A program made the position numbers and the translations under genes. The notes below the pieces were generated by a model. It was not told where the DNA came from. It searched no databases and saw only the letters and a list, made by a program, of their open reading frames with translations. A DNA stretch of 63,821 nt, the filler included, from Chrysochromulina tobinii (taxonomy: Eukaryota): NCBI GenBank assembly GCA_001275005.1. It is 6 parts of 6 records of this genome, joined end to end, with 100 filler letters (N's around TTAATTAATTAA, not from the genome) between each part and the next. Parts side by side here need not be neighbours in the genome. Positions count along the whole stretch, not along the records: positions 29,380 to 49,367 come from JWZX01000563.1; 5 more parts are not named here. One strand, given 5' to 3'. The number at the start of each line of letters is the position of its first letter. Positions within the stretch are counted from its first letter, which is position 1. Below, one piece after another: positions 1 to 63,821 of the stretch.

Positions 1-1
1 A

Positions 2-3000
2 CTTGGCGCGCTTGACGGCGACGGGCTTGTGGCGCAGCCAGAGCGGCAGCGCCTCGGGCCGCAGCGACGACAGCGCATCCGCGGTGAAAACGTTGCCGTA
101 GCCGCCGCTGCCGATGAGCCGCTGCTCTCCAAAGCCGTCCGTCGCCGCCGCAAGCTCGGCGAGCGTGAGGGCGACAGCTGCAGGCGGCACCGAGGGTGCC
201 TCCGGGGCCTCCGATGCCCGCGCCGCTTCTGCGGATGCTGAGCCTGTGGCAGGCGGCGACTGTGTGACCTCGTGCAGCGACAGCTTCGACAGGCTGGCTT
301 GCATCTTCATCTCCGCCGCGTGCTTGCGACGCAGCTTCTGGCTCTCCTGCTTGCGCTTCTTGTGCAAGCGCTCGCGCATCGCCCTCGCCTCCGCCAACAC
401 ACCCTCGCTCGCGAGTGCGTGGTGCTCCTCGATCGCCCCGACCAGGCCCTCGTACTGCGCGGCCGCCATGGCCACTCGCAGCGCCTCGTCGGCGGTGGCA
501 GAAGTAGCAGGAGGACACACGCCGTCCTCGTCGCCAGCCGCCGCCGACACCTCGTCGTCCGCCTCGGCGCTGCCACTCGCGGCCGCTGACGCACTCGCTA
601 CCGGCGCTCTCGCCTCGCTCGCCCCTGGCTGCTTGGCTTTGGCTTTCTTGCTCGCTTTCTTCGTGTGCGCCTGCTGCTTGTGCGCAGCCTCCGCCTCCTC
701 CTCAGCCAGCAGAGCCGCAGCGGCAAGCTCGGCTGCCCGCTCGGCTGCCGCACGCTCCGCACGCTCCGCACGCTCCGCACTCGACACTGGAGCGACCGCA
801 GCGATCGTCGCAGGTGCGCGGCCCCTGCTGCGCAGAAATCTTGCGATGACGGTGTGGCCTTGGGCCTCTGCGACATCGAGGGCTGTGCCCGCAGCGACTC
901 GCAAGTCGGTGCGTGCGCCAGCATGCACGAGCAGCTTGACTATGTCGTCGTGGCCTTTCTTGCAGGCGGTGTGCAGAGGCGTGGCGCCCTTGCGGTCTGA
1001 CTGGTTGACGGCGGCGTGGGCGGCGAGCAGCAGCCGCACGCAGCCGCCGTGCCCTTTGATGCATGCGATGAGCAGAGGCGTGCTGCCGTTGCTGGTTGCC
1101 TGGTCGACGACGGCGTGGGCGGCGAGCAGCAGCTGCACGCAGTCGCCTTCGCCTTTGTTGCAGGCGGCGATCAGAGGCGTGGTACCGTTGCGGTCTGCCT
1201 GGTTGACGGCGGCGTGGGCGGCGAGCAGCAGCTGCACGCAGCCGCCGTCGCCTTTGTTGCAAGCGATGAGCAGAGGCGTCATGCCGTTGCTGGTTGCCTG
1301 GTCGACGGCGGCGTGGGCGGCGAGCAGCAGCCGCACGCAGTCGCCGTCGCCTTTGATGCAGGCGTTGATCAGAGCCGTGAGGCCGTTGCGGTCCGCCTGG
1401 TCGATGACGGCGTGGGCGGCGAGCAGCAGCTGCACGCAGTCGCCGTCGCCTTTGTCGCAGGCGGCCATCAGAGGCGTGGTGCCTTTGCTATCCGCCTGGT
1501 CGACGGCAGCGTGGGCGCCGAGCAGCAGCCGCACGCAGTCGCCGTCGCCTTTGATGCAGGCGGCGTGCAGAGGCGTGGCGCCGTTGCTGGCTGCCTGGTC
1601 GACGGCGGCGTGGGCGGCGAGCAGCAGCTGCACGCAGCCGCCATCGCCTTTGCTGCAGGCGTAGATCAGAGGCGTGGCGCCATCACTGGCTGCGTGGTCG
1701 ACGGCGGCGTGGGCGCCGAGCAGCAGCTGCACGCAGCCGCCGTCGCATTTGTCGCAGGCAGCGAACAGAGGCGTGACGCCTTTGATGTTTGCCTGGTCGA
1801 CGGCGGCGTGGGCGGCGAGCAGCAGCCGCACGCAGTCGCCGTGCCCTTTGTCGCAGGCAGCGTAGAGAGGCGTGGTGCCGCTGCTGTCTGCCTGGTCGAT
1901 GACGGCGTGGGCGGCGAGCAGCAGCCGCGCGCAGTCGCCGTCGCCTTTGATGCAGGCGTAGATCAGAGGCGTGGCGCCGCTGATGTCTGCCTGGTCGACG
2001 GCGGCGTGGGCGGCGAGCAGCAGCCGCACGCAGCCGCCGTCGTATTTGTTGCAGGCGACGATCAGAGGCGTGAGGCCGTTGCTATCTGCCTGGTGGACGG
2101 CGGCGTGGGCAGCGAGCAGCAGCTGCACGCAGCTGTCATCGCCTTTGAGGCAGGCGGCGAGCAGAGGCGTGGTGCCGTCACAGGCTGCCTGGTCGACGGC
2201 GGCGTGGGCGGCGAGCAGCAGCCGCACGCAGCCGCCGTGGCCTTTGTCGCAGGCGGCGATCAGAGGCGTGCGGCCGTTGCTGCCTGCCTGGTCGATGACG
2301 GCGTGGGCGGCGAGCAGCAGCTGCACGCAGTCGCCGTCGCCTTTGATGCAGGCGGCCATCAGAGGCGTGGTGCCGTTGCTGTCTGCCTGGTCGACGGCGG
2401 CGTGGGCGGCGAGCACGAGCTGCACGCAGTCGCCGTCGCCTTTGATGCAGGCGGCGAGCAGAGGCGTGACGCCGTTGCTGGCGGCCTGGTCGACGGCGGC
2501 GTGGGCGGCGAGAAGCAGCCGCACGCAGATGCTGTCGCCTTTGATGCAGGCGGCGTGCAGAGGTGTGCCGCCGTCGCTGTCTGCCTGGTCGACGGCAGCG
2601 TGGGCGCCGAGCAGCAGCCGCACGCAGTCGCCGTCGCCTTTGATGCAGGCGGCGTGCAGAGGCGTGACGCCGTCGCTGTCGGCCTGGTCGACGGCGGCGT
2701 GGGCGGCGAGCAGCAGCTGCACGCAGTCGCCGTGGCCTTTTTCGCAGGCGGCGAACAGAGGCGTGCCGCCTTCGCGGTCTGCCTGGTCGACGGCGGCGTG
2801 GGCGGCGAGCAGCAGCTGCACACAGTCGCCGTGGCCTTTGTCGCAGGCGGCGATCAGAGGCGTGGTACCGTCTCTGTCTGCCTGGTCGACGTTGGCATGG
2901 GCGGCGAGCAGCAGCCTTGTGCACTTAGGGTGACCTGTCTCACATGCACTTAGCAGGCAACGGCCGAGGTGGGCCGCTCCTTCGACGCTGTCGATGAAGC

Positions 3001-3073
3001 CCACGGCCGTGGCCTCGTCGCCGCAATGGAGCGCGACGACCATCGCGTGGGCCGTCTCGATGCTGCCACTCAT
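2..3073 (-). CDS. Ankyrin-repeat (20 TPL-type repeats plus caps) protein fused to an IRAK/Pelle/RLK-like Ser/Thr kinase; 3'-partial, runs off the window start
   Basis: Not in the ORF track because it has no stop in the window. ATG at 3073 reads MSGSIETAHAMVVALHCGDEATAVGF..., then 99-nt repeats DQADxxGxTPLxxACxKGxGDCVQLLLAAHAAV, an Ala/Lys-rich linker, then LTLAELAAATDGFGEQRLIGSGGYGNVF...KPVAVKRAK (Gly-rich loop and VAVK lysine) at about 170-2. Confidence 0.9.
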   Translation of the reverse strand, partial: MSGSIETAHAMVVALHCGDEATAVGFIDSVEGAAHLGRCLLSACETGHPKCTRLLLAAHANVDQADRDGTTPLIAACDKGHGDCVQLLLAAHAAVDQADREGGTPLFAACEKGHGDCVQLLLAAHAAVDQADSDGVTPLHAACIKGDGDCVRLLLGAHAAVDQADSDGGTPLHAACIKGDSICVRLLLAAHAAVDQAASNGVTPLLAACIKGDGDCVQLVLAAHAAVDQADSNGTTPLMAACIKGDGDCVQLLLAAHAVIDQAGSNGRTPLIAACDKGHGGCVRLLLAAHAAVDQAACDGTTPLLAACLKGDDSCVQLLLAAHAAVHQADSNGLTPLIVACNKYDGGCVRLLLAAHAAVDQADISGATPLIYACIKGDGDCARLLLAAHAVIDQADSSGTTPLYAACDKGHGDCVRLLLAAHAAVDQANIKGVTPLFAACDKCDGGCVQLLLGAHAAVDHAASDGATPLIYACSKGDGGCVQLLLAAHAAVDQAASNGATPLHAACIKGDGDCVRLLLGAHAAVDQADSKGTTPLMAACDKGDGDCVQLLLAAHAVIDQADRNGLTALINACIKGDGDCVRLLLAAHAAVDQATSNGMTPLLIACNKGDGGCVQLLLAAHAAVNQADRNGTTPLIAACNKGEGDCVQLLLAAHAVVDQATSNGSTPLLIACIKGHGGCVRLLLAAHAAVNQSDRKGATPLHTACKKGHDDIVKLLVHAGARTDLRVAAGTALDVAEAQGHTVIARFLRSRGRAPATIAAVAPVSSAERAERAERAAAERAAELAAAALLAEEEAEAAHKQQAHTKKASKKAKAKQPGASEARAPVASASAAASGSAEADDEVSAAAGDEDGVCPPATSATADEALRVAMAAAQYEGLVGAIEEHHALASEGVLAEARAMRERLHKKRKQESQKLRRKHAAEMKMQASLSKLSLHEVTQSPPATGSASAEAARASEAPEAPSVPPAAVALTLAELAAATDGFGEQRLIGSGGYGNVFTADALSSLRPEALPLWLRHKPVAVKRAK
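930..2915 (-). repeat. Coding tandem array of 20 x 99-nt ankyrin repeats
   Basis: AGAGGCGTG (reverse complement of the TPL codons) or a close variant recurs every 99 nt from about 976 to about 2857. Confidence 0.95.
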
Positions 3074-3237
3074 GACGGAGTTTAGGTTCTTAGAATGGAA
3101 AAACTCCGAGAGAACTCGGCGAGAGAAGAAAAAAGTCTCTTTAGGTACCGAAGTTTGATGTCTGTTCTCCTATGTACCTGTGCACTGAAAGAACACTTTT
3201 ACGATTTTCGCGGCTCGGCGCTTCCGATCGAGTGCCG

Positions 3238-6200
3238 ATGCGGGCCGCCTCGGTTCTCACCATGCTCCTGATCCAGCACGCACACGGAGCTGCCGTGACG
3301 ACGCCGCGAGTCCGTCGCGTTCCCACCTTGACCCGTGCAGAGGTCGCTCCGCCGCTCACCTCGAAGCGTGCGCCCGAGATCGTGCTCGCGACACTCGACG
3401 GAGGGCAGTTCAATAGCACCGCCTCGCTGAGCCGACCGGTGCTCTTCAACGTGTACGATCCAACGTCCGGCTTCAGCACGTGCCTCTGGCAGTGCAACCA
3501 GTCCATCGACGAGCTCATCAAACGCGCGGGGCCCAAGGGCTCGCCACTCGGGACTGCGCCGAGCTCCAACTTGGTCTTCTTGTCTTACGACGCAGCGGCC
3601 ACCGACGACGTGGCGGCGCTCTCGGCGCTCATCAACGGCCGGCTCGACGCTCTCAACGTCACCGATCCGGCCATGCGTGCCGAGTGGGCTGCCCGGCTAT
3701 TCTTCGCGACCGCGCCGGCGACGGACGCGGCACCGCTCGCTGCGACACTCTCGGCTTGGCCGACGACGACCGACGAGATCGTCCTCTCCAACGGCACGCT
3801 CAACACGACGCTTCCGCGGCTCGACCCACGCTACGATTGGATTGGCTGGGCGTTCGACCCGTCGCAGCTCGGCGGGCCGCTCCCGCTTGCCTACCTGGGC
3901 GATGGGTGTGTCGATCGGGCGCTCAACACGACGCTGCCGAACCTGGCGGGCCTAGTCGCTCTGGTCTTCAACGAGACGTCGTATGGTGCGGGGCACACGC
4001 GACCAGATGCATGCTGATTGCATGCTGATTGCATGCTGATTGCATGCTGATTGCGTCCCTCATCAGGTGCGGGGCACACGACGTGCTCGTACTTTAGGAT
4101 GGTGGAGACGGCCATGGCGACCAACGCGTCCGCCCTCATCGTCGTCGCCTCGCCCGGCCTGCCACCCATCGACATGAACTGTGAAGGTGCGGCACAGTGC
4201 AACAACGTCAACGTCGGCTTGCCTGCGACGATGGTCAGTGCTACTGCCGGTCAGACGTTGTACGACGCGATCAACGCGACGGCGGCGACGGGGTCGGCCG
4301 CCTATGTCACCTTCACGACCGCGGTCTCGCGCGGCAGGAACGCGGGCATCTCGGCCGCCGGAGATTGGATCCAGATTTGGGGAGGGTCGGGGGCAGGCGC
4401 GTCCAGCCCGGCCCTCGACCTCGCTGCTGATTGCATTCCGATTGCATTCCGATTGCATGCTGATTGCATGCTGATTGCATGCTGATTGCATGCTGATTGC
4501 ATGCTGATTGCATGCTGATTGAATGCTGATTGCCTCCCTCATCAGGTGCGACTAGCCCGGCTGGCGGTGTGGACGGCAACCCAGGTGACCCCAGCTGCCT
4601 TCTGTACCCGCGGATGAGTTTCATTGCCTGGGCGGGGCGCTTTGAGATCTATCGGCAAGCGCTCGCCGCCAATGTGGCCGCGCGCCCGGCAGGCTCGATG
4701 TCTCTCACGCTCTTTCGGAACGAAAGCATTCGCCCCTTATTAGGCGACTGCTATGCGTCTCCGCCGTGGGGATGCGGACCGAGCGTACAGCTGCAGGTGC
4801 CGCCGCTGCCCCATCAAGGGAGCCTGCAGCTCGACCTCGCGCTCGGATGCGCGGGCGACACCGACGTGACGTGTGAGCAGTGGGACTACGTGGTGCAGCT
4901 GCGCGCCTGCTGCCTGCCTTCCGGCCTGAGCGCCATCCTGAGCGCTGCTAGTGCGGCTGGCGTCGAAGGTCCGCAGTGCGACGCACAGAGCGGCAGCGAG
5001 ATTGGGCGATGGATCACCTCGTTCTCACGCGGTGTCGGGCGCTGGCACACGGACGTGACGGCGCTCGCACCGGTGCTCACCGGCCGCTGGTGCAACTTCA
5101 CCATGTACACGGTGCCGTGGGAGGGTAACCAGGGATTGATACCGTGGATTGCGACTCTCTCGCTCGTGGTGCTGACGGTGCCGGCTGCGCCGCCGCCGCC
5201 GCCGATGCCGCCAATGCCGCCGATGCTCGCCCTGCCGATACTCGCCCCCGCCACCAGCGCCACCGCCGCCACCGCCCCCGCCACCATCGCCACCGCCCCC
5301 ACCGCCACCATCGCCACCGCTCCCATCGCCTCTACCGCCGTCTTTTCCCCCATCCCCACCGCCACGTCCCTCGCCTCCACGTCCACAGCCGGTGCGACTC
5401 AGGGCACGCCCGTCGTGTATCAGCCGTGGGGCGCCGTGAGCTCAAATCTGGGCGGCATCGAGAGTGTGTTCCAATGGATCTTCTTCAACCAGTCCTACAA
5501 CGCACTCTTCCCGCCCTTTGCCTTCTCCGTGCCCAACGGTAGCAAGGTGCTGCTCATGGCGACGATCACTGGGCATGGGAACGATAACAATGGCTGCGGC
5601 GAGTTCTGCGCGACAGAACATCGCTTCTCGGTCAACGCGCAGCCGGCGCACGTCAAGCGCCAGCTGCTGCCCATCACGGACCCGCAGCTGGGTTGTGCCG
5701 ACGAGGTCGACACGGGCGTGACGCCGAATGAGTACGGCACGTGGCTCTACGGTCGCAACGGCTGGTGCAACGGACGGGAGGTGGTGCCGTGGGTCATCGA
5801 CCTGAGCGACGACATAGGGCTCACAGGTGAGGCGGCGTTGATTGCCCCTGATGGCCTGCCTTGCATGCAAGTGCTCACCACAGCGCTGGGCTCACAGGTG
5901 AGGCGGTCATCACCTACGAGGGCCTCTGGTGCCCCAATGCCAGCTCCTGTGTGCAGCCGAACCCGGGCCCTCCGGACGAGTGGTCACAGGTACGTTGATT
6001 GCCCCTGATGACCTGCCTTGCATGCAAGTGCTCACCACAGCGCTGGCCCTCCGAACGAGTGGTCACAGGCTATGCCGGTCATGATGCTCAGCGTCTACTT
6101 GATCGTGACGCCGCCGGCGGCTCCACCCGCGCCTTCCTCGCCCGCGCTGCCGCTCGCCGTCATCCTCTCGGCGAGCCTCGGTGGTGCTCTTGGGCTTGCT

Positions 6201-6419
6201 CTGCTCACCGCCCTGCTGGCCCTCTACTGGCACCGCACGCGGCGCGCCAAAAAGGCGAGCGCCGCGGGGCCCCGCGAGGCACTGCTACCGGTGGAGGCGC
6301 TTCTGACGGCGCCGGTCGTCGAGGATTATCAGCTTGCCGAGGACGGCCCCGGCGGCCGTGGCTTCCCGGGCCGCAAGGTGTCGCTCGAGCGATTGAGCAG
6401 CTTTGATGAGGTGGACTGA
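3238..6419 (+). CDS. Membrane-anchored PA-domain + peptide-N-glycosidase F-like protein; exons 3238-3985, 4067-4396, 4546-5826, 5898-5989, 6069-6419
   Basis: Signal-peptide-like MRAASVLTMLLIQHAHG. PA-like CSYFRMVETAMATNASALIVV...LPATMVS. PNGase F-like motifs CEQWDY, EIGRWITSFSR, ITGHGNDNNGCGEFC and PNEYGTWLYGRNGWCNG. C-terminal hydrophobic helix. Four introns join the ORF pieces in frame. Confidence 0.85.
3986..4066 (+). other. GT-AG intron (81 nt) with target-site duplication and (CTGATTGCATG)n filler
   Basis: GGTGCGGGGCACACG at 3985-3999 and 4066-4080; ends CTGATTGCGTCCCTCATCAG; splicing gives SYGAGHTTCSYF. Confidence 0.9.
4397..4545 (+). other. GC-AG intron (149 nt) with degenerate target-site duplication and (CTGATTGCATG)n filler
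   Basis: Intron start GCGCGTCCAGCCCGGC versus next exon GTGCGACTAGCCCGGC; ends CTGATTGCCTCCCTCATCAG; splicing gives WGGSGAGATSPAGG. Confidence 0.8.
5827..5897 (+). other. GT-AG intron (71 nt): 52-nt core between 19-nt direct repeats
   Basis: GGGCTCACAGGTGAGGCGG at 5817-5835 and 5888-5906; splicing gives IGLTGEAVITYEG. Confidence 0.9.
5990..6068 (+). other. GT-AG intron (79 nt): the same 52-nt core between 25-nt direct repeats
   Basis: GGCCCTCCGRACGAGTGGTCACAGG at 5966-5990 and 6045-6069; splicing gives PPDEWSQAMPVMML. Confidence 0.9.
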
Positions 6420-6924
6420 CAAGTTTCGAGGGAGCTTGATCTACACGAGATGTGTGCGCAAGTGTGTGGCGTCGGCGACGTGGTGTGTGCGCCGAGTTTT
6501 ACTTGTGTGAAACTCGTCTCGTGAGACGTGAACACACGACGACGACTCCACATACGGCATATGTACACCTCCACACAGAGACCCTGGTGCAGACTCACAC
6601 CCGACCCTGCGATGCCTAATGAAAGTGGTCGTCGTGCGTGTGCCGTGTCCGGGAGTCGTCGTGTCAGACAGGGACACATAGTTAACGTCCTGCAGACAGA
6701 AACCCTGTAGGGGACCCTTCGGTATTGATATTTCGTCATGTCTTTCTGAAACAAAAGACGACAAAAGACAGGTCCAGAATGTGGTAGGATCGTAGGAACA
6801 TCAAAGGCCCATCAAAGGTTAGGACCCATCAAAGTAGGTTAGGACCCTTAACCCATGGAGCACGGTGCCCTGGCTGCGCATCACTGACACTGTCCTACTT
6901 AGTTTCCTTGTATACTACGGCTGA

Positions 6925-7262
6925 CCACGCGAAACAAGACTCAAGACTCAAGACTAAAGACTCGAGGGGGGTGTCTTGAGTCATCAAACCAGCGAGTCTC
7001 GAGTCTCGAGTCTTGTGGTATATAGTTAGTCACGTAGTCACGAAACAAGACTCACTCGTGACTGAGTCCCGAGTCCTACCCGAGTCCTGAATCCTCTGGT
7101 ATGATTGACATCTTCTGTGTGAGTTCAGTCCCGACTCCCAAGTTCTTGTATCTTGAACTTTCAACAAGGACTTTCAACTTATGTACTCTTGAGTCCTAAC
7201 ACACCGGTACTGTAAGTCTTTCATCCTGAGTCTTTAATCTTGTGTCTTGTGATGAGTTCAGT
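6925..7262. repeat. AT-richer patch dense in GACTC/GAGTC words in both orientations; possible transposon subterminal repeats
   Basis: AAGACTCAAGACTCAAGACT, GAGTCTCGAGTCTCGAGTCT, two copies of CGAAACAAGACTCA and many GAGTCC/GAGTCT. Confidence 0.45.
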
Positions 7263-7434
7263 CACGACGGGCATTCACAATAACCTTCACAAGTTGAGAA
7301 AGGCATTCACGTTTTCCTTCGTGTTCACGCCTAACAATCATGCCGCCCTTCGGCAATACGGCAAAGTTTGCCGAGTGTGGGGGTCTGCTTCCTCTTGCTT
7401 GCTTGCTGCACCCCTCGAGGGTTTGAGGGTGTGA

Positions 7435-7512
7435 AAGCGACTGTGACGTGTGCGAGGTGTTGCCCTTCACGCTTTGAGTTTGGTCTGTGCGTGTTGGTGT
7501 GTAGTGAATGAA
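7435..7512 (-). repeat. Dispersed repeat, copy 1 (copy 2 at 53205-53291, + strand)
   Basis: 26-nt exact core CGTGAAGGGCAACACCTCGCACACGT plus similar flanks, shared with another contig. Confidence 0.75.
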
Positions 7513-7960
7513 ATCAACATGTGAAATCCAGCCCCTCTTTTCTCATTGTGAATGGGGGCTTCCACGCCGAGCGTGAGTGGGGGCGCCCGCGCCGGGCCGG
7601 TGAGCGCCTCCCACGCACGCCTTTTCGGGGCTTGTGGGTGTGTGTCTGGCCGAGTGGGTGTGTGTGCTGACGAGCAAACATCTCGTCTTCCCACAGCTCG
7701 CGGAAGCAGAAGTGCGTCCACAGCCATGGTAAGTGTCCTGTGGGGTGCTTCACTTCCGTGTGGTGGTTACAAAAAGTTGGGAAACCTCAGGGGGGGGCGT
7801 TGCCCCCCAGGGAGGGGGGGTGGCCTCCCCCGGAGGGGGGGGCCACTTAGGCCACGTGTTTAGGGGCCAGGTGTGTGTGTCTGCCTGAAACGAACGAACG
7901 AAGCCCGCGCCGGGCCGCCCCGAGGAAGGGGAAGGGGAGGAGAGTGTGAAATCCCTCGCG

Positions 7961-9698
7961 ATGGACGCGAGTGGCAGCGCGCGCGCCGAGGCCGTCGACG
8001 CGATGTTCGACGCGCTCCGTCGCGGTGACGAGGCCAAGGCCGTGGGCTTCATCGACAGGGTGACAGGAGCGGCCCACCTCGGCCTTTGCCTGCTTCGTGC
8101 ATGTGAGACTGGTCACCCTACGTGCACGAGGCTGCTGATCGCTGCCCACGCCGCCGTCGACCATGCAGACAGCAACGGCCTCACGCCTCTGCTCGCCGCC
8201 TGCATCAAAGGCGACGGCGGCTGCGTGCAGCTGCTGCTCGCCGCCCACGCCGCCGTCGACCAGGCAGACAGCAACGGCAAGACGCCTCTGATCGCCGCCT
8301 GCCTCAAAGGCGACGGCGACTGCACGCAGCTGCTGCTCGCCGCCCACGCTGTCGTCGACCAGGCAGACAGCAACGGCATCACGCCTCTGATCTTCGCATG
8401 CATCAAAGGCCGCGGCGTCTGCGTGCAGCTGCTGCTCGCCGCCCACGCCGCCGTCGACAAGGCAGGCAGCAACGGCCTCACGCCTCTGATGCAAGCCTGC
8501 TATGTAGGCCACGGCGACTGCGTGCAGCTGCTGCTCGCCGCCCACGCCGCCGTCGACCAGGCAACCAGCGACGGAGCCACGCCTCTGATCTACGCATGCA
8601 TCGAAGGCCGCAGGGACTGCGCGCAGCTGCTGCTCACCGCCCACGCCACCGTCGACCAGGCAGACCGCGACGGCGGCACGCCTCTGATCTACGCCTGTAT
8701 TTATGACCACGGCGACTGCGTGCGGCTGCTGCTCGCCGCCCACGCCGCCGTCGACCAGGCAGGCCGCAACGGCCGCACGCCTCTGAACCACGCCAGCCAT
8801 ATAGGCCACGGCGACATAGTCAAGCTGCTCGTGCATGCAGGCGCACGCACCGACTTGCGATGCGGTGCGGGCACAGCCCTCGATGTCGCAGAGGCCCGAG
8901 GCCACACCGCCATCGCAAGATTCCTGCGCAGCAGGGGCCGCGCACCTGCGACGATCGCTGCGGTCGCTCCGGTGTCGAGTGCGGAGCATGCGGCAGCCGA
9001 GCGGGCAGCCGAGCTTGCCGCTGCGGCTCTGCTGGCTGAGGAGGAGGCCGAGGCTGCGCACACGAAGAAAGCCAAAGCCAAGCAGGCAGGGGCGAGCGAG
9101 GCGAGAGCGTCGGTAGCGAGTGCGTCAGCGGCCGCGAGTGGCAGCGCCGAGGCGGTCGACGCGATGGTCGACGCGCTCCGTCGCGGCGACGAGGCCAAGG
9201 CCGTGGGCTTCATCGACAGGGTGACAGGAGCGGCCCACCTCGGCCTTTGCCTGATTCGTGCATGTGAGACTGGTCACCCTACGTGCACGAGGCTGCTGAT
9301 CGCTGCCCACGCCGCCGTCGACCATGCAGACAGCGACGGCGGCACGCCTCTGATCTACGCATGCATCAAAGGCCGCGGGGCCTGCGCGCAGCTGCTGCTC
9401 GCCGCCCACGCCGCCGTCGACCAGGCAGACCGCGACGGCGGCACACCTCTGCACGCCGCCTGCATCAAAGGCGACGGCGACATAGTCAAGCTGCTCGTGC
9501 ATGCTGGCGCACGCACCGACTTGCGATTCGCTGCGGGCACAGCCCTCGATCTCGCAGAGGCCCACGGCCACACCGTCATCGCAACATTCCTGCGCAGCAG
9601 GGGCCGCGCGCCTGCGACGATCGCTGCGGTCGCTCCGGTGTCGAGTGCGGAGCGTGCGGCAGCCGAGCGGGCAGCCGAGCTTGCCGCTGCGGCTCTGC
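7961..9698 (+). CDS. Ankyrin-repeat protein, paralogue of 2-3073, with an internally duplicated cassette (7 + 2 TPL repeats); 3'-partial at the gap
   Basis: ORF 7946..9754 with ATG at 7961. Same N-cap (GDEAKAVGFID...AAHLGLC), repeats and C-cap (GTALDVAEARGHT) as the minus-strand gene; the cassette restarts at about 9135. Confidence 0.9.
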
Positions 9699-9798
9699 NN
9701 NNNNNNNNNNNNNNNNNNNNNNNNNNNNNNNNNNNNNNNNNNTTAATTAATTAANNNNNNNNNNNNNNNNNNNNNNNNNNNNNNNNNNNNNNNNNNNN
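9699..9798. other. Artificial contig spacer (also at 17988-18087, 29280-29379, 49368-49467, 55465-55564)
   Basis: Identical 44N + TTAATTAATTAA + 44N each time; the 12-mer has stops in all six frames. Confidence 0.97.
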
Positions 9799-9839
9799 TA
9801 GGGTTAGGGGTCAAAAGAGGAGAATGAGAGAAGAAATGA

Positions 9840-10023
9840 CCCTAACCCTAACCCTAACCCTAACCCTAACCCTAACCCTAACCCTACCCTAACCCTAACC
9901 CTAACCCTAAGAACCCTAACCCTAACCCTAAGAACCCTAACCCTAACCCTAAGAACCCGAACCCGAACCCGAACCCCGAACCCGAACCCCGAACCCGAAC
10001 CCGAACCCGAACCCGAACCCTAA
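9840..10023 (+). repeat. Telomere-type (CCCTAA)n tract degrading into CCCTAAGAA and CCCGAA variants
   Basis: Read directly; lies about 40 nt from a contig start. Confidence 0.9.
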
Positions 10024-10277
10024 GTGCAAATTCCAAATATGCAACTTTTTTCCAAAGTGTAAAGACTTCCCGCTATGACTAACCTTTCAAAACGTACCAA
10101 AATGCGTTATGTACAAATGCATTTGCGTAGACGTACAAATACTGTCCAAATGCGTTACGTTCGGTGTCGTCGTGCTCGTGTCGTAAGGTCAACGGCTGAG
10201 ATATCTTCAGACAGTGGGCTTACTCTTGACCAAATGCGTAGACGTACTTAAAGAAATTGAAAAGAACCGCGTCGCGA

Positions 10278-13200
10278 TCACCCTTCTTGGTGAACGCGAC
10301 CGGCTGTTCGCAGTGCGTGGATAAACGAGACAAGCACCCAGCGGAAGTTGGCCGCTGCGCACACGGTTTGAAAGCCCAGAGCGTCCGTGCTAGCAGGCAG
10401 CATCTGCCGCCGGAGGGACTTGCGGATATTGATCACACTCTGACGGTCGGGCTCATGTTGGCAAAATGCCGTTTCGAGCTTATCATCGGTCTGCAGCAGC
10501 CACCCGGGCGTCGTGTGAGAGCTCACAGCAGGGTCGCTTGAGTTTACGATGCGCTGGGTAAAAGCTGAGGCGCTGAAGCCGTGCAGGCACCACATGGACT
10601 CGAAGTAAGTGCATCGATGGTCGAGCATGGGCGCATCGGGCAGCACGACGGTTTTAATGCGGAAGTGGGTGTTGGCGAAGCGAGCCCACCAGACATTCTG
10701 TTCCGCCTTGCGGCCCTCCTCCCAGTCGATGCTCGTCCAATCCCAGAGCACAAGATCCTCATCAAAAGCTTCATTATCCCTATCCAGCACTGCGACCAGC
10801 TTTTCGAGCCGATGGCGCTCCTTGTCTGGATGCTTCTCTTCGGCCCATCGGTAGTCTAGGCAGTAGAGCTGCACGTTGCTCGGCGGAGCGCCCACGTGTA
10901 GCGCTTTGGCCGGGGCGTGCTTTCGCTTTGGCACAACAAGCTGCTCCTTGTACCATCGACGCAGGAAGCCGACCCGCACCCAGGCAATATTCAGCCTGCT
11001 GCACGTTTCATTGAAGCCGGCGACGTCCCATCGCGGGTCGCGTTCCTCCTCAGGCTTTTTAATGAGCGTGTGGCGAGACGCTCGGGTGGATGGCTTGGAA
11101 GCCGCACAGCCCATCAGCAATGGACCGCGGTACCGCTTGGAAGAGATGAAATTGGAAGATAAGTCCAGCCAGTGCAATGTTCTGCCAGAGAGCGCCTCGG
11201 CGAGAGCCTTGCCGCCCTCATCCCCCAGCCCGTTGCTGTTGAGGCTCAGCTGTGTCAGCGTCGTGTTTGTCCGGAGCGCCATGGCGAGCGAGCGGCCGCC
11301 GGCATCGCCCAGCTTGTTACCGTTGAGGCTCAGCTGCGTCAGCGTCGTGTTCGTCTTGAGCACCTCGCCGATCTCCTTGCCGCTCTCCTCGCCGAGCTCA
11401 TTGCTACCCAAGTCGAGCAGCTCCGCCTCAACAGCAACGGGCTGGGCGATGCGGGCGGCTGCGCGCTCGCGGTGGCGCTCCAGACGAACACAACGCTGGC
11501 GCAGCTCGACTTGGGTGGCAACGAGCTCGGCGCGGAGAGCGGCAAGGCGATGGTCGAGGCGCTCAAGACGAACACGACGCTTCGTACGGTTGCGTTGGAC
11601 GGCGATGTTCTCTCGATCGCGGAGATCACCACAGCGGCAAGAATTACGCTTTCGGAGAAGCGCTTGGGCGATGCGTCGGGGATCGTGATCGCGCACCTAG
11701 TCACACGTCACCGGTCTTTGACGCGGCTTGACTTGAACAGCAACAAGCTGGGCGACGCGTGTGGCTGCGCGCTTGCCGAAGCGCTCAAGACGAGCACGAC
11801 CCTGACGCAGCTCGACTTGGGTGGCAACGAGCTCGGCGCGGAGAGCGGCAAGGCGATGGTCGAGGTGCTTGAGACGATCACGACCCTGACGCAGCTCGAC
11901 TTGGGCGACAACGAGCTCGGCGCGGAGAGCGGCAAGGCGATGGTCGAGGCGCTCAAGACGAACACGGCGTTGACGCAGCTCGACTTGGGCGGCAACGAGC
12001 TCGGAGCGGAGTGCGGCAAGGCGATGGCCGAGGTGCTCAAGACAAACAGGACGCTGAGGCATCTGAGCCTCAACGGCGCCAAGATGGGCGATGCGGGCGG
12101 CTGCGCGCTCGTGGTGGCGCTCCAGACCAACACGACGCTGGCGCAGCGTTAGAGTCGGGTTGAACTCGATGCACTTGGCAATCACAATTGCTGATGCATC
12201 TTCCAGGCTCTTCCAGGAGTAGTCCAGGAAATGAACTGGAACAGTGCCCTTCAGCTGCTCAATGTTAAGCTCAAACCCATCGATGTTCATCTTTTTAAGC
12301 ATTGTCATTAACTGCAGGTCAGACCCAATCAGGATGGCGTCGGCGGGTTGGAGGCTCTGGCCCGAGAGGTTGGCCTCCGTCTGGTCGCGCGTCATGCCCG
12401 AGAGCATGATGCAGTTCTCCGTGCCGATCTTGGCGAGCATCGTGGCCGACTTAATGTCGAGATTGTTCTTGAGCAGGCTGCAGTGTTTCAGCTCTGTGTT
12501 CTTCATCATGGCCGCCAGCACGATCCACACCGTCTTGGGGTCGCCGCCGAGCTTCTGCGAGAGGTCGAGCGTGTTGCCCGTCACCCCGGCCGTGCACAGC
12601 AGCCCACGGCCAAAGGCGTCGCCCATCTCGCTGCCGAACGTGACCACGTTGGCCCATAACGCCGGCCATTGCCACGGCGGCGGCGACCCCTCGGGGAGGC
12701 GGTACTTTCCCGAGCAGATGGCGCGCGCTGCAAAGTACTCTTGGAAGGAGTGGTGCGCCGACTGCATCTGGATCGGCTCGACCTGCAGCAGGCTGAGAAT
12801 AGGGAGCCTATCCTGCCCCACGCGCTCGCGAACCTGCGCGACCGCCGCCTGCTTCTCGTCGCGCAGCGCCTTGACCGCACTGCGCAGGGCAGGAAGGCGC
12901 CTCGCGTCCGCTCTCGCCATCTGCGCCCGGCAAGCAGCTTCATCCAGCCCGGACGATGCGAGCTGCTCGGGGTTCAGGTACCCTGTTGTGGTGCCGTCCG
13001 CCAACTTGACCTTGTATGGCTGGCTGTCCTTGTAGTCCTGGACAATCTCGCCGCGTTGGCCCTTCCGCTCGCCCTCCAGCAGCTCCACGTAGTGGCCCAC
13101 CTCCGCCCGGCCCTTGAACGTCTGGAAAGGGTTCGCCACCTTCGCATCCAGGTCGGCGAGCGCGCTCGCCGGCGCAAAGGCGCCCAGCGCCGCGCGGAGG

Positions 13201-16200
13201 AGCTGCACGTCGGTGATCACGCGCGTCTGCGCCACGTGCGCCTCGAAGAACACGGCTTCCAGCAGCATGCGCCTTTCTGCCGTCCCGCCGCCGCCGCGCG
13301 CGAGCATCACGTCCGATGCGATCGCGTACAGCTCGGCGACCGTCTTCGGCATGCCCAGCCCTTTGCGGATCTCGAAGACCGACGCGACCATCGAGAGCAT
13401 CAGCGGGTTGGCCGTGACGCGATGCAGCGTCGTCGGCGCGTCGGGGTCCGTGCTCGTTGGCATGCGCTCGACAAAGGTCATCAGCTGCTTCACGTCCCCC
13501 TCATTCCCCAGTCGCTGCAGCAGCGCCTGCTCTTGCTGCGCCTCGGTCAGCGGCGCCAGGTTCAGCAAGCGGAATCCGGAAAAACGCGCCTCGTCGACGC
13601 CCGCCGGCCGCGAGGTGCAGAGCATCACGTGGCCCTGCGGTGCCAGCACCTCAACAATATGCTGCTCAATCTCGGCGCGCTTGGCTCCGGCCTCGTTGAG
13701 CCCGTCGAGGAGGAGCAGCGCTCGCCGCGCCGTCATCGCCTGGCGCAGCATGCGGTACACCTCGGGCCTCTCAGTGAGGCAGAGGTACGCGTCGATCCAG
13801 TTCCAGTGCGACGCGAACGCGTCTGGTGTATCGCGCAGCCTCGCCTGGAGCAGCTGCACCTTGATCACGATGGGCACCAGCTCGGCGCGATCGAGCGCCA
13901 GGACCACCGCCTGGCTGATGAGCGTCGTCTTGCCCGCTGCGGGCGGCGCGGTGAGCAGCGCGGCTCCCGGGGCAGTGATCGCCTCGCCGAAGCTTCGTGA
14001 AGCGTGTAGCGAGTGCAGCCAATCGCTCAGGCCGCGCACGTCGTGCACGCCAGCCAGATCAGCATCTCCCATCACTTCGATGGCCACGCACTGCTGCAGC
14101 GCATCCAACGGATTGCCGGAGAGCGCATCGAAGATCTGCGAGTGCTGCGTGCGCAGCTCCCGCGTCCACCACCCGCTAAGCGCCTCGTAGGCGGCGTGCG
14201 GCAGCTCGCGCGGCGCGTGGTTCCACGGGTGCAGCGTGAGCGTGGCTGGTGACTCGCCGCTGCCCTCCAAGAAGGTGAGGCCATGGCAGAGGCCGTCGGC
14301 GCCCGCCGTTGCCACGTTGGCATCGCGCCACCCGGCGGCCGTACGCACGGTGAGCGGCTGGCCGGCGGCGTAGCGCCGGGCGCCGAGCGCGCCGCTGGAG
14401 AGCAGCGCCGTAGTGACCATGGCCTCGGGCAGCAGCCTCTCGACCGCCGCACGCACCTTGCCGAGCGCGGCTTGGAGCTGCGTCAGATCGCCGTCACCAA
14501 AGAGCGCCGCCGCTGCGTCTACGCACGACCACACAGCGCCGCCCGCCTCGCGCGCCACGTGCGCGATCGTTTGGCACCGCGCTGCGCCGTCGGCAATCGC
14601 GCGCGCTCGCTCGCCGACGGCGAGCAGCGCCGATTCCGACTCCATCCGCCGAGCATCGTCCGCCAGGCGGCGTGCAGGCTCGACGAGGTTGTGGAGCGCA
14701 CGCGCATCGCCGATAAACGCGGCGTCCCAGCCGGCAGCGGGCGGCCGCCACGGCAGCACCGCCTGGCTGCATCGGTCGTAGGCGAGCTCGAACTCATCGC
14801 CGCCCGTGACGGCGGCAGCGACACGCCCCCCGGTCGCATCGACGACGCCAAAGCGCGGCCCGTCGCCCGCGCCGCTGCCCTGCGAAGAGAGCAGGAGCAG
14901 CGGCTGTCCCTCGGCAAGGCGCAGCGGCGACGCGGCAGGCGCATCGACCTGCGGCAGCGGCTCCGCCGGCGCGGCCGTCGCGCTGTGCGACGCCATCTGA
15001 AGCGCCCCGAGCGTCTTTGTCAGCGCGCCGACGGTGTTGTGCACGTACTCCTTATAGAGGCTGATGACCTTGTGCTTTTCGCCCTTGCTCGTGAACTTAG
15101 ACTTGTTGATCCGCTCAATGTCAGCGGCTACGTCGAGCTCGATCGCCGTAACCTCAACCGCTGTCGCGTCCGCGTCGCTGCTCAGCGCGAAGACCTTGGG
15201 CTGCAGCTGATCGAGGGGCTTCCGGAGCGCGGGGTAGGCCGTCAACCGCTTTATGAGGTCTCGGCTCAACGAGTCTTCCAAGCAGCACCTGCGCGGGAGA
15301 GTGCGGCAGGCGCGTGAGGGTTATGAAAGGGGATCCAATCACATCTGCAGAATAGGACGGGCAGCACTCACCATCCACGAGAAAAGTACGGCGTCTCATT
15401 GTAGAGCGTGTCGAGCCCCTCGCATAGGCCGGGCCATGAACCCGCGTTCTTGGCCGCGACGGCAGACTCGTGCGAGGCAAAGCGCACAATGGGGGGGCTG
15501 TGGCTGAGGTCGCAGCTCTCAATAGTTCCGAACCCGATGAGCGCCGCGCGTACCGCGCTCTCGTCGACGTTTGCGCTCAACATGAACAAGCAGACAACGC
15601 CATCGAACTCGGCTGGCCGGGGTGGGATCTCCTCGATCTGGAGCACGGTCGTTGCGAGGATCGACGCAAACAGCAGATTCAACGCCCCCCCCTTGAGTGC
15701 CATCGAAAAGAACTCATCCTGCTCCGGGGTCCTTGGTCTCTGATACAGCGATCCAAAGTCCCAGAACAAGGCTTCAATTCGAATTGCCATCCCCTTCAGA
15801 GCGCGTCGAAGCGACGCGGATGCGCGAGCCGTCCGGATCTGGATCGCCTGGACTGAGCCAGCCGTAGGTAAGCGCGCCGATGCTCCGATCTCCACGCTCG
15901 ACGAGCGCTGCGGCCTCTTGAGGGTTCAGCAGTGGCGACGGCGAGACCCCGCTCTTTTCAATCTCCTCGAGCGCCTGCCGATTCGGCATCTTGAAGTTGG
16001 CTGGCTGCATCAGTAGCCACTTGACGCATAGCAACCGAACCGCTCCTCTCAGAAGGACTAGTATGATGATTTTGTCGAGCTCTGTGAGCGCCTGACGCAG
16101 CTTTGGCGGCAGCGGTGTACCTGGAGCTGCCTCCGGCACGTCAAGGCCGAGACTCACGAGCTTCCTCTTGTGTTGTTCGCCCACATCGTCGAGAAACACC

Positions 16201-16994
16201 GACCGCTCCTGCGCCGATGCACCTTCGTAGGCAGCCTTGATGTCCGCGTCTGGGCTCTCGTCGGTCAAAGCAGAGGCACCCGCACCCATGCCTCCTCGGA
16301 TGCGCAAAATCCCTGCCAATCGCTCCCCTGCCGCCAGCTCAATCACGTCAACAATGGAGATGCCGATCTCGACGTTCGTCGGCTCGGCCACCGCCCCTGC
16401 CGACGCCACCTCTGCCGACGCCGCCTCTGCCGACGCAGCCTCTGCCGATGCCGCCGCTCCCTCCGTCGCCGCTCCGGCCGCCGGCAGCACAACCTCTGTC
16501 TTCTTCCGCCTACAGTTGGCAGCCTTGGCGATGAGCTTGGGGATCTTGGTGCACGAGATGATGAAGATATGCACGGCGGAGGTAGTCATGAAGATCCAGA
16601 GGCGAGGATGAGTGAGGAACCAATGCAGAACTATGAGGATAGAGAGCGCGCCGTCCTTGTCGCGATTGAACGCATGGAAGGCCACGAGCTCCTCGATGAA
16701 TTGAATGGCCGGGTCGATGAAATACCCCACGGTGGCACGCGGCTTCGCCCACTGGCTTTGCTTCAGGGCACCCATCATGCCATCGAGAGAGCAGTTGCGA
16801 GAGATAAGCCCCATCGCAGCCTCACGCGTCCACATGAAATCGGCGGGGAAAGCGCCGCCGCCGCTGCTTGCCGTGGCTGCTGCTGCAGCAAGCGACGAGT
16901 TGTGGCGCTGCGGGGCTGAAAAACGGGCCTGAGAGGCATTTTTGCCGACCCCCCCGATGTCGAGGAGCGGATCGAGTCGAGTTGAGAGCGTCAT
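10278..16994 (-). CDS. NLR-like protein: HET-like + NACHT NTPase + ribonuclease-inhibitor-type LRR + second HET-like domain; disrupted as assembled (frameshift near 15812, LRR inversion 11418-12146); intron 15289-15371
   Basis: HET-like: ALTYGWLSPGDPDPDG...LFWDFGSLYQ...TTVLQ...PYFSRGW|CCLE. NACHT: TAPPAAGKTTL, LLLLDGLNE, CTSRP, ANPLML, HHSFQEYFAA. 28-aa LRRs TLTQLDLGGNELGAESGKAMVEALKTNT. C-terminal CLDYRW..HPD..VLWDWTSI..YFESMWCL. The start codon is tentative. Confidence 0.8.
11418..12146 (+). other. Inverted 729-nt (243-codon) LRR cassette belonging to the minus-strand NLR-like gene
   Basis: LRRs read on + only between these coordinates. The minus-strand reading breaks off at ...EFNPTLT (12147) and resumes at LDLGSNELG (11417). 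Confidence 0.9.
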
Positions 16995-18087
16995 GAGCGC
17001 GAGGAGTGTTCTAGTCGCCGTTCCGTGAGTTAAGTTCCTGTGAGTTGGAACACTCACGTGACATGGAGAATGGCCTTCCCCCGTGTCTCAGTGTGTATGT
17101 GTGTAGGTACGCGAAGCGTTACTGTGGGGAAACGTGAGGGGTAGGCGTTCGCTGGATTTGCGAGTCTCCGACGCGTGTCGCGTGGCTTGCTTGTGCCCGC
17201 CTGTGTGAGCGTGGCCTGCGGTGTTACCCGCAAGCAGTGTAAGCTGATTGAGAGACTAATCTGTCCTCGAACTTGGAACGTGGTGACGTCTGTGAAAAAA
17301 GATTCTAAAGTGAAAGGTAAGTACGTGTTTTTTTCTGTTTTTGCTGTTTATGCGGAAAAAATGGCGGCGAGGAAGCCTAATCCGGCCACCAATGGCCTCG
17401 GCTCGGATGGGGTCGACGGGTTGCAGCGCTGGGGCGACGTGCCGCCGACCGCGGTGGAAGCCGATCTGTCTGAAGTGTTCCTTCTCGAAGACATGGTCAC
17501 TTCGGCCTTCGTGATGAATGAGGAGCTTCATATCCTCTCGTGGTAGGGCGACGTGACGACGCTCAAGGTGGACGCGGTGGTGACTTGCAATAACGATGGC
17601 ATGAACGAGCGCGCGGGTGTTTCGGGCCAGCTCTTCGTTGCCGCTGGCCCGCAGCTCGACGAGAAAGCCACAGCCGAGAAGGCGGCGGCAAACAAGGCAG
17701 CAGACGCGAAAGCCGCTGCCGAAAAGGCCGCAGCAGCGGCGGCGGCGGAGGCGGCGCTTCGTCGTCATATGCTGTGCGTGCTTCCGTCGAGATGGCGGCG
17801 GCGGAGGCAAAGGCGGTGGCCGAGAAGGGGGCGGCGGAGGCCAAGGCGGCGGCCGAGAAGGCGGCGGCCGAAGCCTCAGTCGCGGCCAAGAAGGCAGCAA
17901 AGAAAACCGCGAACGGCGAACCGCGCGCGCGGGCCCCGCGGGCGCGCGCGCGCCCCGGGCAAGCGCCCCAGGGCGCCAGGAGGGCGCNNNNNNNNNNNNN
18001 NNNNNNNNNNNNNNNNNNNNNNNNNNNNNNNTTAATTAATTAANNNNNNNNNNNNNNNNNNNNNNNNNNNNNNNNNNNNNNNNNNNN

Positions 18088-20100
18088 CCCCCCGCGCCTT
18101 CTCCGCACATGCCCTCCGACGGCAGTCCCCCCGTCGATGGCATCTCGTCGACTCTCCCAAATATGGGTGGCAGCGACTCCACGGGCTCGTCTTGGCTCAC
18201 GTGGACCCAGGTGCTCAAGGCGACGCTCGTCTTGATTGCGATCTGATTGCGATCTGATTGCGATCTGATTGCGACTGGATTGCGATCTGAGCGCGTCTGA
18301 TTGCGTCAGAGTGCGTCCCTCTCCCCTCTTGATTGCATGCATCATCAGCCTGAGGGCGTCCCTCTCCCCTCTTGATTGCGCCCCTCCTCATCTTTGATTG
18401 CGTCCCTCATCACCTCTGATTGCGCCCCTCATCACGTGTGCATGCGTCCCTCATCACCTCTGATTGCGTCCCTCATCACGTGTGCATGCGTCCCTCCACA
18501 GAGTCGCGTCCAGCTGGGGCAGCACGCTGTCCCGGCATGGATGCTCACCCTCGGCGGCTTCGTGCTGCTCCTCATCGCGCTGTGCGTGCTTCTCGTGTGC
18601 TGCGGCTCGCCCAAGCGACGCAAGCTCACCATCCTAATGTGGTCACACCCGAATCCGGCCATGGGGCCCTTGTACATGCCCGACGAGATGCGCTGGGAGT
18701 TTGCCTTGGACATCGGGCTCGAGGCCCCCCCCTCGTTCTGCCGGGGCCTCGCGCTCCTCTGCTGCAGCAGCTGCAGCTGCAGCTGCTGCTGCTGCTGCTG
18801 CTTCCGAGGCGCGTGCGCGGTAGGGCGGCGCGCCGAGTCGGGCGTGGCCAGAGGCTCTCACGCCGGTAGAGGCGCCAAGATGGGCACTCGAGGCGCCAAG
18901 ATGGGCACTCGACGAGCGGCCGATAACGGCGGCGGCGGCAGTGGCGGCGGCAGTGGCGGTGGCAGTGGCGGTGGCAACTGTAGGGCCGGCACCGGCCGTG
19001 TCGCCCGCGACGGCGCCCGCGGAGGCGGCCGCGACGGTCGACCATGCGCGTCGCAGATCGTCGACTCGGCCGCCATCACCCTCACCGTCACCACCGCCGC
19101 CGTCTGCTCAGCACAGTCCACAGCGGCACAGGACACAGGCTACGACGCGCGCGGGCGCTTCAATCCACTTCGCCCGTCGAGGCTGCTCGTGCATTCAAAC
19201 CCAGCCATCCGTTGGTTCTATCAGCCGCCCGACGCGCCCTGCCTTCCGACGCGCGCGGCATGCCCACCACGGCGCGCGCCGTGCCCTCCGACGCGCGCGC
19301 CGCCCGAGGCCTATCACGCCGTCGACGCCGCCATTCGCCGTGCCGCCGCCCCTGGTGCCACGTGGTACCAGGACAAGGACGTCACCTGGTGCCACGGTTG
19401 CGACAAGGACGTGCCTTCAGTGGCGGCCGCGGCCGTGACTTTCGGACGTTCCAAGGACGTGACTTTCGGACGTTACAAGGACGTGACTTCTGTGGCGGCC
19501 GCGGCCGCCTCGTGCACGCACGCGCGCAAGTCGAGCAGACGACCTGGGACGAGTAGGTCCGCGTCGTCCCGGGCGCCGAAGCGTCACCCGTCGCCCGTCG
19601 CCCTTGAGGGTGAGATTGAGGGGGAGATTGTGGGGGAGATCTCGCTGCACGCGGGCGCCGTGGCGGGCGCTCCAACGCGGCGAAGCGCGTCGGGCGCGCG
19701 CCGTGCCCACCACGGCGCGCACCGTGCCCACCCCGGCGCGCACCCGGCACCTCGGGACACGACAGCGAGGCGGCCTGTGGAACGAAGCCCGACCTGTGGG
19801 GAACGAAGCCCGACCTGTGGGAACACGGCCTGTGGGGAACGAAGCCCGACCAAGCCGCCTGCCCTCGTTCGCATCCACCAGGAGCAGCAGGCCGCTGCTC
19901 AGCGCCGCTGTGAGGCCAACGCCGCCGCCGCTGTCTCCGCTGCCCGGGACGGCGTCTGCTCGGATCCAAACGGCCACGTGGTCCTCGCCCGGGACGGCGT
20001 CTGCTCGGAGCCCAGCCGCGGAGCTCACGACGACGATCTCCACAGGGGAGATCGAGCCGATCTCAGCAGGGGAGATCGAGCCGCCGCCGCCGTCTCCTCT

Positions 20101-20134
<34 letters not shown>

Positions 20135-22776
20135 GCCCGCAGGGGTACGGCGCGGGCGGAAGCGTGCCGCCGCGGCACGACGAGTCGGATGGGTTTCGTC
20201 ACGACCAGTCGGATGGGTTTCGTCACGACGAGTCGAATGGGTTTCGTCACGACGAGTCGAATGGGATTCGTCACGACGAGTCGGGAGCGGCGGTTGGATG
20301 GGGTTCGTCAGCCGTTCTCGAGACGCTCGAGGGCTCCGACTCTCCCAAATATGGGTCGAATGGCTTCGTCAAGAACGGTCGTTCCACTGGTCGTCACGCG
20401 ACGTTCCATCCGCCACCGCCCCTTGCGCCTCTACCGCACTTCACCGCTCCTCAGCACCTTGGCGCCGCCGGCGACGGCGGCGGCGGCGGCGGCGGCAGCA
20501 TGATCGGTGGCGGGAGCGAAGGCAGCTCCCGCGAGCGCCGTCCTGGTCACCACCATCACCACCATCACCACCATCGGCACCACGAACACCGCGAGTCACG
20601 TCTCACACGTGAGGAGAAGGAGGCGCTCGCCTCCCTCCAGTGGACCCTCCACCGCGCCGCCTCGGGTTTCGTCATGGCGGAGCTCGAGCGCAATCTCGGC
20701 CATAATCTCGGCCATAATCTCGGCCATAATCTCGGCACGTCGGCCTCGATTCCCTTCTCTGGAGTCGACCTCGATGACGGCCGCTCGTCGCCACGTCATC
20801 GCTTCGATGATGACGGCCGCCATCGCTTCGATGGTGATGGCCGTTCGTCGCCGCGCTCCGAGAGCGCCTTCTCGTGCGCCTTCTCGGAAGGTTCCGCCTC
20901 CGCCTACTCGTACACCGGACGCTCCTTTACGGGCACCGACTCGTCGTACTCTCGCGCTGGCCTCATCAGCTCACCGCACGGCTCCGTCTCCGCGTACTCC
21001 GAGTCGCAGCGCTCGAACACGACGAACACGACGGCCACCACGGTGAGGGAGGCCCTCGCCTCCCTGAGTGCCTCCCTGAGTGCCTCTCTGATCACCTCTC
21101 TGAGTGCATGCTGATTGCCTCCCTCATCAGGCTCGCCTCCCTGATCACCTCCCTGAGTGCATGCTGATTGCCTCCCTCATCAGGTGAGGGAGGCCCTCGC
21201 CTCGCTCCGGCAGCTCGCCCAGCAACTCCCTCCCGGATTCGCCGAGTTCGGACTCATCGAGCAGCCGTTACGTCGCTCCGCCGCCGTCCCCGGCGTGAGC
21301 GGTGGCGCCACCCCCACCGGCGTCTCCGGCGTGAGCGGTGGCGCCACCCCCATCGGCGTGGGCGGCGGCGCCACCTTAGGCGGCACGCCATCGGGCGTCT
21401 CGCGCGGCGCGTCCCCTGCCCTCTCATTCACGCCGAGCCTCAGTGGGTCCGCCTCCCCCCCCGTCCTCATGCCCAGTACGGCGCGACGGTTCGACGCATC
21501 GCCGCCCTCAGAGGGCGCCGTCGCGGGCGCCGCCGCGGGCGCCGCCGCGAGCGCCACCGCATCCCCCTTCGCGTCGGGAACGGGCGCCGTCCCGGGCGCC
21601 GCGCCTCCGAGGGGCTCCCCCGAAGGCGCCGTCGTGGGCACTGGCGCCGCCCCGGGCGCCGCGCCTCCGAGGGGCTCCCCCGAAGGCGCCGTCGTGGGCA
21701 CTGGCGCCGTCCCGGGCGCCGCGCCTCCGAGGGGCTCCCCCGAAGGCGCCGTCGTGGGCGCGGGTGCCGTCGCGGGCGTCGTACCGGGCGCCGCTGCCCT
21801 CGCGCCGACGCCGAGCCCGGGCGCCGTGAAGGACGAGGCCGACGGTGCTCAACACGGCGCTCTGAGCGCGCGATACCACTCACCACCGGTGCTGCCCAAG
21901 ACGGCGCTGCCCAAGACGGCGCCGCATGGCGTCGACGGCGGTTACGGCGGCAGCGGCGGCAGCGGCGGCGGCGGTGGCTTCGGCGGCTTCGGCGGCAGCG
22001 GCGTCGATGGGGAGGCGACCGCCGCTGACGCCGCCGCGGGCGCCACCGCGGGCATCGCCGCGGGCATTGCCGGCGAGTCTGCCAGTAGGTCGGCTGGCTC
22101 GCAGTGCAGCGCTCGGTACAGCGCTCGGTGCAAGATGGCCCGAGCAGCGGCGGCTGCGAAGCTCTCCGAAGAAGCCGCCGCCGAGCTGGGCGCGAGCGCC
22201 GCACCGAGCGCCGGCGCCCCTACCTCTACACGGCCCGTGACCGAGGTACGCTCGCGCCCGCCACGCGGCCCTGCGGCACAGGTCGCGGCTGTCCAGTCCG
22301 CAGAGCTCGATGCGGCGCAGATCCTCTCGACCTTTCCCGCGCTCGCCGGCGCGGCTGCCGAGTTGGGCGTCGAGATGGGCGTCGCACCGCCGATGTTCAG
22401 CACGAAGCACAGCGCCCACAACAGCGCCCACAACAGCGCCCACAACAGCGCCCACAACAGCGCCCACAAGTCGGCGAGCGCCGAGCGGCTGCGGACCAGG
22501 CAAGCGCTCACAACAGCGCCCGCTCCAGGGGGCGAGATTCAGGGCGAGATTCAGGGCGAGATCCGCCGAGCGCTGTTTCCGGACCAGTCCTCTTACGCGG
22601 ACAAGGCCTCTTATGCGGACAAGTCCTCTTATGCGGACAAGTCCTCTCGCGAGGGGACCAAGGTGGAGCCAGCACTGGATCCAGATGCAGATGGCCTTTC
22701 GCCGAGCATCGGCCGCTCGCCGGCATGGGACACGCCGTGCACGCAGCAGGAACAGGACATCGAGCTGGAGGTGTGA
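18088..22776 (+). CDS. Hypothetical low-complexity single-pass membrane protein, 5'-partial; introns 18211 (or GC at 18220)-18501 and 21043-21183
   Basis: ORFs 18376..21114 and 21157..22776 are joined by a duplication-flanked intron. Hydrophobic WMLTLGGFVLLLIALCVLLVCC; many short in-frame tandem repeats. Confidence 0.6.
18211..18501 (+). other. Intron filled with CTGATTGCG(AT) and CGTCCCTCATCAC repeats
   Basis: CAG|GTGCTC...CCCTCCACAG|AGT joins WLTWTQ to SRVQLG in phase 0; the donor could instead be GC at 18220. Confidence 0.7.
21043..21183 (+). other. GT-AG intron (141 nt) with 20-nt target-site duplication and two tandem acceptor modules
   Basis: GTGAGGGAGGCCCTCGCCTC starts both the intron and the next exon; CTGATTGCCTCCCTCATCAG ends at 21130 and at 21183. 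Confidence 0.85.
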
Positions 22777-23460
22777 AGGACATCGAGCTGGAGGTGTGAA
22801 AGACGCGCGATGTTGCAGAGGCGGGGCAGTGAGAGCTGGTGGCCCCTTTCGTCCAGCGCCATCCTCATTCAGCCGGTACATGTTCATCGCATGTACACGG
22901 GGAGGTAAGCGAGAACTTTTCGTTTATCCGTTCCGTGCGCGCGTCGTGTACAGCGATCCAGCGATGCAACATGGGTACATGCATCGTTGGCAGTTATGAG
23001 ATGAGGTCCACGTTTTTTACAACTTATGATCTTACTACCGAGTACTACTTGCTACTGCCTCGATGCTAATTGTACCGCCCCGAGCGTTCGCCCGCGCGGC
23101 CGCGCGCCCGCCCCCGTTCTCGATCCGCACCGGCCGGGCCCGCCCCCCGCGCCCGGTCTGCATCCGCTCGGATGTAAAGTGTTCACGGCCGGGAGGAACA
23201 CCCTCTCACCGCACACTGACACCTCGCGCGGGTTCGCGGTGCGGTTGCGACCCGACGTCGGGTAGTAGGCGCGCATAAGGCGCGCACTACCAAAGTGCAC
23301 CTTCGAGACGTCTGTGGGCGGGATGGCGGCGGGCGCGCCCGGCGGGCGGCGGCGAGCCCGGCTCGCCGTCCACAAACGCGGTCGCCCCGCGACCCGATCA
23401 TCATTCGCATGGACTTTTTAGCGCCAAGCTTTCGTGCTGCTCGTCTGTTCGCGCACGGGC

Positions 23461-24222
23461 TCAGCGGCCAAACGAGAAGCTCGGCCCCGGGCGGCCGAAG
23501 ACGCCGCTCGCCGGCGGTCCGACTGCACGGACGCCACGGCTAGCTGGTCCAGCCTGCTGCTGCTGCTGCTGCTCGTACTGCAGCGCGCGCTGGAGAGAGT
23601 CGCTCAGCTGCTTCTGGCTGCGCAGCTTCTTCGAGGCCTCGAGCAGCGCGCGCTGGTGGTCTGACTCCTTGCGCTGCCGGTCGAGCTCCGCCTTGCCGAG
23701 CGCGTCACGCAGGCCCTTGAGCTTCTTCTCGTACTCGCCAGCGATGGCCTCGTGGTCGCGCGCCTGCTGCTGCGCGCGGCGCACCGCCGCGCGCTGCTCG
23801 TCGAGTGACGCGTGGAGCTCGGCGAGCTCGGCGCGCGCATCGCTGAGTGCCGTGAGCTGCTGCAACGCAGCCATGAGCTCGCCCTCCTTGAGCGCGAGGC
23901 GCTGCTCAAGCTCGATCATCGCCTCGCGCTGGCCACCGGCCTCGCCGGGAGCGCATGCGGCCTTCGCGCCCATGCCATCGTCTTCGACGTCGCACCGCAG
24001 TGCTGCCGCTCCCGCGTACTGCTCGATGGCCTCCGTGAGGGCTGCGATGATTTCTTGCGAGCGTGTCTCGGAGCGGCGAGCCTCGGCGAGCGCGGCCTGG
24101 TCGTACTGCAAAGCCTGTGCGTGCGCCTTGGCCTCGTGCTTGAGCTTCTCGTGCTCGGCCTTGAGGCGCTCGTTGGCGAGCAGCTGCTGCTGGAAGGAGA
24201 GGATGAGGCCCTGCCCTGACAT
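23461..24222 (-). CDS. Hypothetical coiled-coil protein
   Basis: 253-aa ORF, E/Q/A/L-rich heptad-like sequence, divergent from the SLC35A gene. Confidence 0.6.
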   Translation of the reverse strand: MSGQGLILSFQQQLLANERLKAEHEKLKHEAKAHAQALQYDQAALAEARRSETRSQEIIAALTEAIEQYAGAAALRCDVEDDGMGAKAACAPGEAGGQREAMIELEQRLALKEGELMAALQQLTALSDARAELAELHASLDEQRAAVRRAQQQARDHEAIAGEYEKKLKGLRDALGKAELDRQRKESDHQRALLEASKKLRSQKQLSDSLQRALQYEQQQQQQAGPASRGVRAVGPPASGVFGRPGPSFSFGR

Positions 24223-24379
24223 CGATCGGCCGCTCCGCGTCGAGCGCGCGCGCGCGGGGACGAGCGCCGATCTGCGTGCTTGCTTTCTTGTTGAGACGCA
24301 AGTTCAGGAGGACGTCCACAAACGGATGTCAGAAATTATCAACTTTCTAACGGTCCCGCGAAGCCGGCCGAGTTACGCC

Positions 24380-25680
24380 ATGGCGCGCAGCAGCGACGCG
24401 GAGAAGGCGCCTCTGATTGACGACGAGGACCTGGAGGCGCAGCCGGCTGGCAGGACGCTGCCGGAGCCCTCGCTCCTGCCACGCGTGTCGCGCCAGACGT
24501 GCATTTACATTGGCGTGTGCGCGCTGCTAGCGCTGCAAAACTCCTCCTACACGCTGCTGCGGAGGTATGGCCACGGCGTGCTCAAGGAGGCGGCGTCGTC
24601 GCAGTCCATCCTTGCCGTCGGCGAGATTATGAAGGCAGGGTTCTGCATGTACATGGTCCTGCGCTCCCGGCCGAGCCGCGAGTCCAGGGAGACGGGCGAG
24701 GACGAGACGCGCGGGGAGCCACCGACAAGCATCGGCGACGTTGCCAAGCGGCTGGCGTTCACGTCGGCGCCGATGGCCGTGCCCGCGTTCATCTTCCTCG
24801 CCATGAACCTGCTCTCCTTCGTCTCCCTTCATCGCATCTCCGCCTCCGCCTTCACACTCATCCAGCAGTCGAAGCTGATCGCGACGGCGGTGCTCTCGCG
24901 CGTGGTGCTCGGAAAGGAATTGAGCCAAGCGCGCTGGCGAGCGCTGTTCACGCTGTTGTGCGCGGTGCTCATCATCTGCTTCGAGACGCGGCCCTCCGCG
25001 AGGGAAGCCCAGAAGTGCACCGAGAGCCCCAGCAGCGGCGGCGGCGGAGTGGCCGCCTCCGCCCACGGTCGCGAGCTAGCGGCCAGCAGCAGCGGCGCCG
25101 CCGCCGCAGAGCAAGCGAGCGCGACGCTCCGCGCGGCAGAGTACGTGGTGGGGGTGAGCGCCGTCTCACTCGAGGCGATCCTGAGCGGCTTCTCCAATGT
25201 CTACTTTGAGCGTGTCCTCAAGTCCACCTCGCTCTCGCTCTGGGAACGCAACGTGCAGCTCGCCGGGTACTCGCTGTGCATCTACGTAAGCTGGACCCTT
25301 GAGGGCCTCTCGATGGACCCTTGATGGACCCTATTTTGATGGCCTCTTGATGGCCTCTTGATGGCCTCTTGATGGCCTCGGATGACCTCTGATTGCGCCT
25401 CCCTCATCAGGTGCCAATGGCCTTGATGGACCACGGCAGCCTTCTGTATGGCTGGTCGGGGCTCACGTGGGTCGTGGCCTTCTTGGGCGCGCTCGGGGGG
25501 ATCCTGATTGGTCTCGTCATCAGCTACATGGACTCGATCACTAAGAACCTCGCGCTCTCGGTCGCCATCATCCTCACAGCCTGCGTCGACTACCTGTGCT
25601 TCGACGGCCCGATGACGCTCAACATCATCGCCGCCGCAGCCGTCATCATTACCTCCATCCTCCAGTACAGTTCCGGCTAG
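24380..25680 (+). CDS. Nucleotide-sugar transporter, SLC35A (CMP-sialic acid/UDP-galactose) family; intron 25286-25410
   Basis: Motifs GEIMKAG, MAVPAFIFLAMNLL, FTLIQQSKLIATAVLS, LSGFSNVYFERVLK, SLWERNVQL, GGILIGLVISYMDSITKN. Confidence 0.92.
25286..25410 (+). other. GT-AG intron (125 nt) with (TGATGGCCTCT)n filler and the shared 3' module
   Basis: TAC|GTAAGC...CTGATTGCGCCTCCCTCATCAG|GTG; splicing gives CIYVPMALM. Confidence 0.9.
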
Positions 25681-26208
25681 AGCGCGAAAGAGACTTGTCT
25701 CTCGATGGCCGAGCTGCGCGCAGCTGCAACAGCTGGAGCAGCAGCATGCGGCAGCAGCAGCTAGCGTGGCAGACGGGAACCTCGGCGACGCGCTGCGTCC
25801 AACTTTAGTCCGACTTTCGGCGTTTCGCCCCACTCCCTATCCACCCCATACAAATTGTCTCGCAGCAATGCAGCATGTTGAGCTCTGAGCTGACTTAACT
25901 GCACAGCTCTGACGAACAACGCGAGGCAGCGGCGAATCAGTCTTTCGCGCGCCCACGCCGTACGCAGCATACTGTTCCTAAAATCAAATGACGATACAAT
26001 TGTATTGCCAATTGGGCAATTGCAGTTGGCATAACGCGTAAAGCGGCAAATCTCCCGTCCGTCAACAGCTCAACAACAGCCAATTCACAGCCAATGTTTA
26101 AAAGTCGACACCCAAGACACCGGACCGGCGTACATACGGATGCGGTTGACACTAGCACGGAGACCCTGGTCCCCCTATTATTCACAGTGGTCTCGCTCGC
26201 TATTTGCT

Positions 26209-29200
26209 ATGGACGACGACCCCGACGTCGTGGTGACCGATGCGGACATGGAAGACCCCGAATTGCTCGCCGAACTCTACGCTCTTACCGGCGGCCCGCC
26301 GCCGGCAAAGCCCAAGCCTCCTGCCGACCTTGCAGCACAGCGCGCAAACCTGCAAGACCGCATCGCCGCCAAGAAGAAGGAGGCGATCGCCTTGAAAGGT
26401 GACAAGGCTGCGTGCGTAGCTGCCATTCAAGAGTACAAGGCCATGGAGGCGGAGCTTGCCAAACTGCCACTTCCGCAGCAGCCCGTTGCTCCTCCGCCGG
26501 CCAATGCCAAAGGTCCCCCAACGGACGCAGATATCGACTCGGTCGACGTGACCGAAGAAGACATGAATGACCCGATTCTGCTCGCCGAGCTCGCCGGGCT
26601 CGGCCCGCCATCTGCCGCCTTAGAGGAGCTCACGACTCATCGATCCGCAGCGGCGGTGCCCACCCGCATCAATTCCGGTGATGCCCCTAAGTCTGAAGCA
26701 GTGAAAGACGCCCCAACTAGTCATCGCGGTCAGCATGGAGAATCTGCGATGGAGGAGCCCCGGCCAGCCAAGCTGTCCGACGACGAGCTGCTCGCGCGGT
26801 ACCCGGAAGAGGCCTCGATGATCGTCGTCTGCGGCGTGCCTCGGGAAGAGATCCTCGCGGGCCTACGCTCCCGCGCCTCGTTTGAACCGGACGATTCGTC
26901 AATTTCGTCAATTGCGACGGAGCCGGCGCACCGCTCGCAACAGGTGCCCACCGCAGCCATTCGCTCGACACGGCGCCCATCTGATGAGGGCGACGACCTC
27001 GCGCGCCTGATGGACGTCATGTCCGTCGACGGCGCCAAGCCCACCGCTGGCGCCGCGCCCAAGCCCCCGTCACAGCCGAGCGCCGTACCGAGCGCTGACT
27101 CCGATGAGACGAATGAAGAGATGAATGCGCTCCTCGCCGCCATGAGCACGGGGGCGCCCACGAGGTCGCGCGCGCCGAAGACGGGCGTCCAGGACGACGC
27201 GGCGTTCTCGCGGCTGGTGGCGTCCATGGACGCAAAGGCGAGCACCCCGCCCGCGCGCGACGCGGCTCATCTTCATGCGAATCTCGATCCGGAGATGGAG
27301 CAGCTGGTTGCATGCATGACCACGCCGTCGGGCATGACCACGCCGGCCGAGGCCGCCGCCGACAGCTGCACAGGTGATGATGAGCTCGAGAAATTGAAGG
27401 CAAGCATGGATGTGGACGACCCGCCACCGCCGCCAACGCCCGCCACCGCCGCTGCCGCCGTCGTGAGCGATCGCGCTGCCGCCACAGCCGCTGCGGCCGA
27501 CCTGCCAGCAAAGGTGGCGGTGGCAGCGGCGGCGGCTAGTCAGAAGCAGGCAGAGGAGGCGGCTGCAGCTGCGGCGGCCTCGGCCGACCTGCCAGCAAGA
27601 GTGGCGGCGCTCCGGGCAGAGGCTGCCCAACTCGTCCGACTGTCCAAGGAGTCAGGCGATGACACACTTAAGGCTCAGGCGGCGGCTAAGCTGCGGGAGA
27701 GCAAGCTTTTACAGGCGCAGATCGATCAACAAGGCGCCGGCGCAGGAGCAGGCGCTGTTGTGGGCGCTGGCTCGTCGACGGTGGCGGCTGCCCGACGTGG
27801 CGCCGAGCTGAGCACGCCACCCGGCACGGGCGCCGAGCTGAGCACGCCAACCGGCACGGGCGCCGAGCTGAGCACGCCACCCGGCACGGGCGCCGAGCTG
27901 AGCACGCCACCCGGCACGTACATCTCGCCGTCAGCGCCCGTGCCGGAGCACGCGCGCATGCTCGCGCATGGCACGCTGCACCTCTTCCTGAGCCACGCGA
28001 GGGACCTCAAGTCGGTGGACAGCAACGGCTTCTCGGACCCATACGTCAAGATCTCGCTCGCTGGCAAGGAGGAGGTCAAGTCCAAGGTCATCTACAAGAA
28101 TCTCAACCCACGATGGAGCGAGGTCTTCACGTTCACGGGTGTGCTCAAGGATCTGATCGCCGAGCCGCTGAGCCTGCGTTGTAAGGACAAGGACACGTTC
28201 ACGTCCGGCAAGCTGGGTGAAGCGAGCGTCGACTTGGGCGGCTTGGCGCGCACGCGCATGGTCGAGTTGCAGGCGCAGCTCTCGACCCAGGGCACCGTCT
28301 ACCTGCGCGCCTTTTGGCAAGCCGATGGCGACTCGACGCCGCCCGCCGACTTTACCGCCGACGTGCCGGCGATCATCGCAGCTGCGGCGGCTGCGGCCGA
28401 CCTGCCAGCAAGAGTGGCGGCGCTCCGGTCGGAGGCTGCCCAACTCGTCCGACTGTCCAAGGAGACAGGCGATGACACACTTAAGGCTCAGGCGGCGGCT
28501 AAGCTGCGGGAGAGCAAGCTTTTACAGGCGCAGATCGATCAACAAGGCGCCGGCGCAGGCGCAGGCTCGTCGACGGTGGCGGCTGCCCCGACAGCTCCCC
28601 GCGCGGCGCCCATCGCGGCTCCCCGCGCGGCGCCTGCTGCGGCCCCCGCTGCGGGAGCGGCTGCGGGCTCGGCCGCCGTGCCTTACCCGCATCTGCGCGC
28701 AGATGAGCTCGAGCTGACCTTGATGAGTGCCGCCATCGAGGACCGCTCGGCGCGCGAGATGTACTGTCGCTTCGACTGGGCGGAAAACCAGATCGGCGCC
28801 AATCCAACCACGGTCAAGACGGCATTAGTCAAGGGGGCGGGGTCGTACGAGTGGAAGGCCACCTTTAAGTTCAAGCTGCGCTCCGGCCTCTCCCAGAAGC
28901 ACTTTGAACGGAGCGGAGGCCAGCTGGAGCTCGTCGCGCTGAGCAAGAGCGGCTGGGGTCCCTGGGCTGAAGAGGTGGAGACCAAGGTCGCTGTGGGCGA
29001 TTTCCGGCTGAAGCCTCCAAAAGGGGACAACCAGCTGCTCAGTACGGCGCTGTGGAAGAGGGGGGTGACGCTCACGCGGCCGGGCGACGTGGCCGAGTTT
29101 GGCTCCTTCGCCATCCAAATGAAACTTCGCCAGCCTTTCACAGAGGGGGGCGACGTGGCGAGCGCGGCGCCCAACCCGCGCTCGGCGGCACCAACGGTCG

Positions 29201-29279
29201 CTGGGGCGGGAGCTGCCGCTGCAGCCGCCTTGGGGGGGGCGGGACGAATTCCGCGGCACCGGCAAAGCAAGTCGTCCAC
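26209..29279 (+). CDS. C2-domain protein with DM14-like helical repeats (CC2D1/Lgd-like); 3'-partial at the gap
   Basis: C2: GTLHLFLSHARDLKSVDSNGFSDPYVKI...SKVIYKNLNPRWSEVF. Acidic DPELLAEL motifs. DM14-like LQDRIAAKKKEAIALKGDKAACVAAIQEYKAMEAEL. Confidence 0.7.
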
Positions 29280-29955
29280 NNNNNNNNNNNNNNNNNNNNN
29301 NNNNNNNNNNNNNNNNNNNNNNNTTAATTAATTAANNNNNNNNNNNNNNNNNNNNNNNNNNNNNNNNNNNNNNNNNNNNAGGACGGTCCGGGACGAGCCA
29401 GCATGGGCCGGGACAGGCGCCATTCGGATTTTTGGTTAGTGTCGCTAACCCCACTTTCTCTCTGACAGTGTGTTCTTATTTATACGGACACATGAGAGAG
29501 GGTGCGGAGGCGCAGGATTCCTCATTAACATTATTATTTTGTCCTTAAAAATACACCGCGAATCCACATTCGTTTCGTCAAATTCCTCTGCTTTGCGAGC
29601 TTTGTGTGTGCTCGAAATCGTAAATGCCTAATCATTGTTTCGAGCCCTTTAATCGTAAATCGATGACCTGGTTCAGCCGAAATCTGGAGCGCGTCCGCCG
29701 GCGCACATTCGTATCGTCCAATTCTCTTCAATTCCTAGTTTATAGGATACCTATTTGGTCCCTGGTTGCAGAGAGAGGTGTCAGAGGTTTCACGATTCTT
29801 ATGTACAGACACGGCGGCGCTCGCACACTCACACGGGGTTCGATGAAACCGTCTACCCGCACGAGCCGTCCAATCGTCCGAGCCGCCAAGAAATGTACGG
29901 AGCTGGCGCCGGGCCAACCACGATCCAGTCCTAGTTTCTGGTAAGCACGATAGTC

Positions 29956-31188
29956 ATGGTGCAGGAGGGTGCTGGTATGCAAGTCGTCTCGTATACCGAG
30001 GCCCGTGTGCGGGAGTTGCTGCGACAATGTGCGCCTCCTCTCGATGCAGTGATTGAGCAGGCCAAACAAGACCTTGCCCAGGAGGAGGCCAGCGAGGCCC
30101 GTGCGAAGCTGGCACTCCTGAAACGGCGCAAGCTCAAGGGTCTTGGAGCGGTCGTCATGGTCCTCAATAGAACAGGACCACTCGGTGGCGACGGCGGAAG
30201 AGCCGCAGAGTCCGGCTCGTCCGAAAGCGATAGCCAGGGCAACGTGCGCGAACGGAAGACCTCGACGGAGGGCAAGGCTGATGGCACCTTTGCGTTTGCG
30301 GTGAAAACGTTCATGGGCGGCCGGGCGGATGGGAGCCGCGCGTTCCCTCACAAGCACGGCGACAACAATATCTTGCGGGCGCTCGGTGAACGAGTTACCA
30401 AGAAGAACATCCAACACCTGTTGCGCGATGCGCAGCTGCGCAAGTTCGACGACGACGTTGAGCGCATGGAGAATTGCGAGAAAACTCTCAACAACAACTT
30501 GCTCACGCAGGCCGACGGCGAAAAGCTCAAGTTTGGACGCCTCGACACAGCGTGGGACCACAGGCTGCAATACGCGGCGAAGATGTATAAGCGCGGGCAG
30601 ATTGCGACGTGGAATTGGCGCAAGGGCCACTACGTCCTGTGCGAGGGCATCCTGCACGAATTTACGGACTCGTCGCTCATTGCACCCTTGCTCGGAGCGT
30701 GGCCTGTCCTAGGCGCTACGCTGCGCCAATCGGTTGTGAGCAAGACAATCTTTGATAGAGGCATGGAAGACAAGCCGTTCAAGTACTGCTTTGAACTGAC
30801 TGTCCATGAGTTCTTCGTCTCCGACTCGATCCTTGCCACCATCGAGTTCGCGTGCGACTCGGCCGAGGAACTCTCGCGATGGATGATGGCCATCGAGAGC
30901 GCCTCGCTCGCGGTCTCGAAGGACTTCAAGCAGACACACGATCGGGAAGCCCAGACTGGGTCGCACACTTGGCAAGAGTCGCGCGCACACGAGCAGCATT
31001 CCCCGAATAAGACACCGCGTAGCGGCAGGGGGACAAAAGTGAAGCGTCGACTTGCAGGCAGCCAGCTCGTTATTTCGCCGCTACAGGACACGCGCGTAGC
31101 CCCCCGCAGAGACGATCGACCGCTGGGACGGAGCGTCTCGAGGGGATCGGATACAAAAGTTTCTCGCCGACGGATCCAGCAGTTGTAG
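29956..31188 (+). CDS. PH-domain-containing protein
   Basis: KMYKRGQIATWNWRKGHYVL...KYCFEL...EFACDSAEELSRWMMAIESA matches the PH-domain pattern. Confidence 0.75.
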   Translation: MVQEGAGMQVVSYTEARVRELLRQCAPPLDAVIEQAKQDLAQEEASEARAKLALLKRRKLKGLGAVVMVLNRTGPLGGDGGRAAESGSSESDSQGNVRERKTSTEGKADGTFAFAVKTFMGGRADGSRAFPHKHGDNNILRALGERVTKKNIQHLLRDAQLRKFDDDVERMENCEKTLNNNLLTQADGEKLKFGRLDTAWDHRLQYAAKMYKRGQIATWNWRKGHYVLCEGILHEFTDSSLIAPLLGAWPVLGATLRQSVVSKTIFDRGMEDKPFKYCFELTVHEFFVSDSILATIEFACDSAEELSRWMMAIESASLAVSKDFKQTHDREAQTGSHTWQESRAHEQHSPNKTPRSGRGTKVKRRLAGSQLVISPLQDTRVAPRRDDRPLGRSVSRGSDTKVSRRRIQQL

Positions 31189-31822
31189 CTGGGCGTGGAC
31201 GGCACGATGCAGAACGATTCAAGATACTGGACAAGGTGAAAGCGGACACAAGGATTCGGATTTTCCAAGAAACCGCGACTCTACATATGTACACATTAAT
31301 GTTATCAATACTATTCCCAAAGCGGATATGATAACCTTCTTGTTGTTATCACACGCCTAGCCCCGTCGAGACTTCCGCCCGTACCTTGTACGCCGGCACT
31401 CGGTGTCGGGTGTGTGCACCGATGTACACATTCTCGATACACATTCACACCTTGAATTCACACCATGTGGCGGTATGGAAGGGCGACATGCCCATGGTGA
31501 GCTTGAAGCTCATGGCGGGTGGGGCGAGAAGTACGGTTGTTGTGTCCTGCCTGACGGCCGCAGCCGCGCGATGGTGGGGGAGAGGCGGGGAGAGCGCCCC
31601 GCCCGTGGTCTAAGTAAAAAGAGACCCGGCCACCGTGTTTTTGAACCGTCACTTGTGCGAGTCTCTCTTCCTCCCCTAGCTCGAAGACCTTTTCGTTTCC
31701 CCACACGAGATGCCGCGAGCTGCGCCCCTTGATGAGGGATGTAATTGCGCCTGCCACCTTCTCGCACCCTCAGTCTTGGTTGTACCTCCAGGGTTGGGCA
31801 CCCGTGTGGTGTCGAAGCGTCG

Positions 31823-32650
31823 ATGCTGTTTGCCGCCGTCTTAAGCCTGCTCCTGCATCCGACCGGCTCGCTGCTGCTACGCCCAACCGCAGCCCCTGCA
31901 GCTCTGCGGACTCGCTGTGCCGTGCCCGTCGCGATCGATTTCGCCGCCGACAGCGTGGCCAGCCCGCTACCCTGCGCCCCCGAAAAGTGCGAGACGGCGT
32001 GCGACAAGGACGCGCCACCGCGCATGGCGAGAGTGCCGAAGGCGATCACGTCGCAGCCGTTGGCGAGATCGCCCGATGCTGCACCTGCAATCGAGCGCGT
32101 TGCGGGTCCACGCACGGCGTCTTTGCCGCCGCCCGATGACCTCGCGGATGAGGTGATGCTGCGGATCGTGATGCAGGAGATGACGGACACGGAGGTGAAC
32201 GCGCTCGCTTGGAAGTACTTGGGCTACCATTTCCAGGAGGCGACCGGCACGTGGGACACAAGCGCCGTCTTCCCGAACTGGCGGCAAAAGTTCCCACAGC
32301 CACCCGACCTCGTCGGCGTCACGAGAAAGTACGAGCGCGAGATCGACGAGCCGGTGCTTCGCGCGGTGCAGTCGCTGCAGCAGTCGGTCGCCAAGGAGCA
32401 CAAGAACAACCTGCGCGCCTTCCTCAAGCCGCTCGGCTGGAATGGGTACAAGATGGACGGGCTCACGCCCAATATGACGCGCCGCGCCCAGGTTGCCAAC
32501 TGGCTGCTCTACTACCGCGAGGCGCTGCACGGCGTGCCCGTGGAGGAGCTGCGCCGCAGGCGCGAGGTGCGAGCAGCGGAGGAGGCGGCACGGAAGGCCG
32601 CTGGCGAGGTGATGGCCCCGACAGGCACTGCGGCGCAGAGTGTCATTTGA
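31823..32650 (+). CDS. DUF1823-family protein with probable bipartite plastid-targeting presequence
   Basis: VNALAWKYLGY...WRQKFPQPPD...SVAKEHKNNL...LGWNGYKMDGLTPNMTRRAQVANWLL; N-terminus MLFAAVLSLLLHPTGSLLLRP. Confidence 0.8.
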   Translation: MLFAAVLSLLLHPTGSLLLRPTAAPAALRTRCAVPVAIDFAADSVASPLPCAPEKCETACDKDAPPRMARVPKAITSQPLARSPDAAPAIERVAGPRTASLPPPDDLADEVMLRIVMQEMTDTEVNALAWKYLGYHFQEATGTWDTSAVFPNWRQKFPQPPDLVGVTRKYEREIDEPVLRAVQSLQQSVAKEHKNNLRAFLKPLGWNGYKMDGLTPNMTRRAQVANWLLYYREALHGVPVEELRRRREVRAAEEAARKAAGEVMAPTGTAAQSVI

Positions 32651-32998
32651 CTTTTGAGGGAAAAGGATCGCATGTTCGATGTTGACCATGAGAGCATGAG
32701 TGGGTGGTGAAGAAGACCGCTAACGCTCACCGAAGCATGCAGCCCACGCTTCCCAACATCACCGTGAGAGCCCCGGCCCTCCCAGAGTGTGTACGCGCAG
32801 CAATCGCCGGCGCGCGACCTACATGGTGCACATGACGCTGCCCCACTGATGGGGAAAGTCGATCTTCATTCTGAGTTTCAAACTTATGAAAGTACCGGTC
32901 GAGTTCCGGGCAATGGCGTGGACGTGCTTGCAGACTCTGAGGTGAAACCAGACTGCAACTAAGCAGAACGTGAGCGCGAGCGCGCAGCCGCTGTGCGT

Positions 32999-35900
32999 AT
33001 GTCGTCACCGACACGGGCGCGAGGCAACTCGCAATTGGGCGCCATTCTGCGCAAGAACCTGTTGCTCAAGCGCCGTGCGCCGAAAACGACGTGCGCTGAG
33101 GTCCTATCGCCGCCCCTCTTCCTATCCATCTTGGTGCTCGGCTACTTCCTCTCGGAGACCGAGGTATACGGCGTGGGTATCTATGCTTCGACAGAGGTCA
33201 ACGTGGCCAGTCTCATCTCCACGCTCGGCCCACTCGTCAGCGGAAGTGCGCGGGTCGCTGTGCCCACGGTGGCAGGGGTGGCTGGCACCCAAAGCGAATG
33301 TGAGGTGACGAGCTTAAACACCAACTTGACACAGTGCGGGATCGAAAATACCGAGAACGTTGACCTGTTTGGCCTGCGCGGCTCGCTCACGTCCATCATA
33401 AACGGGCCGCTGCCCGTGCTCAACATTGACACATTCCTCTCAATAGGGCTTAGCGTGCGCAACGCGCTCGGCTCGAAGAACCTAAAGCGCCTCAACGAAG
33501 CTGAGGAGTACTTGCAGCTCTTTGGCAACATCCTCACTCCGGGGAACATCCACATCTCGCCCGATACCAACCGCACACGCGACTTTGTCGCACGATCGCG
33601 CGCGGCTCACCCGACACTGAACTCGATCGACATGATCCTCCATCCCGATGAGCGGACGGCACTGCAAACTATTTCCGAGGGCACGTCAGGGCAGCGCACG
33701 TGGGCGCTGCTCGCGTTCCTCGAGCTCGACCCAGCCAACCTGAGCGTCTCCATCCGGCTCAACTACACCACCGTACCAAATACGAACCGTCTCAACAACT
33801 GGGTCGCCCGAGGGCTCGACACCGACTATCAGCAGTACATTACTTCAGGCTTCCTGACGCTGCAAGCGCTCGTGGACGAGTACGCCTTCGATGTGGCAGC
33901 GCGGGAGGGCTACGCGATTCCCTACGCGCCGCCCACCTCGTACGCCTTCGCCGCGCCCATGCCCACCGCCGCGTACAGCCAGAACGAATTCTATCTCGCG
34001 GTGAGCTTCATGCTCTCTCTGGTGCTGACCATGTGCCAGCTCTTCCCCGTGGCGCTGCTCACGAAGGCAGTCGTGGTCGAAAAGGAGCAGCGACTCAAGC
34101 AGACGATGCGCATCATGGGGCTGCGCGACCCGATTTTGTACGCCTCATGGTGGATCACCGCCTTTTCTCAGTTCTTGATCATCGCCCTCCTGTCGACATT
34201 CGTCATCAAGCTTTTCGTCGTTAAGACGTCCTTCGTGATCGTCTTCGTCTTCGTCGGCTTCTTCTGCCTGGGCGCGATCTCGTTTGCCTTCCTGCTCTCC
34301 GTATTCTTCTCGAATGCCGTCCTCTCAGCCGTCGTCGGGCCGATCGCCTTCTTCGGCTGCCTCCTCCCCCGCTACCTGTTCTTCGGCTCCAACCGTTACG
34401 AGCGCACAACTGCGAAGTTATGGGCCTCACTCTCGCTGCCGACGGCCTTCGCCTTTGGCGCGGACATCCTCGCCGAGTACGAGCTGGCCGAGATCGGCAT
34501 CAATCGCAGCAACTGGGCGCAGGATGACTACAGCTTCCTAACCTCGCTCGGTATGATGCTCGTCGACACATTCCTCTACATGGTGCTCGGCTTATACCTT
34601 GAACGCGTGCTGCCCTCGCGCTACGGCACTCGCGAGCACCCGCTCTTCTTCGTGCGCCCGTCGTGGTGGGCGTGCGCCACGCCCGGCCCGTCGCGGCTGC
34701 GCGCGCCACTGCCGACCTCCCCCGCCTTCGAGCCGCCATCTGAGGCTCTCCGCAACTCGGACTCGATTGAGATCGTCGGGCTGGGCAAGGTGTATGGGGA
34801 TTGGACCTCACTCAAAAAGGTCGCCGTCTCGGGACTCGACCTCTCGTTCTACTCGGGCCAAATCACGTGCTTGCTCGGCCACAACGGCGCGGGCAAGACC
34901 ACCACCCTCTCAGTGCTCACCGGGCTGTACCCGCCCACCACGGGGGACTGCTACGTCTTCGGCTACTCGATCACGCGAGCGCGCGCCGTTGTGTACAACA
35001 TGCTGGGCATCTGCCCCCAGCACGACGTGCTCTGGCCTGTTCTGACGGTGCAAGAGCACCTCGAGCTGTATGCGACCCTCAAGGGAGTGCCCTCGAAGCA
35101 CGCACGCGTCGCCGCACGTGCGATGGCTGCCGAGGTGGGTATCCCTGAGAAGGCACATGTGCGCGCGCATGCCCTGAGCGGCGGGATGAAGCGAAAGCTC
35201 TCTGTTGGCTGTGCACTCATCGGCGGCTCGAAGGCAGTGCTGCTCGATGAGCCTTCGTCAGGCATGGATCCCTCCTCGCGCCGTTCAATGTGGGAGTTGC
35301 TCAAGCGCTCCAAGCCCGGGCGAGTGCTCGTGCTCACTACCCATTACATGGACGAGGCGGACCTTCTCGCTGATCGTATTGCCGTCATGAACCTGGGCAA
35401 GCTGCAGTGCTGTGGCTCGTCGCTCTTTCTCAAGTCGCGCTTTGGCCTTGGGTACACCCTCTCGATGGTGGTCGCCGATGGCAAGGCGTCCGACGCGATC
35501 ACGCGAGCCGTGCACGCGACGCTCCGCCGGCACGTGCCCGAGGCGCAAGTGCTCTCGGCCGCGGGCGACGAGCTCTCGTTCCGTCTGCCCTTTTCGGACT
35601 CTCCGCGCTTCGCCGCCTTGCTGGCTGAGCTCGAGCGATCTCGCGCGGCGCTCGGGATCGGCTCTTACGGCATGTCGGTCACTTCGATGGAGGAGGTCTT
35701 CCTTCGGCTCGCGCAGGGCGACGAGGCTCTTGCAATGGTGTCGGCCAGGAAGGCCATGACGACGACGACGACGGACACGTACACGATGTTAAAGCAGGAC
35801 CTGGACGCACTCGAGGTCCCGCCCGTGCTCGGTACGGCGATCAGGGGAGCCGCTAAAAGCCCCGAGGGCAAGTACTGGCGCAAGTTGCGGAGCTACAAGA

Positions 35901-38900
35901 CGCACGTGGTGCTGCTGCGCCGCTGGCGACGCTCGAAGAGCTTCAGGCCAACGGTCAGGCGGCTGCAAGGTACCGCCTTCCCTGGCCCGGACGACGAAAT
36001 GGCGCGGATGCTTCCCGAAGGCGTCGAGTTCACTTCGGTGGAGAAGCTCACCGTCGGGAGCGAAACGTCCACGCCGCCTCCCTCGCCCCCGTCGCATGTG
36101 GTGGCGCCGCAGCCGGCCGAGATTGATATCTCGCCCCCCCCGAAGGGCGGGATTGATATCTCGCCCCCCCCCGAAGGGCGCACAGAGCCGCCGCGCCCGC
36201 CCCTCGAGTTCCAGCCTCAATCTGCTCAGCCATTTGAGAGGTTCGCCGAAGGGATCGTCGACGCGCCAAGCCATCCAGAACGCCGACGGGCCCACAGGCC
36301 TTGTGACAGACGACGAGCTGCACGCAGCCCCGTCAGTGCCTCCGATGCGCAAGCAGCTCTTCGTGATGCTGCTCAAGCGGTGGACCTGCCTCAAGCGCAA
36401 CAAGAAGGGCTTCTTCACGCAGCAGATCCTTCCTGTGGGGCTCGTCGCCGTGATCTTGCTCATCCTCACTTTGGAAGACCCGCGCGTCGGCCCGCCACTC
36501 CGCATGCATGCATCCATCTACCGGCGCACGCGCTGGGGGGGCGAGCAGCCGGAGCCGCCCACGCTCCACGTGGCCAACCGCGCGCGCGACACTGAGCTCT
36601 TTCGGCACTACTCGACGTACTCCCTCGACTGGCAAGAAATTGGCGCGGCCGATTCGTACAACCTGAGCCAGTACCTGCTCGATACGTACAACGATCACCA
36701 GAGTCGCGCCACTCGCCTCGGCGGCGCGTTCGCGGGCGATATGGTCCACTTCAACTTGTACTTTGGAGGCGGCGGGTTGGAGGGCGTGCTCCTGGGCAAC
36801 GGCAACTCGTCGGCCGTAGATCCTGAGGACCTCGCTGCCCTTTCGGGCGGCGTCGCGGTCGCGTTGCTCACGTGCTCGCGCTGGCAGCCGGGCGGTGTCG
36901 GTTTGGTCGGTTGGACCCCGGGCATCGTCGCGCAAGCGCTCCTTCCCAGCCTCAACCTGAGCGCCTCCACTGAAGCACTCGTGATGTCGCTCGTGCGGGG
37001 CGCCAACGGCACCCTCGCTGGCCTCAACGTGTCAGCCTCGGGGCTCGCTGGCCTGGCGGCGGGTGCGCTTGCAGGCTCCATCTACCTGTCCAATAGCAGC
37101 GTATCGAATAGCAGCAGTGGCTTCAACAGCAGCGTCGTCGTGGGCACGGCTCCGACCAATCTGATCACCAATCTGATCACGGACGCGCTCGCTACGGTGA
37201 TCGGCCCCGCTGTCAGCGCCGGCCTCGCCCTCGGCGCTGCGGTCGTCAACAACGCCTCGGTCGCTGCCGTCGGTGCGGGCGTCGGGACTGGGCCAGCGGG
37301 AGATCTGATCTGCGCGGGGCTCGGCCAGGTCAGTGTGCTTGACGCCGAACTGAGCGCTGCAGGCGTCCCTGTCGCCGCCCGCGCCGACGGCTTTGCGACC
37401 GCGAATCCAGCCGACTCCCTCGGCAGCGCACTGGTCAATGGGCAGCCTTTGCGTGAGGCGGCGCTTGAGCTGCTCGAGGACAGCGCTGGGCGCGCCGCGA
37501 CTGTGGGGGTCGGCTTCATCTTCGACTCGATCACGTACGACCCGTGGCTGCCGCAGCTGCGCGCCGCGCTCAACCCCATCACGCCCCTACTAGTCGCTCT
37601 CTCATGCAGCACCTACCCGTGCTCGCTAGTTCGGCCAGCCAACGAGCAGGCGCTCACACTCGCACTGCGCGCGGCGCTCGTGGTGGTGGGCGGCTGGACT
37701 TCAGCCGAGGCAAGTAGCCTGATCACCGTGGATCGCATACGACGCTCGCTCCCGTACATCCGCGTCTTCAACAACCTCGTCACAGAGCTCGAGGGGGTTC
37801 GTCGGGGCAACGAGGTGCGACTGCACTCGATCGAGAACTTCCCGCTCCCCCTCGCCGACCTCGCCGAGCTTGTCGCGCTGATCGCCGACGTCAACCCGAC
37901 GGGCCCGTTCACGGCGCTCCGCCCCGTCCTCGACGGCTGGGCTGCCGACGGCGCTCCCCTCACCATCCCGACCACCGCAGAGGCCGCGGCCGGCGTGGCG
38001 GCCGACGCGGCGGGCCAGAACTCCACATTAGGCGACCGTGAACAGCTCAACCTGCGCCAGCTCACGCTTCGACTCGGGATGGTCTGGCTTGGCCCTGCGA
38101 GCCTCAAGGTCAACCACTTGGAGCTGACCGCCGTTGGCACCTTTCAGGCTTCTTCCTCGCTATCCTCGCCGCCGTCGCCACCGCCGCCGCCGCCGCCCGG
38201 CCCAATGCGCCTGACCATCGGCCACCTGGAGCTCTCGGACAGCGTGATCGCCTATGTGAATCTGAGCTATGCGGACACTCGCACCTCGGGCTCCGCCGCG
38301 GGCTTCACGTACGACGCGCGTGTCGTGCCGAGCATCTACACGGCACCCTGGCTCAATGTCTCTCTTCCAGTGCAGCTCACGGTGCTGCACAACACCTCGT
38401 CGGCGCACGCGATGGCCGTCTTCCTCGGCGAGGCGAGCCAGTCGGCGTGGTACGAGGCACACGCAGCGATGCACCCGCCGCCACCGCCGCATTTGGGTGT
38501 GGTTGGCGACGCCCGTGCGCCGATCGGCCCAGTCAAGTACGAGGTCTTCAATGCGCCGCTGCCGCTCACGCGCCGCGCAGCCCTTGAGGTATGGCGGACC
38601 CTGATTGCGACTGATTGCGACTGATTGCGACTGATTGCGACTGATTGCGACTGATTGCGACTGATTGCGACTGATCTGATTGCGACTGATTGCGACTGAT
38701 TGCACCTCCGTCCGCCCTTGAAGTACGGCGGACCCTGGCCTTGCTCTCAAGCCAGTGCATGCGAGCGCTCACCGCGGCGCCCTCTCCCCACAGGTACGGC
38801 TGATCCTGGCCTTGCTCTCGTCGATCTTCATGCTCGTGCCCTTTTGTTACATCCCGGCATCGGCGGCCGTCTTCGTCGTGATGGAGCGCATCTCCAAGTC

Positions 38901-41160
38901 GAAGCACCTGCAGCTCGTCTCCGGCGCGAACCCCCGGCTCTACTGGCTCGCGACGTTCATGTGGGATCTTCTCGTGTACCTGCTCGTGGTCTCGCTGTGC
39001 ATGGTCGTCTTCCGGGTGTTCAACGAGCCCTCGCTCATTGGAACGTTTCAGCAGGGCGCCGCCATCTTCTGCGTGCTCATGCTGTACGGCATCGCGGTGC
39101 TGCCGCTCGTCTACTGCTACTCGTTCCTCTTCGACTCACCCACGACGGCGCAGATCTCGATCATCATCTTCAATTTCGTCGCCGCTTTTGCGATGGTCAT
39201 CGCTCACCAGATCATGAAGGAGCTCCCGAACACGCAAGCCGCTGACGCGGCGCTCGTCTGGCTCTACCGCTTCCTGCCCGGCTACAATTTTGGTGAGGCC
39301 GTCATCAACCTGACCACTAACTACTATCAGGGCCTGCTGCTCGGCAGCGCCGACCCTCCCTTCTCCTGGAAGGTGATCGGCCGACCCCTCCTCCTCATGT
39401 CCTTCGAGGCCGTGGGCTACTTTCTGCTGCTCCTGCGCATCGAGGCTTCCGCGCAGACATACGCCAAGCTTGAGCCGTGCCTCGCGCTGCTCTGCGGCGT
39501 GCGCGAGCCTTCTATCGACCTCTCGCGCCGCTCGCGCTTCGCCATTTACGCGGCGCTCATCTTGATCGTAGTCGTGCTTTCCAGCAATATCACACAACCG
39601 GGTGGAGGGCTGCTTCTCGCCGCGATCGTGCTGAGCACCGCAGCCGGAGTGCTCTGGTATGAGCGCCGGCTGCGGCGCACCGGGGGCACGGCCGAAGCGC
39701 ACGCCTCCGCGGAGCTCACCAAGCGCGAGGGCGGCACAGCCTTCGATGAAGAGAGTGACGTGGCAGCTGAGCGGGCGCGAGTCGCCGAGCTCGTCAAGTC
39801 GCACGACGAGCACTCTCGGAGGCTCACGGGCGTCGAGGAGGCCGTCCTCATCTCGGGCCTGCGAAAGGTGTTCCCCGGCCGTGGTCTGGCGGCGCCGAAA
39901 GTGGCCGTCGTCGACCTCTCGCTGGGCATCCATCCGACAGAATGCTTCGGCTTCCTTGGCGTCAACGGCGCGGGCAAGACGACGACTCTCTCGATCCTCA
40001 CGGGCGACTATCTGCCTTCTCGCGGCGGCGCGTGGCTGGGAGGCTACCACGTGGTCCATGGCATCCGACGCGTGCGCGAGCGCATGGGGTACTGTCCGCA
40101 GAGCGATCCGCTGCTCGAGCTCATGACGGCGCGAGAGACTCTCACCATGTTCGCGCGCCTTAAGAACTTGCCCGAGGATCGCATCCCATCGCTCGTGCAG
40201 CAGCTGCTGCACAAGGTGACACTCACGCCGTACGCCGACCGCGTGTGTGGCACCTACTCTGGCGGTAACAAGCGCAAGCTCTCGCTCGCCATTGCCCTCG
40301 TAGGCTCACCCGCCGTGGTCTTCCTCGACGAGCCGTCGAGTGGGATGGATCCTGTCTCACGACGCCACATGTGGGACATCATCATGCGAGAGCGCAAGCA
40401 GCGCTCGATTGTGCTGACCACCCACTCTATGGAAGAGTGCGAAGCGCTCTGCACGCGCATCGGCATCATGACGGCTGGACGGCTACAGTGCCTCGGCGGC
40501 CAGCAGCACCTCAAGTCCAAGTATGGGGGCGGGTACACGCTCGAAATGCGTGTGGCCGATGCAAAGGCGGAGGCGCTGCCCGCACGCATGGCGCGCCTCT
40601 TCCCGGGAGCTCGGCTCGACCAGTCGCACGCCGGCAAGCTCACGTACGAGCTGCCCAAGTTCGAGGCGACGGGCGGCAAGAGCCTCGCTGAGGTCTTCGA
40701 GACCATGGAACGACACAAGGATGCACTAGGGATCCTGGACTACTCTGCCTCCCAGCCCTCTCTCGAGTCCATCTTCCTCGCCATCGCTGATAAGGACATC
40801 AATCGGAAGCCCCGCGAGGACATCAATCGCGAGGATGATGTCGCCCGCGCCACCAACGTGCCTGCACGGAAGGACAGCGTGCCGCCATCACTCGAGCTCC
40901 ACGCGATGCCGCAGCGCGCGGCCGCCGTCGGCAAGCAGGAGGACTCGTCTGAGACCGAACGCTCGGGGTACGACTGGATGCGCTCGCCCGCCACCAGCAG
41001 CCGCACCCATCCCGACTCGCCTTCGGTGGCCGCCCCCACCGAGGGTGAGCCATCGTATCGGCTCGCGTACGGCGGCTTGGAAATCCAAGGACCCCCCCTG
41101 TCCATCAGATTTGGTGCGGCGCCCGCGCCCGCCGCGGTGCAACCCGACTCATCGACATGA
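32999..41160 (+). CDS. ABCA: Full-size ABC transporter, subfamily A; apparent +1 homopolymer frameshift at 36164-36172, intron 38589-38793
   Basis: QLGAILRKNLLLKRR; VVEKEQRLKQTMRIMGL; NBD1 LLGHNGAGKTT / LSGGMKRKL / LDEPSSGMDP / TTHYMDEAD; NBD2 GVNGAGKTT / YSGGNKRKLS / TTHSMEECEALC. Confidence 0.95.
38589..38793 (+). other. GT-AG intron (205 nt) with nested duplications and (CTGATTGCGA)n filler
   Basis: Splicing gives AALEVRLILALLSS; a degenerate copy of the spliced junction lies at 38714-38748; ends TGCATGCGAGCGCTCACCGCGGCGCCCTCTCCCCACAG. Confidence 0.9.
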
Positions 41161-42045
41161 AGGGAAAGGGACAAGATGTTAGTTGTCGAGTTACAGCTTT
41201 GAGCTTAGTGCTTACGCACCACCCACCACGGCTGTACCGTATAGCGGTGGTGATAACGGTGGCGACGCGAACCTACTACGAAATAAAACCGAACGCGTGG
41301 CGTGGCGGTGTGGTTGCTCTGGTACGGCGAACGTGGACTGGGGACTACGGATTAACTACGGACGTACGGAGCTCGGAGGTGCGGACTGCCGGGTGGCCAG
41401 TGCGGCCTGGTGCGCGCGCCCGCGCGCGTACCCGTAGCCGTACGGACTACGGTACACCGCGTCACCGCCGCGGGTCCCCGCGCCCCCGCGTGTAGTTGCC
41501 GCGGGTCGACCGTATGCGGTTCGTAGTGGAACCGAACAGGCAACAGCGTGCCGGCAGTTCGGCGGATGAGTTCGGCAGTATCCGGTTCGAGATGTCGGCA
41601 CCGCCGCGCGCCGGACGCCGGACGTCGTCGCGCGCGATAACGATATAACCCAAACCCCCCCGTGTAACCGCCGACATCATCGATCATGCAATCGCCGTCC
41701 TGCCCGAAACGCGCACACACATACGTAGTACCAGACGCACGCAGATGAGCTCAAGCTTGGCACAAATGCCGCTTGCGTTTAGCATGCGTGCGGGGCAGAG
41801 CGGCAGAGACACCTTCACGTCGGCCATGGCCCATGCCCATGAGTGTGCACGATCGACGGCCATCTTGCTCACCCTCCCTCCTTATCCTTCGAATATTTCC
41901 CCTCCTCACCCCCCTCTCCGTGGGGGCGCACGCGCCGTTTCGAGCCGTGAGGCCGGCCTATGTGCACTGGCAGCCCATCATGCAGCCCGGGCCTGCTCCA
42001 GCGTTGTGGCATGCATGCAGTCGGCGTGCTCAAGACGGCGTGTGC

Positions 42046-43833
42046 TCAGAGGGCGACGTCGGAGGAGTAGGTGCCCGCAGTCAGCTTCTTGGGCTCACCC
42101 GACGCATTGGTAATCTTGACGGAGCCCTCGATGACCACGCCGTCCTCCATCTCGATGTTCGCGCCCTCAACGGTGAGCTTCTTGCACTTGATCAGGGAGG
42201 GCGGCGCGCCGGGGACGAGTTTCTTCAGCTGGTCGACGAACTTGTATGCGTCGTCGAGCTTGATCGTCGGCGGCACGCCCTTGCACTCCTCCCTGAGCAC
42301 CATGCGCAGGTCGGTGGTGACCTCATACGCGTCCGACATGAGCGCGAGCATGTCGGCTGTCGTCTTGACCGGTGCGAAGCGCGTGCGCGGGATAAGGATC
42401 GCGGCCGCCGTCGGGAAGGCTGAGATGGCCGAACCCATCGCCGTCTCGAGCTGCAGCACCTTGGTGGACGCCTTGTCGCGCGGGTCGACCGTCTTGCCGT
42501 TCTTGATGACCGGCAGAGGGAGCGCGCCGTCGAATTTGGTGAACGCCGCCTTAAGTTCCTCGAGGTTGACCCACAGGTTGTTCGTGTTGAAGAACTTGTA
42601 CTTGCCCACGTTTTGGAACTCCTTTTCGTCCGCGTCGGGGCACTGCGCAGCCTCGCGCAGCAGCAGGCCACCGCCCTTGGCCTTGGCCAGGTGGCCGCCC
42701 TTCTTATCCGCGTCGGTGCGCTCGGCGCACTCCATCGCAAAGGGCGAGCCGGACGCTGCGAACCAGGTGAGGAGCTTGAGATCCATCGTAGCGCCTAGGT
42801 TGTCCGAGTTGGAGACGAACATATACTTGTATCCCTTGGCGAGCAGCGCATCGAGCGTGCCCGTGCCCACCATCGCCGGGTACAGGTCGCCGTGGCCGGG
42901 CGGGCACCACTCGCACTCTGGCTTTGCGGGCCACGAGGCGGGCGTCAGGTCGTCCTTGGTGATCTTGGGCGCCTTGTTCTGCTGGAACTCGAGGGGCAGA
43001 CCCTCGGACTGGAGCGTCGGGTACTTGGCCAGGTACTCGAGCGTGTCCGCCGAGGTGGCGAACGAGTTCATGAGCATGAACGCGAGCGGCTTCTTGTACA
43101 CGTCGCGCATCTGCTCGACTTGGAGGGCAATGAAGTCTAGGAAGGTCTTGCCCTGCTTCAGATCAAGTAGCGATTTGGCCTTCTCAAGGCCCATGCCCGT
43201 GCCCAGACCGCCGTTGAGCTTCACCATGACGCAGCTCTCGAGCAGCGCGGGGTTCTCGGCGGTGAGCGCCGCGTAGTCAGGAAGGCTATCCACCGGCTCG
43301 ATGCTCGACTCAGGGATCATAAGGTCGGCGCCCGACGTGAGCACCTTGAAGTTGTACTTGAAGGCGTTTTGGGCGGCGCTGTTCATGCCGTCGGCCGTCA
43401 TCTTCTGCTCATACGAGGGCCAGAGCGCTGTGAACTTCTCGTTCTCGGGGGTTTCCATCTTCGAAGCTTTGAGGAGGTAGTTGGCGATGAAGGTGAAGGG
43501 ATCAGCGGGACGCTCCTTGAGTGTCGCAGCAACGACCTGCGGTAGGGTTTAGGAGGGCGCGCGTGAAGGTCGAGGCATCGCGTGGCGGTGGCAGTCGGCG
43601 CCGTGACCGGAGCTGGCCGCAAGGGAGGCACCCTCTCACCTCAGCGATCTTCTTCTCGAGATCGAAACGCTGCAGATATGCGATGTTCGACTCAGCCTGC
43701 AGAGCGCGACGGAAGAGGGCGGTGAGCGGAGAAAAGCGATGCCGGCAGCAGCAGTAGGGCGCTAAGTCTGGCGTCTATCGGCTGAAGTGAGCCAACGGTC
43801 CGCGACAGCGCATCGGGCGTCAAGTCGTACCAT
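42046..43833 (-). CDS. UGP: UTP-glucose-1-phosphate uridylyltransferase with N-terminal RIIa/Dpy-30-like extension; exons 43833-43831, 43696-43640, 43536-42046
   Basis: KLNGGLGTGMGLEKAKS, LMNSF, WCPPGHGDLY, VSNSDNLGA, FFNTNNLW, QLETAMG, RFAPVK. Upstream GT-AG introns add MAESNIAYLQRFDLEKKIAEVVAATLKERPADPFTFIANYLLKASK in frame. Confidence 0.95.
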
Positions 43834-44033
43834 GCACGCTGCGAAGATAGAAAAAAGATCAAAAAGATTCCTGAAAAGTCTGGGATCCTCGGAGATTTCG
43901 CTACAGGAAACTTCTATGTTCACTTTGTTAAATGTACATGGTTCGGGAGCGCACGCCTTGACGCCCTCTGCTCGAAGACCCTCTGTGAAGCCTCACGACA
44001 CGTGACGAAACTTGAAATAACTTGAAAACCAAC
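43834..44033. promoter_or_regulatory. Probable bidirectional promoter between the UGPase and EF-hand genes
   Basis: 200-nt AT-richer interval between two divergent ATGs (43833 on -, 44034 on +). Confidence 0.55.
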
Positions 44034-44911
44034 ATGCCCGGCGTGCCCACCTCGGAAGAGGTGACGGCCTACCTTGCCGCGCACAAGCTCGAACCTGTAA
44101 TCGAGGATGCCGTAAACGACGCCGTGCTGAAGCAGGTCAAGGTGAGATGGCCACAAGCGCAGCGGCCACGCAGGCCAGCCTCGTGAAACATTCCTGCTCC
44201 GCACGGAGAGTACCGATTCTTCGCTTTGACGCCCTATCGCCGTCGCTCTGCCTCTCTCTCGCGCGCAGAACCCGTTCTGGCACATTGCACAGATCCTTCT
44301 CAAGAAGAGCGAGGAGGTGGGCGAGGCCAAGAGTGGCACTCGGGTCTCCCTCGACGGCGCCGTGAAGGAGAGTCCCGTGAAGAGGCCTGCGTTCGCGCCC
44401 GAGGCGGTCGTCATCGGCGGCGGCCGTGGACAGGAGATTGACGAGGCAGGGCTGACGCACACCTTCACCAAGAGCGAGGGCACGCTTACCGACGTCCTGC
44501 AGGCGAAGCTCAAGTCGTTTTTCGACAAGATGGATTTGGACAGCAACGGCGAGGTTTCCAAGGAGGAGGCTGAAAAGTTCTGGGGCAAGAACTTTGCCAA
44601 ATTGAATGCGCAGTCGATGTTCAACGGTGTGTCTCGCGCGCGACCCACGCTGCCTCTGCCCGCGTCGCGTCGCGCCGCCCATCAGAGCGCGCGCCGCGCT
44701 CTCCATCTGAGCTCTCGCAACGACGCCTCTGCACCCCGGCTTCGCAGAGGTCGACGAGGACGGAAACGGCACCATCACGTGGGTCGAGTTCCTCGACTTT
44801 TGGAAGAATGTGGCCGCCAATGGGTACTCGCAGGAGGACCTCGAGGAGGAGGTGCAGATGATGATGGAGGGCGGCTCTTGGGTCGACTTTGACGACGGCC
44901 GTACGACGTAA
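44034..44911 (+). CDS. Two-EF-hand calcium-binding protein with N-terminal RIIa/Dpy-30-like domain; exons 44034-44141, 44269-44626, 44748-44911
   Basis: MPGVPTSEEVTAYLAAHKLEPVIEDAVNDAVLKQVK|NPFWHIAQILL; EF loops DLDSNGEVSKEE and DEDGNGTITWVE; canonical GT-AG introns keep the frame. Confidence 0.85.
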
Positions 44912-45484
44912 GGCGCTCTCGAGGCAGCCGGCCATGCACACCCTCTCTTGAGGCAGTGAGCTTGAGGCGGGGTACATGTAAGTGCAGGGGTACGAACACG
45001 CGGACAACGTGCCACGTGGGCGCGCACCAAGGTCGCCTCGCGTCTGTGGCGTTGTTTGGGGTGCAGTGAGGTACAGCGGGGAGCGGTTTCCTCAACAGTG
45101 GGGGAGCAACCAGCAAGCTGCGCACACCACACGACTCGGTCAACTCAAGTTAGCCCGGGTGTGGGGTCCGTGCACAGCTGCAGGACGCCCACGCCCCATA
45201 GACCGGCCGCTCCGGCGCGGCGCAAGAACGTGTCTTCATACTTCCAAGAAGCTTAAGCTATAAGCAAACACGCCTCTCCGACGATTTCCACACAGCTGGG
45301 CCGTTCGAAATGACGTCTGAGAGAATGAGACTTAAGTTGAGACCTCGACGGCGTCCTCTGAGAGACTCCCCGGTGCGTCCGGACTCCGCTCGAAAGTGAT
45401 CCGGTGACTCGATTGTCTGCAGAGTCGCAACGAACGCAGGAGTACTCGCACGCCCAAACAGCTGGGCGCCAGTGTCACCGATGC

Positions 45485-46657
45485 TCAGCGTTGTCCGGCA
45501 CGGGGGGGCGTAGTCTCCAACGGCACTGCCGATAGCGGCAGGGTCGTCGCGCTGTGATGGAGCGGCATGCTCTGCGACGTCGTGGGCGGCGGCGGCGGCG
45601 GCGGCGGCAGCGCCAGCGGAGAAAAGTCGAGAGGAATTCCTTCGAATTGCGAGTTGAGTAGGCTCGAGTTCAGCTGCCGGCTGGGCGTGGCGAAGCTCGA
45701 GGAGAGCAGCTGTGAGTCGCGCCGGCGCGCCAGCCAACGCTGTGCGAGCCACGCGGGGCATCCCAGCAGCACCGCCACCACGAGTGAGATCACAGCGATT
45801 TCATCAAGCGGGTGAACGCCGGTCGTGGCGAGCATTAGGCTGCCTGCAACTAGCATGCAAAGGACCAGCCGGTGCAGGGTGGCCGTGTCGAGCGCGCGGT
45901 TATACTTGTTGCCCAGCGCAAGGCCCGCAAGTGCCGCCGCCACCACCGCCACATGCGACGCCACGTCCGCCGAGGTCGCGATCACGAGCGCGCGGACCGC
46001 CAGCAGGTAAGTCAAACGCGCAATCGAGAGCAGGCATTGAAAGACGGAGGATGTGCTGCGCCATGTCTGCTTGCTCAGGCTGCGGCCGCTCCAGCGCACG
46101 TAGAGCATGAGTGGCGGGCCGGCGACACCGGTGAGGCCGCCGAGCCCGCCCGCGCCACAGAAGCATCCGACGGCACATAGCAAGGCTCGCCGGTCGTGCA
46201 CCAAGTCGGGCACCGTGCCGACTGGTGGCTCCACCGGCGGCCATGATGGGTGACCACGATGCATGCGATGCTGAGAGACGCCGCTTTCGATCGCCAGTAG
46301 CAGCAGCAGCAGCCCAAGACCTCGCGTCACCCAGACGAGCGCAGTCTCATTCAGCAGAAACAGCACCTGAGTGAAAGGAAGGAAGGAGACACCAAAGCAG
46401 ACGATGCCCAGCGCCAGCAGTCCGACGTTGAGTCCGCGAAAGAAAAGCGCTGCTTGCACCACACCCACGACCGCCTCGGGCAGCGCCAGAGCTAGCACGG
46501 CACTCTTGGAAGTGCCGTCGACGAGACCCAAGAGCGAGAGAAGATGAATCGCAACGTTGAAGGTGATGCCGGCTCCAAATGTCGTCAAGCCGAAGAGGAG
46601 TTCAGCGATGAATGCGGTCACCGCGAGACCAGAGGTGAGCGCCGCGGCACTCGACAT
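45485..46657 (-). CDS. TauE/SafE (TSUP) family membrane transporter
   Basis: Polytopic hydrophobic ORF with two half-repeats, GLTTFGAGI and GGLGGLTGVAGPPLMLY. Confidence 0.75.
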   Translation of the reverse strand: MSSAAALTSGLAVTAFIAELLFGLTTFGAGITFNVAIHLLSLLGLVDGTSKSAVLALALPEAVVGVVQAALFFRGLNVGLLALGIVCFGVSFLPFTQVLFLLNETALVWVTRGLGLLLLLLAIESGVSQHRMHRGHPSWPPVEPPVGTVPDLVHDRRALLCAVGCFCGAGGLGGLTGVAGPPLMLYVRWSGRSLSKQTWRSTSSVFQCLLSIARLTYLLAVRALVIATSADVASHVAVVAAALAGLALGNKYNRALDTATLHRLVLCMLVAGSLMLATTGVHPLDEIAVISLVVAVLLGCPAWLAQRWLARRRDSQLLSSSFATPSRQLNSSLLNSQFEGIPLDFSPLALPPPPPPPPTTSQSMPLHHSATTLPLSAVPLETTPPRAGQR

Positions 46658-46831
46658 GATGTGTTATAGAATCATGATGAGCGAAAAGGTCAGCTAAGCA
46701 AAATAAGGTCAGCTAACCGTTCGTGGGGATGGCGCCTCGGCGCGGATGGTGCGTTGGACATGCGAGAATCATGAAGAGCCGAACCGTTCCACGAGCGCCA
46801 CGATACGGGCCCGATCGTCAAGCGTCAAGCG

Positions 46832-48078
46832 TCAAGCCCCTCCGCTCACGTCGACGACCACGCGGCCCGCCGTCTCACCCTTTAGGATGCGCGGTGCGTA
46901 GCTGATGACGTGCTCGAGCCCGATCGTCTCGGCGGTGACCAGCGCGAGAGCCTGCGGCGAGAGCGACTCAGCGAGCAACTCCCAAACAATGCGCCGCTCG
47001 CGCTGCCACTCGACCCAGCGCTCCCTTTCCATCGGGTACCCTTCCAAGTCCCATGGCAGGGTCGAATCGACGCCAAGCAGGCGCACGCCGCGGAGGATGA
47101 AGGGGTAGACTGTGGAGAGCAGCTCACCTGATGAGGGAGGCAATCGAGATGCACTCAGAGATGAAGGGGTAGACTGTGGAGAGCTGGAAGGAGACTGTAA
47201 AGGAGGATGAAGGGGTAGACTGTGGAGAGCAGCTCACCTCCCGAGGCAACGCCCGTGCTCGCGATGGCGCCTCGGTAGGCCGTCTGCGCGATGGCCGCGG
47301 CGAGCGTGCTGCCGCCCACCGCGTCGATCACACCCGCCCACCGCTGCTTTGAGAGCGGTTTCGTGTCCGGTTCTAGCCGGCCGATCACTTCCGCCGCGCC
47401 GAGGGCGCGCAAGTGGGTCTCGAGCGCAGCCTGTCGGCCCGTCGAGGCGATGACCTCGAAGCCACGCGCGGCGAGCAGTGCGATGGCCACCTGGCCCAGC
47501 CCGCCCGCGGCGCCCGTCACAAGCACCGGCCCGTGGCTAGGCTTCACCTCGCCAGCGCACTCGAGGTGGTGAACGCACATAGCTGCTGTGACGCCGGCGG
47601 TGCCGATGGCCATGGTCTCTGCGAGCTCGAAACGGCCCATTGGAGGTGCGATGAGCCACTCGGCTCGGCACGTTGCACGCTCCGAGTAGCCGCCGTCAAA
47701 GTGCTGCCCCGCCTTGTTGCCTGTCAGCACCACACGGTCGCCCGCCTTCCACAATGTCGACGAGGAGTGCACCACGTGCCCGGCATAGTCGATGCCTGCG
47801 ACGATCGGCCACTGCGGCACGACGCCCTTTTGGCCGAGCAGGATCATGCCGTCCTTGAAATTGAGGTCCGAGTGCGTCACGGCCACCTCGACGTCTGCCT
47901 TCGGGTCCTGGCGGGGAAGATCGCGGACAGAGTCAAAGTTGAGGAGCTGCGCGGTCGGCCCGTCGCCCGCCTCTTTGGCCGACCGTGCAACCACGGCGCG
48001 GAAGTGGCGATGGGCCGACGTGCGGCCGAGGCCGTGGATCAGCGGCCGCTGTCGGCGCACCACTAATCGGCGCAACAT
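46832..48078 (-). CDS. acuI: Acrylyl-CoA reductase AcuI/YhdH-type MDR oxidoreductase with mitochondrial-like presequence; intron 47128-47237
   Basis: SDLNFKDG, GIDYAG, GGYSE, MAIGTAGVTAAMCV, VLVTGAAGGLG, WAGVIDAVGGSTLA, TVYPFILRGVRLLGVDS, GRVVVDV; Arg-rich N-terminus MLRRLVVRRQR. Confidence 0.9.
47128..47237 (-). other. GT-AG intron (110 nt) with a 38-nt perfect target-site duplication
   Basis: 47092-47129 is identical to 47202-47239; the minus-strand end is GATTGCCTCCCTCATCAG. Confidence 0.92.
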
Positions 48079-48446
48079 GGAACCCGGGAGCCGTCCACAG
48101 GCTCTGGTGTGAAACGGCTGTGAGCAGGAGCTTGCGATGAGAAGGCACCAACTCACAGTTGAAAAGGTCGTGCCAGCAATTCTTTATCCTTTCCCCTTGA
48201 CGCCCGCGCGGTCGTTTGTTGATGTTTGAGTGCCAGAGAACTTGTGCCCCACCACTTCGGGAGCGGGACAGCGGGTGGGCTCGCGGAGCACCGGTTGCTC
48301 TAACTCTCACCGCTTTAGCTCCTGAGTTTCCAAGAGATTTGGTTGCAGTTCTCCTCTGTGTCTCGTGTCACCTGTTAACAAGAAAGCCCACACTTGTCCG
48401 GAGTGTGATGAGACTGCATGATTGAGACGCCGTCGAAGAGATCGCC

Positions 48447-49238
48447 ATGTGTACAACCGTCCACCGGGTCCACGAGTCTTCGCGAATGCCATGGGACTTC
48501 ATGGAAAAGAATTATATCCATATACCTCGGACTGGTGGCACAAGCGTCGAACACCTTGTGCCAGCGAATCATACCGTGCGGTGGCACGCGCGGGGCTGTT
48601 GCGAGCACGGTTTTGTGGAAAGGTGCTGCAACCACGGATCGCCGTGGCACCTGCCACTTGACGTGTTAGCTGCCATCCTCCCGGAAGTTCGCCAAAGCTA
48701 TGGAAGCACGCCGACATGGTGTGTCGTGAGACATCCCGATGATAGATGGAAATCATCGCAGGCATTCATAGCGCACTCTCGAAAGAGGTGGCCTGACAGC
48801 GCGGCCTTTCCGAAAAGTCGGCCACCACGCACCCCGATCCAGCTTCGAGCGCTGTTTGCGAAAAGTCGGTTTGCGGCCGAGTGGGATGAAGAGCTCGTGC
48901 ATCTGCAGCCCCAGAGCTGGATGGTTTGGGATGCGCACGGACAGCCGCAATGCTCGTGCGCCGTGGCGTTTGAGAATCTCGGCAGCTTGCTCGCCTCTCA
49001 CACCCGCTCACACAATGTGATGGCCGCTGGCGGCTACGAGCACGTTGGGCCCTCCGTGACGAGTGCGGCCTGCAACGGCAACTGCACCGACTCCACCATC
49101 GCGCACCAAAACCTCTACTTTCTGGACCTTTCTTTATGGAAAGCTGCGACGAGCGCTGGCGACAGGGGGTGCTACCGTCCCCAGCCGCAGAATTTGACCT
49201 CGTCTGTGCTCTCTCGACCTCGAAATCGTGTGAAGTAG
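48447..49238 (+). CDS. Sulfotransferase family 2-like protein
   Basis: YIHIPRTGGTSVE (5'-PSB-like), CVVRHPDDRWKS (3'-PB-like), HLQPQ, VAFENL. Confidence 0.7.
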   Translation: MCTTVHRVHESSRMPWDFMEKNYIHIPRTGGTSVEHLVPANHTVRWHARGCCEHGFVERCCNHGSPWHLPLDVLAAILPEVRQSYGSTPTWCVVRHPDDRWKSSQAFIAHSRKRWPDSAAFPKSRPPRTPIQLRALFAKSRFAAEWDEELVHLQPQSWMVWDAHGQPQCSCAVAFENLGSLLASHTRSHNVMAAGGYEHVGPSVTSAACNGNCTDSTIAHQNLYFLDLSLWKAATSAGDRGCYRPQPQNLTSSVLSRPRNRVK

Positions 49239-49687
49239 AGATCAACAAAGATAAACGGGCCGGTGGTCGGAGTTCTTTTAATAGCGCCGAGTTGGGACGA
49301 GTCGGTGAGGACGATCTGCCTTGGTCTCAGTTCGATTCAACCTAAATCGGGTCACACAATTCTAGGTNNNNNNNNNNNNNNNNNNNNNNNNNNNNNNNNN
49401 NNNNNNNNNNNTTAATTAATTAANNNNNNNNNNNNNNNNNNNNNNNNNNNNNNNNNNNNNNNNNNNNGCGCGTCTGAATGCATGCAAAAAACAATGAAAT
49501 GCATATGTATGCACACGCATGCATACGAATGCACATGAATGCGTATGTTAAAAAACAACACCACTTTCGTTAAAAAACAACACTCCACCCATTAATTCGC
49601 GAGGGCGCGAGCGCGCCGCGTCACCAGTACCGGGCGAGGGCTGCGCGCCCGCGACGGCGCCCAGCGCAATAGATATCCGACGCGTCG

Positions 49688-52370
49688 TGATGGCTCACCG
49701 AGGGGGCTGCCGAGAGGCGGCCAGCGCCTCGCTCGCGCGCAACGCGAGCCGACCGCCCGCTACGAGCGAATCAGAGGCTGAATGCCAGTGATGGCTCATC
49801 AACCTGATCACGATTGCATCATGATTACGTCATGATTGCTCGCCGAGGGGGCTGCCGAGAGGCGGTCAGCGCCTCGCTCGCGCGCCATGCGCGCCGACCG
49901 CCCGCTACGAACGCATCAGAGGCTGAGTGCCAGCGATTGCTCATCAACTCGATCATGATTGCATCACGATTACATCCGGATTGCTCACCGAGGGACTGCC
50001 GAGAGGCGGCCTGCGCCTCGCTCGCCCGCTGTGAGCGCATACTGCCCGCTAACCAGCGAATCAGAGGCTGAGTGCCTTTTATGGCTCATCAATAGCTCAC
50101 CAACCTGATGTCATGATTGCATCATGATCACGTCATGATGGCTCACCGAGGGGGCTGCCGAGGGGCAACCAGCGCCTCTCTCACGTATCTCTCACGCGCA
50201 ACGCGAGCCGACCGCCCGCTACGAGTGAATCAGAGGCTGAGTGCTAGTGATGGCTCATCAACCTGAACATGACTGCATCACGGTTACGGCGTGATTGCTC
50301 ACCGAGAGGCGGCCAGCGCTTGATCACGCGATACGTATGCCGCCCGCCCGCTAGGCTGAGTGCCAGTGATTGCTCATCAACTCGATCATGATTGCATCAC
50401 GATTACATCGTGATTGCTCACCGAGGAGGCTGCCGAGAGGCGGCCAGCGCTTCACTCGCGCGCCACGCGCGCCGACCGACTTCTCACAAGCGAACCAGAG
50501 GCTGAGTGCCAGCGATTGCTCATCAACCTGATCATGATGGCATCATGATTACATCGTGATTGCCCACCGAGGGCCTCCGAAGGGCTGCCAAGAGGCGGCC
50601 CGCGCCTCGCTCGCTAGCCACGCGCGCCGACCGCCCCCTAACGAGCGCTTCGGAGGCTGAGTGCCAGTGGTGGTTCATCAGCCCGATCATGATGGCACCA
50701 TGATTACATCGTGGTTGCTCACCGAAGGGCCGCCGAGAGGCGGCCCGCACATGATCACGCGCCACGAGCGCCGCCCGCCCGCTACGAATGCATCAGAGGC
50801 TGAGCGCCGTTGATGGCTCATAAAACCGGATTATGATGGCATCATGATTACGTCTCGATTTCTCACCGAGGGGGCTGCCGAGAGGCGGCCTGCGCCTCGC
50901 TCGCTCGCTGTCAGCTACTGTAGCTGTCAGCATACTGCTAGCATACTGCCCGCTAACGAGCAACTCGGGGGGCAGGGTTCCAATGAAGGCTCATCAACCT
51001 GATCATGATGGCACCATGATCACATCGCGATTTCTCACCGCGAAGGGCTGTGCCGAGACGAGCACCAAGCCTCGCTCACGCGACACCACAAGCGCCGTCC
51101 GCCTGCTTTCCTGATAACGATCGCATCGGAGGCTGAGGGCCAGTGATGGCTCATCAACCTGATCATGATTCCGTCACGATCACCTCGTGATTGCTCACCG
51201 AAGGGGGCGCCAGTGATGGCTCATCGGCCTGATCATGAATTCATGATGGCATCATGGTCACGTCATGATTGCTCGCCGAGGGGGCCGCCGAGAGGCGGCC
51301 AGCACCTCGCTCGCTCCATCGCCACGCGCTCCGGCCGCCATCTACGAGCGCATCAGAGGCTGAGTGCCCCTGATGGCTCATCAACCTGATCGTGATGGCA
51401 TCATGATTACGCCTCGATCGCTCACCGAGGGGGCTCGCGAGAGGCGGAACGCGCCTCGCTCGCTCGCTCGCTCGCAGTGTACTCGCAGTGAGCGCGCACG
51501 CTAACGAGCGCATAAGAGGCTGAGTGCCAGTGATGGCTCATCAACCTGATCGTGATTGCATCATGATTACGTCATGATTGCTCACCGAGGGACTGCCGTA
51601 GGACTGCCGAGAGGCGGCCAGCGCCTCGCTCGCGCGCTACGCGCGCCGACCGCCAGCTACGAGCGCATAAGAGGCTGAGTGCCCCTGATGGCTCACCAAC
51701 CTGATCGTGATTGCATCATGATTGCATCATGATTACATCGTGAGTGCTCACCGAGGGGTCTGGCGAGAGGCGGCTTGCGCTTCGCTCGCGCGCCACGCGC
51801 GACGACCGCCAGCTACGAGCGCATCAGAGGCTGAGTGCCCCTGATGCCTAATCAACCTGATCGTGATTACCTCGTGATTGCTCTTTGCTCACTGAAGGGG
51901 CCGCCGAGAGGCGGCCCGCGCTTCGCTCGCGCGCCACGCGCGCCGCCCGCCGGTCACGAGCGCATAAGAGGTTGAGGGCCAGTGATGGCTCATCAACCTG
52001 TAATCATGATTGCATCATGATTACATCATGATCACCTCGTGAGTACCTCGTGAGTGCTCACCAAGAGGGCTGCCGAGAGGCGCCCCCCCACGCTTCGCTC
52101 GCGGGCACGCGCCGCGCGCCGACCGCCAGTTAACAACTGCAACACCGGCTGAACGCTTGTGATGTGGCACCTCATCATCCTAATCATGATTGCATCATGA
52201 TTGCTCATCGAGAGGGGCTGCCGAGAGGCGGCCCACGCTTCACTCGCGCGAGGCACGCGCGCCTACCCCCCCCCTTACGAGCGAATCAGAGGCTGCGTGC
52301 CCCCGATGACTCATCAAACCGATCATGATTGCATTATGATTACACCGTGATTGCTCACCGAGGGGGCTGT
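49688..52370 (+). repeat. Satellite: about 18-19 diverged copies of a ~145-nt unit
   Basis: Unit GCTCACCGAGGGGGCTGCCGAGAGGCGGCCAGCGCCTCGCTCGCGCGCCACGCG...CAGAGGCTGAGTGCCAGTGATGGCTCATCAACCTGATCATGATTGCATCATGATTAC recurs at about 49694, 49839, 49984 and onwards. Confidence 0.92.
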
Positions 52371-53204
52371 CCGCTGTCAAAAGGCGGACCACGCTGGCTG
52401 ATCGCTACGTGGGTCGAGATGGTGCGAAGATGGTTCGAAGATGGTGCCCCCCGCACGGGAGGCGGTGGAGCGCAACGTAGGCGCGTGGATCCGCGAGGTC
52501 CGCGCCCACGTCATGCAGTCCAGGGCCGCTCAGAGCCACAACTGTTGAGCGGAGGGAGAGAGCGCGCGCGCGCCGCATACGCATGCAATCGGCGGGTGGC
52601 GTCGTGGCCTTCCGGACTCGACGGTCTGAGTCTGGCGGCCCACGCGCCCATATCCTGCCAGAGCGTCCCTGGACGGAGATAGGACTTAGCGCAAATAGCG
52701 TGATGCTCCCGGTCCCAGACACGGGACCTCACTACCCAATGGTCTGCACTCCCGAGAGGAAGTGCTAACCCGACGGGCATCTAAATGACCGATCCCCCTG
52801 TCTAGTACGTACCGTACCACCGCTGTGTCCCCGCGTGTGACACAGCAGCAGAGCGGCACGCGAAGGCGCGACGAAACCCTACCCGTGTGTGCTTATACAA
52901 CTTTCGCACGCACAGACGCGTTGTGTGAAAAACAATACAGGACTTCGAATGAGACACACGCAGGCGGAGAGCTGAGAAACAGCCTACAAAGAGAAAGAGC
53001 GGCGATATCCATGTATGATGTCGGGAGGGAGCGCGCCCGCCGACGTGGGCGGTGAACCCCCAGATGGGCGAGCCAAGGGGCAACGAGTAGAAACATCGTC
53101 GCCGCCCCCTGAAGAAACGCTGGCTCCGTCCGTCCTCGCGCATGCCAACGACCCGGCATAGAGCCGGATTCGAGGCAGGGACCCACTCAAGCTCTCCCCT
53201 CAAG

Positions 53205-53291
53205 TTCATTCACAACACACCAACACGTACAAACTACAAAGCAACTCAAATACGTGAAGGGCAACACCTCGCACACGTGACACACTCGCTT
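53205..53291 (+). repeat. Dispersed repeat, copy 2 (copy 1 at 7435-7512, - strand)
   Basis: 26-nt exact match between 53253-53278 and the reverse complement of 7446-7471, with similar flanks. Confidence 0.75.
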
Positions 53292-53826
53292 CATTCTCAT
53301 GCTCGCGACGTGCAACGCGTACCGCGCTCACACAGACACGGTTCAGAGTCGCCATACCCCGGGTCAACCCCGGGTCTGAACCCGTGCAACCACCTCGCCT
53401 GGCTGGCGTGTGGACCGTGGCGGACACACAAACACAACACATACGACCATGTCGCCTGGCAGGCGAGTGGGCAGTGGGACCACCTCGCCCGTCTGGTGGT
53501 TGGACGACGGCGCAACACATGGTATGGAATGGTATGGTATATGGCATGGCATGTGGGGGGCGGAGGCACCTGAGGGTCTCGGCACGGAGGAGGCGAGGGC
53601 GGGGCGAAATGTGGTATGGCAAGGGGCTTAAAGCCTCCTCCTCGGCTGAGGAGAGGTCGTCGTCGAGCTGGGGGCGCCGGGGCGGGGGCGGCGGGGGCGG
53701 GGGTGGCGGCGAAGGCGGCGAAGGCGGCGGAGGCCGCTGATGAGGAGAGGGGGAGCGTCGCCACAAGCGATGGACAGCAGCAGCGAGCCCCCGTCGCACG
53801 GCGAATCCAAGAGCCAGATCCGTACT

Positions 53827-53955
53827 TTGACCCAAAGGGGTAGGGAGAGGTATTCTTTCTGGAATCACACACTATCCCCACCACCTCGTGATTTTGAACT
53901 CAGTGATTGACCCAAAGGGGTAGGGAGAGGTATTCTTTCTGGATTCACACACTAT
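53827..53955 (+). repeat. 49-nt direct repeat, two copies 80 nt apart
   Basis: TTGACCCAAAGGGGTAGGGAGAGGTATTCTTTCTGGAWTCACACACTAT at 53827-53875 and 53907-53955. Confidence 0.9.
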
Positions 53956-55050
53956 ATCCTACGGAGATTGCGTACCGGTAGAACTAGTGACGAAACCCAC
54001 TGGTTGCCTAATAAAGAGATGACGAAACCCTGCGAGGTCAGTGACGAAACTTCGACGAACCCTTTCCCGCACTTTCAGTGTCAGACACTCCAGTGTGACC
54101 CTTCGACTCTCAAACCTCGGCCCGCGCGGGGGGTCGGGTCCGGTCGCCTAGGGTCCGCTTAGGGGTTGACCTCGGAGGTCGGGGTCGGGGTCGGAGGGGG
54201 GGTGTTCCCGTAAATTTCCAACGAGAGTCGTAGAATGTCAAGATGAGTGACGTTATTGTCAATTGTCCATTGTGCCACCACAAGCACAGCCAAAGTGGGT
54301 AAGCAATTGCCATGGATGCTACTTGCTTTTGTGTGAATTGTGCTATTTCAATCTCCGGCTATCAGCCGCACATCTGGCGCACGTGTAGTCGAACTCTAAG
54401 ATCTCGTGGCGATCTGAGCCCGATCTCGCCTGTGGCTTTTGAACTCAGTGGTAGATCATCGCGGGAGCAAGGCGTAACAAGGCGGTCGCGGGTGTGGCCC
54501 ATGATGCCTGGTATAGAGAAGAGCAGGGGGAACGGAGTTGGTTCACACTCTCAGGCGGACGCAAACACCTCCTGCGCGGCCCCTCTCAGAGAGAAGGGTG
54601 GTGTGGTACGTCTGCGTAATTAACTATGAATCTCAACTAATCGGGCGCCGTACACGCCCGCGACGTGTAACAGATCGAAAAAAGATCACGCGCGACAGAT
54701 ATTGATCTGGCGCGCATTGAGCCCCTCGAGCCGCGTCGTCACGGGCGCATCTCGAAGAGGCTCTGGCGCATGAGCCTCTCGAGCCGCGTTACGTCGACAC
54801 GCACGGCAGCGTCGCGTCCCGGCTCCTTGCGTGCAAAGTCGTTCGGACCCCAGACCTAATAGTATTTGGTCGAATCAGATGCGGACGACAGTCCCGAGCC
54901 TTTTATGCCACATATTCGCAAGCATCTGCAGCGGCAGGAGGAGGTGCAGCAGCAGCAGCAATCCACCAGCTCCTCAGCCAATGAAATGCACCTCCCGGAA
55001 GAGGTGGAGACGGAGGATGAATATGCCGTACAAACACTTGAGGAGTCGCC

Positions 55051-55203
55051 GTGCGAAGATAGAGCGCCGACACGCGCCCGTTGAACCCGTTCCACAGAGA
55101 TCGCTGTCGGGTGACTATCAACGTGGCTCTTTCTGCGCACGAGGACTATGGTGGTGGCCACCTGCTTGGCGTATTTGACGGCCACATCCATCGAATGGAT
55201 CGC
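55051..55203 (+). pseudogene. 2OG-Fe(II) oxygenase (prolyl-hydroxylase-like) fragment with an in-frame stop
   Basis: VRR*SADTRPLNPFHRDRCRVTINVALSAHEDYGGGHLL; TAG at 55060-55062 where Tyr is expected; HxD and GGxL motifs present. Confidence 0.5.
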
Positions 55204-55769
55204 TTGTATGCGTCGATAGCTTCCCACTGTGATCGGCTCATCGAGTGCGCCAACGTGTACTCTGCCTTGGCAAGCTCCTCCTCTTTGGCCTTGCGCTCCT
55301 TGCGCACGTCGGCGTCGCGCCGCCACGACGATCGCGAGCTCGGAGGGCGAGGTCATCTTGTTGCTAGACACTCAAGGGTCTCTCCACAGTCCGGACGAAA
55401 CGCGCCGTTTTGGACCCCGCATGCAATTGGGGGAATGGGGGGGGGAGGGGGGGGGGGGGGGGGGNNNNNNNNNNNNNNNNNNNNNNNNNNNNNNNNNNNN
55501 NNNNNNNNTTAATTAATTAANNNNNNNNNNNNNNNNNNNNNNNNNNNNNNNNNNNNNNNNNNNNTAACGGCAACGGCCGGCCTCCCACCACCTCTCTCAG
55601 GAGGTTATAATAATGCTAAACTTACGATATGACTTCACCAACCATCAATAAGGATTCGAGCCGAAATGACCTCACTTTTACCCTACCCGGAACCCGCCCA
55701 CGGGCGAACGACGCGACGCCGCCGCCGTGCCCGCGAAGGGGCCACCTCGACTCCGGGTCCGGCAGTAGT

Positions 55770-56937
55770 TCATGGTAGATGGTTCGCAACCACCCGCACC
55801 CGCTTTGCCTCTTGAGGCGGCTCGGGATCAACCACCTCGCTCTCGCCATTCGCCTCGGCACTTGCACTCGCAGACTCTGCCTCGAACCGTACCGCATAGC
55901 CTTGGAAATGCGACGGCTGGGCGACAATGAGCATGTTCTCGGGCGAGACGATCTCGTCCACGTAGGTCTGCAGCCGCACGCTATAGCCATGCTGCGCGAG
56001 GTAACGCAGGCGGCCCGTGTCGAGCAGCCGTTTGCACATGCGGCCGAGCTGCCGGCGCGTGGGCGCGTCGATCCGTCCGTCGAGTAACGCGCCGAGCTGG
56101 GCAGCCTCCGGGTCGGCATTCTCGTGCTCGCCGAGCAGCGGCGCGTCGTGTTGGGCATTGGGTGCGCCGTGCTGGGCATCCGCCGCGGCGTTTGGGGCGA
56201 TGGGCGCGTCGTGTTGGGCATTGGGTGCGCCGTGCTGGGCATCCGCCGCGGCGTTTGGGGCGATGGGCGCGTCGTGTTGGGCATTGGGTGCGCCGTGCTG
56301 GGCATCCGCCGCGGCGTTTGGGGCGATGGGCGCGTTGTACGGGGCGTTGGCCGCGTCGTCCCGGGCATTGAGGCCACCGCCGCCACGGTCGCCAGAGCCG
56401 GCGCCGCCCCCAGCCGCGCCGCTCGTCGCCCAGCTCGAGATGACAGTCAGTAATTGGAAGTCCTCAGCGGAGATGCCGAGCTCCTCAAAAAAAGGCCGAT
56501 TGCAGTACGTGCCCCAGGAGCACTTGTGGTGGCAGCACGTGGCGATCACCACGCCGGAGAGCGCTGGATTTTCACGGGCCGGCACCGTCGCAGCGCTCAC
56601 GATGCTGTGCAGCGCAAAGTCGGTCGCGCAGCCGCATAAGTGCTTTGCGATGCCCACCACGGCGCACACCGGCGCCTCCGCCTCCACTTTCCCGACCACT
56701 GCGGCGTCAAGTCGATGGGCGTCCAGTGGAGGAAGCTCAAGGTCTCGCAACCATCGACGCCCATCGACGCCCATCGAAGCCGAAGCTCCTCGCGTGGCGT
56801 CGTTCTGATGACATAGAGTGGCGTCCTCGTCGTTGGATGAGATGGGACATAGAGTGGCGTCCTCGTCGTTGGACGAGAGGGCCATCGGAACCTCCGCGGC
56901 GCGTGGCTGCGGTGGCTGCGGTGGCTGCGGTGGCTGC

Positions 56938-56976
<39 letters not shown>

Positions 56977-57815
56977 GGCGTCGGCGTCGGCGTCGGCGTC
57001 GTCGTCGTCGTCGGCGGCGGCCATAGCTCCGGCACACCCCGCATCCAAAAGTGGCGCAGGTCCAGCTTGTAGCGCACAATTCGCACGCCTCTGTCCCTCA
57101 TTGACGAATCTGCAGAGTTCTGCGGCTTGGCCCAGTCGACCAGCACGTACGTGGCGCGCGGCTGGGCCTCGCTCAGCGCCTGCGAGAGGCCCGCTTTGCC
57201 GGCCCCCAGCTCCACGTACGCGCACTCCTCCGAGGCGCTGAGCGTGCGGATCACGTGCAGCATGGCAGCGTGCTGCGTGCCGTGCTTGGCTTTCTTTCGG
57301 CCGCATCCCTCTTCCGCCACATCGAGCACGGGCGGTGCGGGCGCCGCTCGAGCAGCATGAATTGCGTGCATAGATTTCACGCGCTCGAGCAAGGCGTGCA
57401 CTCGCTCCGTGGGCACGTCGCCAAGCGCAAGCGCAGCTGGCTGCGATGCGTCGGCGGTGCCACCAAGATTGCAATCACGGCGGAAGCACGGCAGTGTAGC
57501 CTCCACTTGCGCTTCCTTCGCCTTGGGGCAAATCTTCAGGTGGCGCTGCAGATCCTTAGCATAGATTGTGTGCGACGGGTCGATCGGACAAGGGATTCTT
57601 TCCCTGACGATGGTTGACCCTTTGGCCGGATCAACGGCAGCCCTAACATGGTGCCCGCAGTATTCGTGGCCCTCGACTCGCACAAAGTGGCAGTAACGGC
57701 GCTTGAGAGGCAGGTACTGTGCGCAGTGATGCGGCTCTGCCGGCGCGGGCGGCGCGGCTGTAGCAGCACGCGCCTCAGCCGTGCGGCGCAGCTCGCTGCG
57801 GTGCGACGGCAGCAT
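55770..57815 (-). CDS. TRM13: tRNA:m4X 2'-O-methyltransferase TRM13
   Basis: CCCH finger (KRRYC...YCGHH), RIPCPIDPSHTIY...HLKICP, YVELGAGKAGLS, AKHLCGCATD, IATCCHH, SPENMLIV. Contains poly-Q and 3 x 63-nt insertions. The start is tentative. Confidence 0.92.
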
Positions 57816-57895
57816 CGCTCCACCGACCGGCCGCGGCGCGGCGGTCGCCCAAGCACACGAGACACCCACCGTGCTTCGTCAAGTCTGATGTACGA

Positions 57896-57945
57896 AGTCA
57901 AGTCAAGTCAAGTCAAGTCAAGTCAAACCAAGTCAAGTCAAGTCA
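57896..57945 (+). repeat. (AGTCA)n microsatellite
   Basis: Read directly. Confidence 0.9.
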
Positions 57946-57994
57946 GGTGTGTCTCATGACACAGCGAGATATTCACAGCCACGTGGCATCTATT

Positions 57995-58960
57995 CTAGCC
58001 AGTGTCCTGCATACCCAACGTCTGCACACGTGCACGGATCGGTCGCACCGTGCTGGAGGCACCATCATGGGTGCTGTGCGACGCCGCTGCCTCGTCCCAT
58101 GCAGCATCCTTCTCAACACAGAGCAGCATCGTGCGCTTCTCGGCATTCTCAAATGGGCGCTGCACGACAGTCGCCGCGTGCAAGGACGTGAGCGCGCCCA
58201 GAAAGTGCTTGTGGGCCACGAGAGCGATGGACTTTTCAGGCTGGGTTGATAACCATTCGAGCGCCGCGCTCGCGCGCCTTGCCAGTACTGTGGAGCCGAC
58301 CTCGGGCTCTCGGCGCTCTGCACCCTCAGCGAACATGATGTCTGCCTCGCTCACGCCCGAAAAGTCGATGCGTACGCTCTCGTTGCCGCCTAGCCGCGAG
58401 TACTCGGCCTCAAGCTCCGATCGGCTCATGCGGGAGTCACACATGAACGGCCCGACGCGCTCGCGGAGCAGATCGCTCGCGACGAGGCGAGGCGTCAACA
58501 TGGTCGCCTCCGGAGAGTCGAGTGGGAACGCGGCTGCGATGCCTTCCAGCTGCGGCAGACCCAGCAGCGCCGTTGAGATTGTGCGGCGCATTGGGGAGAA
58601 GGCGACCATGTCGACCGCAAAGCCGGGCTCGCGGCGCAGCTCCGCCCGCAACGCGTACGCCTGCTCTCGGCCCTTGGCCGTCAGAAGCGGGTCGTGGTAG
58701 CGCCGGCCCGAGACGCGCTCGAGCAGCACCCATGCAATGCCATACTCGTCACGCAGCCTCACGTGCTCGGGGTCCTTAAGGTGCATTTGTGAGCGCTCCA
58801 CGGCCAGCTCGTCGGCATTGTGGTGTCCCTCGGCGTGGCGTATGACATGCAGCGTCTTGATGCGCGTACACGAAGCAGGCAGCTCGGCGTCGCGCTCGTG
58901 CAGCGTGATACGCGAGATTGTCGAGCCGATGAGCAAGAGCGCCCCGACCAGCATCGTCAT
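57995..58960 (-). CDS. Histidine phosphatase / phosphoglycerate-mutase-like protein with N-terminal signal
   Basis: HVIRHAEGHHN, DPLLTAKGREQA, SPMRRTIST, IALVAHKHFL. Confidence 0.88.
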   Translation of the reverse strand: MTMLVGALLLIGSTISRITLHERDAELPASCTRIKTLHVIRHAEGHHNADELAVERSQMHLKDPEHVRLRDEYGIAWVLLERVSGRRYHDPLLTAKGREQAYALRAELRREPGFAVDMVAFSPMRRTISTALLGLPQLEGIAAAFPLDSPEATMLTPRLVASDLLRERVGPFMCDSRMSRSELEAEYSRLGGNESVRIDFSGVSEADIMFAEGAERREPEVGSTVLARRASAALEWLSTQPEKSIALVAHKHFLGALTSLHAATVVQRPFENAEKRTMLLCVEKDAAWDEAAASHSTHDGASSTVRPIRARVQTLGMQDTG

Positions 58961-59018
58961 CGTGTTTCACAGAGGGCGTGAGGTGTGGAGAACGGAGTGT
59001 CGATTTTACGGTACTAAT

Positions 59019-60101
59019 CTACACATGTTCAATGTCATGTGGCACTTGTGGGCGTCCCTCTGTGGCACGCTCTCCTGCCTGGTCCTGAATCTCGATCGCG
59101 AGCGTCGCATCTTCCAAATGGCCCAAGTCCTCAGAGCCCGTATTCGCTGTCATGACGGGCGTCCTGCTGAGCGTCGCGCCCTCGGAGTTTGACCGAGAGA
59201 GTGGCCTGAGCTCGTGCACGAGTAACGTTGCGAGCAGCAGTGCGCCGCCCATTAGAGTCCACTGTGACGGTTCGTCGCCAAGCGCAAGAAAGACCCAAAG
59301 GGGGCCGAGGACGGTCTCTACCAGCATCAGGATCCCAAATTCGGCGGCGGTGATGTACTTGGGCGCGAGGTTGAAGCCAAGGTACGCTATGGAGATGCAT
59401 GCCGCCATGGCCACCGCCGTTGGGAGCAAGCTGCCCGGCTCCCGTGGGATGATCGACGGCGAGCAAAAGGGCGCGGTAACGAGCGTCACCGTGCCGGAGG
59501 CGATAATCTGAACGACCTGTGCTGGCAGCTGGTTGTGCTTGCGCCGATAGTACCTCATGGCGTTCATGGCGGATGCGAGGCTCAGGCCCGTCACAAAGGC
59601 AAGGGCGTCCCCGGCGAGACGGTACGGCTGCTGCTCCCTGGAAGTGCGACCATCGACGCCGAGGACACGTGGCACAAAGATGAGCGCGATGGAGGCGGTG
59701 GCGCCTGCGAGGGCGAGCCTAGTGCGCAAGGGTAGCACGTCGTCGAGGAACCACCATCCGATCACCCCCGCCCACAGGGGATTGAGTGAGATGATGAGTA
59801 GCGCCTCGGCGGAGCCTGTCATCATCAAGGAGAGTGGAAAGCCAAGAGAGGTCACAGAGGAGATGGAGCCGATAAAGAGAAGCGGTCGGATGTGGTCTCT
59901 CGTGAGTCTCAGCAGCCGCCGGACGTCTCGATGGCCCACTGAGGTAATCACGCAGCACAGCGCACAGATGAATGCGGAGCGCCAGAACGTTACGACCGCG
60001 ACCGACTCGTTTGCACCCGCAAGGCGACACAGCAGCGCGTCCGGAGTCATGAGGAAGACCGCGGCGCCTCCGATGAGGAAGCCGCGGGTGCGATCGGTCA
60101 T
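59019..60101 (-). CDS. EamA/DMT superfamily transporter
   Basis: About 10 TM helices; TFWRS, LNPLWAGVIGWWFLDD, APKYITAAEFGILMLVETVLGPLWVFLALGDEPS. Confidence 0.88.
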   Translation of the reverse strand: MTDRTRGFLIGGAAVFLMTPDALLCRLAGANESVAVVTFWRSAFICALCCVITSVGHRDVRRLLRLTRDHIRPLLFIGSISSVTSLGFPLSLMMTGSAEALLIISLNPLWAGVIGWWFLDDVLPLRTRLALAGATASIALIFVPRVLGVDGRTSREQQPYRLAGDALAFVTGLSLASAMNAMRYYRRKHNQLPAQVVQIIASGTVTLVTAPFCSPSIIPREPGSLLPTAVAMAACISIAYLGFNLAPKYITAAEFGILMLVETVLGPLWVFLALGDEPSQWTLMGGALLLATLLVHELRPLSRSNSEGATLSRTPVMTANTGSEDLGHLEDATLAIEIQDQAGERATEGRPQVPHDIEHV

Positions 60102-61147
60102 CTCATGCCACTCGGCCCGAGAGCGCTCCTGTCGAGTACACACCACCCCTCTCCTCATAAGTGAAGAGACAGACAAGCGAAGCGGCACGAGTGCCCGAGC
60201 GCCATCAGAGGAGCGGATGTAGTTCCGACGCGCGAGCGAGGGGTGCCAGGGTTCCGGACGCGGAGTCCGCAAGTTTCGTTAACGGTCACGCACCAAAATT
60301 GACGAAGTCATAGCCCACAGGGGTTTGCGGCCTTTTCGCCGGATCTTTGCGGCTCTTCGTTCAAGGCACGACAGCGATTCAAACACGCTTCCATTGCGGG
60401 GTCCCCTAACGTCCATGATGCCGAGAACAGCTTGGGCACAAGGTAGCGCACAACTGAACTCAGGGTTCTCCCTCTCATCTGCGCCTCTGCGGACTGGCGA
60501 CTGCGGTTAACGCTGGTCTGCGCGAGCCGCGAGCCGGTCTTTCAGAGCGCACGGTACCGTCCTACCGTCCGCACAGGCACGCTCCCTCCCCCACCTCTAT
60601 CTATAGGCCGATCTAGGTCGGGCGTGAAGGTCGCACTAGACTCTAGAGCAGGTCTAGCCTGGAGTCTAGCTTTAAGCATGTCTTGATTAAATTTATAAAT
60701 ATAAATTCATTAATCAGCACACACTCGACACTGTCGCTAACGCGTGTGTAGCGTCACTGTAGCAGGCCACACTAGTGGCCGGCAGCCCCTGCCCCCTTTC
60801 CGGCTGGAGCCCAGCACACTCTGCGGTCGAACTGCCGGCCTACGGACCCCGCAGTGCACGGCCCCCAGGACCCCAGCTGAACGATTCTAAAGGGATAGCG
60901 CAGAACTGCATGCTGTCACCGAGAGCGTGAATGGATACCGCGTGTCACTCTATGCTGACCTTTTCCGCAAAGCAGCCGTGCCGGCTCTGCAGGACCTCCT
61001 TTGCCCCATCGATGAAGACGCAACTGCTTCAGCACCCACCTGCAAGAATGTATGGGTCGAACGAGAGGGTGTCAGGTGGCCCGCCACTGTTGCCGGCGGC
61101 GGCGGCCGGGCAGTAGGGCCGGGAGGCGTTCGATCCATGCTCCATGG

Positions 61148-62101
61148 TCACATACCTAGAGACGGGTCGTATGTCGATTCAGGCCCATCGTGCGACTTGG
61201 TGGTCAACATAGCGTACGCCTCCTTACTGATGCGGCCTATGCGCGACCTTATGCTGCGGGGACGCTCGTCGTGCTCATCGTCGTTAATGGCGCCGGCGGT
61301 TGGGAGGAGGTCGGGCGAATGCTTGGCCGACTGGCCCAATGGCGCCGGCGGCGGGGGCACTGGCTCGGGCTCCGATGACATAAGTTTCCAGTCGATCTCG
61401 CGAATCACGCAGACGTCTACGCCAGGCGCGCTGCTGGCATCTATGCCTGCAGGTGTGATGGCAACCGTAGGTGTGATGGCAACCGTTTTGATGACGCCGG
61501 TCGCGGTGACAAATTTACCGTCGACGTCGTCGGGCCACCTCTCCATCCCATGGACGTAGTAGACGACGCCGCTGTTGAGCACGACTGTCGCGCCCATCGG
61601 GGCGGTGCGAGCAACACCGCTCAGAGCCATCCGTGGCTCGGAAGCCAGCGTCGACTCGGCAGCAGCGATCGCCTTCTTGAGCTCCGCCGCCCTTTCGTAA
61701 TCTCCGACCGCCACGGCCGCGGCCAGCTCTTTCTTCAGCTCTTCTATCGCCTCGACTTCTGTCGCCTTATCCTCTATTGCAGTGATCGCCTTCTTGAGCT
61801 CCGCCGCCCTTTCGTAGTCTTCGACCGCCACGGCCGCGGCCAGCTCTTGCTTCAGCTCTTCTGTCGCCGCGACTTCTGCTGCCGACAGGCTTTCCTCTAT
61901 TGCTGACTCTGTGGCAGCGATCACTTTCTTAAGCTGCGCGGCTGCTTCGTAGTCTCCGACCGCCACAGCCGCGACCAGCTCTTTCTTCAGCTCTTCTGTC
62001 TGCTGCCGCCGAAAACCAGGTTTAACCTTAATGTCTGCTGCCGCCGCCAGGTTTACATTCGCCAGGCCGATCGCCGCCTCGTCTGCGGCCTCGTGGAGCA
62101 T
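61148..62101 (-). CDS. Hypothetical protein with three UVR (UvrB/UvrC) motifs
   Basis: EELKxELxAAVAVxDYExAAxLKKxI occurs three times. Confidence 0.7.
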   Translation of the reverse strand: MLHEAADEAAIGLANVNLAAAADIKVKPGFRRQQTEELKKELVAAVAVGDYEAAAQLKKVIAATESAIEESLSAAEVAATEELKQELAAAVAVEDYERAAELKKAITAIEDKATEVEAIEELKKELAAAVAVGDYERAAELKKAIAAAESTLASEPRMALSGVARTAPMGATVVLNSGVVYYVHGMERWPDDVDGKFVTATGVIKTVAITPTVAITPAGIDASSAPGVDVCVIREIDWKLMSSEPEPVPPPPAPLGQSAKHSPDLLPTAGAINDDEHDERPRSIRSRIGRISKEAYAMLTTKSHDGPESTYDPSLGM

Positions 62102-63821
62102 ATCTGAGAGCAAGGATTTCCTATCTGAAAAGATCCTTGACGAAACAGTCCACGCGCAATGAAAAAAAGACCAAAAGAGACTGCGGTCAAATGTTCATCG
62201 GCCATTTTTGCGGAGCCCCGCGCCCCGGGGGCTCCGCACTTTTACTCCGCTGAGCACTACGTCAGGAATTCCATGGCTGGTCGCGGGGTTTCGCTGGAGC
62301 CTGCATACAATACTGTACACCATGTACGCCCGTGGTACTTGGTCAAGTGCGAGGCGGGGAGGGCGCTTCCGCCTGCTGACCGCCTGGCTGCGTTTGTTCC
62401 GTTTGAGAAGCATTTGAGGCGTCTGAGCGACGCGCGGAGCGCGGAGCGAGGAAGATTCATGATCGAAGATATCAGTGGTTCAGACGTTCAGTGCTCGACA
62501 CCGTCGTCACGCCTCACGCGACGGACTATGTGCAGAGATTGTAGTTAAATCTGTGTCTAGATCAAGAGTGTTTCCTAAGTGTTTCCATGACCATGTCCAT
62601 GTCAAGTTCCATGTGTTTCATGTCACATTGACGACGGTATAGGCTCTACATTGTATAGGCGTATGTTGTTCACGACGTGCTCATATAACGCGGGCCTTAA
62701 CAACAAGGCTTAACAACGGATCAGCTTTGATCGGCTATGGCGGATGAAGGAAACGCGGGTCCCCACCGGCACCGCCCTCGACCCCTGGGCCTATACTTGT
62801 TTCAAGACTTGTATGTTTGGCTTAGCCAAGAAGCGCAAAGTGCCCGGGTAGTCGACGGCCTCTTGGGAGGTGACGGGGGTGCTCTATAGAGGGGGGGTAA
62901 TCAAGTTGCCCCGCGCGCGTAGCGCGCGGGTTTTCAGCCCGCCGCAGGCGCGAAAATTTTGGCGATATTGACTGTAAATCACTACATTTAGGCCCTGAAA
63001 TTGATGCCACTCACACACTATTGACTGCGACGTACATGTATGACAGTATGAGTACCGACAACTTTGATGGCACACTAGCCACAATGACAAAAGCAATAGT
63101 CTCGCTCCCTTATCCGCCTGCTCTCTCGACTGCATGGCCGGGATCCATAGCGAACTCGAGCCTGAAGTGAAGATATCCTTATCCGAAAGCTGGATTGTAG
63201 CCTCACACCACCCTGCGGAGCACACGAGAGTCAGCAACGAGCACAAGCTGAGTCGTCATCTGCGTGGAGAGAGTCGAGGCTCACAAGACGGGCATTACAC
63301 TGTTTGCAGCTGACTGCTGGTCGATTGCTGCTCATCACTGTGCTTGGCCCACTGCTTCCAGCGGTTGGTGGCCGCCGCCTTTGCTGCATGTTCCTCTAGC
63401 AATTCTTTCGCTTTTGCTGCAGCCTTTGCTGCGGCTGCTGCGGCGCGACCACCCTTCTCCTGCCAGTAGGCAGGCCAGCCTTGCTGCGGTCACCGCCATG
63501 GCCACCCTTGCGGATGTATGTCCTCACCATTGAGACGTAGAGAGGGGCGGCAGCCAAGATGCTGGGTCGCACCGGAAGCGAAGGTGTGCGCGGGATGTTT
63601 CGTGAACAAAGTTGGAAATGCTGTTTGCGGGCTTCGCTTTGCCGACGCAAACCGAATTTCCGCGGTTCGGGGGTCTACGTTCCGAGATCTGTCGATTGGC
63701 ACCCTGCATTATGGTGCATTATCTCGCTAATAACGCAGGAAAGAGTGACTACTTGAGTAGTGGTGAGTAACCTTAGACGTCGCACGCGGAGTGCGCAAAG
63801 GGTGTTCTAGACAGACAACCC

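Follow-up and report, generated by a model that had tools for sequence, protein, structure and literature searches.

A gene for UDP-glucose pyrophosphorylase (UGPase, minus strand) and a gene for a two-EF-hand protein (plus strand) form a head-to-head, divergent pair in our gene models of Chrysochromulina tobinii. An initial annotation had proposed that both proteins start with the same kind of RIIa/Dpy-30-like docking domain. The locus raises the question of whether a sugar-nucleotide enzyme and its EF-hand neighbor share a docking/dimerization (D/D) module, and whether they use it together.

Gene models and transcripts of the divergent pair

Both N-terminal peptides quoted in the initial annotation are present in the DNA letter for letter, and the coordinates of the two genes are collected in Table 1. 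The EF-hand model is identical to the database protein P0121, named 'ef hand family protein [Chrysochromulina tobinii]' in one source. RNA contigs contain transcripts of both genes, UGPase exon 3 being covered in all six runs, and splicing is seen for three of the four introns of the pair. In particular, the joint of UGPase intron 2 is present in 6/6 RNA runs and in the JGI transcript contig L002, and the joint of EF-hand intron 1 is present in 3/3 runs of one RNA set, the other three runs having loose ends that continue into exon 2. A relative's protein, P0152, reads through the intron at the place matching EF-hand intron 1. The joint that would attach the UGPase ATG micro-exon (43697/43830) is absent from the assembled contigs of all six runs, and the proposed spacing of 200 nt between the two ATGs is accordingly not confirmed.

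Table 1. Features of the gene pair, in positions of the window (the whole 63.8-kb stretch of DNA that was analyzed)
Feature	Position	Strand	Remarks
UGPase model	ATG 43833-43831, exon 2 43696-43640, exon 3 43536-42046	minus	516 aa
UGPase exon 3	42046..43536	minus	D/D second half, internal Met46, UDPGP catalytic domain, stop
UGPase stop codon	42048-42046	minus	within exon 3
UGPase internal Met46	43461-43459	minus	within exon 3
UGPase D/D second half	43536-43459	minus	VVAATLKERPADPFTFIANYLLKASK; within exon 3
UGPase intron 2	43537..43639	minus	GT..AG, in frame; separates D/D helix I from remainder
UGPase exon 2	43640..43696	minus	AESNIAYLQRFDLEKKIAE; D/D first half; coding pattern versus L004
Proposed UGPase intron 1	43697..43830	minus	GT 43830-43829; polypyrimidine tract and AG 43698-43697
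Proposed UGPase start codon	43831..43833	minus	putative; ends short 5' exon (ATG|GT)
Intergenic, common to both genes	43834..43954	.	locally A+T-rich; putative bidirectional promoter
EF-hand gene model	44034-44141, 44269-44626, 44748-44908, stop 44909-44911	plus	209 aa
EF-hand exon 1	44034..44141	plus	MPGVPTSEEVTAYLAAHKLEPVIEDAVNDAVLKQVK; D/D first two-thirds; model equals P0121; donor joint in RNA runs
EF-hand intron 1	44142..44268	plus	GT..AG, inside D/D; RNA joint
EF-hand exon 2	44269..44626	plus	D/D end NPFWHIAQILLKKSEE, linker with TRVSLDG, first EF-hand
EF-hand intron 2	44627..44747	plus	GT..AG; joint in 3/3 RNA runs
EF-hand exon 3	44748..44911	plus	second EF-hand, conserved C-terminal GGSWVDFDDGRTT, stop 44909-44911

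The EF-hand transcript begins at 43955 (contig, run X1), so that no more than some 120 nt separate it from the proposed UGPase ATG. The stretch between the genes likely functions as a bidirectional promoter, and carries indels and substitutions in the near-relative DNA runs X15 and X16. Within the window, a D/D domain is found in UGPase and the EF-hand gene only, by a profile partly built from both. A metagenome scan for synteny recovered 16 loci: L001-L003 are the same species, at 100%; L016, also 100% identical, is a fragment of residues 347-496 only; and the remaining 12 are short contigs from which neighboring genes are absent, 11 of them transcript-like, with L012 (3.1 kb) possibly genomic or chimeric.

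The two N-terminal domains

The catalytic part of UGPase matches Pfam PF01704 UDPGP at 397.8 bits (cut-off 22; profile positions 19-404 of 413), and the protein is 65-98% identical to haptophyte-like UGPases. Ahead of it, the spliced 52-aa N-terminus (L002:65-220) scores 25.7 bits against Pfam PF05186 Dpy-30 (gathering cut-off 22), a marginal pass because only positions 23-41 of the 42-position profile are aligned; the same profile gives 21.8 bits for the full-length protein, 21.7 for exon 3 alone, and 20.0 for the relative L004. Among solved structures, a profile of four UGPase N-termini (A2) matches best, across the entire domain, residues 2-41 of a Chlamydomonas enolase (7n6g_6G, E 1.5e-7), followed by matches to the D/D of RI-alpha (2ezw, 1.3e-3) and to DPY-30 (3g36, 1.6e-3). 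The earlier comparison with enolase N-terminal extensions was therefore right in substance, the enolase in question being that of the Chlamydomonas central apparatus. An AF2 model of the UGPase N-terminus (pLDDT 85) has helices at residues 4-10, 13-27, and 32-45, and Foldseek aligns it best with the DPY-30 D/D domain 4riq_E (TM 0.77/0.75; 46 columns at rmsd 1.6 Å and 33% identity; probability 1.00, E 0.1). All Foldseek rows placeable by title are of three kinds: D/D domains, axonemal chains, and the N-terminus of Leishmania G6PDH. Such an N-terminus is also present in the UGPases L004, P0178, P0005, and P0040; a word-based protein search with spliced residues 1-60 gave 14 candidates, none at E <= 0.001.

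The UGPase D/D region is under coding constraint. Compared with the 84%-identical L004, its codon changes number 18 synonymous to 7 non-synonymous, and the differences are distributed 6/4/22 over the three codon positions; in the two shifted frames the counts become 2/25 and 1/26. Exon 2 alone has 8 synonymous and 3 non-synonymous changes (codon positions 3/4/10).

In the EF-hand protein, residues 115-174 match Pfam EF-hand_7 (the EF-hand pair PF13499 and relatives) at 49 bits, with a cut-off of 30, and both loops read DxDxNG......E, the canonical EF-hand loop pattern. The D/D is the best-conserved part of the family (about 20 homologues) and lies below Pfam detection: none of seven family proteins matches Dpy-30 PF05186 or RIIa PF02197 at E <= 10. 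Against solved structures, P0121 has calmodulin-like matches to residues 102-198 only, the N-terminus being unmatched, and a family profile against PDB sequences found no D/D chain; its sole match, the designed repeat protein 8c3w_A (E 0.042), was taken as chance. The C-terminal EF-hand of EFCAB10 (PF24548) has no match at E <= 10 in P0121 or six relatives, and an EFCAB10 cluster in Atlas (feature score 0.85) was treated as a lead only. Profile-profile comparison by hhalign is what connects this N-terminus to the D/D clan. Specifically, a profile of 11 EF-hand N-termini (A1) reaches 98.0% (E 2e-13) against enolase D/D segments (10 proteins) and 97.1% (E 6e-11) against the segments of 15 Pfam-Dpy-30-positive proteins. 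These matches are not fully independent, since A1 was part of the seed for the search that supplied both groups. The AF2 model (pLDDT 76) has three helices, at residues 7-16, 20-33, and 38-55; like the UGPase model, it shows the D/D fold of a short N-terminal helix followed by helix I-loop-helix II. Its highest-ranking structural matches are D/D domains: 7jtk_C (Z 5.3), RI-alpha 3im4_B (4.9), and DPY-30 (4.5). Structural statistics are weak for short helical models (Foldseek E ~0.1 to 1; VIA Z <= 5.3), and such matches may reflect a common arrangement.

The two N-termini also resemble each other. Their local alignment scores 56, compared with 20.3 +/- 4.0 for shuffles (0/5000 shuffles reach 56), and A1 aligns with A2 by hhalign at 96.6% probability (E 5e-10, 45 columns). 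As judged from these profiles, with UGPase passing Dpy-30 as an isolated piece and the EF-hand protein recognized through profile-profile comparison, we show that both N-termini are D/D domains of the enolase/RI-alpha/DPY-30 type, members of the RIIa/Dpy-30 clan, as the initial annotation had claimed. They belong to different subfamilies, with 33% identity. The UGPase type carries KERPADP, and its closest N-termini are those of phosphoglucomutase and lactonase; for the EF-hand type, which carries AVNDAVLKQVKNP, those of phosphoglycerate kinase and enolase are closest. This divergence indicates that local duplication was not the origin of the two domains. In each other's lists of relatives they rank 69th and 84th of 140, in mid-list, and the sequences thus give no sign of a special partnership. 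Like DPY-30 and the D/D of PKA RI-alpha and RII-alpha, the domains are helix-loop-helix segments of about 40-45 residues with the signature KERPxxP...F(I/L)AxYLL; unlike them, the UGPase domain is fused to a metabolic enzyme rather than serving COMPASS or PKA partners, and the first proline of the loop is missing from the EF-hand type (VKNP).

The most familiar D/D domains are those of PKA, COMPASS, and proteins of the ciliary spokes and central pair, and the textbook enzyme cargoes are enolase and adenylate kinases. A profile of both N-termini recovers 654 representative proteins at E <= 1e-3. Among the 150 matches listed, 58 proteins of at least 140 aa were scanned: Pfam Dpy-30 is found at the matched place in 15, 10 are enolases, and 6 carry EF-hands; other D/D carriers include phosphoglucomutase, phosphoglycerate kinase, lactonase, and alanyl-tRNA synthetase, among more. 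A literature search combining Dpy-30 or RIIa with UDP-glucose pyrophosphorylase found no description of a D/D-UGPase, and phosphoglucomutase with docking and dimerization was not found among the papers listed.

The start of UGPase

Comparative evidence favors the ATG micro-exon as the putative start of UGPase. With intron 1 removed (both UGPase introns having GT..AG ends), the protein would begin M-AESNIAYLQRFD, and the homologue P0270 begins MAESAKAYLERFG; in the relative L004, the arrangement ATGCG|GT...AG would give MRSNTAYL. Shuffling produces an equally tight ATG-plus-donor arrangement by chance in 2.6% of cases for the L004 leader and in 14.9% for the window leader. That contigs lack the joint does not speak for its absence from the mRNA, since assembly loses short 5' tips. 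Some UGPase transcript contigs end at 43691-43697, and run X14 has 30 loose letters beyond 43695 that match nowhere in the window with up to 3 mismatches allowed.

Two alternatives to a uniformly docked enzyme concern this 5' end. The leader could be an untranslated relic, the 5' UTR of an ancestral fusion, with the enzyme always made from Met46; an upstream in-frame ATG is indeed absent in both assembled transcripts, and the ATG-exon joint is missing in every run. The pattern of substitutions relative to L004 (22 of 32 differences at third positions, and the excess of synonymous changes in the translated frame only), the sharp end of similarity upstream of Ser-Asn, and the frame-preserving intron argue against this reading, which we regard as very improbable. 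Alternatively, two isoforms may be made: most mRNA would keep intron 1 and yield free enzyme from Met46, and a spliced minority, perhaps conditional, would yield the docked D/D form, first-intron splicing acting as a localization switch. Intron 1 is retained in a contig of run X1 reaching 43710, in a 151-nt record of run X3 (43685-43835), in L002 (unspliced from 43757), and in the contig of L004, while intron 2 is always spliced; the retained intron has no in-frame ATG ahead of exon 2 and contains an in-frame stop (43777-43775), and translation would then start at Met46 and give an enzyme without D/D, so that docked and free isoforms are possible. Since the joint is absent in 6/6 assemblies and the intron is retained in L002 and L004, much of the mRNA may encode the Met46 form only. 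A Met lies directly after the D/D in the UGPases of the window, L004, P0178, and P0005 and in the D/D-phosphoglucomutases P0188 and P0241, and database gene calls for P0001 (98% identical) begin at this internal Met and miss the docking domain. Against two isoforms, the unspliced path is probably over-represented in contigs, with assemblers clipping short 5' tips; contig depth is no local measure; a Met shortly behind the domain shows no enrichment among D/D proteins generally (9/77); and the strong coding constraint implies that the D/D form matters. We consider the two-isoform reading possible, if somewhat unlikely.

Partners, neighbors, and known systems

For the docked form of UGPase, a close precedent is EFCAB10-AK8 of mammalian radial spokes, likewise a small D/D-EF-hand protein and a nucleotide-metabolizing enzyme with an N-terminal D/D. 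According to the mouse study (PMC12541429), EFCAB10 binds and anchors AK8 through the N-terminal D/D regions of both proteins, which are necessary and sufficient, and AK8 is gone from the cilia of Efcab10-/- mice. The pair here differs in having UGPase in place of adenylate kinase and in lacking a match to PF24548; moreover, gene adjacency is no part of the mouse system. The flagellar enolase of the Chlamydomonas C1b arm (7n6g/7sqc), the closest solved relative of the UGPase N-terminus and represented in a strong EF-hand profile match (98.0%), is another: it adjoins (PMC9113940) the EF-hand-bearing proteins CPC1 and FAP246, and is thus a carbohydrate-pathway enzyme with an N-terminal tag on a scaffold near EF-hand-bearing proteins. 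Its catalytic domain is a different one, and an axonemal location of the haptophyte proteins is suggested by analogy only. Mixed bundles from two different D/D proteins are possible, as RSP7-RSP11 and SPA17-ROPN1L illustrate; PMC8339350 documents SPA17-ROPN1L heterodimers, in which the mixed bundle outperforms the SPA17 homodimer at binding an amphipathic helix, notes calcium-binding motifs in RSP7 and SPA17 as well, and describes the Micromonas enolase as another N-terminal D/D enolase. Those pairs are RII-type (R2D2); the EF-hand protein here has no Pfam RIIa match.

By analogy with these systems, we propose that the D/D domains of UGPase and the EF-hand protein would form dimers, as predicted four-helix bundles, through which both proteins would attach to an amphipathic helix on a scaffold. 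That scaffold would likely be axonemal, in the flagella or haptonema; we put this reading at just short of an even chance. The EF-hand protein may then be a Ca2+-sensing partner or anchor of UGPase, as EFCAB10 is for AK8. That the two proteins share one complex by any route is nearly as probable as its opposite, and a direct D/D-D/D heterodimer between them is unlikely. Gene adjacency alone is weak evidence for binding. The proteins might instead be independent D/D proteins and coincidental neighbors, each homodimerizing and docking at its own site, with the EF-hand protein an axonemal Ca2+ sensor of the EFCAB10 or RSP7 kind and UGPase one of many tagged enzymes. The separate subfamilies and mid-list mutual ranks, the abundance of the domain on many unrelated enzymes, and the differing places at which introns split it in the two genes all point this way; the confinement of D/D to these two genes in the window (with a profile derived in part from them), their gap of ~120-200 nt, and the published binding of a D/D-EF-hand protein to a D/D-enzyme through these same domains (PMC12541429) point the other way. 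We give independence a substantial minority share of our belief. The layout and the similar 5' coding ends would also fit a functionally meaningless event in which a first exon was duplicated locally, in inverted orientation, across the promoter; given the low identity and many nearer relatives elsewhere, the unlike intron positions, and the fact that in other species each D/D type stays with the protein family it has here, we judge this extremely improbable.

The docking proposal can be extended to a 'factory' for sugar nucleotides and glycolysis, gated by calcium and sited on the axoneme or haptonema, in which UGPase, phosphoglucomutase, phosphoglycerate kinase, and enolase would share the D/D tag, the D/D-EF-hand protein would be the Ca2+-sensing anchor pairing with UGPase, and UGPase would be made docked or free depending on the fate of the first intron, retained or removed; this is an improbable conjecture. 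The locus adds UGPase to the enzyme cargoes of D/D domains, and the family search adds phosphoglucomutase, phosphoglycerate kinase, and others. It also exposes an annotation problem, in that UGPase gene calls made from the internal Met omit the docking domain. If the pairing is true, the locus would be a compact, genetically linked test case for an EF-hand D/D protein recruiting a D/D-tagged enzyme, a form of recruitment that was demonstrated only recently, for EFCAB10-AK8 in mouse (PMC12541429), and local supply of UDP-glucose or UTP would be tied to Ca2+ signaling in an ecologically important algal group.

Docking domains of the two divergent gene products

The window is eukaryotic sequence of 63% G+C; its introns are short and bounded by GT..AG, and it includes 440 N. 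Both N-terminal peptides quoted in the initial annotation occur exactly in the sequence, and both proposed introns of the gene for UDP-glucose pyrophosphorylase (UGPase) have GT..AG ends. Database protein P0121, which one source labels as belonging to the EF-hand family and to Chrysochromulina tobinii, has exactly the sequence of the EF-hand protein. Where the best UGPase relatives are named, they are haptophytes (Prymnesium, Haptolina, and a 'Calc...' MMETSP entry). Within the 63.8-kb window, a docking/dimerisation (D/D) domain is present only in these two genes, and is absent from both flanking long open frames. Translation of one of these frames shows the Walker A and signature motifs of ABC transporters; the other encodes a hydrophobic membrane protein.

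Coordinates of the head-to-head gene pair and the flanking open frames
Feature	Position	Strand	Remarks
UGPase large exon	43536-42046	-	1.5 kb; complete UDP-glucose pyrophosphorylase; Pfam UDPGP 397.8 bits
UGPase exon 2	43696-43640	-	from the initial annotation
UGPase proposed ATG	43833-43831	-	from the initial annotation; 516 aa product
EF-hand gene, three exons	44034-44141, 44269-44626, 44748-44908	+	209 aa; 200 nt from proposed UGPase ATG
Flanking long open frame	38722-41160	+	
Flanking long open frame	45485-46663	-	

The UGPase N-terminus is, as first proposed, a docking-type domain; it is a D/D of the enolase/RI/DPY-30 kind, and a marginal Pfam member. Specifically, a 52-aa piece from the spliced transcript scores 25.7 bits for Pfam Dpy-30 (cut-off 22), and the full protein 21.8 bits. 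An alignment of four UGPase N-termini (A2: L002, a same-species JGI transcript contig; L004, a transcript contig from a relative with 84% identity; P0005; and P0040), compared with all solved chains, has as its top match residues 2-41 of the Chlamydomonas central-apparatus enolase (7n6g_6G; E 1.5e-7, entire domain), followed by the D/D of RI-alpha (1.3e-3) and by DPY-30 (1.6e-3). The AF2 model of the UGPase D/D (pLDDT 85) superimposes on the DPY-30 D/D with an rmsd of 1.6 A (46 columns, TM 0.77), although E reaches only 0.1 with this short query.

The EF-hand N-terminus is a divergent D/D of the same kind, its first loop proline having been lost. The family comprises 29 proteins at E <= 0.001 out of 81 candidates, and 11 N-termini were aligned (A1). 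This N-terminus has no Pfam match (0/7 proteins) and none among PDB sequences; the docking-domain reading is supported by profile matches to the D/D segments of enolases (10 proteins; 98.0%, E 2e-13) and of Pfam-Dpy-30-positive proteins (15; 97.1%), both sets coming from one search whose seed included the two families. The model has three helices, as expected for a D/D, and its best structural rows are D/D domains, with weak scores (Z <= 5.3). Elsewhere in the family alignment (A4), the linker (within 44269-44626) contains a conserved (R/K)(R/K)VSLDG amid variable sequence, which we take to resemble a basophilic-kinase (PKA/CaMK-type) phosphorylation site, and the C-terminus, GGSWVDF(N/D)DGRTT, is almost invariant.

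The resemblance of the two N-termini is real: their local alignment scores 56, versus 20.3 +/- 4.0 for shuffles (0/5000 as high), and profile-profile comparison of A1 with A2 gives 96.6% probability (E 5e-10, 45 columns). The window's two domains share 33% identity in profile-aligned columns, stand mid-list among the relatives of the other (69th and 84th of 140), cluster separately (the UGPase type with the N-termini of phosphoglucomutase and lactonase, the EF-hand type with those of phosphoglycerate kinase and enolase), and differ in intron positions, indicating that they share a domain type only broadly speaking. Recent local duplication as the source of both is excluded by the identity, the ranks, and the introns.

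Transcription, splicing, and the UGPase start codon

Six RNA runs were compared (X1, X2, X3, X4, X11, and X14), all 2019 'mixed culture' metatranscriptomes with separate study codes, possibly from one campaign; X15 and X16, of unrecorded kind, look like near-relative DNA. The micro-exon gene model is upheld in RNA for UGPase intron 2 (43537-43639), removed in 6/6 runs, and for both EF-hand introns, and not for the joint of the UGPase ATG to exon 2, found in 0/6 runs (assembled contigs). EF-hand intron 1 is removed in 3/3 runs of one comparison, the other three runs having loose ends that continue into exon 2 because the compared stretch stopped at 44200; EF-hand intron 2 is removed in 3/3 runs, and the transcript extends 5' to 43955. 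UGPase contigs end at 43691 and 43696 (then adapter) and at 43697 (two contigs), one is unspliced through to 43710, and a 151-nt record spans 43685-43835 without splicing. Past 43695, the X14 contig carries 30 A+T-richer letters, matching nowhere in the window at <=3 mismatches; a chimeric contig, an exon lying further away, and an artefact of the library are all candidate explanations.

L002 (100% identical) has intron 2 spliced and starts at 43757, inside 'intron 1'. Retention of intron 1 leaves no in-frame ATG upstream of Met46, the internal Met directly after the UGPase D/D; a 98%-identical UGPase (P0001) is called in the database from the internal Met, and precomputed Dpy-30 annotation occurs in 0 of the best 120 UGPase relatives listed. 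First-intron retention may yield two isoforms, UGPase with or without the D/D, and the intron is retained in assembled transcripts from two species. The same leader is present in L004: across Ser3-Lys45 (43 codons), codon changes between the window and L004 are synonymous in 18 cases and non-synonymous in 7 (codon positions 6/4/22), the corresponding counts in the two other frames are 2/25 and 1/26 (synonymous/non-synonymous), exon 2 alone gives 8 and 3, and upstream of Ser-Asn similarity drops abruptly to 30% ungapped identity. This pattern is a translated-frame signature, indicating that at least a share of the UGPase molecules contains the D/D region.

In L004, the layout ATGCG/GT...AG would yield MRSNTAYL; by shuffling, an equally tight in-phase ATG-plus-donor arises in 2.6% of cases for L004 (114-nt leader) and 14.9% for the window (258-nt leader). 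D/D homologues have similar beginnings, MAESAKAYLERFG (P0270) and MAETPTAYL (P0188), to the predicted UGPase start, M/AESNIAYLQRFD. On the strength of the L004 layout and these N-termini, we accept the start proposed initially; this ATG, still unproven, is most likely the start, judging from sequence.

Distribution of the domain and other UGPase N-termini

A profile of both N-termini combined (A3) matches 654 representative proteins at E <= 1e-3 and 33 at E <= 1e-10; two or more near-complete D/D domains are present in 13/124 representative matches. A Pfam scan of 58 proteins of >=140 aa, from the best 150 of the 654, found Dpy-30 at the matched place in 15 (one also with an EF-hand), 10 enolases, 5 proteins with EF-hands only, 17 with other domains, and 11 without a Pfam match. 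The 17 comprise phosphoglucomutase (P0241), phosphoacetylglucosamine mutase, phosphoglycerate kinase, lactonase, two alanyl-tRNA synthetases, phosphoribosyltransferase, GST, reductase, and a 2'-5' RNA ligase-like protein; C2, Arm, RPEL, LRR-kinase, and anticodon-binding domains; and weak peroxidase and SAM_3 matches. In two representative phosphoglucomutases (P0241 and P0188), a UGPase-subtype D/D tag is followed by Met and the usual enzyme start; the product of this enzyme, glucose-1-phosphate, is the UGPase substrate. The tag is found on phosphoglycerate kinase and a lactonase too (see also P0256 and P0186). Leishmania donovani glucose-6-phosphate dehydrogenase (7zhy, 7zhv, 7zhu, 9vp7) is among the structural matches to both D/D models through its first ~45 residues (Z 4.4; TM 0.60-0.72), which hints at a D/D-like N-terminus on another flagellate sugar-pathway enzyme.

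Many other haptophyte-like UGPases (L005, L007, L008, L011, L014; P0006, P0010, P0020, P0026) start MG(x)xxS/C (e.g. MGCASSK, MGAYCSTSK, MGVCSSTQ), resembling N-myristoylation or palmitoylation signals, and P0040, a 552-aa relative, apparently has two tandem D/D-like helix pairs ahead of the catalytic domain. Fusions among the best 120 relatives listed (P0016, P0018, P0024, P0025, P0034, P0102, P0033, P0120) are to isochorismatase (PF00857, 6), PF20668 (1), and histidine phosphatase (PF00300, 1); L007 and L008 count among the fused or extended UGPases, L005 has a long N-terminal extension, and L012 has in-frame glutamine-synthetase-like sequence ahead, in a contig that may be chimeric. Haptophyte-like UGPases seem to be routinely given some N-terminal localisation device.

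Possible partnership of UGPase and the EF-hand protein

D/D domains pair into a four-helix bundle whose groove holds a scaffold's amphipathic helix, and mixed dimers include SPA17-ROPN1L and RSP7-RSP11 (PMC8339350, whose supplements list 249 D/D proteins). The Chlamydomonas central apparatus contains D/D-tagged enolase in its C1b arm, where CPC1 and FAP246, both bearing EF-hands, are neighbours of the enzyme (PMC9113940). Mouse EFCAB10 (D/D plus EF-hand) binds AK8 (D/D plus adenylate kinase): the interaction requires the N-terminal fragment of each protein and needs nothing more, that of AK8 is recovered in GST-EFCAB10 pull-downs, and deletion of Efcab10 removes AK8 from cilia (PMC12541429). 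Combinations of D/D with EF-hand, and with enolase or adenylate kinase, are already in print (PMC8339350, PMC12541429); in the literature searched, with most subscription journals outside its coverage, we found no link of D/D to UGPase, and none to phosphoglucomutase among the papers listed.

The mouse pair joins a D/D-EF-hand protein to a D/D-enzyme, and here a D/D-EF-hand protein stands beside a D/D-UGPase, binding being proposed by analogy. The main rival, in which each D/D protein is independent of the other and their adjacency is chance, is a serious possibility, if short of an even one; that the EF-hand protein is the direct heterodimer partner of UGPase we consider rather unlikely. The D/D-UGPase pairing hypothesis is testable and unproven. 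By analogy with these systems, UGPase would dock through its D/D on a scaffold, likely axonemal, and the head-to-head EF-hand protein may belong to the same complex, as direct partner or neighbour.
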